A DNA stretch of 34,186 bases from a virus (IMGVR_UViG_3300021590_000003:1-34186), one strand, 5' to 3'; positions 1-34,186 are shown, counted from the first letter of the stretch. Notes: a model not told the origin generated them from the letters alone. Made by a program: numbers and translations.

Positions 1-451
1 AGAATGAAATTTGGGCTATTCGCATACCAATGGGAAGGCGGACAGAAGCATGCTGTGAATGATTAGTAATTTCCATAGTCCACTTATTTATAAATCCCAC
101 ATCACCAAATCCTGCACATTTACAAACGGATAGTCCTAATCTTCCTAATGAGCTTCTTGCATTCATTTTACTTGCAATATTATGACGACCTCCTATTATT
201 TCTTGAGTGTGAGCTAAGATAGTTTCTCCTGGATGAATTTCAATTTCTTTATTCGCCTTTTTAATTTTCCAATGATTTCTTATGCTATTTTCATCGAATG
301 GTAGTATATAGTGATCAAGAACAGTTTCTACTGCGTAATATTCACCTAATCGTACATCATAACTATTTGGATTTAGTTGTTTTATTCTGAATGGTTTTAT
401 TATTATATTTCCTTTTTCCAATTCTTCTAAAATTTCACCATCTGATAGCAT
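1..451 (-). CDS. dcd: dCTP deaminase, 3' end cut by the window edge (missing from the ORF track)
   Basis: Manual translation from ATG at 451: MLSDGEILEELEKGNIIIKPF..LNPNSYDVRLG..HPGETILAHTQE..NARSSLGRLGL..GFGDVGF..TMEITN..GMRIAQISF. The PNSYDVRL, ARSSLGRLG and GMRIAQ motifs match Dcd. Confidence 0.9.
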   Translation of the reverse strand, partial: MLSDGEILEELEKGNIIIKPFRIKQLNPNSYDVRLGEYYAVETVLDHYILPFDENSIRNHWKIKKANKEIEIHPGETILAHTQEIIGGRHNIASKMNARSSLGRLGLSVCKCAGFGDVGFINKWTMEITNHSQHASVRLPIGMRIAQISF

Positions 452-463
452 CAAACTTTTTTT

Positions 464-802
464 TTATTTATCCAAATTAGCTATTACAATAGTAGTTACT
501 AATATTGTTATAACTATACCATAAATCAGATAACACCAGAACATACAGGCTGTTAGCCAGCTTGGATGTATATTCAGTATAGTGAAAAACTTATGTGAAA
601 TCAACTTCATTACGACTGCTTGAATGATGCATCCGCCAAATGGAATTACACTCAAACATAATGCCAAATCATAGAGAAGACATAAAGCTAACACTGCCAT
701 CAACCCTTTGACACCACCATAGACAAAATAGCCCAATACGCTAAACAAAATAGTATAGAAAAGACCGAAATAAGAAGTCCTAATTGTCACACCCTCTTCC
801 AT
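464..802 (-). CDS. Small multi-pass membrane protein
   Basis: ORF track, 112 aa, three to four long hydrophobic segments. Confidence 0.6.
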   Translation of the reverse strand: MEEGVTIRTSYFGLFYTILFSVLGYFVYGGVKGLMAVLALCLLYDLALCLSVIPFGGCIIQAVVMKLISHKFFTILNIHPSWLTACMFWCYLIYGIVITILVTTIVIANLDK

Positions 803-835
803 TCATACCACCTCCTGTCTTTATATATAATTATA

Positions 836-937
836 TTAAGAGAACAAGTAATGAATCATGTAACCAACTATCAATCCTACACTATAGTAAATCAAAGAAT
901 CATAATCTCTAATTACTTCCCATAGATGATTTTCCAT
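836..937 (-). CDS. 33-aa peptide with one hydrophobic helix
   Basis: Manual translation MENHLWEVIRDYDSLIYYSVGLIVGYMIHYLFS*, packed into the operon. Confidence 0.4.
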   Translation of the reverse strand: MENHLWEVIRDYDSLIYYSVGLIVGYMIHYLFS

Positions 938-943
938 TATTGA

Positions 944-1117
944 TTACTCAACCTCCACTAATTTGAATTTCTTCGTTTCTACAAATCTTCTTTCCCCAAT
1001 AACATTAGTTTCAAATAGAACACATTGAATATATGAAGGATATACATTGCCGGCTAAAAATATAAGCTCACATTGTGGCTCTTCTTTAACCCATTTTAAA
1101 TTTTTATTCCTTTTCAT
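944..1117 (-). CDS. 57-aa hypothetical protein, paralogous to 1114..1215
   Basis: Manual translation ends ETNVIGERRFVETKKFKLVEVE*; ATGA overlap with the upstream mini-ORF. Confidence 0.55.
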   Translation of the reverse strand: MKRNKNLKWVKEEPQCELIFLAGNVYPSYIQCVLFETNVIGERRFVETKKFKLVEVE

Positions 1118-1215
1118 TCTTCTTTTTCATTGCCTAACTCCACTAACTTGAATGTTTTAGTTTCTTTGAGTCTTCGCTCTCCTAAGAAATTAGTTTCCCT
1201 TACTTTACTAAGCAT
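1114..1215 (-). CDS. 33-aa hypothetical protein, paralogous to 944..1117
   Basis: Manual translation MLSKVRETNFLGERRLKETKTFKLVELGNEKEE*; start overlaps the ligase stop. Confidence 0.5.
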   Translation of the reverse strand: MLSKVRETNFLGERRLKETKTFKLVELGNEKEE

Positions 1216-2063
1216 GTTCGATATCCTTCATTTTCCTTAAATAATATGAATATAATCCTTTTGATACAGAACGTATTCTTCTTTTTGCTTCTGCTGCTAC
1301 ATATTGGGCAATCAAAGGCATTGCTATTTTCTTATTTCTAAATTGTTCATGTCCTATTTCATCTAAAACTTTCTGTATTTCATTCATAACCTCTGCCTCT
1401 GGTAGTTCTGGATATTAGGAGCATCTCTATCTCTGTCAATTTCGATATTTTTTTCGTGTGGTACGTCTAACCGGTCTTTAAAGAAATAGGCTTTACCGCT
1501 ATCATAAGACTTGAAGACTACACCTTCTCGATTTTCTTTTTTTTTTTTGCGCGGTCAAGCATTTTTTCTATTTGTTTTTCTAATTTCTCAATAGTAGAAT
1601 ATGAAGAGACTGCCCATAGTTTAACAATCGGTAGTTTCCATTGATAACAAAATTGATAGACTCTTGTGTAATTCCACCAACCTCCATTTATATCATAAAT
1701 ATCAAATACTGCAATATCATCTTTTTCATGATATTCTATACGAGAAGGACTTTTACCTTTTTGTAATAATTCAAAAAATACTATTATATCATGATTCCAT
1801 TGATATTTTTCTGTATAAAGAGCTGTTCTTAGAATAGAATCATATCCAGTATTTTCAATTGACTTTAACAAATCATCACTTGCTGGTATTTTATTTCTAC
1901 TTCCAAATTGAAGATTATCATTTTCATCTATGAAACAACGTATGTTAGATCCATCACGCTTCTCCTCGAAATATATTAACTTACCAAGTAATTCTCTACC
2001 GCCATAAGGAGACTCTCTTAAATAGCCTAATTTTGGATATTTTATAACCTCTTCAATTCTCAT
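1208..2063 (-). CDS. ATP-dependent RNA ligase-like nucleotidyltransferase (Rnl2-like), split by two frameshifts
   Basis: Motif I EEKRDGSNIR lies in the tracked ORF 1518..2063. After the T-run near 1535-1548 another frame reads NREGVVFKSYDSGKAYFFK (motifs IV/V). After a second shift near 1415 it continues PELPEAEVMNEIQKVLDEIG..IEHA* to 1208. Confidence 0.75.
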
Positions 2064-2181
2064 TTGAAATTAATATTAGATGTATTTTTTGATAATAACT
2101 ATCATGAGTATTGTAATAAGAAAGAAGACATAGCTCATTAATACGATCACTCCGGTCATAAGTAGAAACTCTATAATTCTA

Positions 2182-2367
2182 TTACACCACTTGTCTATCC
2201 AATTCCTTATTCTTTCGAACATGTTCTCTTTTTCCCCATTCTATTTTACCACCACAATAGGGGCACTTCATTTTCAGATATTTTACTTTCTTTAGCTTGA
2301 CTCCATCTTCTTTTTCTTTTATTATTACACCAAACACTTTTCCACAATCCTTACATTGTACAATCAT
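2182..2367 (-). CDS. Small zinc-ribbon protein
   Basis: CKDC ... CPYC, 61 aa. Confidence 0.65.
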   Translation of the reverse strand: MIVQCKDCGKVFGVIIKEKEDGVKLKKVKYLKMKCPYCGGKIEWGKREHVRKNKELDRQVV

Positions 2368-2522
2368 TCTTCTATTTCCATAATCTCTTTACAATAAGGA
2401 CATCGGTATTTAGCTTCCTTAGCATGCGACTTAAGTAGCAGTTCTGATTCGCTGATAATAATACAATCATCTTTTTCCGTGATAGTTATTGCTAATCTAC
2501 ATTTTTCACATCTTAAAATCAT
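2364..2522 (-). CDS. Small zinc-ribbon protein (missing from the ORF track)
   Basis: Manual translation MILRCEKCRLAI..KYRCPYCKEIMEIEE*, 52 aa, ATGA overlaps on both sides. Confidence 0.6.
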   Translation of the reverse strand: MILRCEKCRLAITITEKDDCIIISESELLLKSHAKEAKYRCPYCKEIMEIEE

Positions 2523-2731
2523 ATTCGTTTCAATTCAATTAAAATTGTATCTGGAGACTTTTTGTACATGTTTCCCTCGAACTGACCTACTCCTTTGATT
2601 TCAGTTTTAAATATTACTTTACATACCTTTCCTTCTTCTAAGAACTGTACAGCTTCGCTAAAATATTCAAACATTTTAATTTCCATCTGTGTCAATTTCT
2701 CTATATGGTATATCCCTTGTCTTTCTTTCAT
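2519..2731 (-). CDS. Hypothetical protein
   Basis: ORF track, 70 aa, co-oriented and overlapping its neighbours. Confidence 0.5.
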   Translation of the reverse strand: MKERQGIYHIEKLTQMEIKMFEYFSEAVQFLEEGKVCKVIFKTEIKGVGQFEGNMYKKSPDTILIELKRI

Positions 2732-4355
2732 GCATATTCGAAAGCTCTACAAAATATCCTACTATTCTTCTAAATTTGTATACTTCCTTATCACCGCATA
2801 TTGGACAAAGTGCAGCATCACCTAAAGTTATATGATTATGCGATTTACACCTTGTTAAAAATGTGTCGAATGCAAAATACGGTACTCCATATTTTATTAC
2901 GCCTTTTACCACCTTACCCATCTGATGAGTATTCTGAAATGGACTTGGGATATTTATAAACATCATTTGACCGCCGTCAAAATATTTCGAAAATCTCCCA
3001 GTTATTCTCACTCGTTTTCCAATAGTCATCTTTTGCCATGGCGATACAATTTGATTAGTATACATCTTGCCTGATTCATAATAATTAGCATAAGGTGAAT
3101 TAGTTTCTTGTGTATATTTCATATCTGCTTCATAAAGAGTAACTGCTGCTGATTCTGCAGGCACTAACTCACAATTATAAAATCCTTCCCACGAATCTAT
3201 TTCAGTTCGAATTACTTTGAGTACCTCTTCGAGTTCATCCCATGAATATCCAGCTATTTCTTTTAAATCCCATACTCCTATTATTCCGATAGTAGAATAC
3301 ATCCTCTGAAGAGATCGAAGTCCTAACTCAAACGTAGCATCTAAATGTTGGTGATCTTTTAGAAGTTTCCTATGCCAGTCAAGAAAATCTTTTGCTAATC
3401 TTAGATTCTCTATTATACGTTCTAAGAAACTATCATGGTGTCTAATAAATATACCCGGCAAGTTAAGACTTACGACTTGATGACTGCCTATTTGCACTCC
3501 TCCGCTTCCATAAGAATTATAAAATGGTTTTGTACTCGACGTAAGTCTACAACATGAAGCGATGGCATCAAGATGTGGCAATGCAAGGAAATTATACATA
3601 GTATGCTGAATATTTTGTTCGAGAGCAAATTCTAAGAAGTCTTCATCTTGGATAGTTATATTTTCTGTTTTGAGCGCAGCTGTTATCACCGGAAATCGTA
3701 GCATTTGAAGCTTTATTTCATTAGTATGCCACTTCATCACCGATTTTTGAACAGTTAATAAATCATCTACATCTAAATCCCAAACATTATCTCCAAATAA
3801 ATGTTCTAAATAATGCCTATCAAAAAACGAGATATTAGTATAAAGTGATTCTGCACCCTGTCTCAAATGCTGATTAAATGAGTAAAATAATCTCTGTAAT
3901 TCATTTTTGAATTGATATTCTGTTAGACTAAGTTTTTGTTTCTTTACATAATAAGTTAAAGCTAAAATGAGATCAGGAATGCCTATCGCTCCTCGTGTAC
4001 GATTTGCTACATATGATGTGAATTCTATAAGTTGTGCTATAAATGAATCCAGTCGTTTTGGTGGTTTGCTTTTGAAATGTGGATAGTATAACAGTCCCTC
4101 ACTCATTATAGGTTCAGTTGCAATCGAATAGCAGTATGGTAATAACAGTAACTTTGAAAAATCATGAATATATAATTCATTTCCGTGAAGTGCAAGAATT
4201 TCTTTACCTCTATTGAACCAATCACTGACTAACTGCTTATTAAAAGCCAACTCAATACCGGATGCCAGCTGCTTTCGAATATTAGCTATGTCTGGATAAT
4301 AATTAGCATTTATATCTATAACACTCTTCCCATCTAAAAAATCTCCAATATTCAT
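2676..4355 (-). CDS. nrdD: Class III (anaerobic) ribonucleoside-triphosphate reductase, no ATP cone
   Basis: ASCCRL catalytic loop, ELVPAES, CxxH..CPICG metal site and C-terminal RRIVGYF glycyl-radical loop; 559 aa. Confidence 0.93.
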   Translation of the reverse strand: MNIGDFLDGKSVIDINANYYPDIANIRKQLASGIELAFNKQLVSDWFNRGKEILALHGNELYIHDFSKLLLLPYCYSIATEPIMSEGLLYYPHFKSKPPKRLDSFIAQLIEFTSYVANRTRGAIGIPDLILALTYYVKKQKLSLTEYQFKNELQRLFYSFNQHLRQGAESLYTNISFFDRHYLEHLFGDNVWDLDVDDLLTVQKSVMKWHTNEIKLQMLRFPVITAALKTENITIQDEDFLEFALEQNIQHTMYNFLALPHLDAIASCCRLTSSTKPFYNSYGSGGVQIGSHQVVSLNLPGIFIRHHDSFLERIIENLRLAKDFLDWHRKLLKDHQHLDATFELGLRSLQRMYSTIGIIGVWDLKEIAGYSWDELEEVLKVIRTEIDSWEGFYNCELVPAESAAVTLYEADMKYTQETNSPYANYYESGKMYTNQIVSPWQKMTIGKRVRITGRFSKYFDGGQMMFINIPSPFQNTHQMGKVVKGVIKYGVPYFAFDTFLTRCKSHNHITLGDAALCPICGDKEVYKFRRIVGYFVELSNMHERKTRDIPYREIDTDGN

Positions 4356-4468
4356 TTTTTTTACATAATAGAATAATTACATATAAAAATAAATGAGCTA
4401 AATACAGCTATCCATCTTTTCATAAATTTCAATATCAAGCCGTACTTTCATCTGCTGAATGTACTTTT

Positions 4469-4906
4469 TTATACCATTCTCCTGAAAGCTCTGCTAATCG
4501 GATCTTCATTGATTTCTCTAATCGATTTTCCTCCTAAATAAACATCTGATTTAATAATATCATGCTCTTCATCCCAACTCATTAACATTACGTGTGTACC
4601 GAATTCTTCAGATAATCGTTTGGCAAATTGTTCAGCTTTATCGAATGTCCAGTAATTAAAAACTCCTGCTAACACTACATAAGAACCTTTACTACCCACT
4701 AATTCTTTATCACACATACAATGTGATGGATCACCGTTTTGCCATCCCAAATCTGGCTCGAATACTTCGCCCCTCTTCTTCTCAGATTCTTCGCGCATTT
4801 CCAAAACTATCTTCTTAATTCGTTGTTTAATATCATCAACATCCTTTTCTCCACTAAACACTCCTCCTGTTCGAATCCCAATTATGTTTGATACATAATA
4901 CCCCAT
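4469..4906 (-). CDS. Hypothetical protein
   Basis: ORF track, 145 aa; GAGGTGAT ribosome-binding site upstream. Confidence 0.65.
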   Translation of the reverse strand: MGYYVSNIIGIRTGGVFSGEKDVDDIKQRIKKIVLEMREESEKKRGEVFEPDLGWQNGDPSHCMCDKELVGSKGSYVVLAGVFNYWTFDKAEQFAKRLSEEFGTHVMLMSWDEEHDIIKSDVYLGGKSIREINEDPISRAFRRMV

Positions 4907-4925
4907 AATATCACCTCTTCGATTA

Positions 4926-5201
4926 TTAGGAATAATTATTTTCCTTCTCTCTATCTATTTCTATAAGCGAAAGAATACAATAACCTGCAATGTCAATTAA
5001 AGTATCCCGAATTGTATCACAATTGTCTCGATTATATTCAAGATTCTTCAAACGACAGAGTTTGATGGTCAGCTGTATTCGGGTTACATCCAATCCCCAT
5101 TCTTTCCAAGTTTTATGGAAAGCATCATCGTATTTTCTACCTCTTTCTGTGAGAGTGTCCTTAATTATATCTAAATACCAATCAAAATTTTCTTCGCTCA
5201 T
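4926..5201 (-). CDS. DUF1599 / nucleotide modification associated domain 1 (Nmad1)-like protein
   Basis: RGRKYDDAF..W..IKLCRLKNL..DTIRDTLIDIAGYCILSL pattern, typical of this all-helical family. Confidence 0.7.
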   Translation of the reverse strand: MSEENFDWYLDIIKDTLTERGRKYDDAFHKTWKEWGLDVTRIQLTIKLCRLKNLEYNRDNCDTIRDTLIDIAGYCILSLIEIDREKENNYS

Positions 5202-5394
5202 AGTCTATCATGCTTTTCAAATATTTTTATTAGTTCTCTCTCATATCTCTTCTTCGCTTTTTTCAATAAATCTTCTTTTTCTTCATCTGTTAGTAATTTG
5301 CCATGTGCTTCTACCTCATGTGTTATAGGATATACAAATAGATTTATAATTTCTTTTATAATATCTGCCATTTCATTCTACCTCCATACTCCCA

Positions 5395-5482
5395 ATTTGC
5401 GTGAGACGCATATATTTAGCCATAGACGCAATAAAATCTATTAGGATATATAAAAGTATTACCTAACGAAAAAATTGCAATG
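5395..5482 (-). promoter_or_regulatory. Class B promoter element, copy 1 (TATA plus AGACGCA/TTGC sites) upstream of the Nmad1-nrdD-dcd genes
   Basis: GTGAGACGCA at 5401 and TATATAAA at 5447 (46-bp offset), collinear with three copies at 24.8-25.6 kb. Confidence 0.65.
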
Positions 5483-5512
5483 AGAAGAGGATATGAATGT
5501 CTGGTGCAAGAT

Positions 5513-5950
5513 TTATGCATCATCACTCAGAAGTACTATTAGTTCTGGGTTTTCATAAATGTTTCCTATGACTTCTACTTTATTTTTAATAAAGAAATCT
5601 GGATTTCCAAAACTTGTTAAATAAATTTTATCTCCGTTATTAGTTTCAAAGCAATAACTTGCATTCATACTATCGTATCTTACAACATATTGCTGTTTAA
5701 TTTCAAGAAAACTATCCCCTGTATCAATTAGTACTATATCACCTTCATATATTTCTTTGCCATTCTTGTCTTTACGTCCAGTATATTGCCCAACTGTTTC
5801 AGGAACCACTAACTTTCCTCTTAAAAAATTAAATGGCTTGATAAAATATTTAAAAGCATCAGCGATAGGATCTTCTTCTATAATTAAACTACCGTATATC
5901 CATTTTCCATTATCAATTCGTTTTCCTCTAAATTTTATTTCTCTCATCAT
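5513..5950 (-). CDS. YopX-family phage protein (probable start 5950, not 6040)
   Basis: MMREIKFRGKRIDNGKWIYG..VGQYTGRKDKNGKEIYEGDIV..VEVIGNIYENPEL. Confidence 0.9.
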   Translation of the reverse strand: MMREIKFRGKRIDNGKWIYGSLIIEEDPIADAFKYFIKPFNFLRGKLVVPETVGQYTGRKDKNGKEIYEGDIVLIDTGDSFLEIKQQYVVRYDSMNASYCFETNNGDKIYLTSFGNPDFFIKNKVEVIGNIYENPELIVLLSDDA

Positions 5951-6389
5951 TTTCTTCCTTCTTAATTTCTGTAGGCGAATATTTAAGGACATAGCAACTC
6001 CCAAGAGGATGCTTAACATCAAAGAATGATGGATGGACACCGATCTTCCTAATAACTGTTTTATGGATAGGTATTTCTCTGTAATTAATATGTAAGTCAG
6101 AAAATAACCTTGGAAATTTCTTTTTCATGTAGTCTTTGAGATAGTCAATTATAGAAACTGGTGCTTTTTCTACTCTTTCTATTTCTGTTTCTTTTGATTC
6201 ACTAATTAAAGAGCCCGGTAAATAGCAAGCTAAAATAATACGATGACCAAATACTTCTACCGCTCTTTCAATTATTAGCTCAGGACACGGAATATCAGCC
6301 TCAATGAATTCCTCTTCCCATATATTATGAATTAACTTCAATTTTTCTATTTCTATTTCATCGAGAATTTCATATCCGTTTTCATTCAT
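5928..6389 (-). CDS. Hypothetical protein
   Basis: ORF track, 153 aa, ATGA overlap with the upstream gene. Confidence 0.6.
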   Translation of the reverse strand: MNENGYEILDEIEIEKLKLIHNIWEEEFIEADIPCPELIIERAVEVFGHRIILACYLPGSLISESKETEIERVEKAPVSIIDYLKDYMKKKFPRLFSDLHINYREIPIHKTVIRKIGVHPSFFDVKHPLGSCYVLKYSPTEIKKEENDERNKI

Positions 6390-6610
6390 TTAAATCTTAA
6401 ACCGATATAATCCGAAGGAAAATATGGTAAAACTTTAAGTGGATAGCCTAAAAATGTTTGTATTGGAAATTTATGGTCAGGAGGTAAATCTAACTCATTC
6501 GCTAACTTCCGGTAGGCTTCTTCGCCAAGCACAATTTCTTCAATTTCTCGATTTTCACTTTTTAACTTATAAATATTTTCAACTATTAAACTCCTAACAC
6601 TTCCTGTCAT
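6386..6610 (-). CDS. 74-aa protein resembling the C-terminal part of an HK97-fold capsid protein
   Basis: EIVLGEEAYRKL..QTFLGYPLKVLPYFPSDYIGL recalls the hhhn..t...L..(n)..tLlGyPV....hp motif; resemblance by eye only. Confidence 0.4.
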   Translation of the reverse strand: MTGSVRSLIVENIYKLKSENREIEEIVLGEEAYRKLANELDLPPDHKFPIQTFLGYPLKVLPYFPSDYIGLRFK

Positions 6611-7190
6611 TCTCGCCTATAATTTCATCAATCAATCCCCATTCCTTCGCTTCCTTGGCATCCATCCATACTTCTCTTCTTCGTATCAATTCACGAACTT
6701 CCTCTTCAGTTTTATTACATCGTGATGCGAGAATGTCAATTACCTTGTTAGTTATTCGGTTGAGTTCGGCAGCTTCATCTTCTAATTGAGAAGTAGATTC
6801 ATCTCTGAACATAGTCCATCTGCGAGGTTCGTGGAGTAAAAATGAAGTAGTAGGATAAGCCAATCTTCTATCTGCTCCTTGAAGAATAATCATAGCAGCA
6901 GCACTTGCAGCCAGTCCTTCTGCTATTACAACCACTTCTCCACCTGAATTCGATATTTCTTTCAAAGTATCATATACACCAAATGCTAAATATGCATTAC
7001 CACCAGGTGAAGTAAGTCTAATTGTGATTCTTGATAACCATTCACGAGCATCTCGTAATGCTGCAATTTCTAAATTAAAGTCATCAACTGTTACCTCATC
7101 GATTTCACCTCGTAAATGTATTATACCAGCAGATAATTCTTGATACCTTAATCTTTCATACAGAGAAAGACCCTCTAATTCTTTTCTCAT
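6594..7190 (-). CDS. clpP: ClpP-family (S14) serine protease
   Basis: ITIRLTSPGG, GLAASAAAMI (catalytic Ser), FLLHEP (His), EVWMDAKEAKEWGLIDEI (Glu at the usual Asp position, as in phage-type ClpP). Confidence 0.9.
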   Translation of the reverse strand: MRKELEGLSLYERLRYQELSAGIIHLRGEIDEVTVDDFNLEIAALRDAREWLSRITIRLTSPGGNAYLAFGVYDTLKEISNSGGEVVVIAEGLAASAAAMIILQGADRRLAYPTTSFLLHEPRRWTMFRDESTSQLEDEAAELNRITNKVIDILASRCNKTEEEVRELIRRREVWMDAKEAKEWGLIDEIIGENDRKC

Positions 7191-7855
7191 TATATTCCTC
7201 CTTTGAGTCTAAAACTATCAAGTGCATCTGCTATATCTTCCGCATTATCCAATATTCGTTCAAATCGCTTAACTATTTCTAATAATAATATTCTTTTTCG
7301 TTCTTCTTTAAAATCAGTCTTCATAATTTTAATTAGTATTTTTCGGTATAAATCATCACCTTCATTTTCATATTGATTGATCTCTTTAACGCAATCCAAT
7401 ATAGTATCATTGTATTTCAAGAAATTTGAAGAACATTCAGTAGCAACACTTATAGAATGTATAGCCTTTTCGATAAGTCCTATGAAATTTCCAAAATAAG
7501 CTTGAGCTTCATTTAGTTCATAACCCAGTTGAGACCAAGCCATCAATCGCCAAATTACTTCTTCTATATCATCTATTATATCATCAATTCTCTTTACGAA
7601 GTATCGAATATCCGAAACTTCTTCTGTCACTCGCGTATGATCGCATAGCAGCAATTCATAAATTCCATGAACAATCAAGTCTGCTTTTTCTTCTGTTTCT
7701 TTTGCTTGCACACTCAGTTCTTGTATATCTAACTTATTCACCTCTTTCAGTAATTGAACAGTACGAATCAACTTAGCTGTTAAATCTAAAAAACTATTTT
7801 GATAATCGTATCGTTTCACAAAATTAATTTTTCCAACAACATCTTTAATTTTCAT
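7190..7855 (-). CDS. DUF47 / PhoU-like phosphate transport regulator
   Basis: Duplicated acidic helical motifs EEKAD..IDDIIDDIE and YENEGD..FERILDNAEDIAD; 221 aa. Confidence 0.8.
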   Translation of the reverse strand: MKIKDVVGKINFVKRYDYQNSFLDLTAKLIRTVQLLKEVNKLDIQELSVQAKETEEKADLIVHGIYELLLCDHTRVTEEVSDIRYFVKRIDDIIDDIEEVIWRLMAWSQLGYELNEAQAYFGNFIGLIEKAIHSISVATECSSNFLKYNDTILDCVKEINQYENEGDDLYRKILIKIMKTDFKEERKRILLLEIVKRFERILDNAEDIADALDSFRLKGGI

Positions 7856-7998
7856 CTTCTACTACTTCAGCAAGATAACTTACTAATGCAGCACATTCTT
7901 CTTTATTGTTTCTGTCCAATAACCCATCAAATAATTTCCAAAATATATGTCTTACCTGTTCCTCCTCAATATGGTTAATATATTTTACAAGAGCTTTT

Positions 7999-8769
7999 TT
8001 ATATATTCCCATCTAACAACTTCACCTCATGATAATATTTAACAAGATATTTGAAAGCATTCCATGCTATTGAAATTGTGTCTTCGTTCCAAGTCTTCCA
8101 TTCAAAACCATTATTGTTTTTGTCTAATCGTAATATCCCGACTTTATAGCCGCTATCTTTTGGATGCATGAATTCATAGGCGTATTTGTACGAAGCCAAT
8201 TGAAGGAGCATTTCTGGATAGATACGCTTTGACGTCTTGAAGTCTACGATGTATTTTTCTCCATTGAATTCACATCTAAAATCTAATGTTCCTGCATACT
8301 TGAGTTCCTTGTGATAGACAATTTCTTCATTTCCCAATGCTTTAATATCATGTGAAGATTTCCAATCAAGAAAAGCAGTTATAGATGGATAAGATTCACT
8401 ATCGATAGCATCAAGCAACTCCGAAATGCTTATTTCGGATTTAAATATTAACTCAATGGCTTTATGGACATCCGAACCTAAAGACGCTGCCTTTTCTTTT
8501 ATCTTTTCATGTTCTTGTCTCGCTTCTGTTAGAATTTTATATGCATTTTTTGCATTTAGCTCTATCTTTCCATTTATAACATCATTTAGACGCCTACCGA
8601 GGTATTCGACAGTTGTTTTTACTGCCCATATTTCAATAGCAGGCTTTCTCAATACTGAGAGAATAGTGGTACTTGAAGGATAAATTTCATCTCCTATTTT
8701 GTAATGATGACCCCTTTTCAATCCTATTCTTTTTAGTTCTGCATCTTCTAAAAGCTTTATTTCTTCCAT
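7999..8769 (-). CDS. PD-(D/E)XK exonuclease, phage recombination type
   Basis: YPSSTTIL, GSDVHKAIE, EEIVY..YAGTLD..YIVDFKTSK..LQLASY. Confidence 0.85.
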   Translation of the reverse strand: MEEIKLLEDAELKRIGLKRGHHYKIGDEIYPSSTTILSVLRKPAIEIWAVKTTVEYLGRRLNDVINGKIELNAKNAYKILTEARQEHEKIKEKAASLGSDVHKAIELIFKSEISISELLDAIDSESYPSITAFLDWKSSHDIKALGNEEIVYHKELKYAGTLDFRCEFNGEKYIVDFKTSKRIYPEMLLQLASYKYAYEFMHPKDSGYKVGILRLDKNNNGFEWKTWNEDTISIAWNAFKYLVKYYHEVKLLDGNI

Positions 8770-9029
8770 TACATTTCATTAGTAAGCAAACTACTACAGA
8801 AATGTATTTCGTTAACACTATATTCTGTTCCACATCTTTTACACTTCTTCATAAGTTCAAAATATTTTCTACAATTTGGACAGTATGCGATTGATAAATC
8901 TACTGCTGGAATAAGTATCAGGATAGTTTTGCATATTGGACAGTAAATATCACCTATAATCTTTTCTTTCTTTAATTCTTTCCAATATGTATCTTCTTCT
9001 ATCTTTATTTTGAAACTTTCTTTGCTCAT
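8769..9029 (-). CDS. Multi-CxxC zinc-ribbon protein
   Basis: CPIC, CPNC, CKRC and HFC motifs. Confidence 0.6.
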   Translation of the reverse strand: MSKESFKIKIEEDTYWKELKKEKIIGDIYCPICKTILILIPAVDLSIAYCPNCRKYFELMKKCKRCGTEYSVNEIHFCSSLLTNEM

Positions 9030-9034
9030 TTGGT

Positions 9035-9565
9035 TTAAAATTCTATTTTTACCAGTCTATTAAAATAATCTTCTCTATCTATTTGCTTCGATCCTATTTC
9101 AGAAAAACCTTCTTGCCATAGTTTTAAATAGTCAACACCTAATATCTTCATTTTTTTCCAATCTGGAAAAGTTTCATACATTACTATTCCTAGAAAAGAT
9201 GAAAATGAATCAAGCTTTCGATCACGCCAATCATTAACGAATTTAGAAAATTTTTTGAATTCATCGTAAATAGGCATTGATATCTTGATATATAAGATGA
9301 ATTTCCCTACAGTCTCCCACTTCTTTTTTACATCCATGATCCTGCTATAGAAATATTCTCGCTCATAATCACTATCCACTAAAGAAAACACAAAACAAAA
9401 AGGTGATTTGGTGGTGGATTGGAAGTTTTGAACTAATTGTTTAGGTGGATTAGAAAATATCAAATAGCTTTCCAAATACTCTAATTCAATTCTTACTGGT
9501 TTTGTACATTCAACTACAAACCAAGCAATTTTATTCTTTTTCATTCTTCCTTTGCTGAAGTTCAT
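9035..9565 (-). CDS. Hypothetical protein
   Basis: ORF track, 176 aa, co-oriented. Confidence 0.6.
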   Translation of the reverse strand: MNFSKGRMKKNKIAWFVVECTKPVRIELEYLESYLIFSNPPKQLVQNFQSTTKSPFCFVFSLVDSDYEREYFYSRIMDVKKKWETVGKFILYIKISMPIYDEFKKFSKFVNDWRDRKLDSFSSFLGIVMYETFPDWKKMKILGVDYLKLWQEGFSEIGSKQIDREDYFNRLVKIEF

Positions 9566-9710
9566 AAGTACATATTTTAATTAATCGCTTAAGTTGGTAA
9601 TCTGATAGAGTACTGATGATTTTTCTCTGTATAGCTAAATGATATTGTACTATCAAACCAGAGATATAGTCATTTAATTCTAATATTTATGATTTCCTTA
9701 TCTAAATGTT

Positions 9711-10121
9711 TTAAAAATCTATATCTAATCCTAATTTGAGAGTTGTGACTTCAGGATCTTCTACCTCTTCAATTACTACACCTTGTTCTACATATATTCT
9801 ATCTCCAAAATAAAATTTTATGGCATCTTTATCTTCCCATGCATCTTGAAAGTTAGTAAAATGCCTTTTCGACGCAACTAAACACGGCACAATCCTGTTA
9901 ATTAAATCTCTTTTAGAATAAGAATGCCGAGGTTCGTAAATATTGTATTCGAAAGGAAAAGCAATGGTTTTATATCCTTCAATATATTTATCGTAGACCC
10001 GACCTGCATTGTGCTCCCAAGGAACATCATTCCAGTCATCACCCCACTGCTCCCCATTCCTGCCGAGATAGAATTTAACTAAATTCCCTTTTCGTTCCCA
10101 ATCAATTATTTCTTTGTTCAT
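9711..10121 (-). CDS. Hypothetical phage protein
   Basis: ORF track, 136 aa, WGDDWNDVPWEHNAG motif. Confidence 0.65.
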   Translation of the reverse strand: MNKEIIDWERKGNLVKFYLGRNGEQWGDDWNDVPWEHNAGRVYDKYIEGYKTIAFPFEYNIYEPRHSYSKRDLINRIVPCLVASKRHFTNFQDAWEDKDAIKFYFGDRIYVEQGVVIEEVEDPEVTTLKLGLDIDF

Positions 10122-10785
10122 TTTCTACAAAAATCCTCTTAACATTTTGCATAATTTTAGAATTAGAATCTTTTGAAATTTCTATGATTTTTTCAATTGT
10201 CTTGTATAATGAAAGTAATTTAACAGCTGTATTATATCCTATTCCTGGTACACTCATAAGCGTTTGAATCCTAAGCTCAGTCCATGATTTATTTTTCTTT
10301 TTTACTACAGGCTTGGGAGTATAGTTATGAGTATCTGTTAATCGTTTGAAATAAGTATAGAAATATTCAGATGCCTCTGCTTTATCAAATTCTCTCCATA
10401 TAATTCCATTAGCATCTAATGCTGCTTTTGCTCCTAGTATCGAATTCACTAATAGCTTTGGATTACGACTATATTTAAGTTCTTTTAGTTTCTCATATTC
10501 ATTAGTATCAATCCACACAAAAACTCCATTAGAATAAGCTTCTTTTGCTTGATATAACTTATTCCAAAAATCTTCTTTCCTGATGCTCTGAGCGAAATCA
10601 TTAAAGGTCTTTCGTTCTATTAAGCAACCATCAAAAACTATATCCCCTAACTCTAATTTTTTAATTTCTACTGGAAAATCAGATTGCCAATTGAACAGAT
10701 GCTGTACATCTTTATTTTGTTCACGTGAATCTATATAAATAATTTTATTCTCATTATTCAGGACTTCTACTTCTTTTTTCATCAT
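10102..10785 (-). CDS. ERCC4 (XPF/Mus81/Hef-type) structure-specific nuclease with C-terminal HhH
   Basis: IYIDSREQ, LELGDIV, IERKTFNDF (ERK motif) and SVPGIGYNTA (HhH). Confidence 0.9.
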   Translation of the reverse strand: MMKKEVEVLNNENKIIYIDSREQNKDVQHLFNWQSDFPVEIKKLELGDIVFDGCLIERKTFNDFAQSIRKEDFWNKLYQAKEAYSNGVFVWIDTNEYEKLKELKYSRNPKLLVNSILGAKAALDANGIIWREFDKAEASEYFYTYFKRLTDTHNYTPKPVVKKKNKSWTELRIQTLMSVPGIGYNTAVKLLSLYKTIEKIIEISKDSNSKIMQNVKRIFVENEQRNN

Positions 10786-11137
10786 CTTTCAAATGACCCT
10801 TGTTTTCAAATGGATTACGTAAGAGAACTACATCTGGAGCAAGACGCGATCGAACTTCTGCACGAGTTAACATATATGGAGAATCCACGCTATCTACTTT
10901 AACTTCAGGAAAGGCGTAAGAGCCATACCACAGTGGTATATCATTATAGGGAACTTTATTATTCAATTGCGGTTCTGGTTTATCCACACATTCAGGACAA
11001 CGAGTTGTTGCATAGGTTTTATTGTTTTTATTATCATGAAACAACACTAAACAATGAGCAGTCCTACCGCATAAATTACATAGAGGATAATCATATTTAG
11101 TCATTTTTATTTTAGAGTCCGAAAATCCTAACTTCAT
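10754..11137 (-). CDS. Hypothetical protein with CxxC pairs
   Basis: CNLC ... CPEC. Confidence 0.55.
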   Translation of the reverse strand: MKLGFSDSKIKMTKYDYPLCNLCGRTAHCLVLFHDNKNNKTYATTRCPECVDKPEPQLNNKVPYNDIPLWYGSYAFPEVKVDSVDSPYMLTRAEVRSRLAPDVVLLRNPFENKGHLKDDEKRSRSPE

Positions 11138-11518
11138 ATATCTATATTATTTCTATTTTCGCTTGATGAGACTGCTCAAAATATTTACTCTTACCTTCAA
11201 AATTATATAATGTGGTATCAGCCATTACTTGAATCAAACTTCTGGTGTCTTTTGCTATAAGTCTCTCGGCTCTATCTTCATACTCTATAATCAATATATA
11301 CTCATCTTCGTTTTTATAAATTATGAATTTTAGCATTTCTCTTACGCCTCACTTTCTTTAAAAAATCTGCTATCTTATCCCATTCATTCCAATATAAAAA
11401 TACGACGCTAATATCATTTAGTGATCTATCATCTATAATCAGCTCAATCAATTGATCAGTAGCCATTACTGAAATATCAGTATTTTCTTTTCCTTTAAAT
11501 TTAAGGATTTCTCGCATA

Positions 11519-11770
11519 TTACTCCTCGTAAATAATAATATTCGTCAGCCTTGATTTTCTGATTCCAATTTTACATTGATAATCTCCTTCACAACTCTCA
11601 CAATGTCCATCTACTGTAACGAATCCAATATCGCTATCTAAATTATTTGGTACATACTCTCCAACATCTATGAAACTACTCTCATCAGAAACAACATAAT
11701 ACTTCAATAGATGATTTTCAGTATTACAAAAAGGACATTTGTGTTTTACATGCAGCCATAACCACGACAT
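11519..11770 (-). CDS. Small zinc-binding protein
   Basis: CPFC ... CESC. Confidence 0.6.
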   Translation of the reverse strand: MSWLWLHVKHKCPFCNTENHLLKYYVVSDESSFIDVGEYVPNNLDSDIGFVTVDGHCESCEGDYQCKIGIRKSRLTNIIIYEE

Positions 11771-12239
11771 TTATTCATACCAAAGTTCTTTGATTTCTAC
11801 TAAACCCACTCCAAATATTATGAATATCCAAGCAAGAAACAATGGAAATTCAGTATCCCAGTATTTTAGCATTAAAACTATTCCAAGGATAGTAATAATT
11901 TTCCCGAGATATCTAAATGGAAAATGTTTCCATGTCATTCTTTAATCATGATATCCTTTAAATAATTATAAGTACGAGCTGGTAAGTATTTGCGCAGGAT
12001 GTTAGCAAGCAATTGTGCTTCTCTCATGAAGACTGAATTATGCTGATAACTGAAAAGCATTGGCGAGATTCTTACGTAGATATCTTCATTTAGTAATCTT
12101 GTTCCTGTTATTTGGAATTCCTGAGTCATCCATGTCCTCCTTAATTTGTTTTATTTTGTTATTTATATCATTTAGAGTCTTAAATGCACTATCTAATTTA
12201 TTCTCGATTTTCTTTATTATCTTTTCTACCATATATCGG

Positions 12240-12527
12240 TTATGTCTGAGAGGGATTTGGTATTGGATCTTTATAAATAGACTTAATATCGAGATCATCA
12301 TCAAGACTCTCTATCAATTCCATGAGGCTTCTTTCATTTGACTCCAATTCTTTCTTCGTTTTTCTATAATCTTTACAATACCTTTGAAGTTCTTTTATTG
12401 TGCTATTTATCAGCATCTCATTATCTCTTAAATCTTTAAGTAATTCCACTCGTTCCCAGATGATATCCTCAATCTTTTCTTTAAACTCATCACTCAACCT
12501 TTTTTTTTGAACCCATTTTTTTTTCAT
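12240..12527 (-). CDS. Coiled-coil protein, paralogue of 12540..12836
   Basis: Heptad pattern; ERxEL..ExNER..EL.E......DI...Y shared without gaps. Confidence 0.65.
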   Translation of the reverse strand: MKKKWVQKKRLSDEFKEKIEDIIWERVELLKDLRDNEMLINSTIKELQRYCKDYRKTKKELESNERSLMELIESLDDDLDIKSIYKDPIPNPSQT

Positions 12528-12539
12528 TCATATTCGTTT

Positions 12540-12836
12540 TCATCTATATAAATTCTCAATATCACATTCCTTTTCGATAGTCTCCACTAATTCATTTACC
12601 TTTCGTTCATTCAATTCCATTGCACTCTCTATTTTCTTAATCTCCTCGTAAACATCTTCAGCTTCGTCTTTTATATCTTTCATTTGTAATTGCAATTCTT
12701 CTAAATTTTGGCGTAGTTCTTTACGTTCACGAATAAGTTTTAAAATTTCTTTCATGATTTCATCCTTCTTATTATCTCTGAAGCCCATTAGTCTATTCAA
12801 TCTTGCTCTTAATTTCATCCAATATTGTTTTAGCAT
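12540..12836 (-). CDS. Coiled-coil protein, paralogue of 12240..12527
   Basis: Same motif spacing as its downstream neighbour. Confidence 0.65.
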   Translation of the reverse strand: MLKQYWMKLRARLNRLMGFRDNKKDEIMKEILKLIRERKELRQNLEELQLQMKDIKDEAEDVYEEIKKIESAMELNERKVNELVETIEKECDIENLYR

Positions 12837-13302
12837 CCATATTACGAGGTCTTTTTATTGTACATGAATACTTGATTGTACTCTCGCTACCTATTTTAAT
12901 TCTTAAATCTATACCTACTTCCCGATAATCTGTCGAGGGAACTTTAACTTCTTCGCGGTTTTCTTGTGGATATTTAACATATAGATACTCTAAACCATGA
13001 GTGTCAAAGATGCTGAGTATATCTGTATGAATTGCAGGCTTTTCACCAGGCGCTCCTATATACACAAAACGTCTTGGTGGTGGAGTAACAATCGCACGTG
13101 GATAAGCATGTAGACTTTGAATCCATGCTATTGCATACTTTTCCTTTTCATCCACCTTACAAAGGTAGGGAACATTGGATTGCGGAGTGGTAGGATCAGC
13201 GCGGTGTAATATAGCTATCTTTCCGTTAGCAAGTCTTGAAATCCAATTCTTATCGTCCTTATCTCTATGAAATACCAAAACCTGAGTATCTTTATCTTCC
13301 AT
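12793..13302 (-). CDS. Hypothetical protein
   Basis: ORF track, 169 aa. Confidence 0.6.
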   Translation of the reverse strand: MEDKDTQVLVFHRDKDDKNWISRLANGKIAILHRADPTTPQSNVPYLCKVDEKEKYAIAWIQSLHAYPRAIVTPPPRRFVYIGAPGEKPAIHTDILSIFDTHGLEYLYVKYPQENREEVKVPSTDYREVGIDLRIKIGSESTIKYSCTIKRPRNMDAKTILDEIKSKIE

Positions 13303-13307
13303 TTTTC

Positions 13308-14087
13308 TTATAACACATAAATATTTTTACGTTCACTTTTTAACTTGAAAAGATAGGGTTTAACATATACATTATTATCAATATCTATACTCAGAAGGAC
13401 GGCACCTATATCAGGTTGTCTGAAATACCATCGTGTAACGAACCTGCCTTTTCTAATCGCATTCCAACCAGGAATATAAATAAAATGTTTACCATAGATC
13501 GCAAAATAACTAAAGATATGAAAATGTGCGCGTATAATCACAGAAACTTCAGGCATCTTCAGTAAGTGCTCAGTTAGGATAGCATTGAACACATCCTGAT
13601 TCATGCGAGTGCCTGTGTAGATGGGTCTTGATCCTATACCATGTGCGATATTAATCACAACATCTGTACCTTTCAATCGAATATTACTTATAGCACCGCC
13701 AAATTTGGCGTGTAGAACTTCTGCTAGTCCTCTATCTATATCATAATCAATGGAAGAGTGATAGCGACTACCTGTAATTACTACTACCTTTTTCCCTTTA
13801 GTTAATGGTTTTAATAGTTTAATTGCACACTGAAGTTGATCATGTAAATCACAATCAATCACATCTTTACCGAAATCTTTTGAACCCAGTCCATGAGTAA
13901 TATCACCTAACAAAAATACGGCTTCATAATCTGGTAGTTTTTCTTGCAAAAGAAGCCACTTTTCATATAATTCTTCCTGTAACGGAGATAATTTTATCTT
14001 TTGACCTTCTCTTGTAACAAAATCCGGATGCCATAATCCTTCTGTACTACCGCAATGCAAATCTCCTAATAAAAGAATATTTCTCAT
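13308..14087 (-). CDS. Calcineurin-like metallophosphoesterase
   Basis: GDLHCG, LLGDITHG, ITGSRYH, IAHG and RAHFH metal-binding motifs. Confidence 0.85.
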   Translation of the reverse strand: MRNILLLGDLHCGSTEGLWHPDFVTREGQKIKLSPLQEELYEKWLLLQEKLPDYEAVFLLGDITHGLGSKDFGKDVIDCDLHDQLQCAIKLLKPLTKGKKVVVITGSRYHSSIDYDIDRGLAEVLHAKFGGAISNIRLKGTDVVINIAHGIGSRPIYTGTRMNQDVFNAILTEHLLKMPEVSVIIRAHFHIFSYFAIYGKHFIYIPGWNAIRKGRFVTRWYFRQPDIGAVLLSIDIDNNVYVKPYLFKLKSERKNIYVL

Positions 14088-14278
14088 AAAATAATCTCAT
14101 TTACTTTTTCATAATCTATTTTTATTTTTTCTTTTGTTAATCCAAGTGAACTTGCTTTCTTCTGTATGGCATTGATAGTGCGATGAGGCAAGTGTCGTTC
14201 TTTAATAATCTTTGCAGTAATATCAGGTTTCTTCCATAAGGATTTTAATATTTCTATTTCCTCTTCACTCCAAAACAT
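14084..14278 (-). CDS. Myb/SANT-like helix-turn-helix protein
   Basis: WSEEEIEILK..RTINAIQKKASSLGL. Confidence 0.65.
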   Translation of the reverse strand: MFWSEEEIEILKSLWKKPDITAKIIKERHLPHRTINAIQKKASSLGLTKEKIKIDYEKVNEIIL

Positions 14279-14285
14279 TTTTTTT

Positions 14286-14692
14286 TTATTTGATAATACC
14301 TACCTCAATATTCGTCTCAAATAACCAAAGGTGCATTCCAGCAAGTGCGTCTTCAAGTCTTCGATCACGTCGACCGACTTCACCGATTTCTGACTTATAA
14401 GATACTTCATAACCACTTGCATTTTTCGAAATAGAAAATAAAAATAATCTCCTAAGAATGTGATAGAATGTGGCATTTTTTCAATCAGTTGAGTGCTTGT
14501 ATAGGTAGACACCCTTTCTTTAATTCTGGAACGATGTTTTTCATAATCGTATTCACCTATTACGCAATCACTATATCCATCATCCCATACACGCCAATAA
14601 AAAGGAGTAGGGTACTTTATATTCAGTTCTTTTAGTTTTCTTGCAAGTGCTAAAGAAACAACAATATCTTCGAGATGATATTCCGAATACAT
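14286..14692 (-). CDS. Hypothetical phage protein, frameshifted at an A-run near 14425
   Basis: The alternative frame after FRK reads NASGYEVSYKSE..LEDALAGMHLWLFE..IIK*, ending just before the next start codon. Confidence 0.5.
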
Positions 14693-14920
14693 TTTTTTTT
14701 TCGATATTTAGTTTGCATTGATCCTGTTATTGTCTTATATTATTCTTGATTTATTTGTTTCTCCAATTCATTTAAGCGCTTCTTCATCTGATCAATATTT
14801 TCAAAGGCATCATTAAGGAGTCCATCATGAAGTTTGCTATCTTCTTCCAAATTTTCTATGCGTTTTACAAAATCTTCTAAGTCTAATGGAGTTATAACTT
14901 CTATTTTCATTCTTTTGTCT

Positions 14921-15175
14921 TTATTGTTTTTTCATATTGCTTTCAGCTATCTTTAATTCTCTTGATACATCATCACGGAGTTTATACAATCTCCTTTCTA
15001 TTTTTGGAAGACAATTGAGAATATCTGTAAGTTTTTCATATTCATATTGTAATAAATTAACTTTCATAACTGTTTTTTGTTCATCAGTGAGATTTGCAGT
15101 AGACTTATTTATTTTCTGGAGAATATCTTCAATAGTTATTATCTCTATTTCATGACCATCTATCTGGCAAGTCAT
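14921..15175 (-). CDS. Hypothetical coiled-coil protein
   Basis: ORF track, 84 aa. Confidence 0.55.
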   Translation of the reverse strand: MTCQIDGHEIEIITIEDILQKINKSTANLTDEQKTVMKVNLLQYEYEKLTDILNCLPKIERRLYKLRDDVSRELKIAESNMKKQ

Positions 15176-15181
15176 TTTTTT

Positions 15182-15478
15182 TTACATCAAGAAATGTTTA
15201 ATTTCATCTTTACACATATCGCAGATTTCACCTTCTTTTATTTCTCTCCCACAAGCACGACAGACATTTTGTTCCTCACAATCAATGAGTCTATAATAAT
15301 TCAAATAAGATCCTTCGAAAGGCTTATCATGCATTGAATGAGGTACAAAATATACTTTACGTTTAAATCTGTCTATACTTACTATTCTACATCGAAGATT
15401 TGACCAGAGTATCTCATCATCCTCTTTCAACTGTTCCAATTTTACAACTTCGATTTTTGCCGTTTTAACTATTTTCAT
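15182..15478 (-). CDS. Hypothetical protein with C-terminal zinc finger
   Basis: CRACG..ICDMC. Confidence 0.6.
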   Translation of the reverse strand: MKIVKTAKIEVVKLEQLKEDDEILWSNLRCRIVSIDRFKRKVYFVPHSMHDKPFEGSYLNYYRLIDCEEQNVCRACGREIKEGEICDMCKDEIKHFLM

Positions 15479-15843
15479 TTTAAGTATCTAACTCGGCTTC
15501 TAACCAACAATCTGGACAAATTTCCCAAACCTCTGCAAACTCACAACCCATATCATCATTGCATTCATACACAAATTTCTTACCGCACAATGAGCAACTT
15601 TTTTCTATTTTCATTTCAACTGTTTTCAGATATAAAACAATATTTCAATCTATTATAATTCTATCTCCGGATAATTCATTCTTCATTAGTGTTCTAAATG
15701 GTTATATTTCCTTACTTCTTCAACGAATTTCATCATTTCATCCCAATCTTTCCATCTCAAAGAAATTGAATCTGTATCTTGATACAATGTTACTCCATCC
15801 CATGCAATAATAACATTCACTCCATGAGACAATTTAATTATTT

Positions 15844-16200
15844 TCATTCTTCTTCATCAATTTCTAAATATAAAATATTATTTCTAATTTGCCAGCTTTT
15901 TATTTCTGGATGGTCAGTGAGAAGTCTATGAATAATTTCTATTTCTTCTTTTGATAAAACTCTATCTGCATAATTTCCAAATATTGTAAAAGCACTACTG
16001 ATTTCATCTTCATTAAGAGCTCTGTTATAGACTTCAACGCTATCGAATACCACGTTTCCGTCATAATAGCCAATTAAATGCCATTCTCCATCAGCTGGAA
16101 TTTCGATATTATCATCTCTACCATTGAAATTAATACGAATTTGAAGATTTAGTCCTTCTTCATGTGCTGTAAATGCATTTTGTTGTTCGCTCATATCCAT
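15844..16200 (-). CDS. Hypothetical acidic protein
   Basis: ORF track, 118 aa; VEVYNRALNEDEI recalls the tail of LamG-like domains (weak). Confidence 0.5.
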   Translation of the reverse strand: MDMSEQQNAFTAHEEGLNLQIRINFNGRDDNIEIPADGEWHLIGYYDGNVVFDSVEVYNRALNEDEISSAFTIFGNYADRVLSKEEIEIIHRLLTDHPEIKSWQIRNNILYLEIDEEE

Positions 16201-16582
16201 TCTTCTTCAGATGCAAAATAATGCGATTTAACGAAATGTTTTTAAGTGGGTATAGTAAAATATCTAATAAACGAAAAAACTCGTATGAACATTAAATATG
16301 TGCGTCTGATACAGTTTCTTATATATAGTCTGTGAGTAGTTATTCATCTTCATCCATTTCTTCCCGCATATTTTATAATTACCGTCTGAACGAAGATATA
16401 ACCTTATCCAACTGTCATCGTAAGGGAGATAGGTTTCAGGAACATCAAAGTAAGCAAGTCTAACATTCGGCATACGAGGACTTAAACCGTATAGTTCTGC
16501 AACTCGATAAGGGAGTACAAAGTGAACATCTCCATCTCTACATTCTACGTAACCACCAAAAACAAGAAATTTTTCTTTTCTT

Positions 16583-17452
16583 TCATTCTTGTAATAAACT
16601 TTTATTCCACTCTATTCTTGTACCATCACTCGTAATATATACATCAGCTACTACCGTATCCTTTGCTAAATCACGACAGCCCCATGCACTTAATATTGAA
16701 TGAGTCATTGTAGGTGTCCGCTCTTTAGCTTCCATGAAAAGAATCGTTTTTGCAATATATTTGCTCTTACCTCCAAAAGGAGTAATATCACTTTTCTTCT
16801 TGAATGGTGTAGATGTATTCATCTCTGATGCCATTTGATTTGTCACAATAGCAAAGCCACCGGTTCTGAAACACCATTTTTTGAGTGTTCCAAATATATC
16901 CGCCATCATTAATAGGGCTTCACCTCGCTCCTTCATTGACATCTCTGCGAATGTAATTAGAATAGGCATACCGATAGAATCCAAAATTACGATATCTATA
17001 CTGTCATCGAGATTGTCAACGAGTTCTTTAAGTGCGAGAGTATCCAAGCACACAACATAATTATCACCAAGCATCAGTCTATCTTTTGCTGAAATGTTGC
17101 GCTCAGTATCAATATACAAAGGAGTATCTCCTTCCATCATCGCCTCCTTTGCTAATTGGGTTGCAAGTTTTGATTTTCCTGCTCTTGTATCTCCGAATAT
17201 TTGCACCACATCTCCATCACCGAACAATTCGCGCATTAATTTTAAACTCTTAAGTTCTTTCTTACCTTCTGTAAGACTCTCACCAAATCTCTTTGTTAGT
17301 TTCCTTTCTTTTGAGCGTTTCTTTGTAAATTCTGTTTGACACTTATAACATAGTTTTTTACCACCGAAAGCTTTAGGATTCTCTTCAAGATACTTTATAA
17401 CCTTTTCACTTAACTTCTTTCCACAATTTTCGCATTCAACTTCTGATTCCAT
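16583..17452 (-). CDS. RadB/RadA-like RecA-fold ATPase with N-terminal zinc finger
   Basis: Walker A GDTRAGKS, LYIDTE, Walker B VILDS, IVTNQ, PFGG; N-terminal CENCG..GKKLCYKCQ. Confidence 0.85.
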   Translation of the reverse strand: MESEVECENCGKKLSEKVIKYLEENPKAFGGKKLCYKCQTEFTKKRSKERKLTKRFGESLTEGKKELKSLKLMRELFGDGDVVQIFGDTRAGKSKLATQLAKEAMMEGDTPLYIDTERNISAKDRLMLGDNYVVCLDTLALKELVDNLDDSIDIVILDSIGMPILITFAEMSMKERGEALLMMADIFGTLKKWCFRTGGFAIVTNQMASEMNTSTPFKKKSDITPFGGKSKYIAKTILFMEAKERTPTMTHSILSAWGCRDLAKDTVVADVYITSDGTRIEWNKSLLQE

Positions 17453-18012
17453 TATCCTACTACTCGATTAACAACTGATTCTATAACCGCTTCAGGAACC
17501 TCCAAACCTTCTACTTTGAGATATTCTTTGACCCACAAAGATACATTCTCTTTTGGAATATTTCCACTGGATATTACTTTTTTCACTATATCTTCAATCT
17601 TACTCTCATCTACTATTTCTGGTTCTTTTGCAGGCTTTCTATATACGACCTCATAGTTATAATTCCCCATACTTGTGATCGTAAACACACTCCCCCTCAT
17701 ATCAAGAGGGTTCCCACCAGCATTCTCTACAACTCTCCACATCTGCGTTGCCAATCCTGAATTAAGCTTGAATGCTTTCTTTCTATCATCCTTCAAATCT
17801 CGTACCAATATCTGTGGCTGTGTCCAATCTACCGTCCTATCATCCAATCCTGTTTCTCCCTCATATACCTGCGTAAAAGTGTCATCAAGAATCTCTATGT
17901 GTATCTCTTCTCCTCTGTTTTTAGGTGGAAATATAAATCCTATTCTTTTCTCACGCTCTTCTACTTCTCTTCTTGCCTCTTCAAATACCCCTCTATCCCA
18001 TTTTCTTGCCAT
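17452..18012 (-). CDS. Putative single-stranded DNA-binding protein
   Basis: Beta-rich core with aromatic residues, directly upstream of the recombinase; inferred from context and composition. Confidence 0.45.
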   Translation of the reverse strand: MARKWDRGVFEEARREVEEREKRIGFIFPPKNRGEEIHIEILDDTFTQVYEGETGLDDRTVDWTQPQILVRDLKDDRKKAFKLNSGLATQMWRVVENAGGNPLDMRGSVFTITSMGNYNYEVVYRKPAKEPEIVDESKIEDIVKKVISSGNIPKENVSLWVKEYLKVEGLEVPEAVIESVVNRVVG

Positions 18013-18030
18013 TTTTAATTCATCCCTCCT

Positions 18031-18396
18031 TCAATAATATTTAGGTAAAAATTTATCTTTTATTTTAAATAAAGGTATTCTTATTCTTTTACCTTCTAAT
18101 AGTTCTCTCATTTCATCTAACCTTAAAACATCAGGAGCTAATGCTGAAGTTACATAAGCAATATCTCCTGAGTGCCATAAATACCTGACTGGTTTTTCCC
18201 AATCTATTTCGTTTCGCGGTATATTGACTATCTCAAATCGAGTATTCTGACAATGAATGCATCGCCATAATTCGTTAGACTGACATTCATGAAAGGTCTC
18301 TTGTTTACAGTAATTACAATACATTTCTTTTACAATCATATTAAATCTTCCAAATTTAGTATTTTCTTTTTTCTTAAAGGACATGATGGTAAACAA
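18031..18396 (-). CDS. Zinc-ribbon hypothetical protein
   Basis: CNYCKQETFH..CIHC. Confidence 0.55.
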   Translation of the reverse strand: MFTIMSFKKKENTKFGRFNMIVKEMYCNYCKQETFHECQSNELWRCIHCQNTRFEIVNIPRNEIDWEKPVRYLWHSGDIAYVTSALAPDVLRLDEMRELLEGKRIRIPLFKIKDKFLPKYY

Positions 18397-19271
18397 ATAT
18401 CTTCTTTACATCTAATCAAATAGTTTCGTTCCATAGTATATTTGATTTGGTAAGCTGTTATATGACTATCGAAATCAGACCATCCACAAGATTTGCACGC
18501 ATTATAAATTTCGTTAAAATTCAACCCTCGTTCTTGAAGGATTTTGACATACATCCATCGTATCTTATGATCAACTTCTGCTTGTTTTACTCTTTTAAAT
18601 ATACATGGTGGATTGAATGATGAAATATTAAAAGGAAATCTTACTACATCTTTAGATAGATTATTGATAATACAATCCTCTACATCCTCTTTATCTGAAG
18701 AAAGATAATCATAAATATTAAGAAGTTTACCTTCTTGTTTTAGAAACGTTAAACATAATTTGCCACTTTTAGGATTTACTGTTCCTGGTATTCGTTTCAA
18801 TCTTCGTATATCAAAACAATGAGTATCAATAGTTTTAAGTTTTAATTCTGATTGTAAATATCTACCAAACTTTCTAAACGCACGATTGCTAACAGAAATA
18901 AATGGATCCAATTCTATCAAGATATGAATGCCCTTGAATCCTGATATATCACATGTATAGTTTAGTTTTTCTTCTTCTAAGAAATTTAGAACTTTGGCTG
19001 CATCTTCATTAACTAATTTATCTTCACCGTCCAAGTCAATAAAGAACCAAATAGGAAGTATATTACCTGCATCATCGAATTCAGCAATACTCAAAAAACA
19101 ATCCCGATAACCATTATTATTTTCAATAGCCTCGATTAGTTCATCTTTGTTTCTGACTTTAAACTGATTAGGGTTTCCAAAGTAACGATAACGATATTTT
19201 GAAAATGACAGGAAGTTTCGCATATCATCGTTTATTGATTTTTTAGTGATTCTCGTAGCGAGAGTAGCCAT
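18336..19271 (-). CDS. Archaeo-eukaryotic primase, PriS-like catalytic domain fused to a PriL-like Cys-rich domain (likely start near 19223)
   Basis: IDLD (motif I), SGFKGIH (motif II), RIPGTVN; C-terminal PPC..H..R..RC....C..SC. Confidence 0.85.
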   Translation of the reverse strand: MATLATRITKKSINDDMRNFLSFSKYRYRYFGNPNQFKVRNKDELIEAIENNNGYRDCFLSIAEFDDAGNILPIWFFIDLDGEDKLVNEDAAKVLNFLEEEKLNYTCDISGFKGIHILIELDPFISVSNRAFRKFGRYLQSELKLKTIDTHCFDIRRLKRIPGTVNPKSGKLCLTFLKQEGKLLNIYDYLSSDKEDVEDCIINNLSKDVVRFPFNISSFNPPCIFKRVKQAEVDHKIRWMYVKILQERGLNFNEIYNACKSCGWSDFDSHITAYQIKYTMERNYLIRCKEDICLPSCPLRKKKILNLEDLI

Positions 19272-19825
19272 TTATTCCTTTCGTGTACCCGATTTACTTC
19301 TTCAGCATATTCTTTTTCATGATAATCTATATCATTCAAAGCTTTTTTAATTTGCTGCTCTTTATACTCTTTACCTGAGAGGCGCTGAGGCATTTCTGGA
19401 ACAAAACAATCAAATTCAATACTTTCTACTAACTGCTGAATCATAAACTGTTTAAGACTCTCATGTTCGATAGTTGGTGGCTTCCATTTCTGTACTTTAG
19501 AAAGCATATCTTCATATCGCTTACGAATTAGTTTATTCTTCTCAATAAATTCTTCTCGCCTTTTTAGGACTTCTTGATAAGCTCGTTCTGCCTCTTGCTC
19601 TGCCTTTTCTTCATTCCATTTTTTAATTTCTTTCAATCGCTTTTTTGCTTTTTCCAGTTCCTTGAGATGATAATCCGATGGTTCAAATCGTTCTGGAATG
19701 GGAGTATCTATCGACTCGTCTCGCATACTAATCAAAGCACCAAAAGCTCTTGCACACCTCAATACAAATTCTTCAAATGTTAAATCTTTACCATCATATA
19801 AATCTAATGTATAACATGTAGGCAT
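19232..19825 (-). CDS. Conserved hypothetical phage protein (helical)
   Basis: MPTCYT..FEEFVLRCARAFGALISMRD..PIPERFEPSDYH is a pattern I recognise from many tailed viruses; function unknown. Confidence 0.7.
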   Translation of the reverse strand: MPTCYTLDLYDGKDLTFEEFVLRCARAFGALISMRDESIDTPIPERFEPSDYHLKELEKAKKRLKEIKKWNEEKAEQEAERAYQEVLKRREEFIEKNKLIRKRYEDMLSKVQKWKPPTIEHESLKQFMIQQLVESIEFDCFVPEMPQRLSGKEYKEQQIKKALNDIDYHEKEYAEEVNRVHERNKWLLSLRESLKNQ

Positions 19826-19876
19826 ATTAATTTTCTTAACCAGTGTTTTTAATGATAAAATAGTATATTTTTAAAT

Positions 19877-20140
19877 TTAGATATCTTCTTTTACGACTTT
19901 CCAATTGTTCAATTTTGCATCTTCTAAGAAATCAATCAGTGTATATTCTTCAGTTCCTACAACCAAGAAACCGAGATGGAAAGTATCAAAACATCCCTCT
20001 CCATCCAAATATTTCTTGAATTCAATCTTACCTTTGCGACAAACTTTCCCGCTCTTGTCTATTGCTTTTATAGTTTCTCCGACTCTATATATTTCCTGTT
20101 CGATTCTTACTCCATTCTCTACCAACTCTATTTCTTCCAT
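19877..20140 (-). CDS. Hypothetical protein
   Basis: ORF track, 87 aa. Confidence 0.55.
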   Translation of the reverse strand: MEEIELVENGVRIEQEIYRVGETIKAIDKSGKVCRKGKIEFKKYLDGEGCFDTFHLGFLVVGTEEYTLIDFLEDAKLNNWKVVKEDI

Positions 20141-20165
20141 CTTCTGTTTGTGCTTTTTCTCCTCT

Positions 20166-20786
20166 TCATTCCACTTCTTTAATTAATTCATCAATACACT
20201 TCTTCACTTCTTCCCACTCCTCTCTATATAGATAAATGTTGCCGAGTCTAATTGTTTTTCCACTCTTCCTGATACCTACATCTTCAATTTCTATTAGACC
20301 ATCAAGTATTCGTACTATTATTTCCTCTTCGGATTTAAGAAATCCACTAATTTTCTTTTCTTTTATTATTTTCATATTCGTATTTGATTTTAATCTTCTG
20401 ACAATTATATTGACTTTATTCCACGTTTCCCAATCCAGTCTTATCCAACTATTACCAGTGAATACTGTACCACGTTCCACTTCAATTAATACATCATCAT
20501 CTTTTACTACTATGTCTATTCTTTCATTATCAGTTTCGATTCGCTCTTTTTTATAAGACTCCTCTATATCCATTTTAGAATCAAGCATACTGCATTCAGT
20601 TATTCTCTTTTTGTCCCTCTTTTTTTTTCTCACATCCACTTCAATTTTAATTATATATCCCTTGTATTCATATACCTCCCGAAATAGTTTGCCTAATGCT
20701 CCTTCTTCTTTTATTACTCGCTCTGTTATATCCAACATCCTGTCTATATTAAGTTTGAGCATCTCAGAGAGTAATTTTCTCGCCAC
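20166..20786 (-). CDS. Hypothetical protein with two similar beta-beta-beta-helix units
   Basis: IRLDWETWNKV and IYLYREEWEEV repeats. Confidence 0.5.
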   Translation of the reverse strand: MARKLLSEMLKLNIDRMLDITERVIKEEGALGKLFREVYEYKGYIIKIEVDVRKKKRDKKRITECSMLDSKMDIEESYKKERIETDNERIDIVVKDDDVLIEVERGTVFTGNSWIRLDWETWNKVNIIVRRLKSNTNMKIIKEKKISGFLKSEEEIIVRILDGLIEIEDVGIRKSGKTIRLGNIYLYREEWEEVKKCIDELIKEVE

Positions 20787-21060
20787 ACATTACTAAATCT
20801 GCCATTACATCCCGAATATCACCGTCAGCCACTACCCTCCCTGTCCTAATCCAGTTCCGAAGCATTCTCTGATCTACCCTCTCATAATTGCCTCTTCTAT
20901 TCAATACAAACACGCCTGCTTTCAAGTAGTGCCTCAACTCTAACTTTCCCAAACGATACTGCACCAAATTCCGTCTCCTCCGTCCAATACTAATTCCATT
21001 CACTTTTCGTTCATTAGATGCTTCTCTTCTCTTTCCATTTTTCATATCTTCATACCACAT
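20764..21060 (-). CDS. Hypothetical basic protein
   Basis: ORF track, 98 aa. Confidence 0.5.
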   Translation of the reverse strand: MWYEDMKNGKRREASNERKVNGISIGRRRRNLVQYRLGKLELRHYLKAGVFVLNRRGNYERVDQRMLRNWIRTGRVVADGDIRDVMADLVMCGEKITL

Positions 21061-21072
21061 TTCCTATCACCT

Positions 21073-21291
21073 CTATTCTCCATTTCTATCATCCAATCTG
21101 TCTTCATGATATGCAGTAATGATGTCTAAAATGCGATCAAATATAACTCTTTGTCCTTCTAAATATCCTTCATGATAAAACTTTAATAAATCCAATTCTG
21201 TATTTTCTTGTAACCGACGACGCTCACCGAGTTCCTCCTTTATGCGATGTTCAAGTTCCTTTAATTCTTTTATTAATTTTCCTTCTTTCAT
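21073..21291 (-). CDS. Hypothetical helical protein
   Basis: GGAGGT ribosome-binding site directly after the tRNA-like gene. Confidence 0.65.
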   Translation of the reverse strand: MKEGKLIKELKELEHRIKEELGERRRLQENTELDLLKFYHEGYLEGQRVIFDRILDIITAYHEDRLDDRNGE

Positions 21292-21315
21292 ATTTTTTTA
21301 TACCTCCTATAAGGA

Positions 21316-21460
21316 TGGATGGGGCAGGAGTCGAACCTGCATTCCCGGACAGAATTTGATGATCGGACTTTCCATCCTCCTACCAGAAGGTTTTCACCCT
21401 ATCTCTTTAATAAAAAAGAACACGAACAATGTCCGGATCCTACCGTTGGACGACCCATCC
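21316..21460 (-). tRNA. tRNA or tRNA-like RNA with an 80-nt insert between the anticodon-stem strands; identity uncertain (nominal TGT)
   Basis: Acceptor GGATGGG/CCCATCC plus A73; D arm GTCC-AACGGTA-GGAT; anticodon stem CGGAC/GTCCG; T arm GCAGG-TTCGACT-CCTGC; no encoded CCA; TATA-like TTTTTATAT near 21490-21498. Confidence 0.8.
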
Positions 21461-21508
21461 CAGATACTTTTCTTAACGCCTTTATGGACATATAAAAATA
21501 TAAAAAAA

Positions 21509-22018
21509 TCATATTTGAATGCAATTTGAAATATATTTCTCTATTAACTCTCGATGTTCATTCTTGTCGCATGTTGTAAATTTCCTGTGTATATCTCTAT
21601 CGATGAATACTACATGTACATCATCAATATGGTGTGCTTCTGTATTGGCTCTCTTTTCATTCAGTGGTTGAAATCCATATCCTCTTTGCCATGCACTATA
21701 CTTTGAAAAAATATAAGGGGGTTTAATTACCCCCATTTGTATAAGACTAATCAATTCACTAAAGCTTCCCCGCTTTCTCTGTCTTCTCCTTCTTTTCTTC
21801 AGGGCGGAACTACCCAACCCAGGGCAAGTTCTTCTACACCCGTTCTCTTGAACGGGAAGTTCAGGTGAGGAGGCTTTCACCATACTTCCCTTGCCCTTGG
21901 TGGACTCTTGATTTCCACCTTCCTCCAATAGAGATCCTATTGTCACAGTTTTTTTATTACGATTCATTCGATTAGTGTTACTCATTCCTTTACTGGTCTT
22001 TCTGTTATCCATTGCCAT
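21509..22018 (-). CDS. Basic protein with a C-terminal HNH-like motif
   Basis: RRRRQRKR patch; RGYGFQPLNE..EAHHIDDVHVVFIDRDIH. Confidence 0.5.
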   Translation of the reverse strand: MAMDNRKTSKGMSNTNRMNRNKKTVTIGSLLEEGGNQESTKGKGSMVKASSPELPVQENGCRRTCPGLGSSALKKRRRRQRKRGSFSELISLIQMGVIKPPYIFSKYSAWQRGYGFQPLNEKRANTEAHHIDDVHVVFIDRDIHRKFTTCDKNEHRELIEKYISNCIQI

Positions 22019-22533
22019 CTACCTCCTCTTTCAACTTCTTCCCACATTTTAGCCTGTTCGATTAGAGATAGTCTTAAATATCCGTTTCGCTGTGCTGCTT
22101 TACGCTCTCGATTTCTTATCATTTCAGCTTTACGTTTTATCTCACTTGCTTTCATTTCTGAATTTATAGCCAAGTTATATAGATGAATCATCAGCTTTCG
22201 ATATGGTGATTTTAGATTTTTTTGTTTCTTTAACCATTTCTGAATTTTTTGTAGTTCTTTACGCTTCGCATCTCTTTCTCTTAATTCATTAAAGCGTTGT
22301 GATTGTCTATTATAATATCGTACTCTTTTTTCACTTTGAATTAAATCCATAGGCGGTTGATGTCCTATTTCATTCCATAATGCATAATAAGCTGTTATTT
22401 CTAATCGTCGTTGATAATCTTCTTCACTTCGTATTGGATCTTCCCAAAGCACATCAATATTCCGGAGATTGTCTGGTATACCGTTTAACATATACTCAAT
22501 TTCTTTTCTAATCATCTTTATGCACCTCCTCAC
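21982..22533 (-). CDS. Hypothetical basic helical protein
   Basis: ORF track, 183 aa. Confidence 0.6.
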   Translation of the reverse strand: MRRCIKMIRKEIEYMLNGIPDNLRNIDVLWEDPIRSEEDYQRRLEITAYYALWNEIGHQPPMDLIQSEKRVRYYNRQSQRFNELRERDAKRKELQKIQKWLKKQKNLKSPYRKLMIHLYNLAINSEMKASEIKRKAEMIRNRERKAAQRNGYLRLSLIEQAKMWEEVERGGRWQWITERPVKE

Positions 22534-22642
22534 GCAATTTGAAGTACCATGACTTTGTATCTATTCCCTCCTCACCATTATAGGTATCCTCCCACTCTTC
22601 ATCAAAATCTTCACCATAATATGTATCTTCCTTATCATCCAT

Positions 22643-22732
22643 TTATAGTCTCCCTTTCACGATCACTGAAGTACCATCTTCACATTTACGATACGTGAAC
22701 ATCTCTCCATTTACATCACTTCCTATTTTCAT
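22643..22732 (-). CDS. 29-aa peptide paralogous to a segment of 22744..23133
   Basis: Manual translation MKIGSDVNGEMFTYRKCEDGTSVIVKGRL*. Confidence 0.45.
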   Translation of the reverse strand: MKIGSDVNGEMFTYRKCEDGTSVIVKGRL

Positions 22733-22743
22733 TTTTATAATGC

Positions 22744-23133
22744 TCAAAGAAATCCAGCCATTGATCCACCCAATCTCTTTTTCTCTTTTTTTGTATTTTT
22801 TCTATTACCTTTTTTTCCATTATTGCCTCCCGATACATGCTTACGGATCATCATCGCAGTACCATCTTGACAAGTTCGATACTCAAGAATTTCTCCATTT
22901 TTGAAGCCTTGCAAATGCTCTTCAAATTCTATATAGCGATTTATTCCAGTATTTACTATTTTTGCTCTAAGTGTTGAGTCTAAGTCATCTGCTCCCTCTC
23001 TTTCCTCCTCGGCATCTTGAATTGTTGCTCTCAAAACCTTGCTTTCATACCTTTTTATTTCAATTAACTCAAATCTACCACCCGGCTTATTTATTACGCC
23101 CTCGCCGCTTTGGGCATCAATCTCTTTATTCAT
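22744..23133 (-). CDS. Hypothetical protein under a class A promoter
   Basis: ORF track; TATA about 30 nt upstream of ATG. Confidence 0.65.
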   Translation of the reverse strand: MNKEIDAQSGEGVINKPGGRFELIEIKRYESKVLRATIQDAEEEREGADDLDSTLRAKIVNTGINRYIEFEEHLQGFKNGEILEYRTCQDGTAMMIRKHVSGGNNGKKGNRKNTKKEKKRLGGSMAGFL

Positions 23134-23162
23134 TTTCTTGTATAACCTATCAGATTTTTCAC

Positions 23163-23207
23163 TATATAAAACATGTGGTTGTTTTGGTAAGAACCTTAGG
23201 TAAGTTT
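23163..23207 (-). promoter_or_regulatory. Class A promoter (GTAAGNAC boxes, 16 bp, TTTATATA)
   Basis: TATA 23163-23170, box 23187-23194, second box 13 bp further out. Confidence 0.75.
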
Positions 23208-23571
23208 ATATCCTATATTCAAGTTTTGTTCCACAATGTTTGCAGAATCTTCCAGCATCACGAAAACTAAATGAATGCCTGCACGAGGGGCAATATGGAG
23301 TGAGAGTGCCGTATATACGATATTCATGTTCAAATGCTGCATTTTCACAATAACGATATAATACAAGGAAAAGTGCAACACTATCTGTATTATTATCCCT
23401 AACCGAAAATCCCGTCACTATTGTATCAGTCTCAGGAGCTTTGATTTCACCGATCGTAGGTGTTACAGTTAGTTTTATGCCGTATACTTTTTCCATCCCG
23501 TTTGCAATATCATAAGGAGTTATTCCTTTTTTTGTGCTCCTAAACTTTAAAAGATATTCCATCCTTATCAC
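23206..23571 (-). CDS. Hypothetical protein with C-terminal zinc ribbon
   Basis: CPSC..FCKHCG. Confidence 0.65.
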   Translation of the reverse strand: MIRMEYLLKFRSTKKGITPYDIANGMEKVYGIKLTVTPTIGEIKAPETDTIVTGFSVRDNNTDSVALFLVLYRYCENAAFEHEYRIYGTLTPYCPSCRHSFSFRDAGRFCKHCGTKLEYRI

Positions 23572-23596
23572 CTCCTTTTTAATTATTGTTTTACTC

Positions 23597-23641
23597 TATA
23601 TAAAACATGTGGTCATTAAAGTAAGAACTTTAGGTAAGTAT
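23597..23641 (-). promoter_or_regulatory. Class A promoter
   Basis: TATA 23597-23604, box 23621-23628, second box 23634-23641. Confidence 0.75.
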
Positions 23642-23699
23642 TCCAGATACTTTTGATGTTGCCTTTATGTAGCTTGTGAAAATTTGATAATAGTATTGC

Positions 23700-23768
23700 T
23701 TGATTTTTTTTTGAACTAAAACAATAAATAAAGAGAGTAAAGGAGAGAAAAGAATAAATATAAAAAAC
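23700..23768 (-). terminator. Oligo-T archaeal-type terminator region
   Basis: T-rich tracts on the minus strand immediately after the stop of 23769..24158. Confidence 0.4.
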
Positions 23769-24158
23769 CTATTCCTCTTTTTGTGCTATTTTGTTGAGCC
23801 ACTCGATCACTCCTTCGTAGTCGTCTTCTTGGTATACCCTATTTTCTATTCCATAATCCAAGTCATCTCCCCAAGTTCCCAAGGCATATTCTGCTGCTTT
23901 ATTCTCTTCGTCCACGTGTATGGTTAATATGACTTCTGCATCTTTTGCTTCGTTGTCGAGCCAGTCATGTATGTCAAAATCTCCCACTAGATAGTCCTTG
24001 ATCAGCTCTTTTTCGTTTGTTTCAAATTCCCATACCCCCTCGAGGTTTCCACTGTCTATTTTATTGCATATCTTTTTCCATACCTCCGGGTTTTTTGTTA
24101 CGTGCTCCCCGCCTTGCGCCTCCTTTATATCTTCTGTGGTGTTCATTTTCTCCATCAC
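23769..24158 (-). CDS. Acidic hypothetical protein, first gene of the leftward arm
   Basis: ORF track, 129 aa, very D/E-rich; class A promoter upstream and oligo-T tract downstream. Confidence 0.7.
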   Translation of the reverse strand: MMEKMNTTEDIKEAQGGEHVTKNPEVWKKICNKIDSGNLEGVWEFETNEKELIKDYLVGDFDIHDWLDNEAKDAEVILTIHVDEENKAAEYALGTWGDDLDYGIENRVYQEDDYEGVIEWLNKIAQKEE

Positions 24159-24181
24159 CGATTTACCCTTAGTTTTATCTA

Positions 24182-24226
24182 TATATAAAGCTTGTGGTCA
24201 TTCAGGTACTTACTTATGATCCTTAC
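24182..24226 (-). promoter_or_regulatory. Class A promoter
   Basis: TATA 24182-24189, box 24206-24213, second box 24219-24226. Confidence 0.75.
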
Positions 24227-24808
24227 CTTATATCTTTAACTCTCTCTCTTTATATATTATATTATATATTATATTATTACTTTCTTTTATTCCTTTTCCT
24301 TTTGTGTACACGTTTCTTAGTTTATACTATTGTTTTTTAGTGTTTTTAGTAGTTATTAGTTGTTTTTTATTCTTTAGATAAGCATGAAATCTTACATTTA
24401 TGGGCTTCTTTTCAAAAATAAAAACCTATAAACAAATAAAATTAAAAATAAAACAATAATAAAACCTAAAATTATAGAATCTAAAATTATAAAACTAAAG
24501 AGAAGGAAATAAGGATTATCATAAGGGATTGAGAAACACAAAAAGTAACATACATAGAGGTAGACATGGAATGAGGGTTAGTCCCGACTTAAAATCACTT
24601 TCGGTCACCTAAAGAATTTTTTAAGTATGATGTACAAATCTGTACATTTCCCTCAAGAGATGACACGGGGTGTTACCGCTTTCATCCCTTTTCGTATCCT
24701 TGACAATTCTTCCTATCATCCCTTCATATCAATCTTACATAATGTTATCCTTTTCATCCCTCGTGTTACTCGAAACTGCAAGTGAGAAATTCAACCTAAG
24801 ACCCATCA

Positions 24809-24898
24809 AAAATATTGCGTGAGATGCAAATAGAAGCCCGTCATCAAAATTTTTTCATGAGGGTAATATAAAAGTATAGGAAGACAAAAACATTGCGT
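24809..24898 (-). promoter_or_regulatory. Class B element, copy 2
   Basis: TTGCGTGAGATGCAA; AATATAAAA 46 bp after the GTGAGA start; TTGCGTCT on the far side. Confidence 0.6.
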
Positions 24899-25009
24899 CT
24901 ATCATTGAATATCAGTGAATGGTGAAAGAGGTAAGAAACGATAATCGAAAGTGCCGAGATTTGTATTACCAATTATGAATTTCAGGAATTGCATCAGTGA
25001 CTACCGAAA

Positions 25010-25100
25010 AATATGTTGTGAGACGCAAATATAAAGCCGTAGTGCAAATAAAATATACAAGGGTATATAAATTATACCTAAAACAAAAAACATTTGCATG
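25010..25100 (-). promoter_or_regulatory. Class B element, copy 3
   Basis: GTGAGACGCA at 25018 and TATATAAA at 25064; closely collinear with copy 1. Confidence 0.65.
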
Positions 25101-25149
25101 AACAAGAAATATCGAGGTCTAGTGCAATTTCATAGTTTCATGATTGAAA

Positions 25150-25194
25150 GTAAGGACTTGAAGTAAGGACTTCATGTGCATATTGTTTTTTATA
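25150..25194 (+). promoter_or_regulatory. Class A promoter (rightward)
   Basis: GTAAGGAC at 25150 and 25163, 16-bp spacer, TTTTTATA at 25187. Confidence 0.65.
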
Positions 25195-25227
25195 GGTTAG
25201 GTTTAAAATGGTAATTGATGATGTAAA

Positions 25228-25461
25228 ATGAAAGAAGAATACGTAACCATACACACAAAAGAAGGTGGTGTGGGAATAGGAAAGATAGATGAACAAGGGA
25301 GATTGATATGGCGAGCAGGCAAATGGATACCAGTACCAAAAGAGTATAGAGATGTGAGGGATAGAATTTTGAGAAGAGATGTGGAAGAGATAATTCGAGA
25401 TGGTGGAAAAGAATACAAGGATGTTCTAAAGGGATTGAATCTTCCACCCACATATACATAA
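25228..25461 (+). CDS. Hypothetical protein
   Basis: ORF track, 77 aa; promoter upstream and oligo-T downstream. Confidence 0.7.
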   Translation: MKEEYVTIHTKEGGVGIGKIDEQGRLIWRAGKWIPVPKEYRDVRDRILRRDVEEIIRDGGKEYKDVLKGLNLPPTYT

Positions 25462-25511
25462 TTTACATCTTTTTTTTTCTTTTGCATTTAAAAATACATC
25501 ATGGACTACCT

Positions 25512-25602
25512 AAAATATTGCACCAGAAGCTCATACAAGCCTGTCATTGAAATTTTTTACCTTAACCTATATAATTATATACCTAACTCTAAAATTGCAT
25601 GA
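25512..25602 (-). promoter_or_regulatory. Class B element, copy 4 (degenerate)
   Basis: Ungapped alignment to copy 2 (AAAATATTGC..AAGCC.GTCAT..AAATTTTTT); TATATAA at 25568. Confidence 0.55.
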
Positions 25603-25647
25603 GAGACTCATATTTGAGATGAAACAAAATTTATACAAAAAGACAAA

Positions 25648-25697
25648 TCAAGTACCATAAGTAAGTACCTTAATGACCACATCTTTTTTTTTATATG
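25648..25697 (+). promoter_or_regulatory. Class A promoter (rightward)
   Basis: ATAAGTAAGTACCT.AATGACCACA matches the reverse complement of the 24182-24226 promoter at 24 of 25 positions. Confidence 0.75.
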
Positions 25698-25720
25698 GAA
25701 ATTTCAATAATGCATACACA

Positions 25721-25930
25721 ATGAATGAAATAGAAGAGATAGTGAGGGATAGAGTGGTGATAGAATTAGAGAAGTTAAAAAGTGAATTGGAAAAGGAAGC
25801 AAAACAAAGAAGAGTAGAAGGAGAGATTACAGAAGATATGTATTTGAAATACAAGTTATTTCATGAAGTAGATGGAATCAAGGATGCAGTCTATCGAATT
25901 AACAGAAGAATACAAGAAACAATGTCATAA
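25721..25930 (+). CDS. Hypothetical helical protein (probable start 25721)
   Basis: MNEIEEIVRDRVVIELEKL..; the tracked upstream extension runs through the promoter. Confidence 0.65.
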   Translation: MNEIEEIVRDRVVIELEKLKSELEKEAKQRRVEGEITEDMYLKYKLFHEVDGIKDAVYRINRRIQETMS

Positions 25931-25994
25931 AATACCAGACTTTCACTTTTCTTTCTTTCTTTATATATTTCTTTCTTTCTTTTATTATATATCA

Positions 25995-26360
25995 TACTAG
26001 AAGGATCTTTACATCTTAGATATTCTTACATGTATGATATTGAATTCTTAAATATGCATTATTGATATTCTTATCTTTTATATCCTTACATTCCTGAAAC
26101 TATGTATGATATTCTATAGGTATAGATATCCTTATCCTTTAGATATCCTATACCTTACATTTATGATATTCTTATCTTTACATTCCAGATACTCTATTCC
26201 TTATGGTATTGTATTCCTTACATTCAGGATACTCTATTTCTATTCTTATGGTATTCATTACATGTTAGATACTCCTATTGTATTCCTCTCCTTACATTAT
26301 GGATATCCTACATGTTAGATATTCCTTACATTATTGAATTCCTGATTGATATTCTATTCT
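25995..26360. repeat. Degenerate short-repeat array (CTTACAT and GATAYTC/GATATCC units)
   Basis: About ten YTTACAT-like and about a dozen GATAY[TC]C-like motifs; stops in the minus frames inspected. Confidence 0.7.
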
Positions 26361-26491
26361 TTTTATATTATTATATTTATATATTATATATATATTGGGG
26401 TTTAACTTCCTTCTTCTTTATCTCTTTCTTACTTCTTCATATTGATATTACTTTTTATTATCCCTTTTCTTCTCTTTATGGAGATATGAAT

Positions 26492-26560
26492 TAGTGTTAT
26501 CTCTTTTATCTCTTTTATGAATTTAATATTTAGTGTTATCCTTTCTATCCCTTTTATGAA
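26492..26560. repeat. Two imperfect direct repeats of about 30 bp, TAGTGTTATC..TTT.TATC.CTTTTATGAA
   Basis: Copies near 26492 and 26531; related TGTTAYC.YTTTCATCCC motifs near 24671 and 24743. Confidence 0.6.
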
Positions 26561-26843
26561 AAGATATTCTTTATGAATTTGTATTACTTTTTTATTTTAT
26601 CTTTATGAAGATTCCCAGCTACTTCTGAGATTCTCTTTATGTTAATTTTAATATCGAAAAAAAAAAGAAAAAAAAAATATTCCTCTAATTTTCTTCTTGC
26701 AATTTCGCAGAAGAGGGATGCGAAGTTCAGTTGCGACTTCGTGATGCAAAATTTCCTACTCCTGCAAAATTCGCATGGGTCCCTCAAAAAATGGCATGTT
26801 TTCCGGCATTTTTTTATCACCATTATTATATTATTTTTATCCA

Positions 26844-26875
26844 TATATAAAGGTTTATGGTTTTAAAGTAAGTAC
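26844..26875 (-). promoter_or_regulatory. Class A promoter (leftward)
   Basis: TATA 26844-26851, 16-bp spacer, box 26868-26875. Confidence 0.65.
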
Positions 26876-27098
26876 CTTTGGTCTTTAATAATTTGTGTTA
26901 TCCTGGTTCATTATCCCTCTCATCTCTTGTTATCCTCCCTCTGTCTTTTCTTACTGTATCATCTTTTGTCATCCTTCCTATCCCTCTTCATACATGTTAT
27001 TATCTTTTTCTTCTTTTTTTAATCCTATTATTAAATTTTCTTTAAGTGGTCGAAAAGCTTTTATATACCTATATCTTATATATTATCGGTGATGTGAA

Positions 27099-27254
27099 AT
27101 GGATAAGATAGAGCAAATCAAATCCCTGGTAGAAGATTGGAAAAGAGAAGTAGAAGAGAACAGAAACCCTCTGAAAGAGAAGAGTGATTGGGAAAAAGGA
27201 GCCTTTGATGTATTAGAAACAGTAGTACAAGAATTAGAAAAAGTTCTTTATTAG
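27099..27254 (+). CDS. 51-aa helical protein (missing from the ORF track)
   Basis: MDKIEQIKSLVEDWKREVEE..ELEKVLY*; CGAAAAG-CTTTTATATA BRE/TATA and GGTGAT upstream, oligo-T downstream. Confidence 0.7.
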   Translation: MDKIEQIKSLVEDWKREVEENRNPLKEKSDWEKGAFDVLETVVQELEKVLY

Positions 27255-27567
27255 TCTTTTTTTATTTTTTATTGATCTATAGGAAAAACTTATTTCATTT
27301 TTATAATATTAGCTTATCTCATACATAGAGGGGGAGAGGGGAAGGGGAAGGTAATATAACAAAACACTAAATTTTAAAATATTAAATACAAACAAATAAA
27401 AAAAACACTAAAACTATAAATATAAAAATCATACATAAAAATGTATAAAAACATGTCATTCATATACACAAAGATGTATAAAGAAAATTTTAGGATATCG
27501 AAAGTCTTATATAGGAAGAGGACATATATTTTATTATAAGAACACTAAAAAAGAAAAGATAGCCAAA

Positions 27568-27819
27568 ATGAAAGATGTAACTCAAGTTTATGGGATACGA
27601 TGCAAAGTAGAAAATGATAAAATTCAGGATTGGGACTATGATTCTCTTACCAACATTACATTTCTCTATAAACAAAGGTGTGCATTATTCAAGGACATTC
27701 AAGAAGATGGTATGGCTGTCCCGGAGTTTTTCTTTGAAATCAAGCGTGATATGTTGATACTAAGGGATTTGGTGTCAGGAAAGTTTAATATTTTGTTGGT
27801 GATTGAAGAGGAAAACTGA
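27568..27819 (+). CDS. Hypothetical protein
   Basis: ORF track, 83 aa. Confidence 0.55.
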   Translation: MKDVTQVYGIRCKVENDKIQDWDYDSLTNITFLYKQRCALFKDIQEDGMAVPEFFFEIKRDMLILRDLVSGKFNILLVIEEEN

Positions 27820-27922
27820 GATGGGAAAATATATGCAAATTTAAAGGATTTGATAAATGGTAAGAACGGGTGGAAAGTTTTAGATGAAAACAAACGTTTC
27901 AATATGGAAGATTTAATGATAC

Positions 27923-28264
27923 GTGGATCTACTTGGGATAGTATTTGGATTCGAGTTGTTGGGGAGTGAGCAAGAAGACATGGAGCATTTATATAATATC
28001 ATGAATTCAGAAAAGCGTTTCATACGATTTATGGTTGAAAATTCTATATCGAAAAGAATGAGAGTATTTAGGGATGGTAGGCTCATTTCAGAAGATGAAG
28101 GTTATTTAGAAATAGATGCAACAAAAGATGTTATATCAGTTGATGAATATAATAAACTCGGTGAACATGTTGGTGGTGTCATAATGAATTGGAAATCCTA
28201 TGAAGTAATGAAAGAATATTTGGAAGATTTGAAAATGAAGATAGGATTAAATGACAATGAATGA
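27923..28264 (+). CDS. Hypothetical protein (start uncertain)
   Basis: ORF track, 113 aa, overlaps the pyrE start. Confidence 0.55.
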   Translation: MDLLGIVFGFELLGSEQEDMEHLYNIMNSEKRFIRFMVENSISKRMRVFRDGRLISEDEGYLEIDATKDVISVDEYNKLGEHVGGVIMNWKSYEVMKEYLEDLKMKIGLNDNE

Positions 28265-28883
28265 CTACAAACGTGAATTCTTGTTGCATTTGGTGGGGAC
28301 GGGTGCGATAAAGTTTGGGTCGTTTAGACTGAAGAGTGGACGTTTATCAGCTTATTTCATCAATATCGCAGATGCGATGCGAACAGGAAAAGATGCATTG
28401 AAGGTTGCAGATGTGTATGTTAAGAAAATAGAGGAAGCTAAAATCAACTTCAACTTCATTTATGGCATTGCATATAAAGGGATTTCACTCGCTGCACTTA
28501 TAGCTATGCGATATGCTCAGAAGGGTATTGATGTTAGATGGGGTTATAATCGTAAAATGGAAAAAGATCACGGTGAAGGCGGGATGATAGTCGGTGATAT
28601 TCAGAGAGGGGATAGAGTTTTAATCGTAGATGATGTAATTTCGAGCGGTTTTACAAAGTTGGAGTCTTGGTTGAAACTGGATTATAGTTTTGAGGACATT
28701 AAACCGGCTGGTGTTTTGGTAGGAGTAGATCGTGAAGAAATGGATAATGGTTATAGAAAGAGGTTTGAGGAATATGGTTTGTGTATATATTCGATACTTT
28801 CAGCATCCGATATATTTGATTATATAGGAGGTAAATATGATTGTAACAAAATTGGGAGATATGATAGTAGTGAATGTGGATAA
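28251..28883 (+). CDS. pyrE: Orotate phosphoribosyltransferase
   Basis: GAIKFGSFRLKSGRLSAYF, YGIAYKGI, NRKMEKDHGEGG, VLIVDDVISSG (PRPP loop), VDRE. Confidence 0.9.
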   Translation: MTMNDYKREFLLHLVGTGAIKFGSFRLKSGRLSAYFINIADAMRTGKDALKVADVYVKKIEEAKINFNFIYGIAYKGISLAALIAMRYAQKGIDVRWGYNRKMEKDHGEGGMIVGDIQRGDRVLIVDDVISSGFTKLESWLKLDYSFEDIKPAGVLVGVDREEMDNGYRKRFEEYGLCIYSILSASDIFDYIGGKYDCNKIGRYDSSECG

Positions 28884-29136
28884 AGATAATTTTTATTGTG
28901 AACGAGAAGGGAGTAATCTTGTAGATATTTGGGAGGAGCATGCACGATACATGGGTGAGGAAGATATGCTTTATGTGCGACAGGTAGAAGGAGAAGATTT
29001 AAGTGAAGATATGCAAAAACTAATTAAGAATTTCCGGAATGCAGGTAAGACAATTGAATATATGGATAAAGATCGCTATGATGCATATAAAGGAGAAGTA
29101 CATTTTCATACAGAAAATTTTGAAAATGAGGAATGA
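28837..29136 (+). CDS. Hypothetical acidic protein
   Basis: ORF track, 99 aa; GGAGGT ribosome-binding site. Confidence 0.6.
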   Translation: MIVTKLGDMIVVNVDKDNFYCEREGSNLVDIWEEHARYMGEEDMLYVRQVEGEDLSEDMQKLIKNFRNAGKTIEYMDKDRYDAYKGEVHFHTENFENEE

Positions 29137-29402
29137 TAAAAGTTCCTATTCTTGATAATAGAGAAGATCGTAATTGGTTTCATCAGTTTGAACATCCTGT
29201 TTATACTATGCTCGGCGGGAATAATAAATCAGTAGAACGAAAATTGAAGCAGGATATGAAGCTGTTGAAATGGCGAGAGTGGTGGAAGAATCCTCGTAAG
29301 AAAATAGACTTGTTGAGTGGTACAGAAGATGGTTGTAGATGGAGAGTTCGATTAATTGTGAATTCTTTTGGTGATATGTCAGTAGTGTTTGACTTCACTT
29401 AG
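29133..29402 (+). CDS. Hypothetical protein
   Basis: ORF track, 89 aa; ATGA overlap. Confidence 0.55.
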   Translation: MIKVPILDNREDRNWFHQFEHPVYTMLGGNNKSVERKLKQDMKLLKWREWWKNPRKKIDLLSGTEDGCRWRVRLIVNSFGDMSVVFDFT

Positions 29403-29511
29403 TTTCGGGACTTATATATATTATATGAGGAAGATAATATTTTATAAAAGGAGCGCGCGGCGCGCGGGGCGGCGGCGGGTGATATATGATACAGAAGAAG
29501 GAGGATGAAAC

Positions 29512-31032
29512 ATGTCTCTCAAATATTCAATTATTGTTTTACCATCTCTCTTCAGAAAAGAAAAATTAGAAAGTTTGCTATTAACAGCAACTGTTAGCAC
29601 AGAGTTGATAGCAGTAGATAGTGACTATAATAATGATACAAAGGAATATTTTAGGCAATACATCGATAATTTTTATCGGATAATATATCTTCCCTCACGT
29701 TCTAAGGATAAGAAGGTTAAGCTTCAGTATGCTTCTTTATGGAATACAGGTTTTCTTTATGCAGAAGGTGATTGGATAGTTTGTATCAAGCCAGGGATAG
29801 AACCGTCTCCTGAGTTTTTATGGCATCTTGATTTAAGTGTCACTGAGATCGAGAGTAGGGAGCAGAGTAAAGATTTTGCGATATTATGTGGTAAGTCAGT
29901 ACAATTCTTGAATGATAATGGTAGCAGGTATGATAAGTTATGTGATTGTGCTTATCTTTCTTTTGATGTAGCAGTTTTTCCCTGGAAGTATCTGAATATT
30001 GTGAATGGCTATGATGAACTTTATGATTATATAGGTTCTGACGTCGAAGACGCAGATAAAGATTTCTTCTGTCGGTTAGGTAGGTCTGGCTGTCATGTTT
30101 ATTTTGATAAGGAATTGTCAAATTCTTATGACACTTATCCTTCATTCCGTTTTCAATTTACTGAACCATTGATAAATCTTTTTCATTTCCAGCGCTATCA
30201 AATAAAACACGGTAAAGTCAGAGCATTTAACGATTTTAATTATTCGAATGACAATATTAAATACATTGCCTTTCGTGAACCTTTCGAATTAGTTGGAAAA
30301 GATCAGTTTGAAATTTTGAGAGTACAGAATAATGAGTTTACAGTGAGATGTGATGGTAAGGAGTTGTGCTTGAATACCTATTCGCAGAACGATTTTGTTT
30401 CATCGTGGATTTCTAATGTTGGCTATTATGAAATTGGTTTACTTCGTGAGTTAGTGAAATATACGAAGAACAAAGTTGTATTCGATATTGGTGCATACGT
30501 AGGTACTCATAGCATTTACATCGCTAAATTTGGTAATCCTGAAACTGTTTATGCCTTTGAACCTGATCCAAAAAATTTTGGCTTACTAAAAAAGAATATA
30601 GAAGCTAATTCACTAGATAATGTTGTTCCTATAAACAAGGGTGTATGGGAATTTGATGGTACAGTTAATTTCAAGATAGCAGATGCATCTAATAGGGGCG
30701 TAAGCAAAGTAGATTATGCAGGTGATACTACTATTCAAGTTGTATCTCTTGATAGTTTTTGTGGTGATGGCAAGTGTGATTGCATGAAGATTGATATTGA
30801 AGGTAATGAGTTAAAAGTCTTAGAAGGCGCAAGAAAGATAATTACTGACAGCCGTCCTGTCTTAGCTATCGAAGTACACGGTACGAAATTTGAATTTCCT
30901 GATTGGATGTTAAAGTTGGGTTATAAAGTAAAGAAAATTAGGTCAGGCAATATGAATCATGTGGTGCTTGTTCATGGTGTACACAATTCAAATTATAAAC
31001 CGTTAGAGAAAATTATCGAATTTCCTATTTAA
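29512..31032 (+). CDS. Fusion of a GT-A (GT2-like) domain and an FkbM-family methyltransferase
   Basis: N-terminal SIIV..ELIAVD..WNTG..AEGDW..NGYDE..ED.DKDFFCRL; C-terminal VFDIGAYVG, YAFEPDP, MKIDIEGNE, RPVLAIE. Confidence 0.85.
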   Translation: MSLKYSIIVLPSLFRKEKLESLLLTATVSTELIAVDSDYNNDTKEYFRQYIDNFYRIIYLPSRSKDKKVKLQYASLWNTGFLYAEGDWIVCIKPGIEPSPEFLWHLDLSVTEIESREQSKDFAILCGKSVQFLNDNGSRYDKLCDCAYLSFDVAVFPWKYLNIVNGYDELYDYIGSDVEDADKDFFCRLGRSGCHVYFDKELSNSYDTYPSFRFQFTEPLINLFHFQRYQIKHGKVRAFNDFNYSNDNIKYIAFREPFELVGKDQFEILRVQNNEFTVRCDGKELCLNTYSQNDFVSSWISNVGYYEIGLLRELVKYTKNKVVFDIGAYVGTHSIYIAKFGNPETVYAFEPDPKNFGLLKKNIEANSLDNVVPINKGVWEFDGTVNFKIADASNRGVSKVDYAGDTTIQVVSLDSFCGDGKCDCMKIDIEGNELKVLEGARKIITDSRPVLAIEVHGTKFEFPDWMLKLGYKVKKIRSGNMNHVVLVHGVHNSNYKPLEKIIEFPI

Positions 31033-31045
31033 ATAAAGTTTATAT

Positions 31046-31720
31046 ATGAAGCATAAGATAATCTGTGGTGATTGCATCGAGGTTATGAAGGAAATGGAAA
31101 GTGATAGCGTGGATTTGGTTTTAACTGATCCGCCGTACAATGCTCAAATAAAATATGGAAATAATTTCGATGATAGTAAAGAATGGAAGAAATATTCTCG
31201 ATGGCTTTTAAAAGCTATTAAGGAAAGTGAGCGAATATCTAAAGGTCCTGTGATGGTTTTTCTTTCAAACAGAGGAATGAGGGAGATGATAAGATTATAT
31301 CAGCCGCATTGGGTATGTGCGTGGGTTCGAGGACCGGGGAATCCAGCAGGTAATATAAATGGAACACTCATGATTCCTTATTGGGAACCATGTCTTGTTT
31401 ATGGAAATGTGAAAAGAGTCAGAGCTCGGTTACATGATACTTGGATTTTTTCTCATGAAATGAAAAGAACAAATCATCCATGTCCTAAATCTCTTAGTCT
31501 GATCGAAAGAATAATTAGTTCTGGAGAGTGGAATACAATTTTAGATCCTTTTCTTGGTTCAGGAACAACTTTAGTGGCAGCAGAACGATTGGGGAGAAAT
31601 AGCATAGGAATTGAAATATTCAAAGAATATTGTGAAATTGCATACAAGAGATTATTAAAAGAAGTTAAGCAGAGTAAATTAGATAGGGGACTTTCAACAA
31701 TAGAACGAATTGGATTTTAA
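31046..31720 (+). CDS. DNA N4-cytosine/N6-adenine methyltransferase, beta class
   Basis: TDPPY before HPCPK and DPFLGSGTT. Confidence 0.92.
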   Translation: MKHKIICGDCIEVMKEMESDSVDLVLTDPPYNAQIKYGNNFDDSKEWKKYSRWLLKAIKESERISKGPVMVFLSNRGMREMIRLYQPHWVCAWVRGPGNPAGNINGTLMIPYWEPCLVYGNVKRVRARLHDTWIFSHEMKRTNHPCPKSLSLIERIISSGEWNTILDPFLGSGTTLVAAERLGRNSIGIEIFKEYCEIAYKRLLKEVKQSKLDRGLSTIERIGF

Positions 31721-31723
31721 TAT

Positions 31724-31939
31724 GTGTGGATGAAAGAAAATGAAATTCTAAACAATATTTTGTATAATCGTAGAACTTCTGAAATTAGTTTTGGTGCAGA
31801 GATTGATTCGGTCGATTCAAAACAAAATAAAATAACATTTCAATTAGGAGATTTAGATATGAAGATTTTTCTACGCTTTCTTCATGAATTAGATGTTGAT
31901 AATCCTCTATTTAAAATAAAGCTTCAGTTAGAAGATTGA
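31724..31939 (+). CDS. Hypothetical protein
   Basis: ORF track, 71 aa. Confidence 0.5.
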   Translation: MWMKENEILNNILYNRRTSEISFGAEIDSVDSKQNKITFQLGDLDMKIFLRFLHELDVDNPLFKIKLQLED

Positions 31940-31940
31940 A

Positions 31941-32618
31941 ATGCAAGCTTGGGAGATAGAAACTCGTAAGGGCGTTTCACTTTTTGTGGGTATTCCTTAT
32001 ATTCCTACCTTTAGATATACTCATTGTGTGGTAGAAGATTCTTGGCGAAATGCATGGCAACCTCCGAATACGATTTGGCGTAAGAATTTTGCGTTTGGTG
32101 TAGCAACTGCACGTGAACAATTAGCAGAAGAGTTTTTGGCTACGGGTTATACACATTTTTTACATCTCGATTGTGATATTGTTTTGCGACAGGATACTAT
32201 TGCACGTATGCTTGAGTTAGATGCTGATGTAGTAGTAGCGCGTTATCATGATAAGTCTCCATTACGATTGCCTCAAGCATTTAGGCATAGTCAAGTACCA
32301 TTCAGAAGAGATGGACCGATTGATTTCAAAACAAATGAGATATTTGAGTTTCCTCGTCCTGATGGTGATGTACTACTGTCAGGGCTTGGTTGTGTTCTTG
32401 TTAAACGAGAAGTATTTGAAAAGCTAAAAAGACCGTTTTATTTATTTAGCTCCGAACATGAAGAACTCGATGACTATGATAGAGTTTCTGAAGATTTCTT
32501 TTTCTTACTTAAAGTTCAAAACGAAGCAAAAGCTAAAGTTGTTTATGCTCCGTCTATAAGTGTTGGTCATGTTGGTGAAGTGATAGTATGGGACAAAGAT
32601 AATATTCAGTTTATATAA
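31941..32618 (+). CDS. GT-A (family 2-like) glycosyltransferase
   Basis: AREQLA, FLHLDCD (DxD motif), GLGCVLVKREVF, SEDFFF, VGHVG. Confidence 0.85.
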   Translation: MQAWEIETRKGVSLFVGIPYIPTFRYTHCVVEDSWRNAWQPPNTIWRKNFAFGVATAREQLAEEFLATGYTHFLHLDCDIVLRQDTIARMLELDADVVVARYHDKSPLRLPQAFRHSQVPFRRDGPIDFKTNEIFEFPRPDGDVLLSGLGCVLVKREVFEKLKRPFYLFSSEHEELDDYDRVSEDFFFLLKVQNEAKAKVVYAPSISVGHVGEVIVWDKDNIQFI

Positions 32619-32687
32619 GGATCTTTGTTGAGTAACACGGATTCATTAATTAGTAATAAGAAAACTGTGACATTATGGTATATAGTG

Positions 32688-32780
32688 AGGAGGATTAAGC
32701 TAATAACCTCCTTGTCATTGCAACTTTGCAATGGCAGGTAATAACCTCTGGGAGATTGTAAGAAAAAATACAATCTCCCA
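32688..32780 (+). other. Structured intergenic segment: two TAATAACCTC repeats, each followed by a long hairpin
   Basis: Repeats at 32701 and 32739; hairpins 32711-32738 and 32749-32780 (the latter a perfect 12-bp stem). Confidence 0.65.
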
Positions 32781-32809
32781 CTATAATTAATACATATAAG
32801 GAGGAGGAA

Positions 32810-33466
32810 ATGAAATTAGGTATTCTATCCGTTTTGATAGCACTTGTGTTATGTATAGGAAGTGTTTCGGCTTTTTCTTCAATAGATTACATTATTCAGG
32901 CAAGCGATGCAGTGGTAAGTGTTAATATGAAGTATTCAAACATCTTTGAGAACGAGACTATATTGGGTTCTCAGGTTGTAAGGCTTGATCATATGGATGT
33001 TACAAGTGCTGGTATGATAATGGGAGATGATAGTGGTGTAGCTCTAAATAATACTTTGAGAGCAGTGCCCGTGAGAAATTGTTTAATTTCGTCTGGCATG
33101 ATAAATCAGAATTTTGCGAGTGCAGTTCGTACAAATGGATCTTATGATTTTGGAGTAACCGGTTTTCGAGCAGATGGGCGAATGATGGATTTAGTATCTG
33201 ATGTTCAGGCGGAGTCAGGAGCTCTTTCTCATGTTGTTCGAGGGCAGGTTGCTGGCAGTGTTGGTATGGGGCTTACTACTCAAACTCCTACGAATAGATT
33301 CGAAAGTGTAGTTCGTTCACGCTCTGTGCTTCAGAATGTTATGATGAATGCAAACTGGCAGATGCCTCAGCCAGCAGTGGAGATTGAAGTGCCAAGTTCG
33401 GATATTTCGTCGCTTTGTGTTTGGGCGACTCAGTCATCTTATCCTGTGTTTCCTATATCAGCATAA
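32810..33466 (+). CDS. Secreted or surface protein with signal peptide
   Basis: MKLGILSVLIALVLCIGSVSA (Sec-type signal), S/V/G-rich beta-like body, several NxS/T sequons (NET, NNT, NGS). Confidence 0.7.
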   Translation: MKLGILSVLIALVLCIGSVSAFSSIDYIIQASDAVVSVNMKYSNIFENETILGSQVVRLDHMDVTSAGMIMGDDSGVALNNTLRAVPVRNCLISSGMINQNFASAVRTNGSYDFGVTGFRADGRMMDLVSDVQAESGALSHVVRGQVAGSVGMGLTTQTPTNRFESVVRSRSVLQNVMMNANWQMPQPAVEIEVPSSDISSLCVWATQSSYPVFPISA

Positions 33467-33525
33467 TTAATATTTTCTATTCATATTTTTTGTATATTTT
33501 TATTGTTGAGAGAAGAAAGAGACAA

Positions 33526-34186
33526 ATGAGTTTGGTAAGCATCATATTTCCGATGTTTTTTACTGTTACTGATAAGATGTATAAATTCTATGGAGGACTT
33601 GAAGTACGTACGTTATATCTTGCTAAGCTATTAGGCGAAGATGGACACGAAGTTAGTGTTTTAGCGCCTCGTGGTTCACATCTTTCTTATAAAAATGTTA
33701 AAGTGTTAACGGGTAATTACAGACCTTGGGATGGAAAGACACTTCATCCCGTTGATTTAGAAAAGGATTTAGTTGAATCTAATTTGGAAGTTCTTAGTGA
33801 AAGTGATGCAGTACTTGAAGATAATCATTTTCATCACTACCATTATCTAAAATCTAAGGATCCAGAGAATTTTCCGCATTTAGCGATGTCTTGGGATCAT
33901 CATCCTGATAATATTTCCTCACTACCTAATTTTCCTTGTCATGTTATAGCGGTTTCTAAATGGGTGATGTCTGCGCTTCGAGAGAAATTTAAGAATCTTG
34001 GTCATTATTTCTATTGGGCATATTCCGGATTAGTTTTAGAGAATTATCCTGAAGTTGACATTCACGATAAACAAGAAAATCTTTATATATTCTTAGCTCG
34101 TTTTTCGATGGTGAAGTCTCCTCATGTTATAATAGAATTGGCTAAGGAATTTCCTGATGACGAATTTGTTTTGATGGGTGATACTT
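33526..34186 (+). CDS. GT-B (family 4-like) glycosyltransferase, cut by the window edge (missing from the ORF track)
   Basis: Manual translation: YGGLEVRTLYLAKLLGEDGHEVSVLA..IAVSKW..IFLARFSMVKSPHVIIELAK. Confidence 0.85.
   Translation, partial: MSLVSIIFPMFFTVTDKMYKFYGGLEVRTLYLAKLLGEDGHEVSVLAPRGSHLSYKNVKVLTGNYRPWDGKTLHPVDLEKDLVESNLEVLSESDAVLEDNHFHHYHYLKSKDPENFPHLAMSWDHHPDNISSLPNFPCHVIAVSKWVMSALREKFKNLGHYFYWAYSGLVLENYPEVDIHDKQENLYIFLARFSMVKSPHVIIELAKEFPDDEFVLMGDT

What the first reader, a model, noticed from the sequence alone, without database searches (positions are those of the whole stretch)
21316..21460. tRNA scaffold with an 80-nt multi-hairpin domain replacing the anticodon loop, and a built-in alternative fold
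Seen: acceptor, D and T arms pair fully and there is a dedicated TATA box. The 80 nt between the anticodon-stem strands (21351-21430) contain three hairpins, including AGGGT-GAAA-ACCTT and GGAT-GGAAA-GTCC. A second GTCCG(ATC) at 21361-21368 can pair with GATC-CGGAC and exclude the canonical stem. Splicing at 37/38 would give the loop A-U-UGU-U-U (A32, U37) with G2:C71. Known: that is a poor decoding loop, C2:G71 is a ThrRS identity element, and EndA needs a bulge-helix-bulge; here the central helix ATTG/AAAT has a mismatch. Inference: not an ordinary intron-containing tRNA but a tRNA mimic, such as a decoy for anticodon nucleases or splicing enzymes, a ribosome-binding regulator, or a switchable processing substrate for the ribosome-binding site and gene directly downstream.
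Basis: partly seen in the sequence, partly recalled or inferred. Interest (0 to 1): 0.8.

Follow-up and report, generated by a model that had tools for sequence, protein, structure and literature searches.

The report
Viral tRNA mimic, variable anticodon arm
This is a gene of an uncultured deep-sea-vent virus for a tRNA-shaped RNA that keeps the whole tRNA body but has no working anticodon, so it most likely serves as a processing signal or protein-binding small RNA, and some relatives carry it right behind a viral Ro60 gene.

Summary
On the minus strand, c[21316..21460] folds into a complete tRNA cloverleaf with 80 nt between the anticodon-stem strands.

The element belongs to a family of at least 40 sequence variants in hydrothermal-vent viral contigs. 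Acceptor, D, anticodon and T stems are kept by compensatory changes.

The distal anticodon arm is free to evolve. In relatives it is a 5-nt loop, 17-18 nt, 42, 63, or 75-85 nt.
- Positions 33-36 take 11 forms.
- U33 is often absent and position 37 is always U.
- No member has a conserved bulge-helix-bulge splice motif.

So this is not an ordinary intron-bearing decoder tRNA. The proposed alternative fold and two of the three hairpins are not conserved.

The element always lies 8-10 nt before the ribosome-binding site of the next gene. In several sister lineages it lies directly behind a viral Ro60 gene, together with a second tRNA-like RNA.

My best reading is a tRNA-like punctuation element cut by RNase P and RNase Z, whose product may be a Y-RNA-like small RNA.

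The scan probably met this family before on other DNA (e1-5804362), read there as a structured RNA inside a gene.

The parts
21316..21460 (-). Whole tRNA-shaped RNA gene (145 nt, no encoded CCA)
   Evidence: Sequence; ARAGORN -i; MFE cloverleaf. Family members score above the Rfam tRNA threshold: 42.2, 36.7 and 30.4 bits.
21431..21460 (-). 5' half of the scaffold: acceptor 5' strand, U8-C9, D arm, C26, anticodon-stem 5' strand CGGAC
   Evidence: Pair statistics over 36 variants and compensatory changes.
21351..21430 (-). 80-nt distal anticodon-arm appendage. It starts with the invariant A32, then variable 33-36, then invariant U37-C38, and it ends with AUUC-U.
   Evidence: Entropy profile. Homologous across classes A, B and W. 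The same place holds 5 to 85 nt in relatives.
21402..21419 (-). Hairpin HP1 (UCUUUUU-UAUU-AAAGAGA)
   Evidence: MFE fold. Kept in W and B classes with UCUCU/AGAGA and UUUCU/AGAAA versions.
21376..21390 (-). Conserved hairpin SL2 (CCUUC-UGGUA-GGAGG) flanked by purine-rich GGAA-type stretches
   Evidence: 5 of 5 pairs in 29 of 29 A/B/W variants, with four 5'-strand versions (five strand combinations): CCUCU/AGAGG, CCUCC/GGAGG, CCUUC/GAAGG, CCCCU/AGGGG.
21316..21350 (-). 3' half of the scaffold: anticodon-stem 3' strand GUCCG, variable loop GGAAU, T arm, acceptor 3' strand, discriminator A
21303..21308 (-). Shine-Dalgarno AGGAGG, starting 8 nt after the discriminator
   Evidence: Conserved trailer AUCCUyrUAGGAGG in all variants.
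21079..21291 (-). First ORF of the downstream operon (70 aa, MKEGKLIKELKELEH...)
   Evidence: The start codon lies 20-25 nt after the element in all loci. Four different first genes occur in relatives.
21461..21497 (-). Conserved 25-nt leader (ATAAAGGCGTTAAGAAAAGTATCTG) and the AT-rich TATA-like TTTTATAT at -37..-30
   Evidence: Conserved in the upstream flanks of the variants. No sigma-70-like site on this strand. Function is inferred.
21509..22018 (-). Upstream neighbour: a 169-aa ORF with an Arg-rich stretch and an HNH-like end. Its GC-rich, hairpin-rich 5' half (about 21790-21960) shares a 25-nt motif with the appendage.
   Evidence: Translation; conserved upstream block GGUGGAAAUC in 28 of the 31 loci checked (the other three are copies of the G002 contig, where the Ro60 cassette intervenes); local alignment beats all but 1-2 of 300 shuffles.

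Best explanation
The element is a gene for a tRNA-shaped RNA that does not decode, that is, a tRNA mimic. It belongs to an uncultured tailed virus from deep-sea hydrothermal vents; the host is probably a euryarchaeon, but this is not settled.

Selection keeps the parts of a tRNA that tRNA-end-processing and tRNA-binding proteins read:
- a 7-bp acceptor stem with discriminator A
- the D and T arms with the elbow nucleotides
- a 5-6-bp anticodon stem

What hangs on the anticodon stem is a free-evolving appendage, not an anticodon loop plus intron.

The most likely mechanism has inferred steps. The element is transcribed with the operon that follows it. Host RNase P and RNase Z cut at its two ends. 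This frees the downstream mRNA with its Shine-Dalgarno site about 8 nt from the new 5' end, and in Ro60-bearing relatives it also separates that mRNA from the Ro60 message. The cut releases a stable tRNA-shaped small RNA, probably with CCA added.

That small RNA displays a virus-specific hairpin module: SL2 with GGAA-rich flanks in this window. It may additionally act as a Y-RNA-like partner of Ro60 or of another RNA-binding protein.
For: SHOWN
1. Scaffold under selection. Over 21 pairs and 36 variants, only 2 cells are unpaired. Pairs that change on both sides: acceptor 3:70, 5:68, 7:66 and D 13:22. In distant members also acceptor 4:69 (UA to CG), anticodon stem 29:41 (GC to AU) and 31:39 (CG to GC). 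G-U pairs make sense only on this strand.
2. tRNA-likeness. Rfam RF00005 gives 42.2 bits for the short-insert class, 36.7 for the insert-less L068 and 30.4 for an A-class member; the threshold is 29.
3. No anticodon constraint. A32, U37 and C38 are invariant while 33-36 carry 0.9-1.7 bits of entropy. There are eleven 7-mers, C33 in 16 of 36 variants, and never a purine at 37. ARAGORN -i names 10 different amino-acid identities (11 anticodons) across the family.
4. Same-locus relatives have a 5-nt loop GCAAG (L068), 17-18 nt (L064, L070), 42, 63 or 75-85 nt at this place.
5. No conserved splice motif. The canonical central helix has 2-3 of 4 pairs in the 36 variants (4 of 4 only in the 18-nt L064, not in L070) and does not covary. 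No second-step motif appears after removing the internal candidate.
6. Fixed position. The start codon of the next gene is 20-25 nt after the element in all loci, whichever of four genes comes first, and the trailer AUCCUyrUAGGAGG is conserved.
7. No stop-free frame crosses the element in the window.

INFERRED: cleavage by RNase P and RNase Z, CCA addition, and stability of the product. This inference is by analogy with YrlA, which is cut by RNase P and receives CCA (PMC4201824).
Against: - No RNA data exist, so neither processing nor absence of splicing is shown.
- A32, U37-C38 and the 3' UC-Y are invariant in the 36 variants of the first set; A32 also holds in the four distant members, U37-C38 and UC-Y do not all. 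The processing model does not explain this conservation, and it could mark an unrecognised splice or protein-binding site.
- The insert sits at the commonest archaeal intron site. Its length variation, including a deletion derivative (class S), is what introns do.
- The virus encodes an Rnl2-like RNA ligase (PF09414), a family that has been suggested to act on viral tRNA introns (PMC8651126).
- An internal motif with strict BHB geometry exists in 12 of 13 W/B members, so part of the appendage might be excised.
- SL2 is under selection in 29 variants, so the appendage is not mere filler there.
Confidence: 0.5

Rival explanations
1. Y-RNA-like partner of Ro60 as the main function. The tRNA-shaped RNA, like bacterial and phage YrlA, binds or tethers a Ro60 ring protein (viral or host) for RNA quality control or repair. 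The appendage on the anticodon stem would be the protein-binding or effector module.
For: - In G002 the element starts 24 nt after the stop of a 509-aa TROVE + vWA_Ro60 protein, on the same strand.
- The same order (HNH-like ORF, tRNA-like RNA no. 1, Ro60, this element) recurs in the P0036 group (16 contigs) and in L070 (P0042, where RNA no. 1 was not found); L069 (P0033) ends inside Ro60, so the element there is unseen.
- Chen et al. 2014 found tRNA-mimicking Y RNAs within 4 kb of Ro60 on the same strand in 254 bacteria and 22 phages (PMC4201824).
- Ro60-like clusters are largely viral.
- The window also encodes an RNA ligase.
Against: - About 40 loci, including the window and G001, carry the element without Ro60 next to it. 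No TROVE match exists in the 34-kb window or in G001, though both are only 42-44% complete.
- tRNA-like RNA no. 1, not this element, is the one lost together with Ro60.
- No conserved GNCGAAN0-1G or GGUCCGA motif is present; GUCCGA occurs only in class W.
- No Rfam Y_RNA or YrlA hit at E up to 5.
- The topology differs from YrlA: here the ends are at the acceptor stem.
Confidence: 0.2
2. Genuine intron-containing decoder tRNA. In the window this would be tRNA-Thr(UGU) with an 80-nt intron at 37/38. A splicing endonuclease with relaxed specificity would remove the intron, and the viral RNA ligase may help to seal the halves.
For: - The body is a perfect tRNA.
- The insert is at the canonical intron site.
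- Intron-like length variation with conserved ends.
- The 18-nt member L064 forms a clean bulge-helix-loop: AGAG/CUCU plus a UCU bulge.
- RNA ligase PF09414 is encoded.
- The gene content leans archaeal: RadB-like and Hef/Xpf-like proteins, and a RecA-like protein that matches only Methanocaldococcus fervens tailed virus 1.
Against: - The central helix is never complete in the 36 variants and never covaries. Euryarchaeal endonucleases are known, from general knowledge, to need a strict BHB.
- The spliced loop would be A32-N33-NNN-U37-Y38, with C or G at 33 in many members and never a purine at 37.
- One body would carry anticodons for Thr, Gln, Arg, Met, Leu, Val and Ser.
- L068 has no 7-nt loop with U33 at all.
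- L070 breaks the helix seen in L064.
- No splicing endonuclease gene was found in the 55-kb relative G002.
Confidence: 0.12
3. Anti-defence decoy. The tRNA body titrates or misleads a host tRNA-targeting nuclease or sensor, and the variable loop tracks host specificity.
For: - Rapid change at 33-36 next to invariant flanks.
- RNA ligase in the genome.
- Phage tRNAs that counter anticodon nucleases are known (general knowledge).
Against: - The loop does not resemble any normal anticodon loop (A32, U37), so it is a poor mimic of a nuclease target.
- Within class A the variation at 33-36 is no higher than at other unpaired columns.
- Members with a 5-nt loop have nothing to offer an anticodon nuclease.
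- No defence or counter-defence gene is linked to the element.
Confidence: 0.07
4. Selfish or protective insertion. The neighbouring free-standing HNH-like nuclease cuts the uninterrupted tRNA(-like) gene, and the insertion destroys its site. This would be 'collaborative homing', as described for cyanophage psbA.
For: - The HNH-like ORF is always immediately upstream of an interrupted tRNA-like gene: this element, or RNA no. 1 in Ro60-bearing relatives.
- The insert core shares a 25-nt motif with the RNA region inside that ORF.
Against: - The nuclease nature of the ORF is unconfirmed: no Pfam, PHROG, NCBIfam or PDB match.
- L068 has the ORF next to an uninterrupted element.
- The hypothesis does not explain why the scaffold is conserved.
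Confidence: 0.05
5. Decaying pseudo-tRNA or attachment-site remnant.
For: Odd anticodon loop; the window copy gets no Rfam hit at gathering threshold.
Against: - Compensatory changes appear in all four stems across about 40 variants.
- Both halves are present, whereas an attP core holds only one part of a tRNA.
- No host tRNA with this 3' half was found in 185,579 species genomes. In 241 million metagenome records every hit but one chance match is this viral element.
Confidence: 0.03

Closest known systems
YrlA-type bacterial and phage Y RNAs (tRNA-mimicking partners of Ro60/Rsr; Chen et al. 2014, PMC4201824)
   Same: - Non-decoding RNA with tRNA-like D arm, T arm and acceptor stem, including an R15-Y48 pair.
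- An extra module is attached where the anticodon arm would be.
- Encoded next to Ro60 on the same strand (in relatives of this window).
- Present in viruses.
- At least one YrlA is cut by RNase P and receives CCA.
   Different: - Here the RNA ends are at the acceptor stem, as in a real tRNA. In YrlA the ends form the Ro60-binding stem and the acceptor-like stem is closed by a loop.
- No GNCGAAN0-1G motif and no Rfam match.
- Most family members, the window included, have no Ro60 gene beside them.
tRNA-like processing signals: plant-mitochondrial t-elements, the MALAT1 mascRNA, and the tRNA-like parts of murid herpesvirus 68 TMERs (general knowledge, not tested here)
   Same: - A tRNA-shaped, non-aminoacylated element placed at an mRNA or ncRNA boundary.
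- RNase P and RNase Z define the neighbouring RNA ends.
- The anticodon region is dispensable.
   Different: - Those are eukaryotic or organellar.
- This family keeps a complete four-arm cloverleaf with all elbow contacts.
- It has an expandable anticodon arm.
- It sits at a fixed 8-10 nt before a Shine-Dalgarno site.
Archaeal tRNA genes with bulge-helix-bulge introns at 37/38
   Same: - Normal tRNA body.
- Insertion beginning in the anticodon loop.
- Variable insert length.
- No encoded CCA.
- Probably an archaeal virus.
   Different: - No conserved hBHBh' or relaxed motif.
- The loop left after removal lacks U33 in many members and always lacks a purine at 37.
- The 'anticodon' is not conserved.
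- The insert-less relative has a 5-nt loop.
tmRNA
   Same: A tRNA-like acceptor and T domain with a large domain inserted between the halves. G3-U70 plus A73 occur in 14 of 36 variants.
   Different: - Has full D and anticodon stems.
- G3-U70 is not conserved: A3-U70 in 21 variants and G3-C70 in 1.
- No tag reading frame.
- Rfam tmRNA gives only 12.5 bits on one relative.

Membership tests
tRNA (Rfam RF00005) | Cloverleaf with 7-bp acceptor stem, D, anticodon and T stems, and conserved elbow nucleotides (U8, A14, G18-G19, U54-U55-C56, A58) | tested here: met
   Sequence. 21 pairs kept over 36 variants. Relatives score 42.2, 36.7 and 30.4 bits against a threshold of 29. The window copy reaches only 19.2 bits, in a local alignment, because of the 80-nt insertion.
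tRNA (decoding) | 7-nt anticodon loop with U33, a purine at 37, and an anticodon conserved within the isoacceptor | tested here: not met
   A32-N-NNN-U37-C38 in eleven versions, with C33 in 16 of 36. 5-nt loop in L068; G33 or C33 in L064 and L070.
Archaeal BHB-intron tRNA | Two 3-nt bulges separated by a 4-bp helix at the exon-intron junctions (hBHBh', or relaxed HBh' / hBH / BHL) | tested here: not met
   At the canonical place there are 2-3 of 4 central pairs and no compensation. Only the 18-nt L064 forms a clean BHL, and L070 does not keep it.
Archaeal BHB-intron tRNA | Intron-less alleles or spliced products that restore a normal tRNA | tested here: not met
   The only insert-less relative (L068) has the pentaloop GCAAG. 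No second-step motif appears after the internal candidate is removed.
Archaeal BHB-intron tRNA | Removal of the insert in RNA | not testable with these tools
   Needs RNA reads from infected cells or an in-vitro endonuclease assay.
Y RNA / YrlA | Encoded within about 4 kb of a Ro60 (TROVE) gene on the same strand | tested here: inconclusive
   Met in relatives G002, L064-L067 and L070 (L069 ends inside Ro60). Not met in the window or G001, which have no TROVE match but are 42-44% complete.
Y RNA / YrlA | Ro60-binding motif GNCGAAN0-1G (bacterial) or GGUCCGA (metazoan) | tested here: not met
   No conserved match in the alignment. GUCCGA occurs only in class W.
Y RNA / YrlA | Match to the Rfam Y RNA or YrlA covariance models | tested here: not met
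   No hit at E up to 5 or up to 1.
Y RNA / YrlA | Physical binding to Ro60 | not testable with these tools
   The complex tool takes proteins only.
tRNA-like processing element (t-element type) | tRNA-like fold placed at a fixed distance from a neighbouring RNA's functional end | tested here: met
   The start codon is 20-25 nt and the SD about 8 nt after the discriminator in all loci, with four different first genes.
tRNA-like processing element (t-element type) | Cleavage by RNase P and RNase Z in vivo | not testable with these tools
   Needs 5'/3' end mapping.
tmRNA | Conserved G3-U70 alanine identity and an internal tag reading frame | tested here: not met
   G3-U70 in 14, A3-U70 in 21 and G3-C70 in 1 of 36 variants. 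The frames differ between classes (manual reading).

The most novel reading that the evidence does not exclude
These vent viruses carry a previously undescribed RNA system. It consists of two tRNA-shaped, non-decoding RNAs with interchangeable hairpin modules: the same CCUCY-loop-RGAGG-UG hairpin is grafted into the anticodon loop of one RNA and between positions 26 and 27 of the other. In this reading they work with a virus-encoded Ro60 ring protein and an Arg-rich HNH-like protein whose own gene holds a related structured RNA. That would be a Y-RNA-like RNA surveillance or repair system in what is probably an archaeal virus. The window's element would be the member that persists after Ro60 is lost.
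Probability: 0.2. Interest if true: 0.8.

Novelty: new variant of a known kind. Interest (0 to 1): 0.6.

Why it matters
Virus-encoded tRNAs are usually read as codon-usage helpers or as countermeasures against tRNA-cutting defences. This family has the tRNA body under clear selection and a demonstrably dispensable anticodon, so it is a natural example of a virus using the tRNA shape for something other than decoding.

It resembles the laboratory 'tRNA scaffold' trick, in which an RNA module is grafted onto the anticodon stem so that the cell processes and stabilises it.

Ro60 with Y RNAs is known from animals, about 5% of bacteria and some phages. The recurrent placement of this element behind a viral Ro60 gene would extend tRNA-mimicking Y-like RNAs to hyperthermophile-associated, possibly archaeal, viruses.

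There is also a practical point. Gene callers read through the element in some relatives (L021), and tRNA finders give ten different identities for it.

Tried and rejected
- ARAGORN default and Rfam at gathering threshold give nothing in the window.
- Megablast and blastn against 50,697 phage records find no match for the window or the element.
- Two genome-contig scans (the 24-mer of the 3' half; the NrdD protein) find nothing, so neither a host tRNA twin nor a host was identified.
- The protein atlas on NrdD and on Ro60 gives no host domain.
- C/D-box, K-turn, hammerhead and uORF readings of the insert were tried by eye and rejected. The motifs are absent or not conserved, and the short frames differ between classes.
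- Antisense target: no reverse-complement match of 11 nt or more to the insert elsewhere in the window.
- Partner for the variable positions 33-36: only isolated, non-contiguous column matches.
- Nested (two-step) splicing: no second motif appears after the internal 19-nt candidate is removed. That internal BHB-like motif is conserved in 12 of 13 W/B members, but 28% of shuffled inserts give such a hit and it competes with a continuous hairpin register. I therefore do not claim it is cut.
- CRISPR-repeat mimicry (UGGAAAU-type tails) could not be tested, because no host genomes were reachable and the literature search for the repeat was uninformative.
- No splicing-endonuclease family match in G002.
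- Sequencing runs: no RNA holder listed, so expression, ends and splicing could not be examined.
- Contig depths are not interpretable as abundance.
- The weak collinear matches between the insert and the spacer upstream of Ro60 in G002 (E 0.16-2.5) were not pursued.
- The fold of the HNH-like ORF was not predicted.

Full report
WHAT IS THERE

The feature lies on the minus strand. c[21316..21460] reads as a complete tRNA body:
- acceptor GGAUGGG
- UC
- D arm GUCC-AACGGUA-GGAU
- C26
- anticodon stem 5' strand CGGAC
- 80 nt
- anticodon stem 3' strand GUCCG
- variable loop GGAAU
- T arm GCAGG-UUCGACU-CCUGC
- acceptor 3' strand CCCAUCC
- discriminator A, no encoded CCA

Tool results on the window copy:
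- ARAGORN without introns and Rfam at gathering threshold report nothing.
- ARAGORN with introns calls a tRNA at exactly these coordinates, but with an arbitrary 'Asn(GUU)' reading.
- Rfam's tRNA model gives only a 19.2-bit local match.
- All sequence details in the finding are correct, including the second GUCCGAUC and the ATTG/AAAT mismatch.

An independent 12-kb contig (L023) is identical over the element. All 13 W/B relatives read CAAAU. Two 121-nt contigs from two runs cover 21331-21451 without a difference.

CONTEXT

The window is itself a 34-kb IMG/VR virus record, about 42% complete. It encodes:
- NrdD, dCTP deaminase, PyrE
- a ClpP-like head protease and YopX
- a PrimPol, a RadB/RecA-like ATPase, an Mre11-like phosphoesterase
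- a Hef/Xpf-like nuclease and an Rnl2-type RNA ligase

The RecA-like protein matches only Methanocaldococcus fervens tailed virus 1 among 50,697 phage records. The runs that hold the sequence are almost all hydrothermal-vent metagenomes. I take the host to be a vent euryarchaeon, but this is not proven, and some genes (YopX, Ro60 in relatives) are commoner in bacterial phages. If the host were bacterial, protein-dependent splicing would be excluded outright.

THE FAMILY

One 20-mer of the 3' half found the element in two other IMG/VR contigs and in 49 metagenome contigs from about 23 assemblies. These give 36 distinct full-length variants. Four more distant members were reached through homologues of the upstream ORF.

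The scaffold is under selection:
- Over 21 base pairs and 36 variants, only two cells fail to pair.
- Acceptor 3:70, 5:68 and 7:66 and D-stem 13:22 change on both sides.
- In the distant members, acceptor 4:69 (UA to CG), 7:66 (GC to AU), anticodon-stem 29:41 (GC to AU) and 31:39 (CG to GC) do so too.
- Frequent G-U pairs fit only this strand, so the selection acts on the RNA.
- Members with shorter inserts pass Rfam's tRNA threshold of 29 bits, with 42.2, 36.7 and 30.4 bits.

THE ANTICODON END IS NOT AN ANTICODON

Directly after the stem every one of the 36 variants has A, then four variable bases (0.9-1.7 bits each), then U-C. There are eleven different 7-mers. Read as a loop this is A32-N33-NNN-U37-Y38:
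- U33 is replaced by C in 16 variants.
- Position 37 is never a purine.
- The 'anticodon' would spell Thr, Gln, Arg, Met, Leu, Val or Ser on one and the same body.

ARAGORN -i gives ten identities over the family.

What follows the stem comes in homologous but very different forms:
- 75-85 nt in classes A, W and B, alignable over their whole length
- a 42-nt deletion derivative, class S
- a 63-nt AU-rich form, L063
- 17-18 nt in L064 and L070
- in L068 nothing but a 5-nt loop GCAAG on a 6-bp stem

L068 still shows fresh compensatory changes in the acceptor and anticodon stems, so it is a working member, not a wreck.

SPLICING SIGNAL

I scanned all members for the archaeal bulge-helix-bulge geometry.
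- At the canonical place the central helix has 2-3 of 4 pairs (4/4 only in the 18-nt L064). Changes at 33-35 are never compensated on the 3' side.
- The clean bulge-helix-loop of L064 is not kept in L070.
- An internal motif with strict geometry would excise 19 nt in the window and is present in 12 of 13 W/B members. However, 28% of shuffled inserts give such a hit, it competes with a continuous hairpin, and its removal leaves no second motif and no anticodon loop.
- G002 encodes no splicing endonuclease.

An ordinary intron-containing decoder tRNA is therefore unlikely.

THE APPENDAGE

Relatives conserve a different hairpin, CCUYY-loop-RRAGG (window 21376-21390). It forms 5 of 5 pairs in 29 of 29 A/B/W variants, with four 5'-strand versions, and is flanked by AUGGAAG and UGGAAAUC. 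In the window it competes with AGGGU-GAAA-ACCUU. The proposed alternative fold depends on GUCCGAUC, which only the four W-class variants have.

A similar hairpin-plus-AGAGGUG motif occurs in two other places:
- In the 49-nt extra arm of a second tRNA-like RNA in relatives, where it covaries (CUUCU/AGAGG versus CCUCC/GGAGG).
- In the structured, GC-rich 5' half of the upstream ORF. The local alignment is beaten by 1-2 of 300 shuffles, and the block GGUGGAAAUC is present about 455 nt upstream in 28 of the 31 loci checked, the other three being copies of the Ro60-bearing G002 contig.

POSITION

The element is always followed by AUCCUyrUAGGAGG and a start codon 20-25 nt after the discriminator. 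This holds although four different genes can come first, as a result of deletions in the operon. In the window all three frames across the element contain stops. In some relatives a frame stays open through it. That probably explains the earlier scan note e1-5804362, which described a structured RNA 'inside' a nuclease-like gene.

RO60

In G002 a 509-aa TROVE + vWA_Ro60 protein ends 24 nt before the element. In the P0036 group (16 contigs), in L069 and in L070, Ro60 again follows the HNH-like ORF. The full order HNH-like ORF, tRNA-like RNA no. 1, Ro60, this element was seen in G002 and in L064-L067. L069 ends inside Ro60, and in L070 RNA no. 1 was not found. RNA no. 1 is a tRNA body with a 49-nt arm inserted at 26/27 and a variable 'anticodon loop' (UUGUUAA, AUUGGGG or AUUUAGG).

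This is the arrangement described for YrlA, the tRNA-mimicking Y RNA of bacteria and phages (PMC4201824). Three points speak against a strict Ro60 dependence of this element:
- About 40 loci, the window included, have the element without Ro60 beside it.
- RNA no. 1, not this element, is the one that disappears together with Ro60.
- No Ro60-binding motif or Rfam Y-RNA match was found.

VERDICT

The element is a non-decoding tRNA mimic. I put this at about 0.8.

Its best-supported role (0.5) is a tRNA-like punctuation element. RNase P and RNase Z would cut it out, which sets the 5' end of the downstream mRNA next to its ribosome-binding site and yields a stable tRNA-shaped small RNA carrying a virus-specific module.

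A Y-RNA-like function with Ro60 is the main rival (0.2) and is compatible with the first. A true spliced decoder tRNA gets 0.12. All processing steps are inferred, because no RNA data were available.

Noticed in passing
L006:3495-3618 (G002); L064:2998-3119; L069:697-818: A second tRNA-like RNA lies immediately after the HNH-like ORF and upstream of Ro60. It has a good tRNA body (45.9 bits to Rfam tRNA in L064) with a 49-nt hairpin arm inserted between positions 26 and 27. The hairpin covaries (CUUCU/AGAGG versus CCUCC/GGAGG), and the 'anticodon loop' differs between relatives (UUGUUAA, AUUGGGG, AUUUAGG). It was found only in loci that also carry Ro60, so it is the better Y-RNA candidate.
   Followed up: partly
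L061:7076-8605 (-) = L006:3802-5328; L064:3215-4735; L070:751-2514: A virus-encoded Ro60 orthologue (TROVE + vWA_Ro60, 506-587 aa) occurs in several sister lineages of this vent virus group. None was found in the window or in G001, which are 42-44% complete.
   Followed up: partly
window about 21790-21960 (-), inside ORF 21509-22018: The 5' half of the 169-aa upstream ORF is GC-rich and holds several conserved hairpins, for example GGUGGA..UCCACC, GGGAAGU..ACUUCCC and GGUGA..UCACC (the last with a GGUGG/CCAUC variant). It shares a roughly 25-nt motif with the insert of the tRNA-like element. The protein has an Arg-rich KKRRRRQRKRG stretch and an HNH-like end, but no Pfam, PHROG, NCBIfam or PDB match.
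   Followed up: partly
L006:3619-3801 (G002) and L064:3120-3214: The spacer between tRNA-like RNA no. 1 and Ro60 folds into a long imperfect hairpin, GGAGGUG.GAGGAGAG...CUCUCCUC...CCUCC (MFE -71 kcal/mol over 194 nt). It ends in the Ro60 ribosome-binding site and may be a further structured RNA or a leader.
   Followed up: no
window 1518-2063 (-): A 181-aa Rnl2/T4-type RNA ligase domain protein (PF09414, 2.2e-09) sits in the nucleotide-metabolism block. It is of interest next to tRNA-like RNAs and, in relatives, Ro60.
   Followed up: no
window 21412-21417 (-): U-run of the insert: The insert holds a run of 6 U just after a small CGGAC-AUU-GUUCG hairpin, which the scan flags as terminator-like. 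The run length varies from 4 to 8 among relatives, so it is probably not a conserved terminator.
   Followed up: partly
L029:550-695 and L054:990-1129: Mosaic members: L029 joins a B-type 5' insert part to an A-type 3' part, and L054 joins a W/B-type scaffold to an A-type insert. Recombination therefore shuffles modules within the element.
   Followed up: no
L001:5411-5424 and other 'type II' leaders: Many variants have 7 extra bases (UGUGGGU or UAUGGGU) just before the acceptor stem, which looks like a partial duplication of its 5' strand. Most of these variants also carry G3-U70 (L012, L025 and L027 carry the extra bases with A3-U70).
   Followed up: no
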